Part shown: positions 1 to 64,000 of the stretch, in pieces
Position numbering within the stretch: the stretch's first letter is position 1
Layout: each line of letters starts with the position of its first letter
Origin: Armatimonadota bacterium
GTDB taxonomy: Bacteria > Armatimonadota > UBA5829 > DTLH01
Assembly: GCA_039680575.1 (NCBI GenBank)
Contig: JBDKSP010000020.1
Span: 9,238-73,237 of the forward strand
Length of the DNA: 64,000 bases
Reading direction: 5' to 3'
The notes under the pieces: model-generated
Databases searched by the model: none
What the model saw: the letters and a program-made list of their open reading frames with translations, nothing else
Told to the model about the DNA's origin: nothing
Made by a program: the position numbers and the translations under genes

Positions 1-123
1 GGCAGGCATATAACCATAGGTTAGTATGGATCTTCCGCCTGAGGATCACAGAGTTGCCCGCCGGCTATATACCTTTATCGACTTCTATCGAGTAAGCTCG
101 ATGTGCTGTTTGAAAAGAGCTGG

Positions 124-340
124 GCAAGAGTTCAGAGTTGATGAGTATAACATCATGCTGAACGAACACAACGTCATGCTGAGCTTGACTCAGCATCCAG
201 GAAAAAAATGGACCCTGAATCAAGTTCAGGGTGACGTGCTTCTATCCATGATGACGTGCTGGTTGTTCAGGGTGACGTGCTGGTTGTTAAGGGTGACGTG
301 CTTCCATCCATGATGACGTGTTGGTTATTCAGGTTGATGT
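124..340 (+). repeat. Family A double-hairpin miniature repeat, copy 1, with a tandem tail of six 20-21 bp units
   Basis: gcaagagttcagagttgatgag...gtcatgctgagcttgactcagcatccagg...gaccctgaatcaagttcagggtgacg recurs at 3568, 44827, 54625(-) and 63833; tgacgtg anchor at 232, 252, 273, 294, 314 and (degenerate) 335. Confidence 0.9.
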
Positions 341-463
341 ACAATCTCTCATTATGAGTGAATTCTTACAGAATTCTTACAGAGTTGGTTTGACCCGTAT
401 GTTGCGTCTGAGTATAATTAACAGGTCGATCTATAAGTCTAAAATGGAAAGGCGAGGGTAAAT

Positions 464-1288
464 ATGCGTCACACAGGGTTAGTTATTCTGGCAGTATTAT
501 GTCTTGTCTCGTATGCAGCGGCTGAGGAGCCTGCGCAGCCTGTACAGCCGGCGCCCAGGACAGCCAATCTTACGCCCGTAATGAAAGCCGGAGAACAGCT
601 TCGTTACAAGGTAAAAGTCAAGGCGACAGGCAGCACGATGTTAGCCAATTCATCGAAACCCGTATCGATAGATACGGTAGTGGACCTGGTGATTTCCGTT
701 AGTGTTGGTGAATTAGCTTCCGACGGTTCGACACAGGTAAGCATAGCCGCTCAGGACGCCTCCGCTGTTATCGACGGGCAGAGGCTGGTGCTTCCCACGA
801 GCATCTTTCCCAAAACTACAGCGCTTATAGACAAAAATGGCGAGATTAAGCAGCTTTTGACATCCGATTCCGGCGAAGTCAAGATGCCGGGGATTAATTC
901 GAAAAATCTGATACTTCTCTTCCGTCCTAACGCACCTGCCGGAGATGTAAGTGTAGGATCGACATGGAAGAAGACGATATCACTTCCACCGGAGCCGGAA
1001 AAATACGGTTTTGTGTGCAAGTTCGAGTCAATTGAAAACATAAATGGAAAAGACACCGCAAAGGTGAGGACAGACCTTACCGTTTTGCCGCCTTCTGGAG
1101 CAGATTACAGCTCAAAGGGGTTTGTTGTCACGAATTACTCCCTCGACGGATGCAAGCTGATGAAATCGCACGCGGAGATGACCGTCAAGATGAATAACAA
1201 CGGATACCAGAAGGATACTCCGGAAAAGGTGGAAGCAAATATCGGAATGGATGTAGAGCCTTTGACAGCCGATTCACCAGCCAAATAG
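464..1288 (+). CDS. Hypothetical exported protein
   Basis: 274 aa ORF, N-terminal signal peptide (...SYAAA-EE), purine-rich RBS. Confidence 0.75.
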   Translation: MRHTGLVILAVLCLVSYAAAEEPAQPVQPAPRTANLTPVMKAGEQLRYKVKVKATGSTMLANSSKPVSIDTVVDLVISVSVGELASDGSTQVSIAAQDASAVIDGQRLVLPTSIFPKTTALIDKNGEIKQLLTSDSGEVKMPGINSKNLILLFRPNAPAGDVSVGSTWKKTISLPPEPEKYGFVCKFESIENINGKDTAKVRTDLTVLPPSGADYSSKGFVVTNYSLDGCKLMKSHAEMTVKMNNNGYQKDTPEKVEANIGMDVEPLTADSPAK

Positions 1289-1309
1289 CGGGCGATCAAG
1301 GATAAATCC

Positions 1310-2041
1310 GTGCTTCTTTTAGTTGGGATCGTTGCGGCGCTGGTCGTTTTGCTGCTCACAGTCAAGTGGTGGACGGACGGACTCATAAGTGGCATCGAGT
1401 TCTTCCTGTTGACCGCGGTCTACGGAGGTCTGGGCTTCGGCCTTTTTGCGCTGATCAGCAGAAGTGAATTCGGCGCCGCTGTATTCGTATTGATAGCGAT
1501 CATGGCATCAGTAGGATGGGCTCTCTACTGCAATCAAAAACTTGGGATAAAGCAGTATTACCGTGATAAGATCAAGGAATACGAAAGAGCAATTCAATCT
1601 GACCCAAGGAACACCGCCGCAAGGAGTCTTCTTGCCGAGGCTTACTATATGCTTGGGGATTTGGACCAGGCGATTGCCGCGATGGAATTGGCTGTTCAAA
1701 TGTCTCCGAACTCCATGAAGGAAAGCCATACATTGCACCAGTGGCGAAGCGAGAGGGACTTAAGAGACTGCAAGACGGTCATTTGCCAGGTGTGTCATTC
1801 GGCTAATCTATGGGGAGCAGTGTCATGCAGGGCATGCCAGCAGCCGATCATCTACTCTAAAGCCGGTAGACCATCGTGTATGGGTTGGGCGGCGAAGCAT
1901 TTCTGGCGTATAGCGCTTGGACTCTGCTGGATGGTTGTTACTATTGTGTCTTTTGCAGTGATGAGCCCAATGCTCGGAGCTGTAGTCTCAGGGTGTGGCG
2001 CGCTTGCAGTCGTCGGAATAATGCTTTTGTCGTCCGCATAG
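1310..2041 (+). CDS. Membrane protein with TPR repeat and zinc-ribbon (CQVC...CRAC)
   Basis: Hydrophobic termini, TPR-like YERAIQSDPRNTAARSLLAEAYY, two CxxC pairs. Confidence 0.7.
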   Translation: MLLLVGIVAALVVLLLTVKWWTDGLISGIEFFLLTAVYGGLGFGLFALISRSEFGAAVFVLIAIMASVGWALYCNQKLGIKQYYRDKIKEYERAIQSDPRNTAARSLLAEAYYMLGDLDQAIAAMELAVQMSPNSMKESHTLHQWRSERDLRDCKTVICQVCHSANLWGAVSCRACQQPIIYSKAGRPSCMGWAAKHFWRIALGLCWMVVTIVSFAVMSPMLGAVVSGCGALAVVGIMLLSSA

Positions 2042-2060
2042 TAATGGAAGTATAAACTCG

Positions 2061-2756
2061 ATGAATGAGGTATCGGAACCGAAAAGGAAAAACCGTGGAA
2101 GGTTTGTCACCCTGACCGTGGCGATCACGGGCGGTGCGCTGGTCGCGGCGCTTCTCAGCTTCAACCAGGCGGCGAAAGGGTACGAATACTACCTCGTAGG
2201 CAACCTGATCGCCCTTTTCTTCATTCCGATGCTTGCCATAATGCTTCTTCTCGGTGAAGAGCCTGCAGACTTCGGGTTCCGGCTTGGGGAATCCAGGCGG
2301 GTACGTTGGATAACGGCGATCATGTTCGCGGGGTTGCTGGGGCTGTTTTTTGTATACGCAAAACGGCCTGAATTTCAGCAGTATTATCCGATATTCAAGG
2401 GATACCAGTTTGTCCCATTCAGAGGCGATAATATCTTCCTGGAGACGGACCCTGCATCGCTCATATATGCCTGGGTGAGCTACGGGCTGTATATGTTCTG
2501 CTGGGAGTTCTTCTTCCGGGGGTATCTTCTATTCGGTCTTGCAAGGACGATCAACTGGGCAGCCGTAATAGTCCAGGCGCTGGCGTTCATGCTGCTTCAC
2601 TGGGGGAAACCGATGCCGGAGTTTATCGCATCGCTTCCCGCCGGTATTATCCTGGGGATGCTTGCACTTAAGGCAAAGTCGTTCGTCCCCTGTTTCGCTC
2701 TTCACTGGTCCGCGGCGGTTGCGTTCGACATAATAGTCCTTCTTTTCCGTCCGTAA
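2061..2756 (+). CDS. CPBP (Abi/CAAX type II) intramembrane protease
   Basis: WEFFFRG, FMLLH and ALHW motifs, multiple TM segments. Confidence 0.85.
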   Translation: MNEVSEPKRKNRGRFVTLTVAITGGALVAALLSFNQAAKGYEYYLVGNLIALFFIPMLAIMLLLGEEPADFGFRLGESRRVRWITAIMFAGLLGLFFVYAKRPEFQQYYPIFKGYQFVPFRGDNIFLETDPASLIYAWVSYGLYMFCWEFFFRGYLLFGLARTINWAAVIVQALAFMLLHWGKPMPEFIASLPAGIILGMLALKAKSFVPCFALHWSAAVAFDIIVLLFRP

Positions 2757-2762
2757 GAAACC

Positions 2763-2806
2763 GGCCCCGGATCGACTGGCATCGTCCGGGGCCTTGTCTT
2801 CCTTTT
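2763..2806. terminator. Hairpin terminator between convergent genes
   Basis: ggccccgga...tccggggcc followed by a pyrimidine/T-rich tract. Confidence 0.6.
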
Positions 2807-2820
2807 CTCCTTACTCGTGT

Positions 2821-3330
2821 TTACAGTGGCAGGTCTTGGATATTATTATCTCCCGAAGGAATGACGACCGGGATGCCGTCTGTATCGACCTGGCTGATCC
2901 CGGTTATGACTATCCTTCCGGTTTGATTGGACGCTATGGAAGGGGAACTCAGGAAGTCTGTGGCCACCCGGCAGTAGAGCCTTCTGCCGACGTATTTACC
3001 ATCCGTACCTGTTTCAAGGATATTCGATCCATCCGATATCCATATCAAGCCATTAGCATCCGTGGTTATCTCTCCTGCAAGCTTGATCGTCCTACCGACG
3101 GTGGAAGGGCCTTGGTAGAGAGATTTGATCGTGAGGTAGACGGTGTTTTCGGGGTCTTTGGCAACGACAAGAACGCTCTTGAGGTTGCTTGACTGCTGAG
3201 GCATGGCATTCCCTGCAGAGTCGTAGTAGCTGACGCTGGCGGACACGGTTACGATTGTGCCCGGCGCTGTCTCCGCGTAGGAGACGGCGGTAAGGCAGAC
3301 CAGCGCCATAATAACAAGTAGGATTCGCAT
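2821..3330 (-). CDS. Hypothetical exported protein
   Basis: 169 aa, signal peptide, strong RBS aaggaggg. Confidence 0.75.
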   Translation of the reverse strand: MRILLVIMALVCLTAVSYAETAPGTIVTVSASVSYYDSAGNAMPQQSSNLKSVLVVAKDPENTVYLTIKSLYQGPSTVGRTIKLAGEITTDANGLIWISDGSNILETGTDGKYVGRRLYCRVATDFLSSPSIASNQTGRIVITGISQVDTDGIPVVIPSGDNNIQDLPL

Positions 3331-3567
3331 TTCACCCTCCTTGGTTCACTAACCGCATGCCTCAGTAAAGCGTGAATCATGCGGACTACATCCGAAACAG
3401 CCTCAATAGTATACTAGCAAAAGCTGAACAGTAATGCAAGTATTTGTCGAGCAAAATATACAAAATTTGCACATTAGTCGCGCTAATATAGCAAGCGGGC
3501 AGTGTGAAATGTCATAAGAGGGCGGTCAATCGATGCAAATCAATTGGGGCAAAGCTGCTGCAGGTTA

Positions 3568-3741
3568 GCAAGAGTTCAGAGTTGATGAGTATAGCATCAG
3601 CTGAACGAACACTACGTCATGCTGAGCTTGACTCAGCATCCAGGAAGAAAATGGACCCTGAATCTATGGATTATCGGCTATAGCCGAAAATCTTCCGGGG
3701 AGAGTTTCAGGGTGACGTGCTTGTCGTTTAGGGTGACGTCT
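3568..3741 (+). repeat. Family A repeat copy 2, carrying a family D segment in its second hairpin
   Basis: Near-identical to 124-240 except for tatggattatcggctatagccgaaaatcttccggggag at about 3665-3702. Confidence 0.9.
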
Positions 3742-3824
3742 TTATTGATAGCTGACGGCTGAATGTTGACTGCTCTCTGTTCAGGATGATATATAATTCT
3801 TGCAAGAATGAACTCTTACGCAGG

Positions 3825-4070
3825 TTATTTTTGCTCTGTGTCAGCCGCTGTTTCGATTTCGTGAACAGCTTTGGCAGCGTTGCTGATCTCAAGGTCCATT
3901 TCATCCAGCATCGATTGAACATCATCGATATATTTGGAAGCGGAGTCGATATTCTTGGAAGATCTTATACAGTAAAGCCCCATAGATATTCCTGTCAGGA
4001 GACCGGAAGCGCGGTGCAGGTTCGACGAAACCTGTATCAACTTATTTGCGAGAAGCGGTAGTTCGGACAT
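3825..4070 (-). CDS. Small hypothetical helical protein
   Basis: 81 aa ORF with gagg RBS, downstream of the M16 peptidase. Confidence 0.5.
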   Translation of the reverse strand: MSELPLLANKLIQVSSNLHRASGLLTGISMGLYCIRSSKNIDSASKYIDDVQSMLDEMDLEISNAAKAVHEIETAADTEQK

Positions 4071-4123
4071 TGATAAACCTCGAAAAGGGAAATAGTGGTC
4101 GATTAACTTAATCCTTGATTATG

Positions 4124-6688
4124 TCATTCCGTCTTTGTTCCCCGGACAGCGCCCAGGCAGTATCTGGACGGGTTGAAATAGCGTATACTTGTGTTCAATA
4201 TATCCTCCGGCGTAACACGGCTGATACCGGCCAGATAATTGCTGGTCCCATCAATCCCGAGGCCATAAATTTCGTTTGCGGCTCGTTCTCTCGCGCGAGC
4301 GACGGATGTTTGCATTGAAATCAGTTTCACACCTTTCATATAGCTCTTGGCATTGGCGATTTCATCAGGATCAGCGGGTTCGGTCTTCAGCTTTTGAAAT
4401 TCGGAAAAAACAGCTTCTCTGGCGAGTATCTCATTATCCGGCGAAGTAGCCGTGTAGATGATAAATATCCCCCCGGCAGCTCCCGAATGACTGGCGGCGG
4501 ATACGACATAAGCGAGGCCGAGCCGCCCCCTGACCTCCGCGAAGAGCCTGCCGCCGAGCCCTGAACAGAGCGCTGCGATGACATCGAGTGAATACCTCGC
4601 GGGATCGGTTGTGGTGACTCCAGGGAAACCGAGCGCAACGGCTGTCTGAGCACGGTCTCTTTCGGCCGCGAGTTCCTTTATCTCGTTTGGGAAGACCGTA
4701 AGCGCCGGTCCGCAGCCGGGATGACGTTCGCCAAGGCGCTGGAACAGGTTTTCCACTGCTTTTGCAGCGCTGTCTATATGGATATTGCCGACAATGGACA
4801 CAACGGCGATAGCTGGGACACAGATCGATTTGTGCCACTCAGCGACCTGCTCTCTCGTGAGCCCGGCGATAGTATTATCCCTGCCGTAATCAGGAAGGCC
4901 GTACGGATGATTCGGGAAAGCTACTTCGGCCAGAAGGTCGGACGCATATCCGAAAGAGGAGTCCTGGAGCCTGCGTATGTCAGCTCTAAGAGCTTCTTTC
5001 TCTTTGTCTACCTCTTCTTCGTGGAAGGCCGGATCGGCGATGACATCCGACAGCAATTCGAACCCTTCTTCGAAGTTCTTCGAAAGCACCCTCAGACTGT
5101 AACCGCAGAAATCGGAGCTGTTGGTGATGCTGATAAACGTTCCTAGATTCTCTATCCGTTGTGCGAGTTCTTCAGATGAATACCGGGAGGTGCCTTTGAG
5201 GGAGGCTCTGAGCGCCAGCTCGGTTATGCCAGCGTTTTCCGGGTTTTCGCAAGACCTTCCGCCTTTGAAGTACACGACTACACCGACAACGGGGTTGTTT
5301 TGATCGACTTCCGCGATAAGAGTTGCCCCGCTTGGCAGGATAGCTTTTGTGATATTGCCGTCAGCGGAAACCGCGGTAAGCGGGAGTGTCCCGGGCACAT
5401 GCAGGACGGCATGAGATGATTTTTCTTCAAGTTCCTCTGTGGTGTATTCCGGCAGCTCGACGCTTTCAGGCATGTATTCGAGAATGGTAGCGCGGTCTAT
5501 GGTCAAATATTTCGCGGCAACCCTTGCTACATCGATGGCATCGACTTTTCTCAATCGGTCCACAAATTCATCCGACATTCGCCAGTCACCAAGCGCTTCG
5601 AAGTAAGCCAGACGGTTAGCCCGACCGAGAACCTGTTCCTGTTCGAAGAACAAATCGCTCTCGATGATATTTTTTATCTTTTCGAGTTCTACTCTTCTGA
5701 TAGGTTCTTTCTTTAGCTTCTCTATTTCCTCGAAGAATGAGACGGCCAACCGGCTTGGGTCATCCGTAAGGAGTTCGGATGATACCGTAACGACCCCTAT
5801 GTCCTTATATGCGCTGTAGAATGAACCGATGCTGCTGACGATCTGCTTCTGCTCCATAATCGACTGGTAAAGCCTGGAGCTTCTTCCTTCACCGAGAATA
5901 TCTATAGCCACCGAAAGCGGATAATAGTCGCTATCGAGTATTTTGGGGGCTTGAAACCCGATCTGGACGAGTTTTTGCTTTATATCACCCTTGAGGCGCA
6001 GGTATTTGAGCTTGGTCTGCTCGTATTCTTCCGGTGACGGGTTCTCGACTGAGTTTCTCATCGGGATTTCCGAGTACAGCTTATCTATCAACTGCAGCGC
6101 CGCTCCTGACTCAACTCCGCCGACGACCGAGATAATGATATTACCGGGCGTATACCTCTCCCGGTGATAACGTAGAAGATCGTCCCTGGTCATATTTCTG
6201 AGCTGGTCAGGGTAGCCGATCCGCCAGCGGCGTATCCTGTGCCTGTCGAATGCCCGTTCCCACATTTTTTCAAGTGAGAATGCGGACGGATTGTCGCGTT
6301 TTTGTTTGGCTTCCTGGATTACGACTTCGATCTCTTTCGAGAGTTCATCAGGATCGATTAGGAGATCAGATAAAGCGTCGAACTGTATGTCGAGTGTCTG
6401 CTCGAAATTCTCTGCCGGGGCAGTGACATAGAAAGTGGTAGACTCGTATCCTGTACCGGCGTTCAGCACCCCGCCCAGGGCTTTCGTCTCACGTGCTATG
6501 TCCTCCGGTCCCGGCCTGCGGCTAGTTCCCTTGAAGAACATGTGCTCGAAGACATGAGAGATGCCCATTTGGTCATCCGGTTCATTGAAGTATCCGGTGT
6601 TCACATGGGTCACTATGGCGACTACGGGGCTCCCCGGGCGCTCTTCGATAAGAATGGTTAGTCCATTGTCAAGAACCTGCTTAACCAC
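4124..6688 (-). CDS. M16 (pitrilysin/insulinase) zinc peptidase, two-module form
   Basis: HVFEH (HxxEH) in the N-terminal module; second module lacks the zinc motif. Confidence 0.92.
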   Translation of the reverse strand: MVKQVLDNGLTILIEERPGSPVVAIVTHVNTGYFNEPDDQMGISHVFEHMFFKGTSRRPGPEDIARETKALGGVLNAGTGYESTTFYVTAPAENFEQTLDIQFDALSDLLIDPDELSKEIEVVIQEAKQKRDNPSAFSLEKMWERAFDRHRIRRWRIGYPDQLRNMTRDDLLRYHRERYTPGNIIISVVGGVESGAALQLIDKLYSEIPMRNSVENPSPEEYEQTKLKYLRLKGDIKQKLVQIGFQAPKILDSDYYPLSVAIDILGEGRSSRLYQSIMEQKQIVSSIGSFYSAYKDIGVVTVSSELLTDDPSRLAVSFFEEIEKLKKEPIRRVELEKIKNIIESDLFFEQEQVLGRANRLAYFEALGDWRMSDEFVDRLRKVDAIDVARVAAKYLTIDRATILEYMPESVELPEYTTEELEEKSSHAVLHVPGTLPLTAVSADGNITKAILPSGATLIAEVDQNNPVVGVVVYFKGGRSCENPENAGITELALRASLKGTSRYSSEELAQRIENLGTFISITNSSDFCGYSLRVLSKNFEEGFELLSDVIADPAFHEEEVDKEKEALRADIRRLQDSSFGYASDLLAEVAFPNHPYGLPDYGRDNTIAGLTREQVAEWHKSICVPAIAVVSIVGNIHIDSAAKAVENLFQRLGERHPGCGPALTVFPNEIKELAAERDRAQTAVALGFPGVTTTDPARYSLDVIAALCSGLGGRLFAEVRGRLGLAYVVSAASHSGAAGGIFIIYTATSPDNEILAREAVFSEFQKLKTEPADPDEIANAKSYMKGVKLISMQTSVARARERAANEIYGLGIDGTSNYLAGISRVTPEDILNTSIRYFNPSRYCLGAVRGTKTE

Positions 6689-6761
6689 TGCTTGCCTCCA
6701 GAGTTTTTATGAGTTTGTTATACCCGGTCTAAACGAGTCGTAAAGAAAAATATGATAATCA

Positions 6762-7778
6762 CTATTTAATCCCGCAGAGCTTTTTATAGATGGAGAATAT
6801 TTTCTTTATATAAGTCTGGGTTTCGCGGTAGGGAGGGACTCCGCCGTATTTTCTGACGGCTCCCGGACCTGCGTTGTAGCTTGCGAGCGCAAGCGCCAGA
6901 TGGTTCCAGGTGAGTTCCGTCCAACTGGCGTTCCCGGAAAGCCTGTCCAGATGTCCCCGGATCAGTTTTATGCTTCCGGCGATATTTTCTACCGGGTCAT
7001 AAGCATTGGATACGCCCAGTCCGGCAGCGGTTCCCGGCATCAATTGCCCCAATCCCTTAGCGCCTTTGGGTGACGTTGCGGATGGGTTGAAATGTGATTC
7101 AGCGAGTATTACTGCTACGACAAGCCGAGGATCGACCTCATACTTTATGCTGAAGCCAAGTATGCTCTGCGCGATGGTATCGGCTTCTGAGTCGGAAAGC
7201 CTGCGGTTGAACGACTTGATGGCATTCTTGTAAGCCGTAACGATGTCCGTCGACACCGGGGTCTTGGTTTGGGCGGCGCGAGCGGTCTGTCTCTTCGCGC
7301 GGTCTGATTTCTGCTGTGCTCGTTTTGCTGCGAGCCGGGCTTTTTTGTCTTGTTCGGCCAGGAGAGCTTTTTCCTCCCGCTCCGAGACTTCGTTATAAGG
7401 GGCAAACGCGACCAGCCGCAGGTCTGAAAGGCTAAATGTGCTTCTTTCCCCGACTCGGACAAGCAGGCATATTTTGCTGCCAGGAGATATTTCGGGGGTG
7501 TCATTGCATGTGACCACGTAGGACCCGCCGTCACATTCGATTATGAGAAATGTGTTGTTATCACTGCTGTTTGCTGTGCCTGAGAGGGTCCCTCTCAGCT
7601 CAAAGACTTTGCCTTGATAGGCCTGCGGATCGGCTTTGACACGGGAAATCGGAAGTCCGAGAGCTTGATGTTCTCGCCGCAGCGAGAAGTATTTGTCCAG
7701 CGAGGCGTCTGCCACTGCACGAGGCGCGAACGAGACAACCACAAGCGACGCGAGAGCCATCCATAACCCGGGTCTCAA
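6762..7778 (-). CDS. Lytic transglycosylase (SLT domain), exported
   Basis: AESHFNPSATSPKGAKGLGQLMP, YNAGPG and PPYRETQTY motifs; signal peptide. Confidence 0.9.
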   Translation of the reverse strand: MRPGLWMALASLVVVSFAPRAVADASLDKYFSLRREHQALGLPISRVKADPQAYQGKVFELRGTLSGTANSSDNNTFLIIECDGGSYVVTCNDTPEISPGSKICLLVRVGERSTFSLSDLRLVAFAPYNEVSEREEKALLAEQDKKARLAAKRAQQKSDRAKRQTARAAQTKTPVSTDIVTAYKNAIKSFNRRLSDSEADTIAQSILGFSIKYEVDPRLVVAVILAESHFNPSATSPKGAKGLGQLMPGTAAGLGVSNAYDPVENIAGSIKLIRGHLDRLSGNASWTELTWNHLALALASYNAGPGAVRKYGGVPPYRETQTYIKKIFSIYKKLCGIK

Positions 7779-7905
7779 AAGTCTGCTCTTCCTTTCACCT
7801 ACGGAGTTTTGGCAGTTGATATAATGATTAATAAATATCGTTTCAGCCGAAACTCTTTATACGGCAAAGCCCCGCAATCTGTAATAGATCCGGGGCTCCT
7901 GCAAG

Positions 7906-7999
7906 TGGCGGAGAGACCGGGATTCGAACCCGGGGTAGGGCTATATGACCCTACAACCGCTTAGCAGGCGGTCGCTTTCGACCACTCAGCCATCTCTCC
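7906..7999 (-). tRNA. tRNA-Ser (GCT)
   Basis: ggagagatggctgagtggtcgaaagcgaccgcctGCTaagcggttgtagggtcatatagccctaccccgggttcgaatcccggtctctccgCCA; long variable arm, encoded CCA. Confidence 0.96.
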
Positions 8000-8134
8000 A
8001 TTACTACCGAATTCTACCATATACGGTTCATGAAACGCAACCATGAATTTTGGTATTATTGTAGATATTATATATCTCCTCCATCCGCTAAATCCGCGAA
8101 ATTTGCGGGAAACGACGGATAGAGAATGTAGATA

Positions 8135-8165
8135 GAAAAGCGGCGTCAAGCCGCCGCACTCCAAA
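8135..8165. repeat. Single REP-like palindrome
   Basis: aaaagcggcgtcaagccgccgcactccaaa; one copy in window. Confidence 0.45.
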
Positions 8166-8241
8166 TCAGCTATTGTCACTATGCTCGCACGGAGTTAAAA
8201 TAACTAAAATGTTAAGTCGGCTTGATACGGAGGACAGGCAC

Positions 8242-9087
8242 ATGCGTTATAGAAAAGCGTTAATCTTATTACTCCTGTTGTTGTGTATACCTGCTATTGC
8301 GAATGACAACGGGTTCATGTTCATTCAGATAGCTGATCCCCAGTTGGGATTCTCGGAGAAAGATAAGAACGTGACCCAGGAAGTAAAAAACTTCGAGAAG
8401 GCTGTAAAGCATATAAACCAGCTTCAGCCGGCTTTTGTGGTTATATCAGGTGATCTGGTAAATCGCAAGCATGACGCAGAACAAATCAATGCTTTCTGGA
8501 AAGTAGCAAAGAAGATCCGACCGGAAATACCGCTGTTTCTTGTTTCCGGTAACCACGACCTGGCTCCGGCTACGGAAAGTGATGTGCAGTCTTACAGAAA
8601 GATGTTCGGAACGGATTACTATTCATTCACGTATGGGGGTTCCACTTTTCTAGTGCTCGATTCCTCTGTGATCCATTATACCGAGGGCGATCAGGTGATA
8701 CGAAAAGCCCAGCGGGGATGGTTCGAGAGCCAACTGGCGGAGGCTAGAAAGAACAACGCCGACCATATTTTCGTTCTGACCCATCATCCATGGTTTATAA
8801 ATAATCCCGACGAGGTTGATGCCAATGACAACATACCGCTGGCCGAGCGCAAGGATTATCTGTCATTGATGAGTACCTATGGAGTCGATTATGCCTTAGC
8901 TGGGCACCTGCATATGGAAGTGTTTGGGCAGTATGGCAAGTTATCACTGATTACTACCGGCCCGTTAAGCAAATCGTTCACAAGGACACCTGTGGGTTTT
9001 CGCGTGTTCAAAGTTTACAAGGACAAAGTCGAGCATGAATACTATCCGCTGGACAAGGTCCCTGAGCATATTGAAGTAAATAAATAG
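8242..9087 (+). CDS. Exported calcineurin-like metallophosphoesterase (CPPED1-like)
   Basis: ADPQ, GDLV, GNHD, THHP and GHLH motifs; start chosen at ATG after ggagg. Confidence 0.88.
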   Translation: MRYRKALILLLLLLCIPAIANDNGFMFIQIADPQLGFSEKDKNVTQEVKNFEKAVKHINQLQPAFVVISGDLVNRKHDAEQINAFWKVAKKIRPEIPLFLVSGNHDLAPATESDVQSYRKMFGTDYYSFTYGGSTFLVLDSSVIHYTEGDQVIRKAQRGWFESQLAEARKNNADHIFVLTHHPWFINNPDEVDANDNIPLAERKDYLSLMSTYGVDYALAGHLHMEVFGQYGKLSLITTGPLSKSFTRTPVGFRVFKVYKDKVEHEYYPLDKVPEHIEVNK

Positions 9088-9113
9088 AAAAGGGTTTAGT
9101 TTAGGAGTTTTAT

Positions 9114-10274
9114 ATGAGTAACAAAGTTCGCTTGGGAATCATCGGAGTAGGCGGCATGGGGAGCGGACATGCCGAGTATATCAAAAACGGCAGGATCAAA
9201 GGCTGCGAGCTTACAGCCGTGTGCGATATCGCGCCGGAAAAACTCAAGAGATTCTCAGCATTGAAAACGTATACGGATAGCAGAGAGATTATTCGCTCCG
9301 GTGAAGTCGATGCGGTCATCATAGCGACCCCGCACTATTTCCACACCACGATTGGGATAGACGCGCTCGAGCAGGGGCTTCATGTTCTTGTGGAGAAGCC
9401 GATTTCCGTCCACAAGGCCGACTGTGAGCGCCTTATAGCAGCTCACAAGAACAAAGACCAGGTCTTCTCCGCGATGTTCAACCAGAGGACGGACCCGCAC
9501 TATCAGAAGTTAAAGGCTCTGATCGAAAACGGTGAACTTGGAGAGCTCACCCGCGTAAATTGGGTCATTACGGACTGGTTCAGGACGGAAAGCTATTATG
9601 CGAGCGGCGGTTGGAGAGCTACCTGGAAAGGTGAGGGCGGCGGTGTGCTTACGAATCAGTGTCCGCACCAGCTCGACCTGATGCAGTGGCTTTTCGGAAT
9701 GCCGAGCAAAGTCCGAGCCTTCTGTAAGTTCGGCGCGAATCACAACATAGAGGTTGAGGACCAGGTAACCGCGTATCTCGAATATCCGAACGGAGCAACC
9801 GGCGTTTTCATAACGACTACTGGCGAGGCTCCCGGCGTAAACAGGCTGGAAGTCTGCGGTGAGAGAGGCAGAGTCACAATTGATGGGTCGAATATACGCT
9901 TCATCAGAAACGAGGTCCCCACAACCGAGTTCAGCAGGACGACAAATCAGGCGTTCGCGACGCCGCCGGTCTGGCGGATAGAAATTCCTGTATCGGGACA
10001 CGGCGAGCAGCACCCCGCGATTACGCAGAATTTCGTAAATGCGATTCTTAATGGAACGCCGCTTCTGGCTCCGGCTGAGGAAGGTATCAAGTCCGTCGAA
10101 CTGGCAAACGCGATGCTCTACTCGACACTTACGAATTCCACGGTCGAGATGCCGCTGGATGGAGCCGCTTACGAGAAAGAGCTCAAGAAGCTCATCGAGA
10201 GATCCACGTTCGAAAAGAAAACCGCTGACGATAGCAAGGTCTTGGACCTTTCGGGGTCAGTTAAGCAGTCATAA
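9114..10274 (+). CDS. Gfo/Idh/MocA family oxidoreductase
   Basis: GIIGVGGMG Rossmann fold, VEKP, GGGVLTNQCPHQLD. Confidence 0.92.
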   Translation: MSNKVRLGIIGVGGMGSGHAEYIKNGRIKGCELTAVCDIAPEKLKRFSALKTYTDSREIIRSGEVDAVIIATPHYFHTTIGIDALEQGLHVLVEKPISVHKADCERLIAAHKNKDQVFSAMFNQRTDPHYQKLKALIENGELGELTRVNWVITDWFRTESYYASGGWRATWKGEGGGVLTNQCPHQLDLMQWLFGMPSKVRAFCKFGANHNIEVEDQVTAYLEYPNGATGVFITTTGEAPGVNRLEVCGERGRVTIDGSNIRFIRNEVPTTEFSRTTNQAFATPPVWRIEIPVSGHGEQHPAITQNFVNAILNGTPLLAPAEEGIKSVELANAMLYSTLTNSTVEMPLDGAAYEKELKKLIERSTFEKKTADDSKVLDLSGSVKQS

Positions 10275-10287
10275 GCAACTTGTAATC

Positions 10288-10320
10288 GTGCTTCGGGACC
10301 GCAGTTCGTCCCGAAGCACG
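10288..10320. repeat. Family B REP-like palindrome (target family of the IS110)
   Basis: cgtgcttcgggac-cgcagttc-gtcccgaagcacg; related copies near 42920, 43148, 52203/53369, 53595, 54800 and 58939. Confidence 0.9.
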
Positions 10321-10408
10321 GCATAAACCAATCCCCTAAATATTAAAGCCCTTTTTGAACTTCAATCTCCTGGGTAGACTTTTCATTGTCTGGTTCAGGA
10401 GGATTACT

Positions 10409-11611
10409 ATGCTCAAATCATACAAATATATCATTGTGGGCGGTGGTCTGGCGGGCGCATCGGCTGTCGATGGGATCAGAGAACGGGACAAAGAAGGCTC
10501 GATCCTGCTCTACGGGAGCGAAAAGCATCTGCCGTATGACCGCCCTCCGTTAACGAAGAAATTGTGGTTCGGTCAGAAGAAAGTCGAGGACATCTTCGTC
10601 CATGACAGTGATTTTTACAAAGATAATAACGTTGACCTCGCGTTCGATGTGGATGTTGTCGGGGTGGATGCCTCAAAAAAGAACGTCACGGACAGCAGAG
10701 GCGGCACGTATCTCTTCGATAAGCTCCTTTTGGCAACCGGCGGTGTTCCCAGGGCTCTTGATATACCGGGTGGAGACCTCGATGGGATTTATTACTACCG
10801 CTACCTGGACGACTACCTCAGCTTAAGGGAAGAAGCGACTGAAGAGACGCGAGCTGTCGTCATAGGCGGCGGATTTATCGGTTCGGAGATAGCGGCAGCG
10901 CTCGACATCAATGAAGTAGAAGTAACGATGGTATATCCAGAAGCCTATCTCGTCCAGAGAGTCTTTCCCGAAGGTCTGGGGCGAGCGATACAGGATGAAT
11001 ATATCAACCGGGGTGTAAATATCTATTCCAGTGATGTGCCCGTGATGATAGAAAAGCAGCGGGATGTGTTTTTAACTCGCACTAAGGCGGATGTTCTGAT
11101 CGAGTCGGACATAGTGATCGTCGGCGCGGGGATAATTCCATCTATCGAGCTTGCAGAGATGGCGGGACTTACAATCCAAAACGGGATTACAGTGAACGAC
11201 CGTCTCCAGACATCGCATCCCGACATTTATGCTGCTGGAGATAACGCCTATTTTCCTTACGCGGCTCTCGGCGAGATGATGAGGATCGAGCACTGGGACA
11301 ACGCGATCAACCAGGGGCGTCATGCCGGGCTCAATATGGCCGGAGCAGATGAGCCTTATACTTATATGCCTTATTTCTTCTCCGATCTCTTCGATTTCGG
11401 CTACGAGGCAGTAGGGGATATCAATTCGAAGCTCGAAACATACGCGGATTGGCAGAAACAATACGATACCGGGGTCATCTACTACTTAAGAGACGGCAAA
11501 GTCAGAGGCATGATGATGTGCAACGTATGGGAAAGGGTAGAAGACGCGAGAAGTATCATCAGAAACGGCAGACAGATTCTACCGGAAGCCTTAAGAGGTG
11601 CGATTACATAA
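10409..11611 (+). CDS. FAD/NAD(P)-dependent oxidoreductase (ferredoxin reductase/AIF-like)
   Basis: GGGLAG, PYDRPPLTK, GGGFIGSE, YAAGD, PYFFSD. Confidence 0.9.
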   Translation: MLKSYKYIIVGGGLAGASAVDGIRERDKEGSILLYGSEKHLPYDRPPLTKKLWFGQKKVEDIFVHDSDFYKDNNVDLAFDVDVVGVDASKKNVTDSRGGTYLFDKLLLATGGVPRALDIPGGDLDGIYYYRYLDDYLSLREEATEETRAVVIGGGFIGSEIAAALDINEVEVTMVYPEAYLVQRVFPEGLGRAIQDEYINRGVNIYSSDVPVMIEKQRDVFLTRTKADVLIESDIVIVGAGIIPSIELAEMAGLTIQNGITVNDRLQTSHPDIYAAGDNAYFPYAALGEMMRIEHWDNAINQGRHAGLNMAGADEPYTYMPYFFSDLFDFGYEAVGDINSKLETYADWQKQYDTGVIYYLRDGKVRGMMMCNVWERVEDARSIIRNGRQILPEALRGAIT

Positions 11612-11646
11612 TAGTGTCATATTAAGCGTGCAACAGGAGGTTCGTT

Positions 11647-11967
11647 ATGAGGCTCGCAGAGGAGAAAACGATTCCGACCAGGGCAGGATCTTCACCGCTG
11701 CCGCTCGAAGACGCGGAAGACCTGTCCATACAGGTACCGGAATGGATACTGGAAGATAATAAGATCGTCCGGGAGTACAAACTGAAGGACTTCAAGAGCG
11801 CCATCGACTTTGTTAATGATGTAGCTGATATTGCGGAGACCGAAGACCACCACCCGGACATCTGCATCAGCTACAACAAGGTGAAATTAGAACTCTCGAC
11901 GCATAAAATCGGCGGACTTTCCAGAAATGACTTTATTTTAGCGGCAAAAATAGATAAGCTATTGTAG
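11647..11967 (+). CDS. phhB: Pterin-4a-carbinolamine dehydratase
   Basis: EDHHPDI...STHKIGGLSRNDFILAAKID signature. Confidence 0.92.
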   Translation: MRLAEEKTIPTRAGSSPLPLEDAEDLSIQVPEWILEDNKIVREYKLKDFKSAIDFVNDVADIAETEDHHPDICISYNKVKLELSTHKIGGLSRNDFILAAKIDKLL

Positions 11968-12006
11968 GTGACAGGCATAAACTTATAGACTGCAAAAGGA
12001 GCTTGG

Positions 12007-12753
12007 ATGGGAAAAAGATCGCTTAGAGGGAAAACTGCGCTTATCACTGGAGCTGCAAAGAGAATTGGGCGTGCTACAGCGCTGGCGCTTGCGGGAGAGG
12101 GAGTGAATATCGTAATCCACTACAATAGCTCCGCATCTGAGGCAGAAAAGCTTGTAATGGAGCTCGCCGAGCACGGAGTCAACAGCTGGACAGTGAAGGC
12201 TGACTTCAGCAATCCGGATGAATACGAGTCACTCTTCCTGCGTTCGCTCGATACAGTTGGTCCGATAGATATTCTGGTCAACAATGCGTCTATCTTCCCG
12301 ATGGAGAAGCTCGACTCGATAACCTTCGATAGCTTTGTTTCAAACATGCAGATCAATGCATGGGTCCCTTTTGTGCTGGGAAGAGCTTTTGCTAAGCACA
12401 TGAGACATGGCATGATAATAAACCTCCTGGACAGCCGTATAAGCGGCTACGATTGGGCGCATGCAGGTTATATCTGGAGTAAGCATGTTCTTGCCGTGAT
12501 GACCAGGATGATGGCGCTCGAATACGCGCCGGATATCGCCGTCAACGCTGTAGCTCCCGGACTTATCCTGCCTCCTCCCGGACAGGATGAAAGCTATCTC
12601 GACCGGTTGGTGCATACGGTCCCACTCAAACGGCACGGATCTGCCGAAGATGTCGCCGATGCGGTCGTATACCTCGCAGGGACGGATTTTCTGACTGGTG
12701 AAGTGGTCTATGTGGACGGCGGCAGGCATCTGAAAGAGTATACGAATGGATAG
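12007..12753 (+). CDS. SDR, pteridine reductase/FolM-like
   Basis: TGAAKRIG, NNASIF, YIWSK; adjacent to folB. Confidence 0.85.
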   Translation: MGKRSLRGKTALITGAAKRIGRATALALAGEGVNIVIHYNSSASEAEKLVMELAEHGVNSWTVKADFSNPDEYESLFLRSLDTVGPIDILVNNASIFPMEKLDSITFDSFVSNMQINAWVPFVLGRAFAKHMRHGMIINLLDSRISGYDWAHAGYIWSKHVLAVMTRMMALEYAPDIAVNAVAPGLILPPPGQDESYLDRLVHTVPLKRHGSAEDVADAVVYLAGTDFLTGEVVYVDGGRHLKEYTNG

Positions 12754-13105
12754 GATATTCATAGACGATATTCTAACCCGGTGTATCATAGGAATCAGGG
12801 ATTACGAGCGAAAAGAGCCGCAGGAGATATTCATAAGCGTTTCGCTTTCTGTAGACCTGAGCAAACCGGGGAAGAGCGACGACTTTGAGTATACCGTAGA
12901 CTACAGCCTGCTTAAAGACTGCATACTTGAGATGGCTGAATCGTCACGTTTTTACCTGATAGAAGCACTCGCCGAGCGCACCGCCGAAACCTGCCTCGAA
13001 AACCCTATGGTGAAGGAAGTTACAGTCACCGTAAAAAAGCCCTCCGCCTTCCGCTTCGTTCGTACCGTAGGCGTAGAGATTACGAGAAAAGGGAACGGGG
13101 AATAG
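12746..13105 (+). CDS. folB: Dihydroneopterin aldolase
   Basis: IIGIRDYERKEPQ, TVDY, LIEALAE, VTVKKP. Confidence 0.9.
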   Translation: MDRIFIDDILTRCIIGIRDYERKEPQEIFISVSLSVDLSKPGKSDDFEYTVDYSLLKDCILEMAESSRFYLIEALAERTAETCLENPMVKEVTVTVKKPSAFRFVRTVGVEITRKGNGE

Positions 13106-13304
13106 CTGTCGGCAATCAGCAGTCAGCCATCAGCTTTAGGACCGCGGAAGGTGGAGATTTTTTCTATGCGGCGGGAACACTGATGGACCGGGGGATCCAT
13201 GCCCCGGTCCCCATTCTCCAGGGCATCTATTGTATGTTACTGCTGCGGGAATTAAATATGTGCAAATCAGTAGATTATACAGACCTGCCATTCCCGCAAC
13301 ATAC

Positions 13305-13341
13305 CCCTCATCCCAGCCTTCTCCCGCAAGGGGAGAAGGGG
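13305..13341. repeat. REP-like palindrome
   Basis: cccctcatcccagccttctcccgcaaggggagaagggg; single copy in window. Confidence 0.5.
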
Positions 13342-13490
13342 CTGATTGTGCAAATATCCACCAATCCCATTTCGCGTTTTTCGTGTTCCTTCGTGTCATT
13401 CGCGATTCAAAGTCCCCGGCAAAGTGTAACCACTCTTCGTAAATGGGTATCTGCTGGACTGTATATATAATTCAGATGGAGGTTACACTT

Positions 13491-13904
13491 ATGCCTGAAT
13501 TCGTAGACCCTTTCAAGGGATTAGTCGAGCGAGAGATGTCTCACACTGAGCTGGTACGTGCAATTATGCTGAATATTTCAGCGGAACTTGAGGCTGTGCA
13601 TTTGTATCTGTCGCATATGGACGCTACCAAGAACGAAGACGCGCGGAAAGTCCTATATGATATCGCGCTGGAAGAAATAGTCCATGTCGGAGAGTTTACA
13701 AGCCTTTTGTACCGTCTCGATCCCGTCTCGGCAGCGAAGGCTAAAGAAGGCTTTGAAGAGGTAGCCGAGCTTTTAGGCTCAAAAGCGCCCGGAGAACCGG
13801 CTGGAGTAGAAGCTGCAGCAGAATCGGGTGAGGGAGCCGAGCAAGTTACATCAGCGCCAACCGGGCTTACCGTCGGAAGTCTCATTGGCCGCGAGCAGAA
13901 GTAA
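13491..13904 (+). CDS. Ferritin-like protein with C-terminal encapsulin cargo-loading peptide
   Basis: ELEAVHLY...EEIVHVGE diiron motifs, A/E/G/P-rich linker, GLTVGSLIG near the C-terminus. Confidence 0.82.
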   Translation: MPEFVDPFKGLVEREMSHTELVRAIMLNISAELEAVHLYLSHMDATKNEDARKVLYDIALEEIVHVGEFTSLLYRLDPVSAAKAKEGFEEVAELLGSKAPGEPAGVEAAAESGEGAEQVTSAPTGLTVGSLIGREQK

Positions 13905-13916
13905 AGGAATCCGAAA

Positions 13917-14441
13917 ATGCTTAAGCGAGTAATGATTGTGGCGCTGATACTCAGCTTTATCCCTGCAGTAGCAGAGCGGCAAAGGGAAAGGCCTGACAAT
14001 AAGTATAAGGAATGGCCGATGGTTCACCTGGATTGCGGGACTTTCCCTGCGGTCAGAATCATAGTTGCAAGGCAGGAGACGGAAGCCCGCGGATTTATCC
14101 GTAATGGACGGAGCTTCCTGCCCGCACGTGAAGCTTTGGAAAGGTTGGGTGGAAAGGTGACCTGGGTCCAGTCGCAAAAGGCGTTCTATGCCCGGTTCCC
14201 ACGCAGAGATAGGACCGTTCGAGTCACTGTAAGATCGAGAAATATGCGGATTTATAGATATGACATGGATAAGAAATACAGCGCAGGACGGTTGGTAAGA
14301 ACAGTGCGGCTAGACGCCGCACCGTTCGTCTGTGAAGGCCGTGTTTTTGCACCGGTAAGAACGGCTGTGGATGCAGTAAGCGGCAAAATCACCTACGACA
14401 GAAAGTCCAGAACCGTTTATATCACTCCTCCCAGAAGCTAA
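13917..14441 (+). CDS. Exported protein with copper amine oxidase N-terminal (stalk)-like domain
   Basis: GRSFLPAREALERLGGKVTW and GRVFAPVR...GKITYD motifs. Confidence 0.7.
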   Translation: MLKRVMIVALILSFIPAVAERQRERPDNKYKEWPMVHLDCGTFPAVRIIVARQETEARGFIRNGRSFLPAREALERLGGKVTWVQSQKAFYARFPRRDRTVRVTVRSRNMRIYRYDMDKKYSAGRLVRTVRLDAAPFVCEGRVFAPVRTAVDAVSGKITYDRKSRTVYITPPRS

Positions 14442-14483
14442 AGGTCTGGTGAGCAGACTGAGAGCAGCTATTACCGTTTTTTA

Positions 14484-15923
14484 CTATATATCGGCCGGTT
14501 CATGAAAACCCTCATGGACCGGGAGCATATCTACCGGATCGTGTATTATCTTTATCTCGCGCCACTTACCGCTCCGGTAACGCAGGTAGAACACAAAGAT
14601 GAAGATCAGCATCCATGCGACCAGCGCTGTCCATGCAAATTGCGCAGAGGCATGCATCACATTGAACATAACGTAGAGTATTACAACCATCAGCCAGTGA
14701 AGAGTTACCGATATACTCATCGCCCAGAATGTGTCTCCTGCGCCGCGAAGCGCTCCTGTGAATGCAACCATCGTTGCTTCAGCAAGCACATAGACAGCAA
14801 CGAGGCGCACCATGAAAAGCGTCAGCGGCATTGACTGTGCGAAAACGGTGTCGTTGACTTCCGGTCGGAATACATTGACAAGCGCGTAAGGAATTGTCAG
14901 GAACATAATCAGCATAACGCAAGAGAACATCGAACCTATTTTTATCCCTGACATCGCTGCAGTGTGAGCCGTATCCGGTTGCCTTGCTCCCATGTAACGG
15001 CCGACCAGACTTGTTACCGCGATTTCCACTCCAACAAGTGGAATGAAAGCCACCATATCCCAATTCAATGTCACAGAGGCGGCGGTAGCGACTATCTGCC
15101 CCTGTGAATCGAAGAGCGTGACCATAACGGAAAATGCGGCAAGATTGAGGAAGAACTCCAACCCCGCCGGATAGCCGAGCTTCAGGAGTTGGCGCATAAT
15201 CGAGAGATCTATCCTGAACGAATCTTTGACACCGTATTCTCTGCGCGTTTTTCCGAAGAAATAAGCCGCAGCCAGAATCAGGAGTCCGCAAACGCCTCCG
15301 GTGATTGTCCCGTACGCAGATCCTCGTATTCCCATGGACTGCACTCCGAAATGTCCCAGGACAAGTACATAATTGACTCCCACATTTACTACCATCGCGG
15401 CTGCAGAGGCAATCATGACAATCCGGGTTTTGCCAATACCTGAAAAGAAACAGCCAAGCGCGGAACGCAGCAATCCTACGATGGACGCATATATCAGAAT
15501 GTTGAAGAATATCGTCTGCGGAACAAGTTGCTCAGGGGCAATTCCTGATGAGCGAAACGATGATCTAACCAATGGAGCGAGCAAGAGTATTATCGGGTAA
15601 GCCAGCACCGCGATAACTGCTGTCTGTGTCACTACTACCGAGCAGTTGCGTTTCTGACCGGAACCGAAATATTGCGCGATTAATGCTGTACCATATCCTA
15701 TTAGCCCCAGGAAAAAGGTGGACATCAGAAAACTCATCAATCCACCGCAGAGCGCTGCATTCATGTGCTCTGTGCCCAGTTTTGAAAGAAAGAGCCTGTC
15801 GGTAAATGTCATTACCGTATCACAGGCATTCGATGCCATCATTGGCAGTGCTATAACCAGCAGTTCTCTGATACTGCCGGGTGAATATCCTGAATTGTTC
15901 TTCTTCAATGCTTTTGTTGCCAT
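14484..15923 (-). CDS. MATE family efflux transporter
   Basis: About 12 TM segments, ALPM...TDRLFL, ALRGAGDT. Confidence 0.92.
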   Translation of the reverse strand: MATKALKKNNSGYSPGSIRELLVIALPMMASNACDTVMTFTDRLFLSKLGTEHMNAALCGGLMSFLMSTFFLGLIGYGTALIAQYFGSGQKRNCSVVVTQTAVIAVLAYPIILLLAPLVRSSFRSSGIAPEQLVPQTIFFNILIYASIVGLLRSALGCFFSGIGKTRIVMIASAAAMVVNVGVNYVLVLGHFGVQSMGIRGSAYGTITGGVCGLLILAAAYFFGKTRREYGVKDSFRIDLSIMRQLLKLGYPAGLEFFLNLAAFSVMVTLFDSQGQIVATAASVTLNWDMVAFIPLVGVEIAVTSLVGRYMGARQPDTAHTAAMSGIKIGSMFSCVMLIMFLTIPYALVNVFRPEVNDTVFAQSMPLTLFMVRLVAVYVLAEATMVAFTGALRGAGDTFWAMSISVTLHWLMVVILYVMFNVMHASAQFAWTALVAWMLIFIFVFYLRYRSGKWREIKIIHDPVDMLPVHEGFHEPADI

Positions 15924-16305
15924 ACGTATCCCTTTATTATTGTTTCACGGAAAACTCGCTGCCGGAAAAGTCAGCCGGATATACCGGACGACTTTAACCG
16001 ATGAGAAAGCACAGTGGTTTACGAAAATGTGTTGCAGCTAGCTTACAGCTCATACGGTAGCGATTACCAAAGCTGTAATGCTCTAGCGGAGTATATGTTG
16101 CCGGGTATTATGATAGGGTCAAATTGTGAGTTTCATATTATATACCCTTCTGCTTTTCTGAATAAATATCCTTCATGTTATTGCACTGATATAGATAAAT
16201 ATTTAATCGTCATCGAATCTATATGTAGTTGAGAATACTGGAATGAAAAGCAGGTAAATATGGGAAGTGTATTATCAACCGGAATTTCGGATAAGGAGCA
16301 AAAAC

Positions 16306-16566
16306 ATGGACAGAATGGTGCGAATGACTGTGTATTTTATTGATGGCACAAACCTTATCGTTGAGTATCCCAAGCAGGCGGGCAATGATGCCATGACTAT
16401 AGCCGCCTCCGTCAAAAAAGCCCTTGAAACAGACCGGCTGGCACTGGAAGTGGATGGAGACCTTATGATGATCCCCGGACAAAACGTGAAGTACCTTCGC
16501 CTGTCTCCCGGACCTGATGAATTGCCTGAAGGCAAGGTCTTGAGGGGCGCTCGGATTATAGGTTAA
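16306..16566 (+). CDS. Small hypothetical protein
   Basis: ATG after aaggag; 86 aa. Confidence 0.6.
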   Translation: MDRMVRMTVYFIDGTNLIVEYPKQAGNDAMTIAASVKKALETDRLALEVDGDLMMIPGQNVKYLRLSPGPDELPEGKVLRGARIIG

Positions 16567-16647
16567 GTAAAGAAGAATCTGCAGAGTTTTGGCTTGAGAT
16601 GTAATGCATATTTGTTGCATCAATTGCCAAAACTCTTTCGATACGCT

Positions 16648-18351
16648 TCACTGGGCCATTTTATTTCTATTCCTGAAAGCGTCTACAGCGGACCTGACGC
16701 TCCTGAAGATATGATCTTCACCGATTTTCTCCGCCAGGCCGGTTCGGTCGATCATATCGCGCACCTGTTCATTCGGCCGAGCCAGTGCGAAAGTGATGCT
16801 TTCATTCTTGAGTTCGGTCAACGCCTTATCCAGATGGTCCACAGCGGTTGTGTCGATCATCGGGATGGACTCAGCGTCAAGAATGAACCACTCCGGCATG
16901 GACTCCGACGTAATTTCTCTTGCTCTCGTCCGCAGGTAATCTGCATTGAAGAAAAGTATGGCTGAATCGATCCTGTACATGACCAGCCCGGGTAATTGTT
17001 CTGCCTCTGGATACTTCGCCACATCAAAATAGCCTTCTATGCCTGGGATTTCTCCGAGTATGGCATCAGGAGGCCGAGACGACCTCTTAAGTATCTGGAC
17101 CATTGCGAGAGTTACTGCGACAAGTATGCCAGGGAGCACACCGACCGTGATAACTCCAAGAGAGGTAACGACTGCAAGGAGAAAATCCGGCTTGCTTACG
17201 CTCCAGAGGTATTTCATATAGGGAAAATTGAACAGCCCGACTGCCGCGGAGATAAGCACTGCTCCGATAACAGCTACCGGAAGATAGGCAAGCGGTGCGG
17301 TAAGAATGAGGAGTGCGACCAGCATGACCACGGCTGCGATAATGCCTGTCATCTGGGTTTTCCCGCCAGTGGAATCACTGATGGCTGTTCTGGAGTCTGT
17401 CCCGCTCACGGCAAACCCCTGAGAAATTCCTGCGGCTATATTCGCCATCCCGAGGCCGATAAATTCCTGATTTGCATCCAGGTCATAACCGTTTTTCGCT
17501 GCAAAGCTCCTTGCAGTCACCATTCCACTGCTGAAACCGACAATCGCAATGCCGATTGAACCGAGTATCAACGCTTCCAGATCGTCAAAGCCTGGGTGGG
17601 GGAGCGTAACCGGCGGAAGCCCTGCCGGAACAGTCCCTGCGGCAGCTACACCATATTTGCCGAGGTCCAGGATGGCTGCGGCGATTATTCCCGCGATTAC
17701 GGCAATCAGTGGAGCGGGAATTCTTCGGGATTTTCGTCTCAGGAACATGAGCAGGACAAACGCCGACACACCGACGATAAGCGTCACTATGTTGGTCTGC
17801 CCGATTTTCGAGAAGAAATAAAAAATCGTCCGAAAGAATCCTGTGGAAGGCACTGAGTAGCCGAACAGTTTGCTCAGTTGCCCCGCTATTATGCTGAGCC
17901 CGACCCCGTTCATAAATCCCATAAGGATTGGCCGAGCCAGGAAATTTGCCACGAACCCCAGCCTGATTACGCCTGCAATAACGCATATCAGACCTGTCAT
18001 GAGGGTCAGAGTTGCTGCGAGTCCCACATACTTTGATGTGTCTCCACCTGCAGTGTTTGTGAGCGCTGCTCCAACCAGGACTGCCGTGGCTGCATCAGGT
18101 CCCACAATTAGCTGCCGGGAAGAGCCAAACAGCGCGTATGCAACAAGTGACAGAATGCTTGCATAAATGCCGTAGACCGGCGGGACACCGACGAGTGGGG
18201 CATAGGCGATACCGGTCGGGAGCGCAACGGCGGCTACAGAAAGCCCCGCCACCAGGTCATACTTGAAGAACGACCGGTCGTATCCACGGATCCAGGCGAG
18301 CCCGGGTATTAGTTTCGCAAGCCGAATTCTCTCAGTCATGCGTTTCTTCAA
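16648..18351 (-). CDS. SulP family anion transporter with STAS domain
   Basis: DLVAGLSVAAVALP, GSSRQLIVGP, C-terminal STAS (IDTTA). Confidence 0.93.
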   Translation of the reverse strand: MKKRMTERIRLAKLIPGLAWIRGYDRSFFKYDLVAGLSVAAVALPTGIAYAPLVGVPPVYGIYASILSLVAYALFGSSRQLIVGPDAATAVLVGAALTNTAGGDTSKYVGLAATLTLMTGLICVIAGVIRLGFVANFLARPILMGFMNGVGLSIIAGQLSKLFGYSVPSTGFFRTIFYFFSKIGQTNIVTLIVGVSAFVLLMFLRRKSRRIPAPLIAVIAGIIAAAILDLGKYGVAAAGTVPAGLPPVTLPHPGFDDLEALILGSIGIAIVGFSSGMVTARSFAAKNGYDLDANQEFIGLGMANIAAGISQGFAVSGTDSRTAISDSTGGKTQMTGIIAAVVMLVALLILTAPLAYLPVAVIGAVLISAAVGLFNFPYMKYLWSVSKPDFLLAVVTSLGVITVGVLPGILVAVTLAMVQILKRSSRPPDAILGEIPGIEGYFDVAKYPEAEQLPGLVMYRIDSAILFFNADYLRTRAREITSESMPEWFILDAESIPMIDTTAVDHLDKALTELKNESITFALARPNEQVRDMIDRTGLAEKIGEDHIFRSVRSAVDAFRNRNKMAQ

Positions 18352-18360
18352 ATTATGGCT

Positions 18361-18780
18361 TTAGTATGGACCTTCTCCGGAAAGCATCCCTATGAATACG
18401 AATATCCCAATCAATACTACAAATATAGCGACAATGAAGGACAGCGACCACAGATATCTGCCTTCTTTAACTCCCATCTGGTTCAGGTATATCCTGTGCT
18501 GGATGGCTGCAACGATCAACGATAATGTGCCCAACGCGACCAGCGTCAAACCAAGGTTTCTTGGCGCCTGTGCCCGGACTCTGCCAAATACCTCGATGCG
18601 GCCAAGATATTGAAAGAACTTAGCTAATGTGAACCCGAACCCGATCAGGGAAATGGAAGTCCTGACCCACGCCATTAGAGTCCGTTCAGTGGCTATTATT
18701 GTGCGCTGCCGTGCAAGATTCGTCCTTTCCTCTGCCAGTTGCGTCGATTTATCGGCTTTAGTCTCCTGGGTTTCAGCCAT
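18361..18780 (-). CDS. YidH/DUF202 membrane protein
   Basis: ATERTLMAWVRTSISLIGFGF signature. Confidence 0.88.
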   Translation of the reverse strand: MAETQETKADKSTQLAEERTNLARQRTIIATERTLMAWVRTSISLIGFGFTLAKFFQYLGRIEVFGRVRAQAPRNLGLTLVALGTLSLIVAAIQHRIYLNQMGVKEGRYLWSLSFIVAIFVVLIGIFVFIGMLSGEGPY

Positions 18781-18794
18781 ATGAAGTTGCCTCA

Positions 18795-19586
18795 CTACCA
18801 GTTATATGTGAATCCTATAAACGGTCCATCCAGCAGGACATCATATTCGAACCTGCTGTTTCCGCTTCCTGTATCATGATCATAGTCCAGCCATCTCCAG
18901 CCGAGATTCAACTCCCACATATCGGAGAGAATATATTGGAATCCAAGCACGAGATTCCAGGTGAAATCCGACGCATCTCCTATGCCGAACCCTCCGATAT
19001 CTCCTCTTGTCCAGAATGTCCACTGATCAGAAAGCCTTCGTGTGAGCCTGGCGCCGATAAACGGATCTATCCAGGACTGATCTCCTTCGGCATTAACCGC
19101 CCCTTTTAGCTTCAGCGCAAGCTTGCTGTAGCGAAGACCTCCCAGTAAATCCACTGTTTGTATCCGGCCGGTATTCAGCATTTTCCTGCTCACTTCTAGA
19201 GCTGTCGCAAGCTCGGCAATTGTCTGTGAGTTTTCAAACTCAGCGTCACCCTGCGCTGTCGACACATTATCTTCCAGCTTTATATAAAACAGGTCCGCAA
19301 GGATGTAAGACCGCTTTTTCTGTGCCTCATAGTGAAAAACGGCAGCTCCATCGAGGGAAGAAAGCGCATCCCAGGAGTCCGAAATGCTTATATCGACATC
19401 AACCGGCCTGCCACGCACAACTGCATCACCGTTTTGTGCCGGAAGCCAGAAATAGGTAGTGAAAGACTGCTTCCACTTGTTCGGATCGTTTTCTTTGGCC
19501 TGAGGTTGTGCCTCACAATGCCCTATTGCGCATAACAAGAATAATGCTAACGCTGCCTGGATTAAAATTTCAGGTCTGTGCTTCAT
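18795..19586 (-). CDS. Putative outer-membrane beta-barrel protein
   Basis: Signal peptide, WIDPFIG, GDIGGFG, C-terminal GFTYNW. Confidence 0.75.
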   Translation of the reverse strand: MKHRPEILIQAALALFLLCAIGHCEAQPQAKENDPNKWKQSFTTYFWLPAQNGDAVVRGRPVDVDISISDSWDALSSLDGAAVFHYEAQKKRSYILADLFYIKLEDNVSTAQGDAEFENSQTIAELATALEVSRKMLNTGRIQTVDLLGGLRYSKLALKLKGAVNAEGDQSWIDPFIGARLTRRLSDQWTFWTRGDIGGFGIGDASDFTWNLVLGFQYILSDMWELNLGWRWLDYDHDTGSGNSRFEYDVLLDGPFIGFTYNW

Positions 19587-19750
19587 TCGGCTTTCCTCCC
19601 GGCAATGATTTGCACAATTGCAAGCTGGTAATTACCTATTGGGTTTTGGCAACTCATATAATAAATATGTATTACATCTCAAGCCGAAACTCTTTAGGTT
19701 CCCCCTTCTTTTTCTGCTAAGAAGGGGGACTTGAGACGCATTTTCGAGAT

Positions 19751-22075
19751 TTACTCTCGAGCGAGCATTACCTTGGCTTCTGCATCCACATCCACGTAAT
19801 GTTCACCTGTCAGGTTGACGGTTACACGTTTGATGGTGCCTCCCTTGAACTCAAAGGGAGAATCATATTCAGGACTCACGGGGTCCGGTCCGCTGCGGCC
19901 GACAGTAAGCCCTCCCGCTAAACCGAATGCTCCCGGCTGGGTCCTCATCTGTCCTTCGGCAGCGACATCATCGTTAATATAGAGCTTACCGATACCGTTC
20001 GCTACGCCTTTCGGGTCCTCATTTTCTTTGGAGAACTCTATCCCCAGGAAAACTTTCCCGGTCGGAATTTGCCTGTCAGATACAAGTTTGTATGACTCTA
20101 TACCGAGGAAGTTGTATATGTAATAGAGTCTGCCGCCCTTCACAAAAAGTGAATGGCCGCCGAACCTGGAGCCCATAGAGAAGATGACTCCTTCGGCTTC
20201 GGAAGTGTCTATATCGACGTTAGCAAGAATGGAGAAAGATCGGTTGCGTGTGTCCGGCCCCACTCTCTCCGCAATTGCGCTGGTGTTCGGATAGTAGATA
20301 TAGCTGTTCCGGGGCTTGGCTATCTCCGGGCGTGTATCGTTAAGCAGCTCTATAGGTGCTCTATCGTCAAGAGGGAAGCCGTTATTTCTGCCAGCGTAGG
20401 CGAACCATGCCGCGACCAGTCCCTTCAACCTGTCCGGATACTCTTCGGCCAGGTTGTGGGTTTCGGAACGGTCCTTCTCGTAGTGATACAGTTCCCACTT
20501 GTCGTCCATGAAGTGGCTGGTACTTGCAAGCGCTCCGTGCCGCGCCACTGCTTTCCATCCGTCCTGATAGATAGCACGTGTTCCAAGCATCGAGTAGTAC
20601 TGGGTGTGCCTCGTAGTCGGAGCATTAGGGTTATCGAAGGTATAACGCATACTTGTCCCCTGGATCGGAGACTGCTCATACCCTTTGATGAACATCGGCG
20701 GGTCTATTCCCAGGCAATCGAGAATTGTCGGCATTATATCTATCGCGTGGTGATACTGGTCTCGAACCTGTCCGGCGACTCGCTTCATTTCCTTCGGCCA
20801 GGCAATAATACATGGGTCTGCGATACCACCTTCCAAAACGTAGCGTTTGAACATCTTGTAGGGAGCATTGAACGCCCATGCCCAACCTGTGGGGTAGTGA
20901 TTATATGTGTTCGGACTACCAAGTTTGTCCAACATTTTCAGGTTTTCCTGAAGATCGTCCGGCCAGCCATTGAAGAAATTATTCTCATTGACCGAACCAT
21001 TGGGAGTCCCCTCACCGCTTGCGCCATTGTCCGACACCGCTACGATGATAGTGTTTTCCAACTGCCCGGAGTCTTCCAGGTAGTCGAGCAGCCGTCCGAG
21101 TTCATGGTCGGTGTAGCTGGAATACCCGGCATAGACCTCCGCCATCCGGGAGAATAGCTTTTTCTGGTCATCCGACAGCGAGTCCCACGGCAGTACCATA
21201 TCGGCTTCCGAGATGACATCCGGCGCAGGCCATGGGTTGATGGAAGATAACTCCGTATCCTGCGGGATTGTCCCCATTTTCTTCATGTTTTCGAATGTGA
21301 TCTCACGGTATTTCTCGTAGCCCATGTCGAATTTGCCTTTGTAATTGTCCGCCCACTCCTTTGGAGCATGATGCGGCGCATGGTTTGCTCCAAAAGCGAG
21401 ATACATCATCCATGGCTTGTCGGGAGCCACCTGTTTTTGGTCCTGGATGAACTCCAGAGCTTTGTCTATCAGGTCTTTAGACAGGTGATAACCCTCTTCG
21501 GGCTTATATGGTTGATCTATAAAGTGATCGTCATATGTCAGATCAGGATACCACTGGTTGGTTTCACCGCCCAGGAACCCGTAATAGCGCTCAAAACCCC
21601 TGCCGCTAGGCCATGTCCTCTTTGGACCGGCCATATTGGACTCCGTGTCCGGGGTAAGGTGCCACTTACCCAGGCTGAATGTGCTGTAGCCGTTTTCTAC
21701 CAGAATCTCAGAAATCATGCCGTTTTCAGGCGGAATGACGGCACAAGATCCGGGGAACCCGGTTGCACCCTCCACTATACACGCCATGCCGTTCATCTGA
21801 GCGTTTCGTCCGGTCAAAAGACATGAGCGGGTAGGGGAGCAGAGGGCTGTGGTATGCCAGTTAGTGTAGCGGAGCCCCTTATCAGAGATGCGCTTCATGT
21901 TGGGCATCTCTATCAAACCGCCAAAGATGTCCCACGCGGCAATTCCTGTGTCATCCCAAACGATATACAGTACATTTGGAGCCCCATCCTTGGATTTCGG
22001 GGGCTCAAAAGGTGACCAGTCAGGTTTCGAGTCTCTTATGTCAAGATTGATGATCCCATTGAACTGTTTTGCCAT
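19751..22075 (-). CDS. Arylsulfatase (long AtsA-like type)
   Basis: CSPTRSCLLTG formylglycine motif, GKWH, SDNG. Confidence 0.93.
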   Translation of the reverse strand: MAKQFNGIINLDIRDSKPDWSPFEPPKSKDGAPNVLYIVWDDTGIAAWDIFGGLIEMPNMKRISDKGLRYTNWHTTALCSPTRSCLLTGRNAQMNGMACIVEGATGFPGSCAVIPPENGMISEILVENGYSTFSLGKWHLTPDTESNMAGPKRTWPSGRGFERYYGFLGGETNQWYPDLTYDDHFIDQPYKPEEGYHLSKDLIDKALEFIQDQKQVAPDKPWMMYLAFGANHAPHHAPKEWADNYKGKFDMGYEKYREITFENMKKMGTIPQDTELSSINPWPAPDVISEADMVLPWDSLSDDQKKLFSRMAEVYAGYSSYTDHELGRLLDYLEDSGQLENTIIVAVSDNGASGEGTPNGSVNENNFFNGWPDDLQENLKMLDKLGSPNTYNHYPTGWAWAFNAPYKMFKRYVLEGGIADPCIIAWPKEMKRVAGQVRDQYHHAIDIMPTILDCLGIDPPMFIKGYEQSPIQGTSMRYTFDNPNAPTTRHTQYYSMLGTRAIYQDGWKAVARHGALASTSHFMDDKWELYHYEKDRSETHNLAEEYPDRLKGLVAAWFAYAGRNNGFPLDDRAPIELLNDTRPEIAKPRNSYIYYPNTSAIAERVGPDTRNRSFSILANVDIDTSEAEGVIFSMGSRFGGHSLFVKGGRLYYIYNFLGIESYKLVSDRQIPTGKVFLGIEFSKENEDPKGVANGIGKLYINDDVAAEGQMRTQPGAFGLAGGLTVGRSGPDPVSPEYDSPFEFKGGTIKRVTVNLTGEHYVDVDAEAKVMLARE

Positions 22076-22115
22076 TTCATTGCCTCCAGTTGAATCCGGA
22101 TTTACTCATCCGTGA

Positions 22116-22589
22116 CTATTGTGCCAGCGGTACAGCTCCGGCAAGGTCGTAGTTTACCACCGCGTCCATCTTGTTCTCCAGCTGATAGAACCGCAGGGTT
22201 TTTTTGGCTCCTATTGCGCTTTCAAACTTGGGCGCGTACTTGGTTTGCAGTTTGATCCGCCGAGCTTGAATGTCTTGGAACTCACTGAGCAGTGTTCGCG
22301 CCTGATCGTCCGTCATATTGTCGTAGCTCTTCGCAAAGCTCTGTCCGGCCTTTAGCAGCCTGTCGTTCAGTTTGGACATGTCACTGCGGTAGCTATTATA
22401 TACAGGCCAGAATTTGTTTGCTTCCTGGTCATCCAGATTCATGTAATCGGAGACAATCTGCTGTCTCTCGGCCTGTATGTTTGTTTTGGTAAGCTCGATC
22501 TCATTTGCAGTCTGCGCCCAGGCCAGGACAATGGCCAGTGCCACCAAAATGGATGCTCCGATGATTGTTAATACTGTTTTTCTATACAT
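22116..22589 (-). CDS. Exported helical hypothetical protein
   Basis: Signal peptide, KFWPVYNSY motif; inside the sulfatase cluster. Confidence 0.7.
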   Translation of the reverse strand: MYRKTVLTIIGASILVALAIVLAWAQTANEIELTKTNIQAERQQIVSDYMNLDDQEANKFWPVYNSYRSDMSKLNDRLLKAGQSFAKSYDNMTDDQARTLLSEFQDIQARRIKLQTKYAPKFESAIGAKKTLRFYQLENKMDAVVNYDLAGAVPLAQ

Positions 22590-22646
22590 CGTTTGATTCC
22601 TTTCCGGTTTTATCGATCGCTGATGACGTTATTTTTTTTCTATTCT

Positions 22647-24161
22647 CTATGCGGAAGCTCCCACCATAGCAGCTTCCATAGACTTCGAATGGCTCTCGAG
22701 GTTTTCCAGAACATCGCCTACAGTAAAGCTGGCAGGCCTTTGCCTCGGTGGGAAGTCCTTGAGAGTCTCCATGAACTGCTGCACTAATGTCTGCGCCGGG
22801 ACTATAACAAACATGCGGTCCGCCATCCATTTGCCATAGAACAGAGACCCGTTTTCTTGTCCTCTTTCAAAAGGATCGCTTCGCAGGTTGAATAGATACG
22901 GAGCCCTGAGCTTCACCATCGGTTCAGACCAGACACCCATTCCTTTAACCCGCTGCTCAAGGAAAGTAATCTTCCAGTTTTCTGCCCGTACTGCCATCAG
23001 ATCGCCGTCATCGCTCCAGTACAAAAAGCCCTTGCGCGGGTTTTCCTTTTCCTGCCCGGATAAATGCGGAAGAAGGTTGTAACCGTCTATATGCACCTTA
23101 AATGTCTTGTCATGAGCTCGATACCCATTCTTGAGGTCCTTCACGATATTCGGTTCCCCAGCGGCTGCGAGGAGTGTCGGCAGCATATCGGTGTGGGAGA
23201 AGATCTCATTCGATACTGTTCCGGGCTCGATCACTCCAGGCCAGCGGATAGCGCAGGGGACTCTCCAGCCGCCCTCGTAGTTGGTGTCCTTTTCGCCTTT
23301 GAACGGGGTACTTCCCCCGTCAGGCCAGCTCATTACCTCGGCGCCGTTATCGGTCGAATACATTACGATCGTGTTATCTGCGATACCGAGTTCATCGAGC
23401 TTATCCAGCAGTTGTCCAACATGGCCGTCATGCTCCACCATTCCGTCAGGATATACTCCCAGGCCGGTCTTTCCTTCAGCTTCCGGCCGGAGGTGCGTCC
23501 AGACATGCATCCTGGTCGAGTTCCACCACAGGAAGAACGGCTTCTCTTCCTGAGTTGCCCTGTCCATGAAAGATAGAGCCGCATCCGTGATCTCGTAATC
23601 GATGGTCTCCATGCGCTTTTTTGTGAGCGGGCCGGTGTCTTCAATCCTCTGCGTCCCGTCCGGCATCGCCCAACTGTGCAAAACGCCCCTCGGCCCGAAT
23701 TTCTCCTTGAACTTGGGGTCCTTCGGATAGTCCGGGTTCTCCGGTTCTTCTTCGGCGTTCATGTGATACAGGTTCCCGAAGAACTCATCGAAGCCATGAA
23801 CAGTGGGCAGGAAATTGTCGCTGTCACCAAGGTGGTTCTTGCCGAACTGCCCGCAAACGTATCCAAGCGGAGTGAGGAGATCGGCGATTGTCGGGTCTTC
23901 CGGCTGCAGGCCGATGGGCGAACCGGGCAATCCGACTTTAGTGAGCCCGGTCCTAATCGGTGATTGGCCAGTGATGAATGCGGCGCGTCCGGCGGTGCAG
24001 CTCTGCTGTCCGTACCAGTCGGTAAATATCGCACCTTCTTTGCAGATGCGGTCGATGTTGGGCGTTTTGTAGCCCATAATGCCCATGTTGTAGGCGCTGA
24101 CATTGAACCAGCCGATGTCATCGCCCCAGATGATGAGAATGTTAGGTTGTTTATCTGCCAC
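22647..24161 (-). CDS. Arylsulfatase
   Basis: CTAGRAAFITG motif, GKNHLG, TDNG. Confidence 0.93.
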   Translation of the reverse strand: MADKQPNILIIWGDDIGWFNVSAYNMGIMGYKTPNIDRICKEGAIFTDWYGQQSCTAGRAAFITGQSPIRTGLTKVGLPGSPIGLQPEDPTIADLLTPLGYVCGQFGKNHLGDSDNFLPTVHGFDEFFGNLYHMNAEEEPENPDYPKDPKFKEKFGPRGVLHSWAMPDGTQRIEDTGPLTKKRMETIDYEITDAALSFMDRATQEEKPFFLWWNSTRMHVWTHLRPEAEGKTGLGVYPDGMVEHDGHVGQLLDKLDELGIADNTIVMYSTDNGAEVMSWPDGGSTPFKGEKDTNYEGGWRVPCAIRWPGVIEPGTVSNEIFSHTDMLPTLLAAAGEPNIVKDLKNGYRAHDKTFKVHIDGYNLLPHLSGQEKENPRKGFLYWSDDGDLMAVRAENWKITFLEQRVKGMGVWSEPMVKLRAPYLFNLRSDPFERGQENGSLFYGKWMADRMFVIVPAQTLVQQFMETLKDFPPRQRPASFTVGDVLENLESHSKSMEAAMVGASA

Positions 24162-24162
24162 T

Positions 24163-25176
24163 TTATTTGCCCCTTTCTTTTTTTATTTCGAATGGATAGA
24201 TCACTTTCCAGTCCCTTTGCATGTCGATAACTGTCCAGCCGTTTTCTCTTGCGGCTTTAAGTGCTTCCTCCGTACCCTTGTCGTAGGCATATTCACGATT
24301 AGCGTCAGTGTGATGGATGAGAAGCATCTCTCTGATACCGCTGCCGCCAGCGGTATACTGGAGCATCTGCAGGTCTCCGTCAGAGTTACCGACTGCCATT
24401 ACCGGGCGGCGTCCGATAAACTTGTGTATTCCGACAGGTTTCCCTGCTTTGTCGTCTATAAAGTCTACCTTTGGTAATATCTTCAAAAAGGGTTTTCTGT
24501 TCTGCATCTCGTACTCGGTTACAAGGCTTGAGCCCACTACCTGTTCAGGAGGGATACTGTAAACATTTTCGACCCAGGGACGCATAAAGTCGGATGTCCC
24601 GCCCGAAACGATGAATGTCTTGAAGCCATTAGTCCGAAGATAAATCAAAAGCTCAAGCATAGGCTGGTAGACGAGATCAGTGTATGGCCGCTGGAACCGT
24701 GGGTGCCTTGCAGTTGCGATCCAGTTGGAAACCGTGTTCTGGAACTCATCAGTAGTCATGCCCGCGTGCGTGGCCATAATGATCTTGCCGACATCCTGTA
24801 GTGTGGCTTTGGCACGATACGTCCTGTCGTTTTCCAGAATTGCTTTGAAGGGCTGCTCGTTTTTCCACTCAGGGTGCTGAGGCGCAAGCTCTTTTACCCG
24901 GTCAATAGCAAATGCAAATTGGAATGGTATTGGCTGTTCGGTCCACAGAGTACCGTCATTGTCGAATACTGCAATCCGGTCTTCGGGTGGTACGTAATTC
25001 GGGCTGCTCTTGTCCGTTACGGTTTTTACGAACTGTATAATGCTCTCTTTTGCTGGATTATCAGTCCAGGATGGCAAAGGACCCGCGGCATGGCTCACCG
25101 CCATGAGTTGTACAATTATGAGAGTCGCTAGAAGGCTGATTAATGCACGGCTTCTATAGCTCTGTAAATTCCGCAT
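24163..25176 (-). CDS. Exported HAD-family hydrolase (nonspecific acid phosphatase-like)
   Basis: FDNDGTLW, VSGG, GNSDGD; signal peptide. Confidence 0.88.
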   Translation of the reverse strand: MRNLQSYRSRALISLLATLIIVQLMAVSHAAGPLPSWTDNPAKESIIQFVKTVTDKSSPNYVPPEDRIAVFDNDGTLWTEQPIPFQFAFAIDRVKELAPQHPEWKNEQPFKAILENDRTYRAKATLQDVGKIIMATHAGMTTDEFQNTVSNWIATARHPRFQRPYTDLVYQPMLELLIYLRTNGFKTFIVSGGTSDFMRPWVENVYSIPPEQVVGSSLVTEYEMQNRKPFLKILPKVDFIDDKAGKPVGIHKFIGRRPVMAVGNSDGDLQMLQYTAGGSGIREMLLIHHTDANREYAYDKGTEEALKAARENGWTVIDMQRDWKVIYPFEIKKERGK

Positions 25177-25182
25177 TACCCT

Positions 25183-26493
25183 CTACTCCTTCGCTCCAGA
25201 ACCGTGACACTTCTTGTACTTAACCCCGCTTCCGCATGGGCAGGGGTCGTTTCTTCCTGCTTTTGCGAACGCTGCTTTCTGTTTTGCGTCTTCTGCAGCC
25301 ATTATTTGCATAACACCATCCGCGTAATGGTCTCTCCGCAGGAGTTCCGCCATTATACGCATAGGCTTTTCCGTGTGCTCGAAGAAAGCTTTTAGCCCCT
25401 TACACAAATAGTTGAGGCCGGGTTCCCCATCCGGAGTCTCTAGTATGCGGTTTTTAGGACACTCACCGTTGCAGGTGAAGAGATACCGGCACTCACGGCA
25501 GTATTTGGGCAGTAAGTCCTGCTTTGCCTTGCCGAAATCCCTCTGTTTCTGCGAGCTTACGAGCTCAGCAAGTGGAGTTTCCATCATATTCCCGAGTAAA
25601 CCGCGAGGTTCCACGAAGTGGTCACAGGAGTAGAGATCACCGTTATGCTCCAGCGCGACCCCTTCTCCGCAGGTCGGGCGAAGGACGCAAAGGGTGGAAT
25701 AACCGCGAAGCCATGAGGCCAGAACACCATCAAAAAACTGGACAAAAGTGCTCCCAACATCCTTCCTGACCCACTCATCGAAGATTTCGATCAGAAAACG
25801 CCCGTATTGTTCCGGTTTAACTGACCTTTCGGTGATTTTTTCGCCTTCCTGATAGCCCGTATCATTGTCCCGCTCCACGATAGGGATAAACTGGATGTAG
25901 TGGGCGTCCAGTTCGTCGCGGAAGAACCTGTAGACCTCGAGCGGATGCGGGCTGTTGGCTGTGTTCACCGTGCAAAGGATGTTGAACTCGACCTTGCGCT
26001 CCTGCATGAGCCTTACAGCCTCGATCACATTCTCGAAGACGGACTTTCCGGTTTTATCTTTGCGGTATGTGTCATGAAGTGCTTTCGGACCATCCAGGCT
26101 GAGCCCCACGAGGAAGTTGTTATCGCTAAGAAACCTGCACCAGTCATCATCGAGAAGCACGCCGTTTGTCTGGAGGGTATTTTCTACCTGCATTCCCGGC
26201 TTCAGATATTTCTTCTCGGCTTCGACGGACCTTCTGAAGAAATCGAGACCCATAAGAGTCGGTTCTCCGCCCTGCCATGCGATTGTGACCTGTGGGGTCT
26301 GGTGAGCCTTGATTGTCTGGCGGATGTAGCTTTCCATCACCTCATCCGTCATACAGAATCGGCTTCCGGGATACAGACTCATCTTTTTGAGGAAAAAACA
26401 GTAGTCGCAGTGCAGGTTGCAGATTGCGCCGGTCGGTTTCGCCATTACATGGAAGGCTGCCAGTTTGCGATTTGCCTCCATAACGTACTCCAT
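25183..26493 (-). CDS. Anaerobic sulfatase maturase (radical SAM/SPASM) with C-terminal SEC-C motif
   Basis: CNLHCDYC, WQGGEP, YSCDHFV, CNGECPKNR, GRNDPCPCGSGVKYKKCHG. Confidence 0.93.
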   Translation of the reverse strand: MEYVMEANRKLAAFHVMAKPTGAICNLHCDYCFFLKKMSLYPGSRFCMTDEVMESYIRQTIKAHQTPQVTIAWQGGEPTLMGLDFFRRSVEAEKKYLKPGMQVENTLQTNGVLLDDDWCRFLSDNNFLVGLSLDGPKALHDTYRKDKTGKSVFENVIEAVRLMQERKVEFNILCTVNTANSPHPLEVYRFFRDELDAHYIQFIPIVERDNDTGYQEGEKITERSVKPEQYGRFLIEIFDEWVRKDVGSTFVQFFDGVLASWLRGYSTLCVLRPTCGEGVALEHNGDLYSCDHFVEPRGLLGNMMETPLAELVSSQKQRDFGKAKQDLLPKYCRECRYLFTCNGECPKNRILETPDGEPGLNYLCKGLKAFFEHTEKPMRIMAELLRRDHYADGVMQIMAAEDAKQKAAFAKAGRNDPCPCGSGVKYKKCHGSGAKE

Positions 26494-26643
26494 TTCTTAT
26501 GATGACCAAGATATTGGAGAGCCTGCATATACCGGTATACTATGCATAATGAGACCCTGGTAAAAAGAGCATGACCCAGGGTGTCGTATTCCCGTATCCT
26601 TATTAGTTGAAACTCGGACGCCTGCGGATGACTGATATACCAA

Positions 26644-26678
26644 AAAGAGCCCTGCCAGGAATACCGGCAGGGCTCTTT
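26644..26678. terminator. Intrinsic terminator downstream of the cupin gene
   Basis: aaagagccctgcc-loop-ggcagggctcttt. Confidence 0.8.
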
Positions 26679-26697
26679 AATACTGATTCCAGACACT

Positions 26698-27090
26698 TTA
26701 CGAGTGTTCTTCCGCCTCTGCAGCCTCCGCTTCGGCTTTTGTCTTGTGTACAGTCCCATCCGGGTGGTTCGGCGGGGAATAGACAGTATAGAGCTTCAAA
26801 TCCTCCGTCTTCGATGTGTTGATTACATTGTGGTATGTTCCCGCAGGGACCACGACTGCGTCGCCATCGTGCGCGATGTGCTCCTCACTGCCATTGTTCA
26901 GAACGAACCTGGCTTCTCCCTTCTCCAGCCGGAAGAACTGGTCGACATTCGGGTGGATTTCGTTTCCGATCTCTTCGCCTCCCCGCAGGCTCATCACCAC
27001 GAGCTGAGAATGCTTGCCGGTGAAGAGTACTTTTCGGAAGTAATTATTCTCCAGAGTTTGCTTCTCAATTGATCCAACAAAACCGGTCAT
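26698..27090 (-). CDS. Cupin domain protein
   Basis: EIGNEIHPNVDQFF...VPAGTYHNV, YSPPNH; RBS aggagg. Confidence 0.88.
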   Translation of the reverse strand: MTGFVGSIEKQTLENNYFRKVLFTGKHSQLVVMSLRGGEEIGNEIHPNVDQFFRLEKGEARFVLNNGSEEHIAHDGDAVVVPAGTYHNVINTSKTEDLKLYTVYSPPNHPDGTVHKTKAEAEAAEAEEHS

Positions 27091-27215
27091 CGTATAGTCC
27101 CCTCCTGTTTTTATCGTTTGCATCCGTTACATGCGTTTCGGCGCGTGCTCCTGCAGCTATATTTCCCGCAATTTAGCAAGAAGACACTCTATATAATAGA
27201 TTTTCTTAAATTTAC

Positions 27216-27245
27216 TTGCAATTGATGTATAAGATTTCGTATACT
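27216..27245 (+). promoter_or_regulatory. Putative sigma70 promoter of groESL
   Basis: TTGCAA-18 bp-TATACT immediately upstream of CIRCE. Confidence 0.55.
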
Positions 27246-27254
27246 TTTACGGGA

Positions 27255-27281
27255 TTAGCACTCGTTGCTATCGAGTGCCAA
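27255..27281. promoter_or_regulatory. CIRCE element (HrcA operator)
   Basis: TTAGCACTC-N9-GAGTGCCAA, one mismatch to consensus, upstream of groES. Confidence 0.93.
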
Positions 27282-27318
27282 AGAATTACAATCACAACTA
27301 CGCAGGAGGTGCTTAATT

Positions 27319-29279
<1,961 letters not shown>

Positions 29280-29319
29280 TAAGCAAACGGCTGTTAAGCT
29301 AATTGCATAAAAAATAACG

Positions 29320-29351
29320 AAGGAGCGGGAAAACATCCCCGCTCCTTTGTT
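29320..29351. terminator. Terminator between convergent groEL and mgtA
   Basis: aaggagcggg-aaaacatc-cccgctccttt. Confidence 0.8.
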
Positions 29352-29370
29352 GTCTACGGGACCGAGTAGC

Positions 29371-31893
29371 CTAAAACTTGACCCTTTTATAGAAAGCTCT
29401 TTTGGTCAATTCACCACCCGCAACATAGATTATCACGATCAGAACCACAGTCAAAAGGAACGATGCCGGCATTACGGTGAATTGGAACAGCCTCCCAAGG
29501 GGAGTGAGGGGTAAAACCAGAGTCACGATGACAACAAGCACGGTAGCCATAATAAGGTATCTGCCTGGCCTGCTCGTATAGAATGTCTTGCGTGTGCGAA
29601 TGACCAATACTATAACCGAAGCGGAAATAACCGATTCAATAAACCACCCGGTTCTGAATTGATTGACCCCGGCATGTAAAACCAGCAGCAGAACACCGAA
29701 TGTGAAATAGTCGAATACGGAACTCAATGTGCCGAAAACCATCATGAAACTGCGGATGAAATTTATATCCCAGCGGTGAGGCTCACGGACTATTTCCGGG
29801 TCCACACTGTCACTGGCAATCGCCATCTCAGGAAAATCGGTAAGTAAATTGGTCAGTAATATTTGCGTCGGGAGCAGAGGAAGGAACGGCAGGAACAAAG
29901 ACGCGCCGGCCATGCTGAACATGTTGCCGAAATTGGCGCTTGTAGCCATAAATACGTATTTAAGAGTATTGGCGAACGTTACTCGTCCTTCTCGAACTCC
30001 ATTAGCAAGGACACTGAGGTCCTTCTTTAGCAGGACAATATCAGCCGCGTCTTTGGCGACATCCACAGCGCTGTCAACCGAGATGCCGACATCCGCTGCG
30101 TGCAGAGCAGAGGCATCGTTTATGCCGTCTCCAAGGTATCCGACCACATACCCCGACCGTTTGAGCGCCAGGATGATCCGCTCTTTCTGGTTGGGTTCAA
30201 TCTCAGCAAATATCTGCGTATACTTCACCCGGTTGTGCAGGGCTTCGTCGCTGATATGGTGAAGGTCCGGTCCGGTTATAATGCTGGTACTGGTTAGTCC
30301 AATCTGGGAACCGACGGTGGACGCGACCAAACGGTTATCTCCTGTGATGACTTTAAGTGAGACTCCAAACCGTTCGAGTTCGCCGATAGTTTCAACTATC
30401 CGCGGCTTTATCGGATCAGACAACACGATAAACCCGATGAAGACCATATCGTGCTCATCGTCTTTGTCGATCACTGTGGTATCGCTGATGCTGCGGTAAG
30501 CGAGTCCCAGGACACGAAAACCCTTTGTGCTTAACTCTCGAAAACGAGCATCGATGCGGTTAAGTGATGACGAAAGATCAGAAGCTGTACCGTCAGGTAG
30601 TTCTACGGATGAGCAGACATTGAGGACATTGGAGAAAGCGCCCTTTGTCAGCATAATACGCAGACCATCTCGTTCGGCAAGGACACTCAGTCGTTTGCGT
30701 ATGAAGTCATAGGGTACCTCATCGAGCTTGTGGTATGCGTCGATATCCAGTTGTTTGCTCCGGCGGATCGCTTCATCTATGGGGTTGACAAAACCGCTTT
30801 CGTAAGATGAGTTGATATACGCATATAGCAGCGCTTTCTCGCTGTCTTTGCCATCGATATCTATCACTGAATGAAGCTGGACAACGCCTTCCGTAATGGT
30901 GCCTGTCTTGTCTGAGCACAGAACGTTCATGCTGCCGAAATTCTCAATGGAGGCCAGCCGTTTCACTATTACCTGCTGCTGCGCCATCTGCCGGGCTCCA
31001 TGGGCAAGGTTGACGCTGATTATCGCAGGCAGCAACTGAGGCGTCAGCCCCACAGCAAGCGCAAGGGAGAAGAGGAACGAGTCGAGCACTGGTCTTGCCA
31101 GGTAGATATTGATGGCAAATATGGCTATGACCAGCATGAGCGTGACTTCCAGCAGGAAAAATCCGAAGCCTCTTACTCCGCGCTCGAATTCAGTCTCCGG
31201 CTGCCTCAACCTCAGCTGTTCGGATATGCCCCCGAACTCCGTCTTTTTGCCGGTGCGAACAACAAGGGCGGTTGCGCTGCCGCTTACCACATGTGTTCCC
31301 ATAAAGAGGCTGTTGGTTCGCGTCCCAAGTGGTGTTTCGACCGGCAGGACTCCCGGTGATTTTTCTACAGGATAAGTTTCTCCCGTCAGTGTTGCTTCGT
31401 TAACGAACAGGTCTTTGGATTCTATGATTGCGCAGTCACCGGGAACAGCAGCTCCGGCAATCAGGATTACCACATCGCCGGGCACTATCTCGTCGATAGG
31501 TATTTCCAGTTGGTTGTTGTCTCGAAGCACGGTTGTTTTTATTCGCACCAGGGTCAGGAGTCTATCGACGGCGTTCATTGCTCCGCGTTCCTGCAGGAAC
31601 CCCAAGAGTCCGCTGAACAGGATGATTATCGATATTATAAGCGCGTCCGAAAGGTTGCGTAGAAACGCAGACAACCCTGCGGCAAAGAGAAGGATGATAA
31701 TGATCGGGCTCTTGAACTGGGCTAAAAAGAGAGGTATCGAGCTTGATCGCCGCCGGGGCTTAAGCAGATTGGAACCGTAAAGAGCAAGGCGGTCTTTAGC
31801 CTCATCGGATGATAATCCACTCGCACTGGAGTGAAGCCGGTCCATCAGACCGGAAGATGAGACACTCCAGAACTCGAATTTATGCTCATCCAA
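29371..31893 (-). CDS. mgtA: Magnesium-translocating P-type ATPase
   Basis: TGET, LTPQLLP, DKTGT, GDGIND, SANFGNMFS. Confidence 0.92.
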   Translation of the reverse strand: MDEHKFEFWSVSSSGLMDRLHSSASGLSSDEAKDRLALYGSNLLKPRRRSSSIPLFLAQFKSPIIIILLFAAGLSAFLRNLSDALIISIIILFSGLLGFLQERGAMNAVDRLLTLVRIKTTVLRDNNQLEIPIDEIVPGDVVILIAGAAVPGDCAIIESKDLFVNEATLTGETYPVEKSPGVLPVETPLGTRTNSLFMGTHVVSGSATALVVRTGKKTEFGGISEQLRLRQPETEFERGVRGFGFFLLEVTLMLVIAIFAINIYLARPVLDSFLFSLALAVGLTPQLLPAIISVNLAHGARQMAQQQVIVKRLASIENFGSMNVLCSDKTGTITEGVVQLHSVIDIDGKDSEKALLYAYINSSYESGFVNPIDEAIRRSKQLDIDAYHKLDEVPYDFIRKRLSVLAERDGLRIMLTKGAFSNVLNVCSSVELPDGTASDLSSSLNRIDARFRELSTKGFRVLGLAYRSISDTTVIDKDDEHDMVFIGFIVLSDPIKPRIVETIGELERFGVSLKVITGDNRLVASTVGSQIGLTSTSIITGPDLHHISDEALHNRVKYTQIFAEIEPNQKERIILALKRSGYVVGYLGDGINDASALHAADVGISVDSAVDVAKDAADIVLLKKDLSVLANGVREGRVTFANTLKYVFMATSANFGNMFSMAGASLFLPFLPLLPTQILLTNLLTDFPEMAIASDSVDPEIVREPHRWDINFIRSFMMVFGTLSSVFDYFTFGVLLLVLHAGVNQFRTGWFIESVISASVIVLVIRTRKTFYTSRPGRYLIMATVLVVIVTLVLPLTPLGRLFQFTVMPASFLLTVVLIVIIYVAGGELTKRAFYKRVKF

Positions 31894-31944
31894 TCGCTAT
31901 TACCTTCTTTCCTGATAGCAGCGAGGACACTTACCTGTGGAATG

Positions 31945-33120
31945 CTACTGCATATTGTCGTGCAGGAGCTGAGCCTCTGCGGATTCGAGTATTCCAAAGA
32001 CAGGTTCCCGGCGCTCCCTCACGCAGCAGTACGCATAAATGTACATACCTGCTGACCATGCCTGGTCCGTCGCTCCTTTTGGCTCTCCTGAAACACCATG
32101 AAACCACTCGTTGAACTCCCATTCATGCTCGCGTCCCTGGCGATTGGTAAGCGCAAGCCTGTATAGAACATCTCTGGCGCGATCAATACGCCCGGCTCTC
32201 ACCAAAGCTGCCACGTAAAGCCCTCCGACCCAGGACCAGGAGCCCCCGTTGTGATACTGGTCAGGCAGGTTCAGCTCGTGCTCCGAGCGGTAGTATTCCC
32301 GCCATTCCTTATCTCCCGGCTGTATCGGCGGATGTATAGTGCGGATTGGCCGGGGCTCATCCAATCGATTGGCTTCAATATAATCAAGAATGGTTAGGGT
32401 CTGCTCGCTGTCCGCAAGGCCGAAAGCGACAGCAAAAAGGTTCGCCGCTGTATCGAACCAATCTCCATGCATTTGCTTCCACGCCCACGGCCGGAAATAC
32501 CCCCGCTCTTCATCCCAGAAGAACCTGTTTATCTGCTCTCTCACGATATGGGCATCCTTGATATTCCCATGAAGCTCAAGTGCAGCGAAGTAGAGAACGT
32601 TACTGTAGAGTACATGCCCCCGGTTTGATATAAGGTCCATCCAGTCACTGGCTTCCTGCTGTTCAATCAAGCCCTCCTCGTGAGCGTCCTGATACTTAAG
32701 CCATTCCATTGCTCTTTTTGCGGCCTGATGGAACTCAGGGTGCGGACCTATCAACTGTTCAGCATAGACAAGGGTAAGGACGAACCATAAAGAAGCATCT
32801 GCAGCCCCAAAAGCGATGAGTTCCGGCCTTGAAGCGATAAATGTATCTACGCAATTCGGAATCTGGCCGCTCACTGACTGCCTGTCCATCAGCGTATCCA
32901 TCGTCTTCAGCCATTGCTGCACATAACGCTCTTCTTTTGACGCTAATCCGCCCAAAGAAGATATCAGCGCATCCCGGGCATATACCGCGTTGTAGTAGTG
33001 TGGAGACGCAAAGTAACCGTTAGGGGTCGAGCACCTGTCGAGGATGATCTTTGCCTGCTCGAAAGCCTCTTCTATCAGTGATGCAGCCTCTTGGTCAGAT
33101 TGGTTAGTTCTTCTTGGCAC
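31945..33120 (-). CDS. (alpha/alpha)6 glycoside hydrolase (GH100/amylo-alpha-1,6-glucosidase-like)
   Basis: YARDA, DASLWF, DWMD, YHNGGSW, EFNEW, QAWSAG. Confidence 0.78.
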   Translation of the reverse strand: MPRRTNQSDQEAASLIEEAFEQAKIILDRCSTPNGYFASPHYYNAVYARDALISSLGGLASKEERYVQQWLKTMDTLMDRQSVSGQIPNCVDTFIASRPELIAFGAADASLWFVLTLVYAEQLIGPHPEFHQAAKRAMEWLKYQDAHEEGLIEQQEASDWMDLISNRGHVLYSNVLYFAALELHGNIKDAHIVREQINRFFWDEERGYFRPWAWKQMHGDWFDTAANLFAVAFGLADSEQTLTILDYIEANRLDEPRPIRTIHPPIQPGDKEWREYYRSEHELNLPDQYHNGGSWSWVGGLYVAALVRAGRIDRARDVLYRLALTNRQGREHEWEFNEWFHGVSGEPKGATDQAWSAGMYIYAYCCVRERREPVFGILESAEAQLLHDNMQ

Positions 33121-34291
33121 CGGTTGTTAACCTCCCAACAGGAGCTGAAACGGAACCTGAAACTCGTTCTTTGATCAGCCGGACGATATTCTCCGCGACG
33201 AGACGATAATTGAAATTCTTCAGTGCGTGAAGCCGCGCCGCATTGCCCATATTTTGTGCCAGGTCCGTATCCATCAGCATTTCCAGAGCGTAATCAGCAA
33301 GATCGTTCACATCGACACGTAGTGCGATTACCTTTGGCTTATCAAAGCGTACTTCGAACTCTTTCGCGTAACCCTGCGCAGGTCCCACCTCGCATTCAGT
33401 TATGGATGTCCACTTTGCTACTTTGGCAAGATAGCCGGTTTTACCCTGGATCACGGTCTCCTTGATACCCATCGCGTCCACGCTCAAGACAGGTTTTCCG
33501 CAGGCTTGCGCCTCGACATGGGGCATGCCAAAACCTTCCTGACGGCTTGGTCCCGCGTATATATCGCATGCGTTGTAAAGATACGGCATATAGTCCCGCG
33601 AGAGTACGCCATCCACATATTTGACCTTGTCCCGAATACCCAGCTCTTCTGCAAGAGACAGATCCAGTGTATTCTGGCGTTCCGTGCGCCCCTGCTTCCA
33701 GACCTTGCACACATATCGCCAGTTTGGATATATCTTGTTTATCTTTGCAAGCGCCAGCATAACTTCGCGGCTGCCTTTGCTGGCTCCATCGCCGCCGATT
33801 GTGAGGATCAATTTTTCATCGTCAGCTACACCCAGTGACTCACGGATCGAGTGTACCTTGGGATGGTCCTTGGGGATCGGTCTGAACGATTCTGTGTCGC
33901 AGCCAATTGGCTGGACTACCAGCCGGTCAGCATTTATCCCGTCCCGTTCATAGATCTCCTTGACCCAGCTGCTGGTTGCAAGAATCAGCTTGAGTGAGTT
34001 CAACTCACGATGATAGTTTGCAACCCAGCCATCAGCCACGAGCCAGGGAATGGGTTCGACCCCAAATTTGAGAGGATGGATTACCAACTCCGGGAGTTGG
34101 CCCCAGAAGCCTACACCTATGGCCACATCCGGCCGGAAGCATTTATACATCCATTCCTTTTCCAGCCCACCTTCGATGTGGACCGGAGCGCATTCTACAC
34201 CGATTTCTTTGAGCCCTCTATATAATAGGGCTCCCTGCGTTGCCAGACCGGCCGGTGGAGCCGGGTGTTCATATATCATTAGTATTCGCAA
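33104..34291 (-). CDS. GT4 family glycosyltransferase
   Basis: PSRQEGFGMPHVEAQACGKP (E-x7-E) motif. Confidence 0.9.
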   Translation of the reverse strand: MRILMIYEHPAPPAGLATQGALLYRGLKEIGVECAPVHIEGGLEKEWMYKCFRPDVAIGVGFWGQLPELVIHPLKFGVEPIPWLVADGWVANYHRELNSLKLILATSSWVKEIYERDGINADRLVVQPIGCDTESFRPIPKDHPKVHSIRESLGVADDEKLILTIGGDGASKGSREVMLALAKINKIYPNWRYVCKVWKQGRTERQNTLDLSLAEELGIRDKVKYVDGVLSRDYMPYLYNACDIYAGPSRQEGFGMPHVEAQACGKPVLSVDAMGIKETVIQGKTGYLAKVAKWTSITECEVGPAQGYAKEFEVRFDKPKVIALRVDVNDLADYALEMLMDTDLAQNMGNAARLHALKNFNYRLVAENIVRLIKERVSGSVSAPVGRLTTGAKKN

Positions 34292-34304
34292 TGTCCTTCT
34301 CCCG

Positions 34305-34937
34305 TTATTTATCTGGATTTTGAATTACAGTTTGAAACTGGTCGACCGAAAACCCACTGGAGTGAACGTGAAATCCCTCCACGGGACCACTTGCGTCAAA
34401 TTCAAAGCTGCCTGGCCTGAAGCCGTAGATATCGCGTATAATCCTCTGTTTTTCTGTATACTCCCTGTCGAAGAGTGTAAGAGTGACATCAGCATTGGCT
34501 GCCGGTAGAGGGCTGCGCGCCCCACCGCAATCATTGTAAGCAAAGAAAAGCAACTCACCTGTTATGTCGCCCGAACCGACCATCTCGCAGACCGCCCGAT
34601 GGACCTGTTCGTGACGCATATGGCGTGTATATTCACCCGTTTTACCGTGAGTGAATATCAAATCCGGCTTATGTAGTGCAAGTGCTGAAACCCGTCTCTT
34701 GATCTCGTTAAGATCAGGGGAAAGCGGCACAAGTATAGGGCTGCTATCGTCCAGATCAGAGATAAGCGCAGTTGCTCCAATCGTTCTAGCTGAAAGCTGA
34801 AAACGCGGCGCTCGATCATCATCATCGGCCCGGCAAAGACTGACTATATGCCAATCCCATTGGGGATGCCTTAAAAACACACCCCCCATCCAAATTATCT
34901 CATCATCGGGATGGGCTACTACAACCAAGCACTTCAC
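34305..34937 (-). CDS. PIG-L/LmbE family deacetylase
   Basis: AHPDDE and HMRH motifs; GTG start after gaggag. Confidence 0.85.
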   Translation of the reverse strand: MKCLVVVAHPDDEIIWMGGVFLRHPQWDWHIVSLCRADDDDRAPRFQLSARTIGATALISDLDDSSPILVPLSPDLNEIKRRVSALALHKPDLIFTHGKTGEYTRHMRHEQVHRAVCEMVGSGDITGELLFFAYNDCGGARSPLPAANADVTLTLFDREYTEKQRIIRDIYGFRPGSFEFDASGPVEGFHVHSSGFSVDQFQTVIQNPDK

Positions 34938-35290
34938 ATGTCGCTCCTCACTTGCCGCAGCTCCGCAGCCCAGCAAGCTAAAAAGATTCTACCCATATTC
35001 AATAAACGTTATATATCAAATCCATGTAGCTTTGCTGCTGGGTTTCTTCATGATACGAAAAACCGGATCTTTTCGATCGGATCTATCGGCTTGATCTACA
35101 TAACCGCCTGGTAAATATACTAGAGTTTTAGTATATGCCCACATCCGGGTAAATATGTCCAGCCATGGATACTCACAGAACGCCGAGGCCAATATTACTA
35201 ACCCATCGCACCTCCTACGAGGAAACCATGCGATGGCAGACGGGAGTGCCCCATGAATATCAGGCCATTATTAGTTAATCAACACCTGAC

Positions 35291-35671
35291 TTGAACAGCG
35301 TGCTGCGTGGTACGCTCGAAAACCAGCATTCGCGCAGGCTCCTGCTAAGGCTGATAAAACATCAGCTCAGCAGGGAGAGTGAGACTTACCGTCCCGATGA
35401 CATGCCTGTACAAGCCAAGATCGACAGGCTGGACTGCCTTTCGGGACTGCTCGATGAGTTCGCTGCCAGACTCGCGGAAGCAGGTAATATCACTCCGGCC
35501 ATTTCAGTTGAAGGATTCGAGACAGAGACCGATACAAGACGTGGAGAAGGGGTCCATGGGAGAATAATGAAAGCGTTCGATGCGCTCAGAAGACACGGCG
35601 TGCCCTTTGGCGTCTCCGCCACAGCCACCAGGCACAACTGGGATGGAAGCTCTATCGAGTCCTGTGGTTAG
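35291..35671 (+). pseudogene. Probable radical SAM protein fragment
   Basis: PAISVEGFETETDTRRGEGV...GVPFGVSATATR resembles the middle of a radical SAM barrel; no CxxxCxxC, no good start, truncated. Confidence 0.6.
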
Positions 35672-36444
35672 CGCTTCGGCTTGCACGCGAGAAGCGCAGC
35701 TCCAAGAGCGCCGGTCATCTGCGGGTTGGGCGCTGTTTCAACCCGATGTCCCAATACCCGTTCCAGCGCTTTGTCCATTCCGGGGACAAGCGCGACCCCG
35801 CCGGTGAATACAACCGGGGGAATAACTGATTTACCAGCCATTGATGTAATTCTTGTCGCGATGGAGTTCTGGACACCAGCGACTATATCTTCCGGCGGCG
35901 TCCCCGACGCTAAAAGCCCGATAATCTCCGTTTCCGCGAAGACTATGCACATGCTGCTGATCGCTGCTGGTGTTACACTCCTCGATGCAAGCTCTCCGAG
36001 TTCAGCCAGTCCCACGCTCAAACGGTCTGCGACGACTTCGAGAAACCGGCCTGTGCCTGCGGCGCACCTGTCATTCATCATAAAGTCCTGAACGGAGCCG
36101 CCGGGGCCGAGCTTAAGGAGCTTGCTGTCCTGCCCGCCGATTTCCACTACTGTGCGTGCTTCAGGAACCACGTGGTGCACGCCGCGGGCATGGCAGGTGA
36201 TCTCTGTGATCGTCGCATCGGCAATGCTGATGGTGTTTCGCCCATAGCCGGTCGCTACGATCTTTTGGACATCCTCGGAGTTGTGACTACTGTCCTTCAG
36301 GAGTTGCTCGAAAAGCTCCATTGCCAGATCATTGCTCTTTACACCCTGTCCAACCGTTCCTGATGTGATGACCTCGTGTGTCATGGTATCCATCAGGACT
36401 ATTTTTATCGCTCTTGATCCGGCATCTATTCCAACCCCGATCAT
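35668..36444 (-). CDS. ATP-dependent acyl-CoA dehydratase activase (HgdC/BcrAD/DCCP-R type)
   Basis: GIDAGS, ATGYGR, EITCH, EIGGQDSK, NDRCAAGTGRFL, CIVFAETE. Confidence 0.93.
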   Translation of the reverse strand: MIGVGIDAGSRAIKIVLMDTMTHEVITSGTVGQGVKSNDLAMELFEQLLKDSSHNSEDVQKIVATGYGRNTISIADATITEITCHARGVHHVVPEARTVVEIGGQDSKLLKLGPGGSVQDFMMNDRCAAGTGRFLEVVADRLSVGLAELGELASRSVTPAAISSMCIVFAETEIIGLLASGTPPEDIVAGVQNSIATRITSMAGKSVIPPVVFTGGVALVPGMDKALERVLGHRVETAPNPQMTGALGAALLACKPKR

Positions 36445-37811
36445 TACTTCCTCCACTCTCTTGCGGTTTCTATCAGTGCTTCTATTCTAGTCATTATCGT
36501 CGGCTGCATCGAATCTGTAAGCGGCGGCACTTCTATCTCCACCACCGGCAGGTTCAATTCAGCCTTAACGGCTCTCCCGATGACTGCGCCTTCTGTAGCG
36601 CAGTGGCTCGCTCCCGGTATCTTCGAGATCAGGACCGCTTCCGACCCGAATGCTTCGATATCTCTCATGATACGCTCTGCCCTGTCATGAGAACTCCCGA
36701 CCATCGGGTCAGCGAGCGCCATCCTGGCGAGAGCCTCCATCGGATGCAAATCTTCCGGTATCTCATCCAGCGCATGCGCGAAAAGGTAGTCAGCCCCGCA
36801 AATACGGCCACCGCAGTCTTCCAACACATTCATTGCGCGCAAATCCGCGACGGGGTTTACCCAGAATATACGGACAGAATCCTCCGGCAGTATCCCAATG
36901 CCTGAGCTTATACGTTTTTGCGCTTCAGCGAGCATATCCTGAAGCACCGCGGCAGTCTCTTCACGGTCGGAGCAGAAATGGATAGCGAACATCTCGGCAA
37001 TCTGCATTTCAAGCGCAGGTATCGGACTCGATTTTGCGGTAAAGACAGCTAATCGCAGCTCAGAAAGAGTCTTCCGCGCCTTATTTGCGGCTCGGATCCC
37101 GTCCTTCAGCATATCATCACTCAGTTTATATCCTGAAAGCTCTTCAAGCGCAGTCTTGACCCGCTCCAGCTCGGATTTTACGAACGCAACCTGATCGACT
37201 GTGGCGTAAAACCCGCCCGGAAGCCTGATTACCTTTTCATTCGGACCTGGTTTCCGTCTTGCGGGCATTTCCCACCAGTTGATCGGATACCCAAGCCCTT
37301 CTACCCGCTGTGCAATGGATGAGAAATCATCACAAGTCGCCCCAACGCTGCATGTGAGCATATCGGGAATCGGAAAATGCGCTTCGGTGACGAATGCTCC
37401 GAGCATCGCTCTCACAGGGCAGAATGATTCATCCAGCCCGTATGATGCGGCAAGGCCAAACAGACCCTCGCTCATTTCCATAATGCATGGAGTCCACCAG
37501 GCGCCGTCCGGGTAAAATGCTACCACATTCGGCAGAGAATATGCCATCACCGGGACTGTCCCGAGGTCTTTCATGACTCCGACCAGCTTTTTACCGTTGC
37601 TTCGGGCTTCACGCAGCCGGTCTTCTTCGGTCAAAAGGAAGTTCCAGAGCCGGAGCGCGGCTGCGGAATCATCATACCTGAGCTTGAGCAGCCTGAGGTC
37701 TCCATCCTCAACATGCCTTCTGAGCGGGCCGCCATACCAGGGCTCTTTCAGACCTGCTTCTTTCAGCTCGATATAATGCCTGTCCCAGTCGCTCAAGGTA
37801 ATTCCGCTCAT
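36444..37811 (-). CDS. 2-hydroxyacyl-CoA dehydratase family Fe-S protein
   Basis: ESFCPVRA, ATCDD, SHCATE, EIEVP...TRIEALIE. Confidence 0.82.
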   Translation of the reverse strand: MSGITLSDWDRHYIELKEAGLKEPWYGGPLRRHVEDGDLRLLKLRYDDSAAALRLWNFLLTEEDRLREARSNGKKLVGVMKDLGTVPVMAYSLPNVVAFYPDGAWWTPCIMEMSEGLFGLAASYGLDESFCPVRAMLGAFVTEAHFPIPDMLTCSVGATCDDFSSIAQRVEGLGYPINWWEMPARRKPGPNEKVIRLPGGFYATVDQVAFVKSELERVKTALEELSGYKLSDDMLKDGIRAANKARKTLSELRLAVFTAKSSPIPALEMQIAEMFAIHFCSDREETAAVLQDMLAEAQKRISSGIGILPEDSVRIFWVNPVADLRAMNVLEDCGGRICGADYLFAHALDEIPEDLHPMEALARMALADPMVGSSHDRAERIMRDIEAFGSEAVLISKIPGASHCATEGAVIGRAVKAELNLPVVEIEVPPLTDSMQPTIMTRIEALIETAREWRK

Positions 37812-38773
37812 TTGATCGACTCCATAAAAGCCTGAATCCTCGATGATGTACGGACATCAACGGTCCCGTCGTCATTCGCATCGATCTGAGTAAACGGCAG
37901 GCCGGACCATTCCTTCAGCCGGTAAGCCTCGGCGTTCCAGTTGTCACACCAGAGGTAACGGCGAAGTATGATGCCGCGCACCCCGCGTTCAGTAAGTTTT
38001 AGCTTAAGCCACTTGAACAACTCGTTGTTCGGCCTTCTGAACGCATCGTAAATTGTGTTGAAATAGGAATCAATAAGCGCTGACACAGGGTTTTCTTTAA
38101 GCAGCCTTCGGTCAAACGGCGCCGGAAGTGTCCTCTCACCCGTTTCGGTAGCATCCAGCGAGACATATCCTCCGGCACTCTCGATGAAATCGTATATGTC
38201 GCACTGATTAGCTGGAATCGGCCCGCCGACAAGAGCAACCGGAACACCTGAAGGCGTGTATTTTGTATCCTGAATAGCCTGGTCGAATTTACCGGTTCTA
38301 TTGAATTCCGATAAACGAAGAGCCCAATCACGGGGCGAAAGGCTTCCCTGAAGGTCACGAAGCGCAGCTCTGTTGTCGTTGTATTCGATCATCGTCTGTC
38401 TGAGTATATCTGGGGTGGGAGTGTTGCCTCCAAGCTCGATCAGAAAATCACCCAGCCGCTTCAGCTCAGAAATGTACAGCCGCTGCGCCTCGACTGTCTG
38501 CCAGGTGTGCGGGACGTGCATCAAAAACGCCGACAGATCTGTGTTTTCAGTGATGACATCGTAAATGCGTCTCATCTGGTCGCAGGCAGTTGTCACTATG
38601 ACCCCGGCAGCGGTTTTCTCTTCGATGGCAGCACCTGCAAATGAGCAGGCGTAAGGACACACACCAGGTCCCAGCTTGAGAGTCGAGCTGCCCGCCGATA
38701 TTCTCGATGGTAATAGCCCATGCGCCGCAATCCATTCAGCCGGGATGAACGGACAACTGTAGATGATCTTCAC
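37808..38773 (-). CDS. 2-hydroxyacyl-CoA dehydratase family subunit (HgdB/FldC-like)
   Basis: CPFIPAEWI, VCPYA, TTACDQMRR, LWCD, RIQAFME. Confidence 0.82.
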   Translation of the reverse strand: MKIIYSCPFIPAEWIAAHGLLPSRISAGSSTLKLGPGVCPYACSFAGAAIEEKTAAGVIVTTACDQMRRIYDVITENTDLSAFLMHVPHTWQTVEAQRLYISELKRLGDFLIELGGNTPTPDILRQTMIEYNDNRAALRDLQGSLSPRDWALRLSEFNRTGKFDQAIQDTKYTPSGVPVALVGGPIPANQCDIYDFIESAGGYVSLDATETGERTLPAPFDRRLLKENPVSALIDSYFNTIYDAFRRPNNELFKWLKLKLTERGVRGIILRRYLWCDNWNAEAYRLKEWSGLPFTQIDANDDGTVDVRTSSRIQAFMESIK

Positions 38774-38776
38774 GCT

Positions 38777-40033
38777 TCAGTCTCCACTGCAACCAAGCGC
38801 ATTACACGCGCTTTTGACGGTCTCGAAAAGCGCTTCGACTCTTACGGCGATCCGCGCGGAGTCCGAAGGCGAATAGTCCGTCTCGATCCTTAGAAACGGG
38901 AGATGCAGCTCGTTTTCAGCAAGCTGCTTTACCCGGTATGATTCTATGCTGTAAGTAATACATGCCTGCCATGCGAGGTCTATAATGCACTCAGCGCGGT
39001 ACTGCCTCGCGAGGTCGCGGACTATATCGATCCTGCGGTTGTTTTTCGTCATCACCGAGCAATGCAGGTTGAAATATTTTGCAGCGAGCGCGCGAACCGG
39101 GTCGTCTGCAGTAGGGTCGACATTCTCCAGGATCGGCTTCAAACCCGTGCAGTTCTCGGCGCAAACGATCAGCCCGCCGTGGTCCTCGATAATATCGACG
39201 ACCCTCTCAGCCCCGTGGACCACCGGAACGCCGGTCAGAAGGACTCTTACCCTCGACGACCTGTCGCCGTTTCCTGATTGACCCTCATATAGCTTAATCG
39301 CCTTTTTATACTGCTCCAGATCGGCAGGTATTCCCGATATGGTGCTCTTCAGCTCAAGTAACTGCCGTCCGGTAATTGGAGGGCTGTCCTGCTCCATAAG
39401 CTCTGCGAGTCTGAGTCTGAGCGAGCGCTCGTGGTTCATCACTTTGATCGCTTCTCTGATCTTCTCATCTGTAATCTCTACATTGAACCGTTTTTCAAGC
39501 TCGGACTTAAGTTTTCTTAGCTCAAGCACCCAATGTTCGAATGCGTCGGCATCATCCTGCTTTTGAGGAAGCTCTATTATATATGTCGGCCTCGACTCAG
39601 CCATCAGTTCGAACATCTTCTTTTTGCCGTCGCAGGTGGTCTCAGCGATGATAAGGTCAGACATCTCAAGAAACGGATTGGAACCAAGCGCGTGGTAACC
39701 GAATGTCGACTTGATGAGCGGACACAGGTTCGATGGCAAAACTTCTTCAGCAGCCGGAATAGTCTTGGCAGAGCCGCCGCAGAGACAGGCTGGTACGCCT
39801 CCCGCCGCCATTATCAGCTCTCTGGGGGCATACTCGCACATAATCCCGACAACCGGCCTGCCCTCGGACTTTGCCTTTTCAGCGTAATTCAGGCAGTTAT
39901 CGATCATGTTATCGAACCACTTGAGTGGAGCTGTAGGACCATGCCCGGTGGAGCAGGAGACAGCGCTTGGTGGGCAGCATGGGTCGCAGTTCTCTCTAGT
40001 AACTTGCTTATTGTTACCACAGCATTTGCTCAT
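38777..40033 (-). CDS. Double-cubane-cluster-protein-like / 2-hydroxyacyl-CoA dehydratase family reductase with Cys-rich N-terminus
   Basis: CEYAPRELI, CLCGGS, LPSNLCPLIKS, ETTCDGKKKMFE, ENCTG, CSVM, QACITY, IETDYS. Confidence 0.82.
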   Translation of the reverse strand: MSKCCGNNKQVTRENCDPCCPPSAVSCSTGHGPTAPLKWFDNMIDNCLNYAEKAKSEGRPVVGIMCEYAPRELIMAAGGVPACLCGGSAKTIPAAEEVLPSNLCPLIKSTFGYHALGSNPFLEMSDLIIAETTCDGKKKMFELMAESRPTYIIELPQKQDDADAFEHWVLELRKLKSELEKRFNVEITDEKIREAIKVMNHERSLRLRLAELMEQDSPPITGRQLLELKSTISGIPADLEQYKKAIKLYEGQSGNGDRSSRVRVLLTGVPVVHGAERVVDIIEDHGGLIVCAENCTGLKPILENVDPTADDPVRALAAKYFNLHCSVMTKNNRRIDIVRDLARQYRAECIIDLAWQACITYSIESYRVKQLAENELHLPFLRIETDYSPSDSARIAVRVEALFETVKSACNALGCSGD

Positions 40034-40045
40034 CTTGCTTAATTC

Positions 40046-40852
40046 CTAGTCTTTCTTGCGTGCAACGAATAACCCTTGAATGATTTTACCGGCATGTGCG
40101 AGCTCTTGAATGAACATCATCTCTCCTGCCAGCGCCTTAAAGAGCTCGGTATCATAACCGATGATCCTCAGCGCGTCGGAAGTGAGCTGCATATCGAGCA
40201 TAGCGAGGTAGAGGTCTATGCACGGAGCATATCTTCCGGTATCCTCGCAAACCTGCACATCGCAGCCGTTTGCCGTGAGTAAATCACAGTAGCCGTTTGT
40301 GTCCTGCAGGTTCGGGAACTTCATGAACCACATAAAACGGTCGGCTTCGTCTTTTGTAAGGCCGGACGGACCTTCGATCCAGTCGGTGAAAGCAATCGTC
40401 CCGCCCGGCTTTACCAAACGCGCCGCTTCGGCTATCAACTGCGGCTTGTCTTCGACATAGCACCAGGCGTCCTCACCCCAGATGAAGTCGGCTATGGAAT
40501 CTGGGATCCCGCTGTTGCAGACATCAGCGAGTGTAAATGTAGCTCTATTTGAAAAACCTTCTTCTCTGCATCGACACTGCGCGCGGTTCATTACTTCCTC
40601 TGTAGCATCGACTCCGTGCATGTGCTTTACATCCTGGAACCTCAGAAGAAACCTCATTCCGGCTCCATTGCAGCAGCAGAGATCGAGCCCGAAGCCTTTT
40701 CCAGCTACTTTGGCCTTCTCTGCAAGGTCCATGGACGATTTGAACCCGCCTATGTGGATCTGATGCCCCATAATCAGTTCCCACAGGTCGCCTACCGGAC
40801 CGCTGTATACAGACTGAACGTCACATAAACCAATGCCTTGAGTGTCTTTCAT
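40046..40852 (-). CDS. Class I SAM-dependent methyltransferase
   Basis: LDLCCCNGAG motif I, GVD, LVKPGG. Confidence 0.88.
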   Translation of the reverse strand: MKDTQGIGLCDVQSVYSGPVGDLWELIMGHQIHIGGFKSSMDLAEKAKVAGKGFGLDLCCCNGAGMRFLLRFQDVKHMHGVDATEEVMNRAQCRCREEGFSNRATFTLADVCNSGIPDSIADFIWGEDAWCYVEDKPQLIAEAARLVKPGGTIAFTDWIEGPSGLTKDEADRFMWFMKFPNLQDTNGYCDLLTANGCDVQVCEDTGRYAPCIDLYLAMLDMQLTSDALRIIGYDTELFKALAGEMMFIQELAHAGKIIQGLFVARKKD

Positions 40853-40885
40853 TGCCAGTTTCCTTTCCCCTAATATTTACCTAAT

Positions 40886-40948
40886 GAGTTTCAGGTATCG
40901 CCTGAAACTCTCCCGGAAGATTTTCTGCTATCGCCGAAAATCTATGAG
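40886..40948 (-). repeat. Family D double-hairpin element overlapping the selB 3' end
   Basis: Minus strand atagattttcggcgatagcagaaaatcttccgggagagtttcaggcgatacctgaaactc matches 63930-63990. Confidence 0.85.
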
Positions 40949-42862
40949 AAGTCTTTTGTCACCATCTCTTCTAGTGAGACAGGCGCTGTCGAAATATTCC
41001 AGAAGCGCGATTGCGTATTTCCGCGAAACCGAGAGAATGTCGCGCAGTTCGGCGGCAGTTATCCCGCCATTCGACTTGATGTATTCGACGACGGATATTT
41101 TGGCCTTCTCGAAGGTGTCTCTGTGATATGTGACCTTGTCGCTCAAGCGTATGAGCTGTCCCTGGTCGATAAGGCTTGTCATGATGTTCTTGAACACCTT
41201 TGGCGAAAGCCGCAGTTCATCCATCACATCGTCTTCGAGCGGAGTTGAGTAACCTGCCGAGAGAAATATAGACTCAATCCTCTCTGCAGCCTTCTGTTCC
41301 GCATCGGAGAGGCTCGACTCACGGTCTGCGAGTCCGAATTTATTGTCTCTTCTTACAAAAATCTTCTTCCTGTCAAGTTCCGAGGTGATTGCATCGAAGA
41401 CCTGCCGGTCAGCGAGTTTCAGGAACCTGGATTGCAGGTCTGCAGCAGGCATCATTGTTTTGTAAGCGTCTTTCGAGTAATAGTCCTTGATAATATTGAT
41501 CAGTTTTGCCGCAAGTTCATCGAACCTGTCTCTGTGAAGATACTTCTCTTGAGCGCCAGAAGTAACAGAGACGAGTTTTTCAACGCTGACAAGCGATTTT
41601 ATGACGTCGCCAACCGCTGCCTCACGTTCACCAATGGAAAAAGCGATCTCTGAGGCATTCTTTGGCACGAACCTGGACTTAAAAAAGGCATGGTCGACTA
41701 CATCGGAGATGCAACCTTCGAGTTTCTTCAGCCCCTTGATTGCCGCTTCATCGAAACGCTTATGATGCATGGGCTGTGAGTCGAGGATTGTCCCTCCGCC
41801 GATGGTTTCCTGCGAAGAGAACGACCGTATGACAAACCTGTCTTTTGGCAGCGCGGCGGTCGGTGACTCCAGCACGAGCTGAGCATAGCCGGTTTCATCC
41901 GGTACAAGAGTTTCTGTGTCCAGAAGCACTGCCCGGCACATCACCTCGTCTGTCCCGACGTGCAGTCTGACACGTGTGCGGTTTTTCAGTTCGTCATTGT
42001 AGCTCTGAGATACGAAAAGCCGGACATCGAGAAGCGCAGTAGGGGAGAGCGAGCCGGGAGCGCAGGCGACCTGCCCTCGCCTTAGTTGATCCTTCTTCAC
42101 ATCCTGAAGGCTGATAGCCGTTCTTCTTCCGAGATACGACCTTTCCCTGCTCTCATTGTGGATCTGTATTCCACGGACCCGTGCAGTTAGTCCATCCGGC
42201 ATTATCTCCAGCTTGTCGCCGATATTTACTTCACCGGAGAGGACTGTTCCAGCGATGACTGCACCGAAGCCCTGCAGCGCGAAAACACGGTCTACAGGCA
42301 TTCTGAATATCCCGCTGTCCCGGCGTTTTTTGGTCTTCCCGGCGACGGAAATGAGCGCGGACCGCACTTCATCGACTCCCACTCCGGTAATTGCAGAAAC
42401 AGGGATAATCGGCTGGCCTTCGAGGAATGTCCCAGCGACGAGGCTTTCTATTTCAGATTTGACGAGGCGAATATGCTCATCATCCACGAGATCGGCCTTC
42501 GTAATTGCAATTATTCCGGTTTCGACTCCCAGAATTCGCAGAATATCGAAGTGTTCGCGCGTCTGGACATTGATTCCCTCATCAGCAGCGACTACCAGGA
42601 GCGCGGCGTTTATGTTGCTCGCACCCGCGACCATTGTCTTGATGAGCTTTTCATGCCCGGGGACATCTATAAAGACGATCTGCCGGTCGAACCCAGGTGT
42701 TTGCATGAAGGCAAAGCCGAGCTCGATTGTGATTCCACGCTTTTTCTCTTCTGTAAGCGTATCACAATCGATTCCCGTGAGAGCCCTGACCAAAGCTGTC
42801 TTCCCGTGGTCTATATGCCCGGCAGTCCCGATTATTGTTTGTTCAATCTCATCTGATTTCAT
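40928..42862 (-). CDS. selB: Selenocysteine-specific elongation factor
   Basis: GTAGHIDHGKT, RGITIELGF, DVPGHE, C-terminal winged helix SRKYAIALLEYFD. Confidence 0.96.
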   Translation of the reverse strand: MKSDEIEQTIIGTAGHIDHGKTALVRALTGIDCDTLTEEKKRGITIELGFAFMQTPGFDRQIVFIDVPGHEKLIKTMVAGASNINAALLVVAADEGINVQTREHFDILRILGVETGIIAITKADLVDDEHIRLVKSEIESLVAGTFLEGQPIIPVSAITGVGVDEVRSALISVAGKTKKRRDSGIFRMPVDRVFALQGFGAVIAGTVLSGEVNIGDKLEIMPDGLTARVRGIQIHNESRERSYLGRRTAISLQDVKKDQLRRGQVACAPGSLSPTALLDVRLFVSQSYNDELKNRTRVRLHVGTDEVMCRAVLLDTETLVPDETGYAQLVLESPTAALPKDRFVIRSFSSQETIGGGTILDSQPMHHKRFDEAAIKGLKKLEGCISDVVDHAFFKSRFVPKNASEIAFSIGEREAAVGDVIKSLVSVEKLVSVTSGAQEKYLHRDRFDELAAKLINIIKDYYSKDAYKTMMPAADLQSRFLKLADRQVFDAITSELDRKKIFVRRDNKFGLADRESSLSDAEQKAAERIESIFLSAGYSTPLEDDVMDELRLSPKVFKNIMTSLIDQGQLIRLSDKVTYHRDTFEKAKISVVEYIKSNGGITAAELRDILSVSRKYAIALLEYFDSACLTRRDGDKRLLIDFRR

Positions 42863-42918
42863 GTTTTTATCTATCACGAAAGCACGAAAGGGAGAAAGGA
42901 AGAAAGAACCAGTGGATG

Positions 42919-43180
42919 TCGTGCTTCGGGATGTTATCACGAAGCATATGAGATTCCTCCTACCCTATCCCTCGGGCAGTATTTGAAATACTGCCCGGGC
43001 TGGCCAAAGAGGGATCTGTGATCCCGATCAATCAACTATAATCAATCTCCCGACATCAGAGATGCCTCGTTTGCCTTTCCGGGAGGAATTGCAAATCCCT
43101 CCCGAGTTGGTTGCAGACCGGCCACTACTTCTATTTCCTGATTTCTTATGCTTCGAGATTTTTTCATCCCGAAGCACGAG
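42919..43180. repeat. Composite repeat: family B palindromes flanking a family C hairpin doublet
   Basis: B at about 42920-42956 and 43148-43179; C 42971-43106 is the reverse complement of 53420-53562. Confidence 0.85.
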
Positions 43181-43219
43181 TCTCCACCAAACCCGTTCCT
43201 AAATCCTGAATCCTAACTC

Positions 43220-44812
43220 CTAAATCCTATTCATAACCGACTCATAAAACATCCTGACAGGTGCGCCGCCGAAAGAGATTGCCATCCATACTGCTTCATT
43301 GATCTCCTCCTCGCTGATCCCCATAGCCCGCGCTTTCTCGATGTGGATTTTGATGCATGGCTCACATTTAGATAGAACAGAAAGCGAGATCGCCATAAGC
43401 TCCTTCGTTCGGAGCGAAATGGCGCCGGATGCGTTAACGGCACGCATAAAGTCACCGAACTTCTCTTCTGCTGCGGATTGCACAGCTGTTTTCGTCTCGG
43501 TTGGCGCGGCGCAGCAGTCTGCACTCGTTGGCGAGCAGCAGCAAGCTCCGTCATTTGGTTCAGACATGTTGGTAATCTCCTTCCTCACCGGGGTGTATGC
43601 CTTGACGCTGGTTCTCAAGAAGATTCTACCTTCAGATTTTGAAACGACTTTTCCTATAACTACCGCGTGGCTCACACCTCTCGACCTGAGCTTTTCGACC
43701 AGTGCGTCGGCTTTTACCTCAGGGATAGCTATCAAAAGCCCTCCTGATGTCTGTGGGTCGTACAGGACATGGACTATCTCTTCCGGCACATCGTTCGACA
43801 CGGATACACGGCTGGAGGCATATTCGCTGTTCCTTTCGATACCGCCGGAGATGTATCCCTGTGCAACATAGTCCAAGATTTCATCGAAAACCGGCACCAG
43901 ATCCGTATATATTTCTGCTGTTACGCCGCTCTGCGATGCCATCTCGCCGAGGTGTCCGAGCAGCCCGAACCCCGTTACATCCGTAGCTGTCGTGACTCCC
44001 ATCTCGATCATAACCTCGGCTGCAGTCTTATTCAGCTCGGTCATGGAATTCGCTGCAGCGGCGAGCGCAGCGCCGGATGCTTTCCCCATCTGGCCGGCAA
44101 AGCTGATGATCCCGACTCCGAGCGGTTTTGTAAGCACCAATGCGTCGCCTGGCTGCGCCTTATCGTTTGTAACGATTTTGGACGGATTGACCATCCCCGT
44201 GACGGCATAACCGAACTTCGGGTCTTTGTCGTTGACGCTGTGTCCGCCTATGATTGCGACTCCAGCCTCTCGCATTTTATCCATTCCGCCGCGCAGCATT
44301 CGGGACATTATCTCGTGGCTCAGGGTCTCGATGGGAAAACCGATTATAGAAAGCGCGGTCATCGGCTTTCCGCCCATCGCATAGACATCGCTGAGTGAGT
44401 TTGCGGCGGCTATCTGCCCGAAAGTGTAGGGATCGTCGACACTCGGTGTAAAGACATCCACTGTCTGAACGAGCGCGGTCTCATCATCGATTCTATAGAC
44501 ACCAGCATCGTCGCACGTATTCGTCCCGACAAGAACGCGGGGGTCCGACACTTCCGGGAGCCCTGAAAGCACCTTTTTAAGGTCATTCTGGTTGATTTTG
44601 GAAGCGCAGCCCGCCTTCTCGACGAGTGTTGTGAGGTTAACAGCGTCAACTGTCTGATCCGGCCGTTCTCCGGCGCATGGACAGATACCCTTATTTCTAA
44701 AAGTGTCGCAAGGGCAGCCCTGTTTAGGGTTACAGATGCAGTGACCGAGCTTTATGGACCGCTGCATAACGCGGCGTCTTTTTTCGATGTCTATTTTCAT
44801 ATCATTACTCAT
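43220..44812 (-). CDS. selD: Selenophosphate synthetase with Cys-rich N-terminal domain and C-terminal AhpD/CMD domain
   Basis: AGCASK, DDAGVY, QTVDVF, AANSLSDVYAMGG, GGHS, TDVTGFGLLGH, DPQTSGGLL; C-terminal KELMAISLS...CEPC. Confidence 0.93.
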   Translation of the reverse strand: MSNDMKIDIEKRRRVMQRSIKLGHCICNPKQGCPCDTFRNKGICPCAGERPDQTVDAVNLTTLVEKAGCASKINQNDLKKVLSGLPEVSDPRVLVGTNTCDDAGVYRIDDETALVQTVDVFTPSVDDPYTFGQIAAANSLSDVYAMGGKPMTALSIIGFPIETLSHEIMSRMLRGGMDKMREAGVAIIGGHSVNDKDPKFGYAVTGMVNPSKIVTNDKAQPGDALVLTKPLGVGIISFAGQMGKASGAALAAAANSMTELNKTAAEVMIEMGVTTATDVTGFGLLGHLGEMASQSGVTAEIYTDLVPVFDEILDYVAQGYISGGIERNSEYASSRVSVSNDVPEEIVHVLYDPQTSGGLLIAIPEVKADALVEKLRSRGVSHAVVIGKVVSKSEGRIFLRTSVKAYTPVRKEITNMSEPNDGACCCSPTSADCCAAPTETKTAVQSAAEEKFGDFMRAVNASGAISLRTKELMAISLSVLSKCEPCIKIHIEKARAMGISEEEINEAVWMAISFGGAPVRMFYESVMNRI

Positions 44813-44826
44813 TTATTAAAAATCAT

Positions 44827-44940
44827 AAGAGCTCTGAGTTGACGAACACTACGTCATGCTGAGCTTGACTCAGCATCCAGGAGGAAAATGGACCCTGAAT
44901 CAAGTTCAGGGTGACGTCTTTGTTGTTCAGGTTGGTGTGT
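44827..44940 (+). repeat. Family A repeat copy 3 (internal deletion), between selA and selD
   Basis: gtcatgctgagcttgactcagcatccaggaggaaaatggaccctgaatcaagttcagggtgacg. Confidence 0.9.
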
Positions 44941-44948
44941 AATTTTCA

Positions 44949-46349
44949 CTAGGAATGAACCTTTTTATTAAGAATCGCACGGAGCGCGTTTGCTACGACG
45001 CTGTCTTCGTCCGGCTGGATAGTCCTGAAATCGAATAACACAGACTCATGGTGTATACGCGCGAATATCGGAGTGTCGTTGTATCTGAGTTTTTTTGCGA
45101 GCAAGTCGGCAGACATGCTCTCAGGTTTTATGCTGAGAATCTTCGTAGGCATAGTCTCGGCAGGGACGGACCCGCTCCCGACCTGTGATCTGCCATCTAT
45201 TACGGATACCTCGGCTGATATGTCTCCAAGTTTGGCTGCAACGGTCAGCGCCCGTCTTTCAAGAACATCCAGCGGGATAGACAGCATTCTGTAAGTCGGA
45301 TGCCGCTCCTCCAGCCTGCCGGGTTCGAGGAACAGCTTGAGCGTAGCCTCCAGCGCCGCGACTTCCATCTTTCCTACTCTGAGAGCCCTCGCGAGCGGGT
45401 TTTTCTTGATCTTTTTGATGGTATTTTCCTTGCCGACAATAATCCCGGACTGCGGGCCGCCGATCAACTTGTCTCCGCTGAAGCAGATTGCGTCGCATCC
45501 CGCCTTTACACTTGCCTGCACCATCGGCTCAGGCTCGAGCCCGTAATTGGCGAGGTCGATTAAGGCACCGCTCCCCAGGTCGTCGATAATCGGGATGCCA
45601 TGTTCCTTCGCAATGGGCGCCATCTCTTCAATAGCAGGCTCTGCTGTGAACCCGACAATCCTGTAGTTGCTCTGATGAACATGCAGGATGGCTCCGGTGT
45701 TCTCGTTTATAGCAGAAGCATAGTCCCGAAGGTGGGTTTTGTTCGTAGTTCCGACTTCGCGCATGATCGCGCCGCTCGCCGCCATCACATCAGGCATCCG
45801 AAACGCGCCGCCGATCTCCACCAACTGTCCTCTGGAGACGATTACTTCCTTACCGGCTGCAATTGTGTTGAGAATCAGCATTGTGGCGGCTGCGTTGTTA
45901 TTTACAATGGTAGCAGCCTCAGCCCCGGTGAGTTCGCGGAGCAGTCCGGTTACATGGACATCCCGGCTGTCTCTTTGCCCTGTCTCAATACTTGTCGCAA
46001 GTGTGCAGTAGCCTTTTATAACATCACTTACCGCTTGAGCAGCCGCCTCCGAAAGCATTGCTCTGCCTAAGCCAGTATGAAGGATAATCCCTGCTGCGTT
46101 TACTGCATGCCGGATAGACGGTCTGAACCTGGCATCGATGTATTCCAGAACCATCAAACCTATATTCTCAGCCGATAGGTCCATCTCCGGCTTGTCTTCA
46201 GTGATGATCCGGCTGCGCAGCGTGTCCACGACTTTCCGGCATGAGTCGGCGAGAAATTCGCGGTCATGCTTATCTAGAGCAATCTTCAGCGCTTCCGTAT
46301 TCATCAATTCATCTATAGCAGGCAGTTTCCGCAGGATGTCTTTCTTCAT
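44949..46349 (-). CDS. selA: L-seryl-tRNA(Sec) selenium transferase
   Basis: LHTGLGRA, VNNNAAA, SRGQLVEIGG, FSGDKLIGGPQSG. Confidence 0.97.
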   Translation of the reverse strand: MKKDILRKLPAIDELMNTEALKIALDKHDREFLADSCRKVVDTLRSRIITEDKPEMDLSAENIGLMVLEYIDARFRPSIRHAVNAAGIILHTGLGRAMLSEAAAQAVSDVIKGYCTLATSIETGQRDSRDVHVTGLLRELTGAEAATIVNNNAAATMLILNTIAAGKEVIVSRGQLVEIGGAFRMPDVMAASGAIMREVGTTNKTHLRDYASAINENTGAILHVHQSNYRIVGFTAEPAIEEMAPIAKEHGIPIIDDLGSGALIDLANYGLEPEPMVQASVKAGCDAICFSGDKLIGGPQSGIIVGKENTIKKIKKNPLARALRVGKMEVAALEATLKLFLEPGRLEERHPTYRMLSIPLDVLERRALTVAAKLGDISAEVSVIDGRSQVGSGSVPAETMPTKILSIKPESMSADLLAKKLRYNDTPIFARIHHESVLFDFRTIQPDEDSVVANALRAILNKKVHS

Positions 46350-46384
46350 TGAATGTCCCTCAGGCTATCTCAAAATTTAAAATA

Positions 46385-46422
46385 TAAAAATGGGGGCTGA
46401 CGTTTCACGTCAACCCCCATAT
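46385..46422 (-). terminator. Intrinsic terminator after the extended selenoprotein ORF
   Basis: Minus strand atgggggttgacgt-gaa-acgtcagcccccat-tttt. Confidence 0.8.
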
Positions 46423-46459
46423 AATACTGAATTCAGCCCGAAATAGTTGTGATAACTCA

Positions 46460-47173
46460 CTATCTTGTCCAGATAGTATCCTTAATCTTTACCTTGAATG
46501 GGCCGGTTTTAAGTACAGGTCGAACTGTGACACGTCCTTTTACATTTGATGGTATTCCCCCGGAATACTCACATGTGCCGCCTCACCCATACTTGAACGA
46601 CCCACTCCAGACCACTTTGCCCGAGCTGTTTATGACTTGGAAGCGTGGAGGATCGGTTTCTCCATCAGATTTTTTGATTACACATTTGTTGTTGCCCTGA
46701 GCAGTAACTACGTTGAGGTCCATATTTGCCTTGTCGCCGTGCTTGGTGACTTTTATGGACGCGATGAAAGGCGGGCCAAAATTAAGTTTCTGAGTCTTAT
46801 TCGCCGAGACATCGATCTTGCGCGTATTACCAGGCGATATAGATGCGGTCCATTCCACCTTGTTCTTGTCCTTAGCTATCACGTCGCAGTTCCAGACCTC
46901 ATGGCTTCCGACGGGCAAAAGCAGTACACCATTAGTTGTAGAGTATTCGGTGATTTTCCTGCCTGAGTTGCTGAACATCGTAAGGACAGCGTTCCCATGG
47001 TAAAGGAGAGTCACTTTTCCCATCTTACCTTTGTACGTTTTGGGGTCAAAGCGACTGAATCCCAGCGTACCGCTGTTGGCTGGATAGGTGGTTATACCAA
47101 TTACCACCAACGCGCACACACCAGCTATAACTGATGCCATGAATTTTCTGGAGCATTTTGGAATTGTGGTCAT
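46460..47173 (-). CDS. Putative exported selenoprotein with U-G-G-T-C motif (TGA at 46585-46583 read as Sec), 237 aa
   Basis: Frame continues past TGA: FKYG-U-GGTCEYSGGIPSNVKGRVTVRPVLKTGPFKVKIKDTIWTR-TAG; SECIS-like hairpin; adjacent to selA. Confidence 0.8.
46542..46576 (-). promoter_or_regulatory. SECIS-like hairpin
   Basis: ACAU-G-UGA-GUAUUCC-GGG-GGAAUAC-CA-UCA-A-AUGU; G-rich apex 21 nt after the UGA. Confidence 0.7.
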
Positions 47174-47247
47174 TCTTCTTTTCTCACCTCCTTTCGCAGT
47201 AGCATTAATGAGTCTCAGGTATTAACCGAAACGCTATAGGCGGGATT

Positions 47248-48033
47248 CTACTTGGAGCCAAGTTTTAAATGGCCGATTGGTGTGCAGTCCAGGCACCTGA
47301 TGCATTCGGTGCTGTTGATGTCTTCAACCGGATCTATATCGACCGGGCATTTTTTCGCGCATGCGCCGCAGTGGGTGCACTTGTTCATCGCAAGACGCAT
47401 CCTGAAAAGGGATATTCTGTTGAAAAGCGAGAATATTGCGCCGAGCGGGCAGAACATCCTGCAGAAACCGCGGGTTACGAGTATCGTAAAGATAAAGAAG
47501 GCAGCCAGAATGGAAACCCTTACGTAAAACATAAAGTTTATAGGAGTAGTCGAGTGCAAAAACAGCCGGCGAGGAAGAGCTGATTCCAGTGTCCCGGATG
47601 GGCAGAAATTACAGAATGAGTATGGTGCGCCTGGAAAGAAAAACGGCACGGCAAATACCAGCCCGACCAGGACCAGATACTTTGTAAACCTGAGCGGCCG
47701 GGGTATCGAGAACTTCTTAACAGGAATTTTCGATAATAAGTCCTGCAGCAGCCCAAATGGGCAGACCCATCCGCAGACCAGCCTGCCAAAGAAAGAACCG
47801 ATCAGTCCGAGTATCCCTAAAGTGACGAACGGGATGATCCTGAGTGTCGAAAAGTTTACGAGCACGCCGATAGGGCAGGCAAACATAGATAGCGGGCACG
47901 AATGGCAGTAAAGCGCCGGACCGCACATGGTCTTCAGATCAAAAAAAGGAAGACCCAGGATAACGAGCGCGATAAGCTGGCTCAGATAGCGTAATCTTGC
48001 TAGTTGTTTAGTTCTTTTGATTATGGACCCCAT
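47248..48033 (-). CDS. Membrane 4Fe-4S binding protein (NapH/MauN/YccM-like)
   Basis: CHSCP, CGWVCPFG, CNFCP, CRMFCPLG, CTHCGACAKKCP, CIRCLDC. Confidence 0.9.
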   Translation of the reverse strand: MGSIIKRTKQLARLRYLSQLIALVILGLPFFDLKTMCGPALYCHSCPLSMFACPIGVLVNFSTLRIIPFVTLGILGLIGSFFGRLVCGWVCPFGLLQDLLSKIPVKKFSIPRPLRFTKYLVLVGLVFAVPFFFPGAPYSFCNFCPSGTLESALPRRLFLHSTTPINFMFYVRVSILAAFFIFTILVTRGFCRMFCPLGAIFSLFNRISLFRMRLAMNKCTHCGACAKKCPVDIDPVEDINSTECIRCLDCTPIGHLKLGSK

Positions 48034-48039
48034 AATCAA
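48017..48039 (-). promoter_or_regulatory. SECIS-like hairpin overlapping the downstream start codon
   Basis: UUGAUUAUGG-GGU-CCAUAAUCAA perfect 10 bp stem starting 15 nt after the UGA at 48057-48055. Confidence 0.7.
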
Positions 48040-48048
48040 TCCTCTCTA

Positions 48049-48339
48049 TTACAGTCAAGTAGGGCATGCTTTTCCGCCGGACTTGGACTTTCCGGCCTTT
48101 TGCTTATTTGGGGATATACTCGGTTTTTCGGCAGGAGCTTCCAGTTTTCCGTCTTTACCTCGGATAACGTCATGGGTCAGGCTGAGTTCCGTTACGGAGA
48201 GCTCAGTTTTTGAGGATTTACTCACCTCATGTTTAACAAAAAGGGTGGAATATAAGACAAACCCAGCGAAGACAATCGCTAGGACGATAAGGAGCAAAGG
48301 GCGCGCGCTTCGATATTCATCTGTACTCTGTATGGACAT
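48049..48339 (-). CDS. Small membrane-anchored putative selenoprotein ending in C-P-T-U-L (CxxU), 96 aa
   Basis: TGC CCT ACT TGA CTG TAA TAG; one TM helix; SECIS-like hairpin; selA, selD and selB nearby. Confidence 0.8.
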
Positions 48340-48507
48340 ATCTAACACCTTTTACAAAATACTGCAGTTCTTCAAGGTGAAAACGAGATCTATTTAATAC
48401 AGAAAGTTTATTCCAACAAAGAGCGGATGTCAAATTAAAATACGGCATAAACCCCGTACATCTTCTTTGATCGTTAATTTGACAGCAGGGTGCTGCGGGG
48501 ATAGAAT

Positions 48508-50544
48508 TTGACTACGATGAAAACTCCTTCCAAACCCACACATACACCTGGACTGTTCACAGCAGCGCTTGTGATCGTTGTGCTGGCTCTGGCTCCGTTC
48601 ATCGGAGGCAGGGATTCGGTGATCGAGACCGCTATTTTGGCTTCGATCGCACTGATTGCTCTTGGAACGATGATTTTCAGCCGGCGGTTTAGCAACCCCA
48701 TCGGTGTATGGCCGTTTGCCGTATTTGTAGGGCTTATTGCGGCATCATCCATAGTTACCGTCAGTTTCCACGCCACAATCGAACAGACTTTATACTTCGC
48801 CGCGTGTGCCGCAGCGGCGATAGCTGCATCATCGTCTCTCCGGAGCGATAAGCGGTTCATCACTGCGCTCTTTGTGCTTACCGGAGTAGGGTTGGTGCTC
48901 GGAGCTATGGCTGTTGTAGAGTATTGGGAGTCCGGCAGCGGCTGGCGGGTGTTCGGTCCGTTTTATAACCCCGGTTACTTCGGCGGTTACCTTGTAATGG
49001 TCGTCCCCATAGCGCTTGCCGTTTTTCTCACGAGCCGGTCGGTGGCTGTAGCAGCGGGCGGCGGGCTTGCCTGGGGGTTCTCTCTCGCCGCATTGCTCCT
49101 CACCGGGACCCGTTTGGCACTTGTTTTTACTCTGTTCTCGATCATTCTTTTCTTTGTTCTTGCGATATGGTGCCGAGCAATCGGTAAAAAGCAGTTGATC
49201 CATATTGCTGTCGCAGCGCTCATCGCTTTGATAGCAATATCGTTCTGCAGATCTACTGTAGAGAGCCGTGTCGAAGGTAAAGCCGCTGCTCAGCAGTCCC
49301 ATTCGTTCCCATTCAGGGTTGCGACCTGGAAAGGAACGGCGAATATAGTGCGCAAGCACCCGGTTCTGGGAACCGGCGCAGGAACATACGAGTTGGTATT
49401 CCAGAAGTATATGGTCGCGGGTTATACAAGAGTGGCTCATAACAGCTATCTCGAACTCGCCGCTGATACAGGGGTTCCCGCGCTTGCTGCAGGTGCGGTG
49501 GCGTTCGGCGTATTGTTCCTTACCGGTCTCAAAAACCTGCGCCGTGAGGATGACGAAGGTGGCAAATCCGAGCTTCTTCTGCCGCGGGGAGCAACGCTTA
49601 TGGCGTGCGCTCTGGCGGCGGCGCTTGTCGGGGCGCTCGCCCGAAACATGTTCGATTCGGATATTTACAACCCCGGAATAGGGTTCACTTTCTGGACATT
49701 GGCTGGAATACTCGCAGCCCGCGCCCCTGTTATAAAGGAAGCCAAACCATCGGCGGCGGCTCGTGTCGGGATATCCATTTTGATTGGCGCGATGATCGTC
49801 GTGTGGTCGCTTTTTGCAATGGCTAAAAGTTCGGCTGAAACGGCGGTTTTTCTGCTTCAAAACGACGATCAACCGGGTGGTATCGAGCATCTCCGCACTG
49901 CAGTTGATTATGACCCGCTCTGCGGCGAGTACCGTATGCGGCTTGGGCAATCGCTTGTTTATGTTTCAGATGGTGATGAAGCCCAGTGGAAAGAAGGGGT
50001 TGCATCGCTTAATAAGGCTATCAGGCTGGAACCGACAAGAGCGCGGAATATGATCGCACTTGCCAGGATTTTGCGCGCAAATGGCGACGATAACGGCGCA
50101 ATCCGTATGTTCGGAAAGGCGCTTATTGCGGACCCGCATGCCACACCGGCTATGGTGGCAATGGCAGACATTTGGATAAAATCGAAAAAGACACAGCTTG
50201 AGGCAGAGTTGATGTACGAGCGGCTAATAGATCAGGAAAAAAGCCCGGTCGAAGAACTCCGAGGCGTACCGGAGATTGTCAACCCGGACTATGTCTGGGC
50301 GCATTTCTATTTTGGATCGAAATATTTCTCTGAAAAAAACTGGAACGATGCAGCTAAGCAGTTCAACGCAGTGATCGAAAGGCTTGAGCTCAGAAAATCG
50401 TTCACAGTCCAGCGGCAGGCAGCAGAGGCATCAGGGATGTTCGATCCAGAAGAGGAATATGCGCTCGATGACGTGTTGCAGCGTTCAAAAGGCGGGCTTG
50501 CCAAGGCAAAAGCGAATGAAGTGAGGGCAGACGATGCCCGCTAA
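48508..50544 (+). CDS. O-antigen ligase-like membrane protein with C-terminal TPR
   Basis: GPFYNPGYFGGY, HPVLGTGAGTY, AHNSYLE; TPR-like C-terminus. Confidence 0.85.
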   Translation: MTTMKTPSKPTHTPGLFTAALVIVVLALAPFIGGRDSVIETAILASIALIALGTMIFSRRFSNPIGVWPFAVFVGLIAASSIVTVSFHATIEQTLYFAACAAAAIAASSSLRSDKRFITALFVLTGVGLVLGAMAVVEYWESGSGWRVFGPFYNPGYFGGYLVMVVPIALAVFLTSRSVAVAAGGGLAWGFSLAALLLTGTRLALVFTLFSIILFFVLAIWCRAIGKKQLIHIAVAALIALIAISFCRSTVESRVEGKAAAQQSHSFPFRVATWKGTANIVRKHPVLGTGAGTYELVFQKYMVAGYTRVAHNSYLELAADTGVPALAAGAVAFGVLFLTGLKNLRREDDEGGKSELLLPRGATLMACALAAALVGALARNMFDSDIYNPGIGFTFWTLAGILAARAPVIKEAKPSAAARVGISILIGAMIVVWSLFAMAKSSAETAVFLLQNDDQPGGIEHLRTAVDYDPLCGEYRMRLGQSLVYVSDGDEAQWKEGVASLNKAIRLEPTRARNMIALARILRANGDDNGAIRMFGKALIADPHATPAMVAMADIWIKSKKTQLEAELMYERLIDQEKSPVEELRGVPEIVNPDYVWAHFYFGSKYFSEKNWNDAAKQFNAVIERLELRKSFTVQRQAAEASGMFDPEEEYALDDVLQRSKGGLAKAKANEVRADDAR

Positions 50545-51421
50545 TGGGATCATTGTGCATTGCCGGGCCAAAATCAACCTGACGCTCGATATTCTTGACA
50601 AAAGACAGGACGGATACCACAACTTAAAGAGCGTTATGCAGTCCGTCGATATTGCGGACACGCTGCACATCAAAAAAAACGCCACTGGCTCTATCAAAAT
50701 CACGACAAGCCTGCCAGATCTCCCAACAGGCACCGAAAATACCGTGTATTCCGCATCCGAGCTCTTCTTTTCGGCTGCAGGGATAGACAGCGGTATCTCG
50801 ATATTCATCGAAAAGCGTATTCCTCATCAGGCAGGAATGGGTGGAGGGTCGAGTGACGCCGCTGGAGCGCTTTTGGGGCTCAACAAGCTGTTCGGTTCCC
50901 ATCTTTCCATAAATAGACTGACCGATCTTGCCTCTCAGATAGGGTCGGATGTCCCGTATTTTCTGTATGGAGGAACCGCCGTAATAAGCGGGCGGGGGGA
51001 GATCGTAGAAAAACTACCCGATGTGCCTAAGCTCGACCTGGTGATCGTAAAACCAGACGTTGGTGTTTCGACTGCCTGGGCATACAAGCGGTTGGCCGAA
51101 ACGGACCGGCTGAAATCATCGGCTGCTACCGATGCTGTGGTCGATGCGATAAAGAGGGGAGACCGAGCGGCAGTCATAATCAATATGTCGAATGATTTTG
51201 ATGATATTGTAGCTCTTGAGTTTTCGGAGATTGCCGAGATCAAAAACAGGCTTTATTCGCTTGGCGCAGAGCGGGCGATGCTCTCAGGAAGCGGCGCAGC
51301 GGTTTTTAGTGTGTTCGATAGCTCGAATTCGGCTGCCAATGCTGCTCGTATAATGAAACCGGATTATCCTTTTGTTGTGGCGACTGCCACCGCGACGGAA
51401 GCTGTTTGTATGGAGATGTAA
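50534..51421 (+). CDS. ispE: 4-diphosphocytidyl-2-C-methyl-D-erythritol kinase
   Basis: AKINLTL, DGYH, IPHQAGMGGGSSDAA, IGSDVP, SGSG. Confidence 0.96.
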   Translation: MPANGIIVHCRAKINLTLDILDKRQDGYHNLKSVMQSVDIADTLHIKKNATGSIKITTSLPDLPTGTENTVYSASELFFSAAGIDSGISIFIEKRIPHQAGMGGGSSDAAGALLGLNKLFGSHLSINRLTDLASQIGSDVPYFLYGGTAVISGRGEIVEKLPDVPKLDLVIVKPDVGVSTAWAYKRLAETDRLKSSAATDAVVDAIKRGDRAAVIINMSNDFDDIVALEFSEIAEIKNRLYSLGAERAMLSGSGAAVFSVFDSSNSAANAARIMKPDYPFVVATATATEAVCMEM

Positions 51422-52186
51422 ATGTCGAAAGTTGATGTGATTATAATGGCCGGAGCGCCTGCTGACCCGGATATGTGTGCTCCCGGCGAGAAAATAAGTC
51501 GAGCGATGATTAATATCGCCGGTAAAACTATGATCCAGTGGATTATGGACGCGCTGAACAGCTCAGAGACCATTTGTCGAAAGATCGCAGTAGGCGATGT
51601 CGCGGCTGACGGACTGGATGAGGTTGTAAAACCAGGTTCAGGATTTCTGGATAATCTTATGCTTGGACTGGAACGATGCCAGGGAGCTGACCGCGTGCTG
51701 GTGATGACATCCGATATACCGATGCTCACGCCCGAAGCCGTGGATGATTATGTAAACCGTGCAATAGACTCCGGCGGCGATATGTGTTACCCGATTGTTA
51801 CCCAAAAAGCCTGTCTTGAAAAATACCCTCACATGAAACGGACGTATCTCAAGACGGCTGAAGGGATGTTCACAGGCGGGAATATGATGATCCTCGGCAC
51901 CGAGTTCCTCAAGCGAAACCAGGGGCTCATTACCGAGGCCTATAATGCGCGGAAAAACCCGGTGAAACTGGCATCCATGATCGGGTTGGGGTTCCTGTTC
52001 AGATTAGTCCTCGCTCAGGTGTTGGCTCCGTCCTTGTTGCCTATTCCGATGCTGGAAAAGTCTCTGTCAAAAGCACTGAAATGCAAAATAGTCGCCATAC
52101 GGACTGATTACCCTGAAATCGGAGCCGATGTGGATAAACCGTCCGATCTGGCGGAGGTACAGACAGTGCTTAGTGATAGGGGATAG
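51422..52186 (+). CDS. MobA-like NTP transferase domain protein
   Basis: IIMAG, TSDIP, DVDKPSDL. Confidence 0.8.
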   Translation: MSKVDVIIMAGAPADPDMCAPGEKISRAMINIAGKTMIQWIMDALNSSETICRKIAVGDVAADGLDEVVKPGSGFLDNLMLGLERCQGADRVLVMTSDIPMLTPEAVDDYVNRAIDSGGDMCYPIVTQKACLEKYPHMKRTYLKTAEGMFTGGNMMILGTEFLKRNQGLITEAYNARKNPVKLASMIGLGFLFRLVLAQVLAPSLLPIPMLEKSLSKALKCKIVAIRTDYPEIGADVDKPSDLAEVQTVLSDRG

Positions 52187-52224
52187 GGAACAGAATCTCA
52201 TATGCTTGTATGGTTTGAAGTATG

Positions 52225-52410
52225 GTAACTCAAGAAGTTATGATTGAGATACCGGGGTGGAGGGGCTAGCTATGCTTCTGCGTCCTCTGACAAGGACGAC
52301 AGCGTCCCGAAGACATCCCCCACCTCCATATAAGCGTCAATTGGAATATTGCGGCTCCTAGTGGAGACCGACTATCACGCAAGCAAACGCTCGTGGAGAT
52401 CCACCCCGAA
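52225..52410 (+). ncRNA. Predicted bridge RNA (boundaries approximate)
   Basis: tatgcttc (52271-52278) equals the left target; gtcccgaag (52304-52312) is the reverse complement of the right target; they flank the hairpin cgtcct-ctgaca-aggacg; second loop has imperfect donor matches. Confidence 0.75.
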
Positions 52411-52432
52411 CTACAAGCGAGGTAATTATAGC

Positions 52433-53356
52433 ATGAAGTTCTATGGAGTGGATGTAAGCAAGGATACCCTAGACATCTGTAGCGATGCCAAGATAGTGCA
52501 GATCGGTAATGACAAGAAGTCTATCAGGTCCTTTCTTAAGAGTGTATCTTCCGGCAGCGTGGTGGCAATGGAGTCGACCAATAAGTATCATCTGGTGATG
52601 GCAGATTTATGTTATGCGGCTGGGATGAAGGTGTATGTGGTGAATCCTCGCATGACTCGCCACTACCGGGAAGCTCTGAATCTGCGCGGTCATACTGACA
52701 GGCTGGATGCAAAGACGATTAGCTCGTATATTAAGCATCATCACGATGATCTGCGTCCTTATGTGCCTAAGTCCACCGACCAGCGGAGACTGCAGGGCAT
52801 AATCCGCAGGAGAGCGAAGCTCGTAGCAGTCAAAGTGCAACTGCACCAAAGCATGCAGGAAATCAAGGAACTCAAGAGTGATCTGGATGCTGTGCTAAAA
52901 CGTATAGATAAGATGCTGGTTCAGATCGATGTGCTCATAGACAAGCAATTGGAAGGTAACGTAGGTCGTGATCGGCTTGCAACAATAACAAGTGTAGGCC
53001 CAGTAGTGAGCGCGGCTCTGGTTGCCGATTTGGATGCAGGGGAGTTTGTAAGCGCTGATGCCTTTGTTGCATTCTATGGACTTGACCCGGTGCCCAATGA
53101 CTCCGGCAAGTCCAGGGGCAAAAGGAAGATCAGCAAGAAAGGCCATAGACTTGGTAGGACCCTGCTCTATGTCTCCGCACTGTCGGCAGCCAGCTCAAAA
53201 GCCTGGAAGCCAGTATACGAGCACATACTCGCAAAGGGCCTCACGCGGGTGTAGGCATTGGTTTGCCTTGCCCGCAAGATAGCCCGAACTGCCTGGTCGG
53301 TATATACACATAAGACAGTGTTTGAGGCAGAAAGACTACTTGTGGGCTTGACATAA
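52433..53356 (+). pseudogene. IS110 recombinase with premature in-frame TAG at 53252-53254
   Basis: GVDVSK, MESTNKY, HTDRLDA, DSGKSRG; after TAG the frame continues ALVCLARKIARTAW...GLT-TAA. Confidence 0.88.
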
Positions 53357-53368
53357 AGCATAGAATCT

Positions 53369-53620
53369 TCGGGACCGTAGTTCGTCCCGAAGCACACTCT
53401 CCACTAATCTATCCCCTTGCTCGGTAGGGATTTGCAATCCCTGCCGGAGAGGCAAGTGAGGCATCTGTGATGCCGGATATGCAAGATTAGATTGCTATTA
53501 CACATCCGGGATCAGAGATCCCTCTTATGTCAGTCCGGGCTGCATTGCAAATACAGCCCGAGTAGGGGGAACAGAAGAAATAGTGGATGTTTTCTTCCCG
53601 AAGCACGAATTTCCACTAAT
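53369..53620. repeat. Composite repeat: split family B palindrome, family C doublet and family B half-copy
   Basis: Family C part is an inverted homolog of 42971-43106. Confidence 0.85.
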
Positions 53621-53665
53621 CCCATCTGATGGCTGAATACTGATTACTGAAAGCTTGCCAATTCA

Positions 53666-53694
53666 TTGTATCAGTTGACATTGCTTGCTATAAT
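53666..53694 (+). promoter_or_regulatory. Putative sigma70 promoter of the fumarase/sdh genes
   Basis: TTGTAT-17 bp-TATAAT with extended -10 TG. Confidence 0.6.
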
Positions 53695-53757
53695 ACATCT
53701 GGCTGGCGGGCGGCGTTGCCCGTGTAAGCGCCCGAGGCCGCAACTTGAGGGTATAAT

Positions 53758-54600
53758 ATGAGAGAGATAAACGCATCTGCTATCACAAATGCCGTTGCGG
53801 CGGCCTGTATGGCTGCCAACTATGAACTGCCTGAAGACGTCGAACAAGCACTTCAGGATGGATTGGTAAACGAAGAATCTCCAGTAGGAAAGGATATCTT
53901 CTACCAACTCATCGAAAACGCCAGGATCGCTCGTGAGGAATCGGTTCCAATCTGCCAGGATACCGGCTTTACGGTGATATTTGTCCGCATTGGGCAGGAA
54001 GTCCATATCACCGGAGGCGGGCTGGCAGACGCCATAAACGAAGGCGTCAGGCGAGGCTATGCTGAAGGTTTCCTCCGAAAGTCGATAGTCGCTCATCCTC
54101 TGGAGCGAATCAACACTGGCGATAACACCCCCGCAATCATCCACACAGAAATCATTCCCGGCGATCAGCTTTATATTACTATTGCCCCCAAAGGCGGAGG
54201 CAGCGGGAATATGAGCGGTGTCCGCATGTTGAAGCCTTCGGATGGTGTTGAGGGTGTCAAAAAGTATGTTGTGGAGTTGGTGAAGTCTGCCGGATCAAAT
54301 CCGTGTCCGCCTATCATAATCGGAGTCGGTATCGGCGGAACGATGGAGAAGGCTGCAATCATGGCAATGGACGCAGTGCTCCGTGAGGTCGGCAAACACA
54401 GCGATAACGCGTATGATGCGGCGCTCGAAGATGAGTTACTCAGGCTGGTAAACGACACCGGCGTAGGTCCCGGGGGACTTGGCGGCCGGATAACCGCGCT
54501 TGCGGTAAATGTGGAGACATATCCCGCGCATATCGCGAGCCTGCCGGTCGCCGTCAATATCCAGTGCCACGCAGCGCGGCATAAGGAGATAATACTTTAG
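53758..54600 (+). CDS. Class I fumarate hydratase / tartrate dehydratase-type alpha subunit
   Basis: PICQDTG, NTGDNTP, PKGGGS, NPCPP, GVGIGG, QCHAAR. Confidence 0.92.
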   Translation: MREINASAITNAVAAACMAANYELPEDVEQALQDGLVNEESPVGKDIFYQLIENARIAREESVPICQDTGFTVIFVRIGQEVHITGGGLADAINEGVRRGYAEGFLRKSIVAHPLERINTGDNTPAIIHTEIIPGDQLYITIAPKGGGSGNMSGVRMLKPSDGVEGVKKYVVELVKSAGSNPCPPIIIGVGIGGTMEKAAIMAMDAVLREVGKHSDNAYDAALEDELLRLVNDTGVGPGGLGGRITALAVNVETYPAHIASLPVAVNIQCHAARHKEIIL

Positions 54601-54624
54601 GGAACAGGTGATAGGGAACAGAAT

Positions 54625-54862
54625 CACGTCACCCTGAGCTTGACTCAGAGTCCATTTTCTTCCTGGATGCTGAATCAAGTTCAGCATGACGTATTCTCTT
54701 TGCTTCGGACTGCTTGCTCTCGCATCATCTAAAGTTTCAGTCAATTGTGACTGAAACTCTCCGAAGAATTTTCGGCTATGGCCGAAAATCCATAGATGAT
54801 GCTTCGGGACCGCAGTTCGTCCAACCCCGTGGACCTACCGGACCACGGGGAGAAGCACGACG
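54625..54862. repeat. Repeat cluster: family A(-), family D(-), and family B interrupted by palindrome E
   Basis: A 54625-54693; D 54733-54795; B 54800-54860 with insert 54823-54851. Confidence 0.85.
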
Positions 54863-54916
54863 TTCACAAATTCCTCCCTACTGATTGCTGATAGCTAAAA
54901 AAAGCGAGATGAGAAA

Positions 54917-55486
54917 ATGGACGAACCAATAAGACTTACGACACCAGTATCGGAAGAGGATGTTCGAAATCTTCGGGCGGGGGATCAGGTTTTGCTGTCC
55001 GGCGTGATATATACCGGGCGCGATGCAGCCCACAAGAGGTTGATCGAGCTTCTACAGGCAGGGAAAGAGCTTCCATTTGATCTAAAAGGGCAAATCATTT
55101 ATTATGTTGGTCCAGCACCTGCAAAACCGGGCGAGGTAATCGGCTCGGCTGGCCCGACTACGAGCGGGCGGATGGACATCTATGCCCCTCTGCTCATTGA
55201 GCGCGGTCTTAAGGGCATGATAGGGAAGGGACTCCGCAATCAGACAGTGATCGATGCTATGAAGAAGCATGGAGCCGTTTATTTCGGAGCTACCGGCGGG
55301 GCGGCTGCTCTTCTTGCAAAAAAGATCACGGCCTGTGAGATTGTGGCCTATGAAGAGCTGGGGACTGAGGCTATTTGCAGGTTGGTGGTCGAGGACTTTC
55401 CTGTTATAGTTGTAAACGACACTCATGGCGGAGACCTTTATAAAGAAGGGGTGAAGTCGTACGAGCGAGTATCGGGAGAAGCCTGA
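54917..55486 (+). CDS. Class I fumarate hydratase beta subunit
   Basis: TGRDAAHKR, GPTTSGRM, MIGKG. Confidence 0.92.
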   Translation: MDEPIRLTTPVSEEDVRNLRAGDQVLLSGVIYTGRDAAHKRLIELLQAGKELPFDLKGQIIYYVGPAPAKPGEVIGSAGPTTSGRMDIYAPLLIERGLKGMIGKGLRNQTVIDAMKKHGAVYFGATGGAAALLAKKITACEIVAYEELGTEAICRLVVEDFPVIVVNDTHGGDLYKEGVKSYERVSGEA

Positions 55487-55588
55487 AGACACTGTCCGCC
55501 TACTGGCGGACGCTTCGGCAGCAAGCAAGGAATCCGTGATTTAGAAGCTGACGGCTGATAGCTGACAGCTATTGAAAGGAGAATATTC

Positions 55589-55942
55589 ATGTATCGAGGC
55601 AGGGAGGGGATGTGGTCCTGGGTCCTGCACCGCGTAGCCGGTGTCGGGATTTTTGTCTTTTTGATAGCCCACATCGTTGACACTTCCTTTGTCGGGTGGG
55701 GATCAACGCTGTACGATCACACGGTAAAGAACCTCTATAGAACACCAATCGGTAAGATGGGGGAAATAGTACTTATCGGAGCCGTATTGTTCCACGCGAT
55801 AAACGGGATCCGAATTATCGTTATCGACTTTGTACCGAGGGCGACAAGGTTACACCGGCAGCTGTTCTATGCCGTAGCCGTCGTTTTTCTCGCACTTTTC
55901 ATTCCGGGCGCGCTCTATCTGGCCCGCGCGATATTCAATTAG
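55589..55942 (+). CDS. sdhC: Succinate dehydrogenase cytochrome b subunit
   Basis: WVLHRVAG, FHAINGIRI. Confidence 0.9.
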   Translation: MYRGREGMWSWVLHRVAGVGIFVFLIAHIVDTSFVGWGSTLYDHTVKNLYRTPIGKMGEIVLIGAVLFHAINGIRIIVIDFVPRATRLHRQLFYAVAVVFLALFIPGALYLARAIFN

Positions 55943-55954
55943 GAGGCGCTCCCG

Positions 55955-56323
55955 ATGTTGAGAAAAACAACGAAACCCAGGGACAACTTCGAGCTTCGGA
56001 GCTGGTACTTTATGAGAGTATCCGGCGCGCTCATAGTCGTCCTCGTGATGATCCACCTCGCTTTCGTTCATTTTGTCCACGGCGTTGATGAGATCGATAC
56101 TAAATTCGTTTTAAACCGATGGGCGAACCCCACATGGCGTCTGCTCGACTTCTCGCTTCTCTTTTTGGCGCTGTTACATGGCGCAAACGGGATGCGTATA
56201 CTGATCGACGATTATATTCATGCTAAAGGTTGGCGCACGGTCATACTGACAGGGCTTTACACGCTGACGATCTCTCTTTTGGTGCTCGGCGGGCTCGTTA
56301 TGCTGACATCACAGCCTCGATAG
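55955..56323 (+). CDS. sdhD: Succinate dehydrogenase membrane anchor
   Basis: [14 protein letters not shown]...DDY. Confidence 0.9.
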
Positions 56324-56333
56324 GAGAAGATTT

Positions 56334-58058
56334 ATGTATCACAGGCACGATGCGATAATAGTCGGCGCAGGCGGAGCGGGGCTGAGAGCAGCCATCGAGC
56401 TCTTCGGTAAGGCCGACGTTGCGGTTATAAGCAAACTTTATCCTACAAGATCACATACAGGCACTGCGCAGGGAGGAATTGGCGCCGCGCTCGGAAACCA
56501 GGAAGAAGACGATCCTGAGTGGCATGCTTTCGATACCGTCAAGGGAAGCGATTACCTTGGCGATCAGGATGCAATCGAGCTCATGTGCCGCGAGGCGATA
56601 GACGCGGTCTACGATCTGGAGCACATGGGGCTTCCGTTCTCCAGGACTCCCGACGGTAAGATAGCCCAGCGGAGATTCGGCGGGCACACCAGGAACTTCG
56701 GCGAGGCGCTCGTAATGCGGTCCTGCTACGCCGCGGACCGGACGGGGCACATGATCCTCCAAACACTCTACCAGCAGTGCATCAAGCACAATGTGAAGTT
56801 TTACGATGAGTTCCACGTGCTGGACATAATCATAAACGACGGCGCCTGCTGCGGAGTTGTGGCTTACGAGCTTGCAACCGGAGAACTGCACGTTTTCCAC
56901 GCGAAAACCGTGCTCTTTGCCACAGGCGGCTGCGGCAAGATGTATAAAGTCACATCGAACGCACACGCTCTAACGGGCGACGGCATAGCAATCCCGTTTA
57001 GAAAAGGACTTCCGATCGAGGATATGGAGTTCTTCCAGTTCCACCCAACCGGAATCTACAAAATGGGAATCCTCATCACTGAGGGTGCACGCGGAGAAGG
57101 CGGAATCCTGATTAACGGCAAGGGTGAGCGGTTTATGGAGAAATACGCTCCTTCCGTCAAAGACCTTGCACCTCGAGACGTCATCGCCAGGTCGATCTAT
57201 CTAGAAATCCGTGAGGGCAGGGGAGTCGAAGGAAAGGATTACGTTTATCTGGACCTGACACATCTTGGGCGCGATGTGATCGAAAAGAAACTTCCTGATA
57301 TTACAGACTTTGTCCGTACATATCTCGGCATCGATCCGGTGGAAAAACCGATCCCGATCCAGCCAACGGCACACTATGCTATGGGCGGCATCCCGACGAA
57401 TGTGGACGGATGTGTGCTCATCGATGAGAAAAACACCGTAATGCCGGGGTTTTATGCAGCCGGTGAGTGCGCATGTGTATCTATTCACGGCGCCAACAGG
57501 CTTGGAACGAACTCTCTTGTGGATATTCAGGTGTTCGGTAAACGCGCCGGGAAGCACATGGCCGAGTATTCAGCAGATAACGATTTCAAGCCGCTGCCGG
57601 AGGACCCTGCGGGGATGGCCAGAAGAGAGATCGAGCGGCTGAAGACAAACCCCGGCGGCGAATCTGCAGCAAAGATCAGGGCGGAGCTTCAGGAAGCGAT
57701 GATGGACAATGCATCGGTCTTCAGGACTGCCGAAACTCTCGGTGCGATGAGAAAGAAGCTCGCCGAACTTCAGGAGAGATACAGGAAGGTGGCTGTCGAG
57801 GACAAGGGCACTTCTTATAATACAGACCTGATGGAAGCCTGTGAGTTGGGATACCTTCTCGATCTGGCAGATGCGCTGCTCGTCTCCGCTGAAGCCAGGA
57901 CCGAAAGCCGCGGCGCGCACTGCCGGGAGGATTATCCCAAGAGGGATGATGTCAACTGGCTGAAGCACACATTTGCCTACAAGACTGATTCAGGGATTCG
58001 TCTGGCTTACGAGCCGGTAACTATCACCAAGTTCCAGCCAAAAGAGAGAAAATATTAA
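56334..58058 (+). CDS. sdhA: Succinate dehydrogenase flavoprotein
   Basis: [29 protein letters not shown]. Confidence 0.97.
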
Positions 58059-58068
58059 GGGTGCGACT

Positions 58069-58767
58069 ATGCAGGTAACGCTTAAGATAAAAAGATATGA
58101 TCCCGAACGGGATAAAAGGCCGGTATTCAAGGAATACTCGGTTGAGGTGGAGCCGACGGACCGTGTGCTGGACGCTATGAACAAGGTGAAGTGGTACCAG
58201 GACGGCACGCTTTCCTATCGCCGGTCTTGTGCGCATGGCATCTGCGGCTCCGACGCGATGATCATAAACGGAGTAAACCGGCTCGCGTGTAAGACGCTCA
58301 TTCAGGATGTCGGAAAGCACATCACACTAGAGCCTCTTGCCGGTTTCAAGGTGCTGAAGGACCTCATCGTCGATATGGAGCCATTCTTCGCTCAATACCG
58401 GGCAGTAATGCCGTATCTGATCAACCATGATGCGACGCCGATCAAAGAGAGATTGCAGAGCCCGGAGGAACGCGAGGTCTTCGACGATACCACGAAGTGC
58501 ATCCTGTGCGCTTCATGCACGACTTCATGCCCGATCTACTGGGCAAATCCGAGCTATGTCGGTCCTGCGGCGATAGTGAACGCTCACAGGTTCATCTTCG
58601 ACAGCCGCGACCAGGGCTCGGCTGAGCGGCTGGATATTTTGAACAACCGTTCAGGAGTCTGGCGCTGCCGGACTATCTTCAACTGCACGGAAGCCTGTCC
58701 GAGAGAGATCGAAGTCACCCGCGCGATAGAAGATGTCAAACGGGCGATACTCTACGGAGAGGTATAA
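58069..58767 (+). CDS. sdhB: Succinate dehydrogenase iron-sulfur subunit
   Basis: SCAHGICGSD, CILCASCTTSCP, CRTIFNCTEACP. Confidence 0.97.
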   Translation: MQVTLKIKRYDPERDKRPVFKEYSVEVEPTDRVLDAMNKVKWYQDGTLSYRRSCAHGICGSDAMIINGVNRLACKTLIQDVGKHITLEPLAGFKVLKDLIVDMEPFFAQYRAVMPYLINHDATPIKERLQSPEEREVFDDTTKCILCASCTTSCPIYWANPSYVGPAAIVNAHRFIFDSRDQGSAERLDILNNRSGVWRCRTIFNCTEACPREIEVTRAIEDVKRAILYGEV

Positions 58768-58847
58768 AATAGAGCTGACAGCTATCAACCATCAGCTGTC
58801 AGCTTTTTATGATGCTTGATCTGTGAATATATCCGGCTCCTTCGGTG

Positions 58848-58982
58848 CTCCCCGTGGTCCAGTGGGTCCACGGGTAGATGGCCGCCACGGAGGGACGGCC
58901 ACTACAATGATTGTATGATTGACGTTGTTGTTTTCATATGCTTCGGGATTCTTTTCTTCCCGAAGCACGAATTTCCACCAAT
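58848..58982. repeat. Repeat cluster: palindrome E, a GTAG-type REP-like hairpin and an uninterrupted family B copy
   Basis: E 58848-58875; ggccgccacggagggacggccactaca 58880-58906; B 58934-58970. Confidence 0.75.
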
Positions 58983-59107
58983 TCACACCTAAATTCTTAA
59001 TCCTATATCCTCGATCCCTATAATCAAAAAACCTGGTATTTAGCATCCTGAAGTTTATGTGTCCTCCTGCCGAGAATGTTTAATGACATTTCCGCAGGAG
59101 GGTCTTG

Positions 59108-59722
59108 ATGAGAAATATTCTGCTCCTAGCTGCAATTCTTGTTGTGTGTACAGTCGCGGCGCATGCACAAAACCCGAATTGTGCCTTGACATCCGGCTTA
59201 ACTTCGGTTGCAAGCGAACTGAACGGCAACACATTCACCTGGACGATTATGAATAACACCGGCCTGAATGACGGAAACACTGACTGGGATGTGCTGGTGT
59301 GGGAGGTGCAGCCTGTCGGCTTGCCCGACCCAATACAGGTAACAGCGCCGAGCGGCTGGATATGGACTACAAACGGGCACAGCAAGTTCCAGATTAAGGA
59401 CCAGAATAGAAAATACAAATCGACAGCGGCGATTACGCCTGGAAACTCACTGAAATTTCAGTATACTGTCGATTCAACCGAGTTGAGCAACATAGACCTG
59501 TCCAGTATATCTTTTCTGACGCACGTTGCGGCAGTAGAACCAACGCCGACCGCTAAAGTAGGCAAACTGGAATGGGCGCCGACTACTGTTGATGGCAATC
59601 CATCCTGGCACGACCAGGCAAGCACTCCCGAACCTGAAGCGATTTTACCGTTTTTCCTAGCCTGTAGTGCTGTCGCAAGCATCATAAAATCAGGCCGCCG
59701 CAGACGCTTGCCTGATCGATAA
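59108..59722 (+). CDS. Exported protein with PEP-CTERM-like sorting signal
   Basis: Signal peptide; C-terminal TPEP, hydrophobic helix and RRRR. Confidence 0.72.
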   Translation: MRNILLLAAILVVCTVAAHAQNPNCALTSGLTSVASELNGNTFTWTIMNNTGLNDGNTDWDVLVWEVQPVGLPDPIQVTAPSGWIWTTNGHSKFQIKDQNRKYKSTAAITPGNSLKFQYTVDSTELSNIDLSSISFLTHVAAVEPTPTAKVGKLEWAPTTVDGNPSWHDQASTPEPEAILPFFLACSAVASIIKSGRRRRLPDR

Positions 59723-59770
59723 CCTCGTGCTATACTTCACCTGCTTCATACTCTAGCAGGCAGGCGCGGC

Positions 59771-60244
59771 ATGGCTATTATCTACACCATCGGGCACAGC
59801 AACGTCCCGGTACAGAAGTTGATCGATCTTCTGACGGCTCACGGCATCGAAGTAGTTGTCGATGTTCGGAGCGAACCTTACAGTAAGTACGCCTCGCAGT
59901 TCAACAAACGTGAGATCGAACCTGAGCTTCGTAAAAACGGGTTCGATTATATATACCTCGGTAATAAGCTCGGCGGAAAGCCTAAAAGCTTCGGATATTT
60001 GACTCCAGGCGGCGTCCCCGATTACGAAAAAATGGCCGAATCACCTCTCTTTAAGGCCGGTATCGAAGAAGTAGAACAGCTTGCCAGAGAGAAAAAGATC
60101 TCCCTGATGTGTTCAGAGGCCGATCCGAAATCCTGCCACCGCGACAGGCTTCTGGCATGGGTTTTGAGAGGCCGTAAGCATACTGTAAGCCATATATTGC
60201 ACGATGGGTCTATCGCCACCGATGAACAGGGAGTGCTCCTGTAA
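59771..60244 (+). CDS. DUF488 family protein
   Basis: IYTIGHS, VDVRS, LMCSEADPKSCHR. Confidence 0.9.
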   Translation: MAIIYTIGHSNVPVQKLIDLLTAHGIEVVVDVRSEPYSKYASQFNKREIEPELRKNGFDYIYLGNKLGGKPKSFGYLTPGGVPDYEKMAESPLFKAGIEEVEQLAREKKISLMCSEADPKSCHRDRLLAWVLRGRKHTVSHILHDGSIATDEQGVLL

Positions 60245-60257
60245 TGGGACTGGAGCT

Positions 60258-62948
60258 ATGAGTCTTATCATCTCTGAAGACAGGTTTATGCAGCTTCCGC
60301 CAAGGCTGCGGATGCGGATTCTCAATTTCTTTCTTCGCTGGCGGCGTTATGATGAAGCGCTTCCGCTTGCATCAAGGCTTGCAGAGGAACAGGCGGACGG
60401 GCTGCTCTATCGTTCAGCGCTTGTTAAGGTCCTCGCGGGGCTCGGCAGGCTGGAAGATGCCGAGTCAGTCACATCTGACCTCATCGATAAGTATCCGCAC
60501 CGCCCGAACGCGCTTGCAGCGGCAGGTGACCTCGAAATGGCTAAAGGTGACCTTCCGGCATCTCTTAAATACTACCTCGAAATTCTGAAGACAAACGAAA
60601 AGAGCCCGAAAGCCTGGAGACGGCTCGGAATCCTGTATCTGGCTGCCGGACAACCTCAGAAGGCGCACATTTACTGCCGTAAAGTGCTCGACTTCTACAG
60701 TGAGAAGCAAAACGGTGACAAAGACGGACATCAAATTCCGCCTGATGTCCTGCGTACACTCGCACAGGTCCATCGCCAGAAGGGTGATGATGCCCTGGCT
60801 GCGGAGATAGAATCAAAATTGGCTCTCCGCGAGAAGGATGAAGAGGAAAAACTAAGGCTGGAGATCGAAACCGCGCCAAGTTTCACTCCGAAAGATGTGA
60901 AATCAGCAAATGGCCAGAAGTTATCGGCTCCAAAACTGCCTATTACTCCTGAAATTACACACGAGATTACTGAACCAAGGCAGGAAAGGCCGGTTCCTCC
61001 GAAACCACCGCTTCCCGATAGTGTTCTTGGCTGCCTGAAGGCCATATTCGGACACGACCAGTTCCGTTCCGGTCAGGAGGAAGTCATCGCCCGGATGCTC
61101 TCCGGCCAGGATATACTCGCTGTTATGCCGACGGGCGCTGGGAAATCGCTCTGCTACCAGCTTCCGGCTGCTTTGGGGAAAAAGGTGGTCGTTATCTCCC
61201 CGCTGATAGCGCTTATGAAGGACCAGATCGACGGGTTGCCGCCTGAACTGGCTGCCTGTGCAGCATTTGTCGACAGCTCGCTTGAAAACCATGAGATCAA
61301 GCGGCGGCTGGCCGAGATAGAGAGAGGCCGCTGCAACCTCATATATGCCGCGCCGGAAAGACTCAGACAACTGCCTTTTCTTCATGCCTTGAAGAAGTGC
61401 GGCATCGACATTCTGGTGGTTGATGAGGTCCACTGCATCAGTATATGGGGGCATGACTTCAGGCCGGACTACCTGTTCATCTCGCAGGCGCTCGGAATGA
61501 TAGGAAACCCGTCATTTTGCGGGATGACGGCGACCGCAGGTCCCGATATGAGGACCGAGATCGAGATGAGAATCTGCAAACCTCTGGTTACGGTGAATGT
61601 GGGCGTCCATCGTCCCAATTTAACGTTCGAAGTCAAAAAGGCATCGAATACCGGAGATAAGCTGAGGATGCTGGCCAGATTTTGCCAGGATGAAAAGGGC
61701 AGCGGTATCATTTACACCAACTCTAGAAGAAAAACGGAAGAGATAGCAGCTTACCTGCGTGATGCGGGAGTGCAAGCTGGATACTATCACGCCGGGATGG
61801 GCAAAGAGGAGCGCGCATCCGCGCAGGACTCATTTATGTGCGGATGCTACCGTGTGATGGCGGCGACGATTGCGTTCGGCATGGGCATCGACAAGCGTGA
61901 TGTCCGGTTTGTGGTGCATTTTTCACTTCCGAAATCGTTGGAAAACTACTATCAGGAAGCCGGCCGGGCAGGCAGGGATGGACTGTCCGCAAGATGTATT
62001 TTACTCTATTCGCCCGGCGACAAAGGACGGCTGACGACCTGGATGAAAGAGTCGCTTGTAAGGATGGAGGACCTGAAAGCCGTCTATGAATCGATAAAAC
62101 TCCTTTCACCAGGTGGTGTAGGGTTGATACATGACGACGACCTGCAGCGGGAATCGGGGCTCGATGAGACGACTGTGCGTGTCGCGGTAAGCCTCCTGGA
62201 GCGTACGGGACTCATCAAACGACATATGGATGTCCCCGTTACGGTCACGGTCAGTATTAAGTCTATCGAGAAAGCGCCTGAAGAATTCATTGCCTTTGTG
62301 AAATCCGCAAGGCTTAGGGTAGGGCAGAGGATGCCGCTCGATATACGGGAGCTTTCGAAGCGGACAGGAATGCTGGTTTATGAGATCGAACAGGCTCTTC
62401 TTGAATGGCGTGGTAAGGGGTGGCTTGCCTATAGCAGTTCCGGGCGGACGATGTGTATAGAACGCTGCAGGGTGGGGCCTGGCGCGCGGAAGCTGATGGA
62501 TGAGATGATCGAGGGTTCCATCGATACCGCGAGGGAGAAGATCGGGCGGCTGATGGCGTATGCAAAACACACCGGGTGCAGGCATGATTTCATTTCGCGG
62601 CATTTTGGGGATGAGCCTGTGATCGGATGCTGTTCGTGTGACAACTGTCTTCAGGCAACCTCGAAAGAGTACCTGACGGGCGATCACCTGCTGATATTAG
62701 AGGCAGTGATGGACCTTCCTGTGTTATTGAACAAGAAAGGGCTCCTAAACGCGCTCGAAGGGGCTGAGAGTTGCCCGATTCAGCCTCATGAATGGCCGCG
62801 GTTCGGCGTATTCAAGGATAAAAACCGAGATACAATCGAGCGAATGATAAACGAACTCACGGATTGGGGCTATCTGGAACGCGGCGGGACATTCATCCGC
62901 CCGTATTTAGCCATCACTCTTTCAGGCCGGAAATTAGTGGTCTCGTAA
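60258..62948 (+). CDS. RecQ family DNA helicase with N-terminal TPR region
   Basis: PTGAGKSLCYQ, DEVHC, WGHDFRP, ATIAFGMG, QEAGRAGRDG, zinc motif CSCDNC; TPR-like N-terminus. Confidence 0.9.
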   Translation: MSLIISEDRFMQLPPRLRMRILNFFLRWRRYDEALPLASRLAEEQADGLLYRSALVKVLAGLGRLEDAESVTSDLIDKYPHRPNALAAAGDLEMAKGDLPASLKYYLEILKTNEKSPKAWRRLGILYLAAGQPQKAHIYCRKVLDFYSEKQNGDKDGHQIPPDVLRTLAQVHRQKGDDALAAEIESKLALREKDEEEKLRLEIETAPSFTPKDVKSANGQKLSAPKLPITPEITHEITEPRQERPVPPKPPLPDSVLGCLKAIFGHDQFRSGQEEVIARMLSGQDILAVMPTGAGKSLCYQLPAALGKKVVVISPLIALMKDQIDGLPPELAACAAFVDSSLENHEIKRRLAEIERGRCNLIYAAPERLRQLPFLHALKKCGIDILVVDEVHCISIWGHDFRPDYLFISQALGMIGNPSFCGMTATAGPDMRTEIEMRICKPLVTVNVGVHRPNLTFEVKKASNTGDKLRMLARFCQDEKGSGIIYTNSRRKTEEIAAYLRDAGVQAGYYHAGMGKEERASAQDSFMCGCYRVMAATIAFGMGIDKRDVRFVVHFSLPKSLENYYQEAGRAGRDGLSARCILLYSPGDKGRLTTWMKESLVRMEDLKAVYESIKLLSPGGVGLIHDDDLQRESGLDETTVRVAVSLLERTGLIKRHMDVPVTVTVSIKSIEKAPEEFIAFVKSARLRVGQRMPLDIRELSKRTGMLVYEIEQALLEWRGKGWLAYSSSGRTMCIERCRVGPGARKLMDEMIEGSIDTAREKIGRLMAYAKHTGCRHDFISRHFGDEPVIGCCSCDNCLQATSKEYLTGDHLLILEAVMDLPVLLNKKGLLNALEGAESCPIQPHEWPRFGVFKDKNRDTIERMINELTDWGYLERGGTFIRPYLAITLSGRKLVVS

Positions 62949-63812
62949 AGCCATAATTGCAGCCATCCGGCCTGTGGGACCGTCGCGGCGGTAGCTGAAG
63001 AAATCCTCTGCTTCGCATGCAGTGCAGAGTTCGGAGACGGCAATATTAGCTTCAGGAATGCCGGATTTTCTTAAAATAAACCAGTTTGCGAGCTTGAGAT
63101 CGAGTCTCATCTTGTCCTGACATGCTCTTGCGATTATTCTGTCATCTCCGGCAGCAGTGAAAACAGCTTCAGCTGCATCGGTAGACACATCATAGCAGCA
63201 CCGCCCGATGGATGGACCGATTGCCGCAAGACATCCGCTCGGATCTGTCCCGAATTCCCGCTGCATAGCTTCAACAGTCTTCAATGCAATAGATAACGCA
63301 GTCCCTTTCCAGCCGGCATGCGCAAGCCCAATGGCTTTTCTTGCGGGATCAAGGATGAACACAGGGACGCAATCAGCGAAAAAGAGTGAGAGTGTCGTAC
63401 CCGGCACATTCGTGATAAGAGCGTCGGTATTTGGGATGGAATCTTCGAATGTGACCGCGCCGCTGCCTGTATCTTCGGCTTTGACGACCGCAACTTCTGA
63501 GCCGTGGACCTGCTCGGCGCAGACAATAGCCGATGGATCTATGTTGAGCGATGCAGAGAGCCTTCGACGGTTTTCGAGAACGGATGCGGGATCATCGCCT
63601 ACATGAAGCGCCATATTGAGCGAATTTCTCGACGAAGCGCTGACCCCACCGTGCCGTGTGGTGAAACAGTGGGTGACAAGCTCCGTCTGCTCTATATTCC
63701 ATGCTTTATGAACGAAAATATCTCCGCTGATCGATTTATGCCAACTTCTGATGTCCAATTCCAACTCCTGAAGACAATACAAATCCCGTCGATTGTGATA
63801 GCTTACTCTCAT
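62934..63812 (-). CDS. pgeF: Peptidoglycan editing factor / purine nucleoside phosphorylase (YfiH laccase-domain); start uncertain
   Basis: FTTRHGG, QVHG, ADCVP, HAGWKG, GPSIG, FFSYRR. Confidence 0.92.
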   Translation of the reverse strand: MRVSYHNRRDLYCLQELELDIRSWHKSISGDIFVHKAWNIEQTELVTHCFTTRHGGVSASSRNSLNMALHVGDDPASVLENRRRLSASLNIDPSAIVCAEQVHGSEVAVVKAEDTGSGAVTFEDSIPNTDALITNVPGTTLSLFFADCVPVFILDPARKAIGLAHAGWKGTALSIALKTVEAMQREFGTDPSGCLAAIGPSIGRCCYDVSTDAAEAVFTAAGDDRIIARACQDKMRLDLKLANWFILRKSGIPEANIAVSELCTACEAEDFFSYRRDGPTGRMAAIMALRDH

Positions 63813-63832
63813 TGTAGCACATCATGGAGTAT

Positions 63833-63991
63833 GCAAGAGTTCAGAATTGATGAGTATAGCATCATGCTGAATTATCACAACGTCATGATGAGCTTGACTC
63901 AGCATCCAGGAAGAAAATGGACCCTGAATCTATGGATTATCGGCTATAGCCGATAATCTTCCGGGAGAGTTTCAGGTAATACCTGAAACTC
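63833..63991 (+). repeat. Family A repeat copy 5 joined to a complete family D element
   Basis: Matches 3568-3710, then gagagttcagg-taata-cctgaaactc. Confidence 0.9.
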
Positions 63992-64000
63992 CTTAGTTCA

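Follow-up and report, generated by a model that had tools for sequence, protein, structure and literature searches.

A putative membrane-anchored selenoprotein with a C-terminal CxxU motif beside a 4Fe-4S membrane protein: an apparent Sec-based form of the CD1871A/4Fe-4S-type module in Armatimonadota and Planctomycetota

The window, meaning the whole 64,000-nucleotide stretch of Armatimonadota DNA analysed here (contig JBDKSP010000020.1), carries on its minus strand a three-gene unit formed by a small membrane protein gene, a gene for a 4Fe-4S membrane protein and a second putative selenoprotein gene, with sel genes downstream. In the order of transcription, the features are:

48405..48433, minus strand: sigma70-like promoter candidate upstream of the small gene, with 10 of 12 consensus matches and called by consensus alone
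48049..48339, minus strand: gene for a small single-transmembrane (TM) protein, identified with the help of homologs, 96 residues long if the UGA is read and then ending C92-P-T-U95-L96
48055..48057, minus strand: putative selenocysteine (Sec) UGA codon, TGA in all Sec-type loci against mixed control stops
48040..48046, minus strand: Shine-Dalgarno-like purine run for the Fe-S gene, its function presumed from sequence, overlapping the second stop of the small gene and abutting the hairpin
48017..48039, minus strand: SECIS-like hairpin, a perfect 10 bp stem with a GGU loop, found by folding and alignment and containing the Fe-S ATG (48033-48031)
47248..48033, minus strand: NapH/YccM-like 4Fe-4S membrane protein of 261 residues, with four hydrophobic segments, two CxxxCP motifs and C-terminal ferredoxin-like Cys residues
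46460..47173, minus strand: second putative selenoprotein of 237 residues, with a signal-peptide-like N-terminus and FKYG-U197-GGTC in a C-terminal Ig-like domain
46552..46568, minus strand: SECIS-like hairpin of the second gene, 7 bp with a GGG loop, 21 nt after its UGA
46390..46420, minus strand: intrinsic-terminator-like hairpin, recognised from sequence, between the three-gene unit and selA
44949..46349, minus strand: selA (TIGR00474, 558.7 bits, over the cut-off)
43220..44812, minus strand: selD in its Cys form, extended at the N-terminus by a Cys-rich stretch and at the C-terminus by a CMD/AhpD domain
40928..42940, minus strand: selB (TIGR00475, 353.9 bits, over the cut-off)
35668..40852, minus strand: 3' of selB, a methyltransferase, a double-cubane reductase (NF040772, over the cut-off), two related dehydratase-type subunits and an activase

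The small gene begins at ATG 48339, with GTG 48348 as an alternative start, and the frame from this ATG runs for 94 residues to an ACPT end, followed by TGA, CTG, TAA and TAG. The initial annotation had described this end, TGC CCT ACT TGA CTG TAA TAG with its double stop, without naming a strand; it lies at 48066-48046 on the minus strand, and the second stop (48048-48046) directly follows the gene's own. Its product contains a single hydrophobic segment, at residues 15-33, and has a tail rich in Lys. A protein collection holds it as P0094, a 94-residue protein cut at CPT, which is just the loss of two terminal residues that the initial annotation had foreseen. The UGA site is unchanged in the contigs of two other runs (X2 and X3) that span it. 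A plus-strand reading of 48049..48339 is ruled out by in-frame stops, and an overlapping plus-strand ORF at 48017-48397 is regarded as a shadow because the minus-strand protein is the one that homologs conserve. Pfam and NCBIfam 20.0 contain no family for the small protein or for the product of the second (GUGG) gene, and four U-read members of the small-protein family gave no NCBIfam family at E <= 0.01.

Loci for comparison were gathered through the Fe-S gene, and hence independently of how the upstream gene ends. After removal of duplicates L014 and L017, the set of 95 comprised 15 genome loci and the best 80 of 570 metagenome matches. Comparing Cxx-TGA with CxxC endings upstream of these Fe-S homologs, as had been proposed, shows that within this set the upstream gene ends in C-[PSA]-[TS]-TGA in 76 loci (CPT in 65, CST in 5, CAT in 5 and CPS in 1), termed Sec-type here, and that a CxxC-IGIG-type gene stands upstream in 14 (7 distinct). 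The remaining five include three loci with 16 nt or less of upstream DNA, L080, which reads WPT-TGA with the Cys missing and the hairpin intact, and L093, where the tail of the small gene is lost. An ending in TAA, TAG or Cys at the Sec position, including the CPT-TAA/TAG form that would have spoken for an ordinary stop, occurs in 0/95 loci, again counting the best 80 of 570 metagenome matches, and this favours Sec.

Across the 76 Sec-type loci, the Sec-position codon is always TGA, and a stop follows after zero to two residues (after exactly two in 56). Control stops from the same loci are mixed: the stop after the Sec-position TGA is TAA in 30, TGA in 26 and TAG in 20, while the Fe-S gene ends in TAG in 28, TAA in 24 and TGA in 23, with one contig end. 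The invariant TGA therefore does not reflect a stop preference. A profile search of 1.84 billion protein representatives gave 92 matches, 90 of them members of the small-protein family, and all 90 end at C-x-[TS] (83 at CPT) in protein records, where stop codons are not visible. The sole invariant residue in 87 aligned small proteins is C92. Cys orthologs are the usual supporting criterion for selenoproteins, though not a defining trait. The Cys counterpart that the initial annotation had looked for did not emerge, as no ortholog with Cys at the Sec position was found in the 76 loci or the 90 protein representatives, and only the analog CD1871A has CxxC; this would explain why homology-based screens missed the small protein. 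A pattern search of 251 genomes of the phylum Planctomycetota returned seven matches, of which L138 and L143 are chance matches. A further match, L142, is an extra copy: on contig C6 of genome G061 (L142/L155), a second CPT-UGA gene with a hairpin lies directly after selD, without an adjoining Fe-S gene.

The perfect 10 bp hairpin with a GGU apex reported earlier is present at 48039-48017, with a stem that begins 15 nt 3' of the UGA and a minimum free energy (MFE) of -10.1 kcal/mol. Within this genome alone it departs only modestly from chance (z -1.9, or -1.5 in a longer window), and hairpins of at least six Watson-Crick pairs with a G loop follow about 2% of ORF ends (TAA 18/1010, TAG 20/866, TGA 15/833). 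The case that it exceeds chance therefore comes from conservation across loci and not from single-genome statistics. An unguided alignment of 76 regions contains an 8-bp stem in which 97% of cells are paired, and RNAalifold predicts the same stem unaided. Seven of the eight pairs carry two-sided changes, in counts that related sequences among the 76 regions inflate, and the two innermost pairs hardly vary; with these compensatory changes, the hairpin conservation that the initial annotation had singled out for checking is borne out. None of 500 shuffles scored as high on four of five measures, and slid controls reached 17-44%.

In 75 of the 76 regions, a G is found among the first two loop nucleotides, and the loop lies 17-28 nt after the UGA. 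The bacterial SECIS consensus in the available passages of PMC13188914 allows a loop of 3-9 nt, a stem of 4-16 bp, a G in the first two loop positions, a distance of 16-37 nt from the UGA and an MFE of -7.5 or lower, and the small gene's hairpin agrees with it. Rfam has no family at the hairpin. Together, the invariant TGA and the covarying hairpin support the earlier proposal of a small membrane-anchored protein with a Lys-rich tail and a penultimate Sec in a CxxU motif. Judged by sequence comparison, the product of the gene is very likely a selenoprotein that is anchored in the membrane and ends C-P-T-U-L, and the probability that Sec is inserted at its UGA is put at roughly 95%.

The second gene was absent from the initial annotation, as was the overlap of the hairpin with the Fe-S start. 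Its UGA lies at 46585-46583 (minus strand), beyond which the frame continues for 40 more residues, and homology in the family extends for about 40 aligned residues past the UGA. The family motif is FxYG-U-GGTC. Genes of this GUGG type occur in 26 of the 76 Sec-type loci, where 33 of 33 motif matches have TGA, and in 0/7 CD1871A-type loci. Profile searches of whole genomes found TGA at the Sec position in 48 of 49 matches overall: the 61 relatives contribute 20 of 21 (the exception has Ser) and two Planctomycetota 12 of 12, while four of five further genomes account for 16 of 16, with up to nine matches per genome. Structure prediction gives the domain a beta-sandwich fold (pLDDT 78), and a fold search returned generic Ig-like beta-sandwiches (best Z 5.6) and no specific relative. 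The domain occurs in fusion with a variety of proteins whose N-termini resemble signal peptides, and the longer of these proteins match Pfam and NCBIfam families through their other domains alone. A protein-database search gave one degenerate UGA-free variant, and the family seems to lack ordinary Cys orthologs. NF049953 (Hypothetical protein DG, GUxG selenoprotein) has no match on this contig and two weak N-terminal matches elsewhere. A third putative selenoprotein of the GUGG type is found on contig C47 of the same genome (TGA at 10387, plus strand), with about 470 residues, a signal-peptide-like start and a similar hairpin.

The genome itself contains selA, selB, selD and tRNA-Sec, the last on another contig. 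Some sel gene is present in 53 of the 76 Sec-type loci and tRNA-Sec in 45, in 42 of them on the same strand and within 800 nt upstream of the UGA; the seven CD1871A-type loci scanned have no tRNA-Sec. Of 61 relatives, 13 carry the Fe-S/small-gene pair; each of these also matches selA, G033 and G049 only in part. selA occurs in 40 of the 61 and the pair in none of the 21 selA-negative genomes, in counts where kin are not independent. An activase is present in 10 and a double-cubane reductase in 5 of the 76 Sec-type loci. According to the available part of 10.1101/2022.07.06.499078, double-cubane reductases are themselves linked to SelD, which the genes 3' of selB echo here. At about ten loci (L053:1389-3809, L055, L059, L060, L062 and others), exported carboxypeptidase-regulatory-repeat proteins end in an AhpC/TSA-like domain without CxxC. 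In the window's own genome, a molybdopterin enzyme, five AhpC/TSA matches and FlpD have no in-frame stop in their matched parts, and no classical selenoprotein is found among them. A free motif scan for further selenoproteins in the genome was too noisy for use.

The closest named relatives by the Fe-S protein are Armatimonadota (92% and 57% identical), and two Planctomycetota loci follow at 39-41%. Its CxxxCP motifs and ferredoxin-like Cys residues presumably lie on the cytoplasmic side, as in the NapH topology we assume for it. Six extra conserved Cys residues (C37, C43, C46, C53, C141 and C144) fall in the two loops that this topology places outside, and they are predicted to face outward. 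In Armatimonadota-type proteins, the second ferredoxin-like motif (C244-C250, at about 47270-47305 on the minus strand) lacks the usual fourth Cys, and the nearly invariant His255 that follows it is possibly an atypical cluster ligand. A PDB sequence search with the Fe-S alignment gave 0 matches, the AlphaFold model of the Fe-S protein is poor (pLDDT 52), and the complex predicted for the small protein and the Fe-S protein scores 0.18 vs a mark of 0.32.

The small protein probably has its N-terminus inside and its C-terminus outside, as hydropathy, NapH similarity and charge bias suggest. In 80 small proteins, Lys plus Arg averages 2.6 before the TM segment vs 1.5 after it; the bias is weak in the window's own protein, and a cruder count favours N-in in only 56 of 87. 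The family also shares a short conserved beta-type segment with E46, R60 and G64, and in the same 80 proteins the tether beyond the TM segment spans 48-171 residues. The C-terminal CxxU is accordingly placed outside the cytoplasm in this prediction, where it could act on its flexible tether as a mobile redox arm of the adjacent Fe-S protein. In the proposed sequence, SelB would bind the hairpin, Sec would be inserted and zero to two further codons read, a step we consider very likely. The ferredoxin-like clusters and CxxxCP motifs on the cytoplasmic side would then take up electrons and hand them to the six outward Cys residues of the Fe-S protein. There, the tethered CxxU would be reduced and would in turn reduce exported proteins, chiefly the U-GGT-C Ig-like selenodomains. 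Such a role would be analogous to the one apparently filled by CD1871A, with its CxxC, and an exported thioredoxin at sister loci.

Taken as a whole and with its direction, this outward-facing selenol/thiol electron relay is inferred at every step and has about even odds. Four of the 13 carrier genomes have no GUGG-domain match and two genomes have the domain without a close Fe-S ortholog, so the domain is not an obligate client of the relay. DsbD and CcdA are transmembrane reductant conduits that pass cytoplasmic electrons to exported redox proteins. The relay is akin to them in its proposed logic alone, since the proteins are unrelated and those considered here are Fe-S and Sec based. Because the genome also has a DsbD/CcdA-type gene (DsbD_TM), the relay would not be its only possible outward reductant route.

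An in-frame Fe-S start codon lies inside the hairpin in 67 of the 76 loci, which could also mean that the UGA is a true stop, that the protein ends at CPT and that the hairpin is a translational operator over the Fe-S start, either SelB-bound or structural. SECIS-like autoregulation of selAB in E. coli offers a precedent, and SelB autoregulation in that species is mentioned in the available passages of PMC8124441. Such an operator would leave unexplained the TGA in every Sec-type locus, the second stop zero to two codons on and the narrow distance from UGA to loop. Of the nine loci without an in-frame start in the hairpin, L011 and L025 look like frameshifted assemblies, but L081, L082, L095, L105, L124 and L054 keep the hairpin at the same UGA distance. 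L081 and L095 replace both ATGs by paired changes while stem and distance persist, so the hairpin tracks the UGA and not the start codon. The same type of hairpin also follows the internal UGA of GUGG genes, with no start codon near, and a terminator-like hairpin parts the three-gene unit from selA. An operator beside a true stop is thus very improbable. If Sec is inserted at the UGA, as we prefer, the burial of the Fe-S AUG in the hairpin suggests that read-through might make synthesis of the Fe-S protein depend on the supply of selenium, a tentative idea with somewhat less than even chances.

The remaining alternatives accept a selenoprotein and assign it another task. In a module for selenium acquisition, reduction or capture of selenium species from outside would fall to the Fe-S protein and CxxU arm, with the exported U-GGT-C domains as carriers and the SelD-CMD fusion as recipient of the product. 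Very tight linkage to selC, selD and selA fits this picture, as do the SelD-linked double-cubane reductases nearby and the extended SelD, which recurs in 15 of 54 larger Sec-type loci with an N-terminal extension that has no Pfam match. So does one locus (L148:3658-8737) where an NMT1-type ABC transporter, possibly for selenium uptake, and a MetA-pathway-like protein stand between GUGG genes and selD. Yet selenoprotein genes often cluster with sel genes anyway, 27 of the 40 selA-positive relatives do without the module, and the sister Cys system uses the same Fe-S scaffold with no sel genes nearby, so acquisition appears unlikely. Alternatively, Cys and Sec might be metal ligands that complete an outward metal or Fe-S site with the six outside Cys, making the small protein a subunit instead of a shuttle. 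The six conserved extra Cys suit such a site, the absent Cys orthologs suggest chemistry that needs Se, and the beta-type segment could be a docking site; however, a motif on a low-complexity tether of such variable length is more typical of a swinging arm, and thioredoxin-fold proteins are paired with the system at sister loci. We regard a fixed metal site as improbable and keep to the relay.

Comparison with known systems places the module closest to CD1871A. The CxxC genes at the same position beside more distant Fe-S homologs are CD1871A (NF040920), which upholds the earlier statement that small CxxC proteins partner this type of 4Fe-4S protein. Both are small single-TM proteins that carry a Cxx[C/U] motif at the C-terminus, are encoded immediately 5' of a member of the same Fe-S family and have a redox-type exported neighbour; in all four CD1871A-type loci scanned for it (of seven), an exported thioredoxin/TlpA-type gene lies directly upstream. 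The claim that the small protein is a Sec variant of this partner did not hold, because the two families are not homologous. The NF040920 model, with a membership cut-off of 32 bits, matched CxxC control proteins (two of four over the cut-off) and gave no match to the small CPT-UGA protein, for which hhalign returned a probability of 1.1%. A search with it over the relatives found no match anywhere, the controls also being without one, and so carries no weight. A tree of the Fe-S proteins separates Sec-type from CD1871A-type partners (100/98), with 81 rows after two Sec-type rows were dropped by a length filter and with three CD-type rows as long branches. Furthermore, the small UGA protein is longer, has the conserved beta-type segment and tether, always has UGA with a SECIS, and is accompanied by sel genes and Ig-like U-GGT-C proteins. 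No description of CD1871A by name was found in the literature, so its function is itself only inferred.

Other likenesses are more limited. SaoC (NF040734) has Sec at its extreme C-terminus, a SECIS beyond the stop and double-cubane neighbours, and a 7-bp stem with a GGU loop was accepted as its SECIS in the available part of 10.1101/2022.07.06.499078; however, it ends in CU, has Cys forms and belongs to an ABC-transport operon, whereas the small protein ends in CxxU and has no NCBIfam match. The UXX-star selenoproteins (NF041114, NF041211 and fusions) recall the ending of U, two residues and a stop, if their motif is what we take it to be. Their family names are listed in Table 1 of PMC13188914, as far as available. 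They differ in that no HMM match links them to the small protein, which has C-P-T before U, is membrane-anchored and, in the window's member, has one residue after U. The Fe-S partner resembles NapH/MauN/YccM (TIGR02163) in its two CxxxCP motifs and C-terminal ferredoxin-like Cys, but it scores 59.1 bits against a cut-off of 213 and has six extra conserved Cys. No nitrate-reductase genes were seen in its neighbourhood.

By these comparisons, the module is apparently a CD1871A/4Fe-4S-like arrangement in a new, Sec-based form, and its two selenoprotein families seem not to have been described before. Among the 119 families of the 2026 catalogue, as listed in the available Table 1 of PMC13188914, there is no entry with either motif or a matching description. 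The available passages of the literature, including 10.1101/2022.07.06.499078, PMC13326102, PMC12013277 and PMC8124441, describe neither family, and BSepDB, Haft and Tolstoy 2025 or supplements could hold a mention. Both families would therefore lie beyond Pfam, NCBIfam 20.0 and that catalogue, in phyla that these passages do not mention. The deep-Sep authors, in the available text of PMC12013277, name families without Cys orthologs as a blind spot of their own method. As ordinary Cys orthologs appear to be missing from both families here, others like them may have escaped notice.

The findings also place a redox-type motif on an Ig-like fold, in the GUGG domain, and suggest for the still uncharacterised CD1871A/4Fe-4S pair a function that can be tested, namely moving electrons outward. 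The SECIS that overlaps the next gene's start is a natural case in which selenium-dependent translational coupling can be tested. In the boldest combination, Armatimonadota and Planctomycetota would possess a so far unrecognised extracytoplasmic redox system that is obligately Sec-dependent, built from a 4Fe-4S membrane conduit, a CxxU shuttle on its tether and exported Ig-fold U-GGT-C selenoproteins, as many as nine per genome; this system might be the main reason why the Sec machinery is kept, with the SECIS as a selenium-sensing switch that buries the Fe-S start. As a joint claim, this is doubtful.

Elsewhere in the window, and unrelated to the small gene, lie a divergent O-antigen-ligase/TPR gene (48508-50544, plus strand), a probable IS110-like transposase judged from its translation (52349-53254, plus strand) and a tRNA-Ser (7906-7999, minus strand).

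Follow-up and report, generated by a model that had tools for sequence, protein, structure and literature searches.

The window, i.e., the whole 64,000-nucleotide stretch of DNA analyzed here, carries on its plus strand (52207 to 53368) an IS110 element of 1,162 bp, including its right CT core, that very probably moves by bridge-RNA-guided recombination into a palindromic repeat of its host. It is a member of the IS110 group that works like IS621, but its RNA is not of the IS621 type. The mechanism, including the targeting of REPs, is already known from IS621 (PMC11208160, PMC11208158) and ISPpu10 (10.64898/2026.03.19.712850). As both systems already target REPs by bridge RNA, REP targeting alone is not new here. 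The preliminary description had suggested a new ortholog with readable specificity: the specificity can indeed be read, since the guides covary with their targets, but the novelty does not extend to the targeting. The distinguishing features are the replacement of a conserved G by C in the RNA together with an Asp in the protein, a closing helix, and a bulged left donor guide. None of these had been recorded in that description, nor had the complementarity of the handshake bases.

Boundaries of the element and anatomy of its predicted RNA

The element is bounded by CT cores at 52205-52206 (left) and 53367-53368 (right), as first described, and its ends are conserved in orthologues. Excision of 52207-53368 restores, without a scar, an intact palindrome, atgCTTCGGGAC-loop-GTCCCGAAGcac, and this empty site fits the family B palindromes of the host, as had been proposed. 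The left target (52198-52206; positions 1-9, TCATATGCT) ends in the left CT and forms the left part of this REP-like palindrome, while the right target and the rest of the palindrome, with its conserved tail, occupy 53369-53408. A nucleotidyltransferase-like gene lies on one side of the element and a fumarate hydratase gene on the other. The left end is 226 nt long and carries the predicted RNA; the right end extends only about 12 nt past the stop codon.

The right end (53348-53368) contains a -35 box, TTGACA (53348-53353), and the left donor ATAGAATCT (53360-53368) with the right CT core. The left end starts (52207-52214) with the right donor TGTAT (52207-52211), overlapping a -10-like box, TATGGT (52209-52214). 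Joining of the ends yields the circle junction ATAGAATCTTGTAT, which is identical at 12 of 14 positions to the IS621 donor as drawn in PMC11208158 (Suppl. Figs 2 and 4), in agreement with the resemblance noted earlier. Excision to a circle would thus bring TTGACA and TATGGT to a distance of 17 nt, followed by the RNA's 5′ stem-loop. By analogy with IS621, the resulting promoter, predicted from sequence and with similar boxes among the 29 orthologous junctions compared, would drive a left-end RNA of about 190 nt. A sigma-70 scan of the linear locus gave four weak sites versus 1.9 expected.

In IS621, each guide begins seven bases after a flipped-out A, a conserved syn-G is found at +5, and a pair of handshake bases comes after each right guide (PMC11208158). 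The left end of the element fits this register for all four guides and both handshake dinucleotides (all features on the plus strand). The predicted RNA begins with a 5′ stem-loop (52224-52253; pair probability 0.9-1.0 for 9 of 10 pairs), followed by the 5′ strand of a terminal helix (52253-52261), which overlaps the target-binding loop's outer stem and ends in the flipped-A equivalent, 52261. From this A the register, together with covariation, places the left target guide AGCTATGCT at 52268-52276, matching target positions 4-9 and mismatching 1-3. The inner hairpin of the target-binding loop (52278-52302) has a bulged A at 52299, from which the right target guide CCCGAAG (52306-52312) is reached; it matches CTTCGGG at 7/7 positions and is followed by the handshake AC (52313-52314), which pairs with donor position 7 and mismatches at 6. 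In all, the match between guides and site at the window copy covers target positions 4-14 only.

In the donor-binding loop, the left donor guide (52340-52348; register from A52333) is bulged and reads AU, U, GGAAU, followed by A at core position 8, a mismatch shared with the intact orthologue L009. It is followed by the inner hairpin (52352-52370; bulged A 52367). The right donor guide (52374-52383; register from A52367) is discontinuous, AU-CAC-GCAAG, with a CAC bulge in the IS621 pattern, and the handshake CA (52384-52385) that completes this feature is complementary to target positions 6-7. At 52400-52408 lies the terminal helix's 3′ strand, which pairs with 52253-52261 and would close a three-way junction.

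All motifs of the preliminary description were found in place: TATGCTTC at 52271, GTCCCGAAG at 52304, AGCGT at 52333 with ACGCT at 52387, TGGAATAT at 52342, ACGCAAG at 52377, and the hairpin. Its target-binding-loop layout agrees with the IS621 register and with the covariation reported below, and its donor-loop stem and hairpin are present, with donor-guide covariation in orthologues. The extent of the target guides was revised. By register, the left guide is not the motif at 52271 itself but AGCTATGCT, and the right guide is 7 nt rather than 9 nt long, the two extra bases of GTCCCGAAG falling in linker positions. Folding of 52245-52432 gave z = -2.8, with 0 of 200 shuffles equally good, and both target guides occurred in order in 40 of 200,000 Markov-resampled left ends. 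No Rfam family matched: a scan of 52100-53700 gave two chance hits far below the gathering score.

The host palindrome, copies of the element, and a premature stop codon

The family B palindrome occurs, by a strict pattern, in 79 copies in the 2.97-Mb genome versus none in each of three shuffles, and most copies carry TATG ahead of one arm and either CGTG or TGTG ahead of the other. The sequence TATGCTTCGGG occurs 62 times versus about 1.4 expected, in 44 cases with the second palindrome arm. Genome-wide, the full 14-nt site specified by the guides is never matched exactly and is matched four times with one mismatch. Five right ends are found in the genome. Four of them (contigs C20, C24, C29, and C81) run into the palindrome at the same CT and in the same orientation, C81 starting with 98/98 identical bases and C24 and C29 being partial relics; the fifth, in C76, belongs to a 77% identical sister located outside the palindrome, with the flank CTTCGGC. 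Thus, the expectation that other copies would share the target is borne out by all right ends except that of C76. In another metagenome, the intact, 85% identical L009 is inserted in the same palindrome.

We propose that the first loop of the RNA pairs with nnnTATGCT/TCGGG, the TATG arm of the palindrome, and the second with the circle junction, and that the handshake dinucleotides would favor strand exchange at the CT core. As the guide addresses the host palindrome, the element would land in intergenic repeats and spare genes. The choice of target might in addition depend on a DNA hairpin, as in the dual match of ISPpu10, the palindrome stem-loop raising efficiency; this would add to the bridge-RNA explanation rather than replace it. 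The empty site does fold into a hairpin (z = -3.8) whose 5′ arm contains the CT, and in many orthologues the insertion point is the 5′ foot of a hairpin (e.g., L009, L011, L015, L022-L025, L029, L037, and L049), in line with the stem-loop effect reported for ISPpu10 (10.64898/2026.03.19.712850). In contrast, the sites of L003, L038, L039, and L041 have no such hairpin (z of 0.3 to 1.1), and the ISPpu10 hairpin lies on the 5′ side but here it is on the 3′ side. Moreover, 44 of the 62 guide-matching genome sites are already in palindromes, so that the location of insertions is expected from sequence alone. We regard a contribution of the hairpin as possible but somewhat less than probable.

Other repeats of the same genome were noted in passing. 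Further palindromic families form mosaic intergenic elements with family B (window positions 157-340, 3568-3739, 40881-40945, 42971-43194, 44825-44938, 53420-53655, 54603-54858, and 63833-63996). The same 100-bp sequence ends contigs C27, C29, C39, C43, C46, C65, C89, C103, and C108 of G000, marking another multi-copy element, collapsed in the assembly and unrelated to this one. Two Y1 tyrosine transposase genes that most resemble RAYTs are located at G000 C71:68987-69313 (L098) and C33:9642-9848 (L096); as partial queries they best match NF047646, below its cut-off. No link between the palindrome and these genes emerged: both genes have other inverted repeats around them, and a single family B copy lies about 490 bp away from one of the genes (genome 97% complete). 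The repeats around the L098 gene are inverted GTAG-type palindromes (GTAGTGGCCG), distinct from family B.

The recombinase gene (52433-53356, plus strand) is a pseudogene of 307 codons with a premature TAG at 53252-53254 (codon 274). The remaining 273-amino-acid part matches Pfam PF01548 and PF02371, as well as NCBIfam NF033542 above its cut-off, and D7, E47, D89, D92, and S224 are all intact, with D218 at the position of IS621 T235. By sequence, its only relatives in the PDB are IS621 and ISCro4. Homologues number 181 at E <= 1e-30; the 119 listed besides the protein itself have a median length of 309 amino acids, the best of these being 87% identical and intact, and one at 61% identity is labeled Armatimonadota. 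The compact 307-residue ortholog described earlier therefore exists as intact orthologues of up to 87% identity, and small size is a trait of the clade; the window copy itself lacks a full-length open reading frame.

A model of the intact orthologue P0002 (pLDDT 87.7) superimposes on IS621 and ISCro4 chains with TM scores of 0.85-0.87 at 23-25% identity. On this model the stop deletes helix 272-293 along with residues equivalent to IS621 R300, V309, F316, and R320, which are labeled in PMC11208158 (Suppl. Fig. 2c,d). That figure depicts how the flipped A and syn-G are recognized; the assignment of labels to panels is our reading of the text layer of that figure. As the last helix of the Tnp domain and the equivalents of these labeled residues are removed, the truncated recombinase is probably inactive, and the copy probably non-autonomous.

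Contig depths from DNA run X1, which possibly derives from the source sample, indicated a depth of 70 for the element body versus 32 for the flank; sequence shared between copies begins at 52201, and the contig over the stop has a depth of 94 with no alternative letters. The depth ratio, the invariant stop, and the shared start together indicate about two copies with the same TATGCT junction and the same stop, which suggests that the element was copied after its inactivation. Runs X2, X4, and X5 had small shares and were excluded as evidence. Such copying would most likely have been done in trans, by an intact sister recombinase. Continued autonomy of the copy, through TAG read-through or a sufficient 273-residue protein, is improbable. 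Such autonomy would agree with the roughly two stop-bearing copies, with the 98/98 nt of C81 that equal the sequence downstream of the stop, and with guides and promoter boxes that look intact. It is opposed by the nature of the lost residues, among which R281 is conserved in 136 of 150 representatives, and by the presence of diverged sisters in the genome or sample (C76 and a 1,113-nt contig) that could provide the protein.

No second left end was detected in the assembly by nhmmer or short BLAST. Covariance model R1 matched only the window locus in its own genome and, among 53 genomes of the class, gave matches in four including its own, with no solo RNA in the genomes searched. The 1,113-nt contig (X1 record 3; a single-copy depth of 33), absent from the assembly, aligns with 52238-52328 and from 52400 onward and has a different left target guide; it represents either a donor-loop deletion or a diverged sister. 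As the latter may apply, we did not accept a target-loop-only RNA on the basis of this contig, which skips 52329-52399.

Several loci bear traces of related insertions. In G000 C23 (minus, offset 79848) and C71 (minus, offset 25236), TATGCT is followed by TGTATG and then the palindrome interior, a junction with a deletion that is probably the scar of a former insertion; a short tandem duplication would look alike. A truncated sister left end at L097:92-160 (G000 C93, ~5990-6060) comprises the junction and 5′ stem-loop as well as the start of the G-rich strand; its flank is TTTGAATGCT, and it lies upstream of an unrelated exported-protein gene. G047 has three left ends of one orthologue, L102, L104, and L105, of which one is inserted at a guide-matching site, another at a poorly matching one, and a further one has its junction deleted; L102 and L104 are apparently interrupted or cut downstream. 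In G303, a 56% identical orthologue is present twice (L003 and L007); both copies share their 9-nt left target and their 9-nt right target, and their right end exceeds that of most clade members by about 190 nt.

Covariation of guides with targets in orthologues

The loci gathered were 80 from metagenomes, 6 from genomes, and 8 from a search of 401 genomes of the phylum. The alignment comprises 33 left ends whose loci have about 36% identity or more and allowed anchors to be placed; the duplicates L007, L016, L026, L028, and L089 and several unparsed or later-added loci were left out. Comparison of each left guide with its own insertion site gave matches at positions 1-7 in 13, 14, 24, 29, 26, 27, and 28 of 31 loci (L012 and L041 dropped). 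Right guides matched at positions 10-16 in 29, 26, 26, 27, 27, 12, and 9 of 29 (L010, L014, L035, and L093 dropped). These counts point to a working specificity of about positions 3-14, with loose distal left positions, and thus to the combination of a loose distal left and a strict right guide described for ISPpu10 (10.64898/2026.03.19.712850). A 9-nt right guide as a trait of the clade finds no support in the counts at positions 15-16, and is possible only for the subgroup of the window copy. The right target of L019 is matched at only 2 of 5 positions.

The 27 loci with both guides were collapsed to seven guide groups for a permutation test. Own pairs matched at 67.8 of 84 positions versus 26.5 (sd 4.1) for permuted pairs, and none of 20,000 permutations scored as high. 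The first handshake base of the donor loop is Watson-Crick complementary to target position 7 in 29 of 31 loci, and the second to position 6 in 12 of 31. The left donor guide likewise tracks the donor, GGGAT occurring with AGGAT in 12 loci and GGAAC with AGAAC in 3; at core position 8 this guide has A in 2 and C in 27 of 33. The helices of the RNA covary, with 96% of cells paired and 49 both-side changes versus 14 in shuffled alignments, a count inflated by relatives.

Thus, the bridge-RNA reading and target specificity of the preliminary description are upheld by the covariation of guides with targets and of donor guides with donors, the handshake complementarity, and the other right ends in the same palindrome. 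That the left-end matches are instead DNA features, i.e., captured target DNA or protein-binding sites, with the protein alone reading the palindrome, is hardly credible: the palindromic target does account for part of the match and no direct transcript of the window copy was seen, but the guides vary with unrelated targets over the seven groups, at a fixed register inside covarying helices, and the handshake base follows target position 7.

Evidence for expression of the predicted bridge RNA is weak: RNA run X3 contained one contig, of depth 15.6, from a relative of about 94% identity over 52263-52388. As library adapter flanks this contig on either side, it does not define RNA ends and may represent one molecule. 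One exact piece of the open reading frame was present at a depth of 3.5, and the second RNA run contained nothing matching the element. Among the contigs listed for the sequencing runs, none spans the circle junction.

Features that set the clade apart

The recombinases of the clade are 305-310 residues long, versus 326 for IS621, with which they share about 24% identity. In the 33 clade RNAs, the four positions equivalent to the syn-G are occupied by C in 32, 28, 32, and 33 cases (125/132); the window copy has C at three of them and G at the G72 equivalent. The flipped-A equivalent is A at 132 of 132 parsed sites, the DBL1 site having been located by its purine-first pattern. The residue six before the catalytic Ser, aligned with IS621 T235, is Asp in all 32 clade loci that include it, whereas 37 distant loci (27-33% identity) have Ala or Asn, never Asp, and their RNAs have G at the syn-G position in 32 of 32 cases where the first donor site was parsed. 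In a quick tree, one branch (SH-aLRT 100) separates 39 clade rows from 29 distant rows. As this split amounts to a single evolutionary event, the coupling of C in the RNA to Asp in the protein is hypothetical, even though the four RNA sites changed in concert.

The terminal helix, formed by the strand before the first flipped A and the strand after the donor loop, has at least 7 Watson-Crick pairs in 31 of 33 loci versus 0 of 33 for a downstream control window. As the alignment ends are partly anchored on its strand, we rechecked it with fixed windows; 11 of 13 clade loci not in the alignment had 8 or more pairs, as did 4 of 38 distant loci. Its sequence differs among subgroups, with 29 both-side changes versus 14 shuffled; its covarying pairs number 4, equal to the shuffled mean. 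The helix overlaps the outer stem of the target loop, and one column covaries in both pairings. In the window RNA its predicted pair probability is close to 1, and removal of its 3′ strand lets the outer stem form instead. Since both folds keep the guide loops, the helix is more likely a clamp that defines the 3′ end than an on-off switch. The distant G-type or unparsed left ends of L055 (~90-270) and L092 have 9- to 10-bp end-to-end helices of their own, and such closing helices may have arisen more than once. Finally, the left donor guide has one or two extra bases after AU in 33 of 33 loci and is not a continuous 8-nt guide.

We tentatively propose, with rather more doubt than confidence, that the clade represents a second class of bridge systems, orthogonal to the first. 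The change of a pocket Thr, Ala, or Asn to Asp and the four-fold change of G to C would let its RNAs load only onto its own recombinases and not onto those of IS621 or ISCro4, with the same exclusion in the other direction. The terminal helix, in competition with the outer target-loop stem, would clamp both loops in one three-way junction and set RNA maturation or activity. If so, compact recombinases of about 305 residues could be used beside IS621-type enzymes without cross-talk, and the pair would provide a direct test of RNA reading by the Tnp domain.

Compared with IS621 and ISCro4 (IS622) (PMC11208160, PMC11208158, 10.1101/2025.05.14.653916), the element has the same RuvC-DEDD plus Tnp-Ser protein and fold, the CT core, a predicted left-end RNA composed of a 5′ stem-loop and loops for target and donor, the A+7 register, handshake guides, a predicted junction promoter, a discontinuous right donor guide with G-T wobble, a donor identical at 12 of 14 positions, and a REP-type target. 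It differs in the C that takes the place of the syn-G (G48, G72, G121, G155) five bases after each flipped A, in the Asp at the T235 position, in the terminal helix that joins both loops in a three-way junction, in the left donor guide bulge, and, for the window copy, in the premature stop. ISPpu10 likewise belongs to the IS110 group, is guided to a multi-copy REP, and is reported to act in trans (10.64898/2026.03.19.712850). Its REP and host are different, and a 5′ hairpin serves as its structural gate, whereas in the present element the right target forms the hairpin's 5′ arm. Pseudomonas IS110 loci gathered for comparison are about 30% identical and of the G type. IS1111 or seekRNA elements share the protein domains and RNA-guided targeting, some with multi-loop RNAs (PMC11208160), but have their RNA in the right end and long sub-terminal inverted repeats, unlike the left-end RNA and short right end found here.

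Guides have been predicted for 32,190 bridge RNAs with 86 models, many structures deviating from IS621 (10.64898/2026.10.21.760802), and this collection may already contain the clade. The tree table of PMC11208160 has a row for an Armatimonadota protein with similar Tnp motifs; in the searched parts of its supplement, the clade donor or 5′ strand was not found as a natural sequence. The three clade features were not described in the literature searched, chiefly outside subscription journals, for a bridge RNA three-way junction, IS110 and REP in Armatimonads, or IS110 T235; the accessible portions of PMC13626964, 10.64898/2026.08.31.748434, and 10.1101/2025.10.25.684509 were also included. Among 72,556 plasmid records, no listed match exceeded about 30% identity.

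The window copy opens the way to a large and distant branch of bridge recombinases, in which 145 of the top 150 representatives (clusters at 50% identity) have the Asp, and natural guides and targets can be read for about 30 members of the clade. The coupled change of G to C and Thr to Asp offers a sharp and cheap test of RNA recognition and may yield an orthogonal editing pair. The palindrome represents a further host repeat colonized through guide reprogramming within one lineage.
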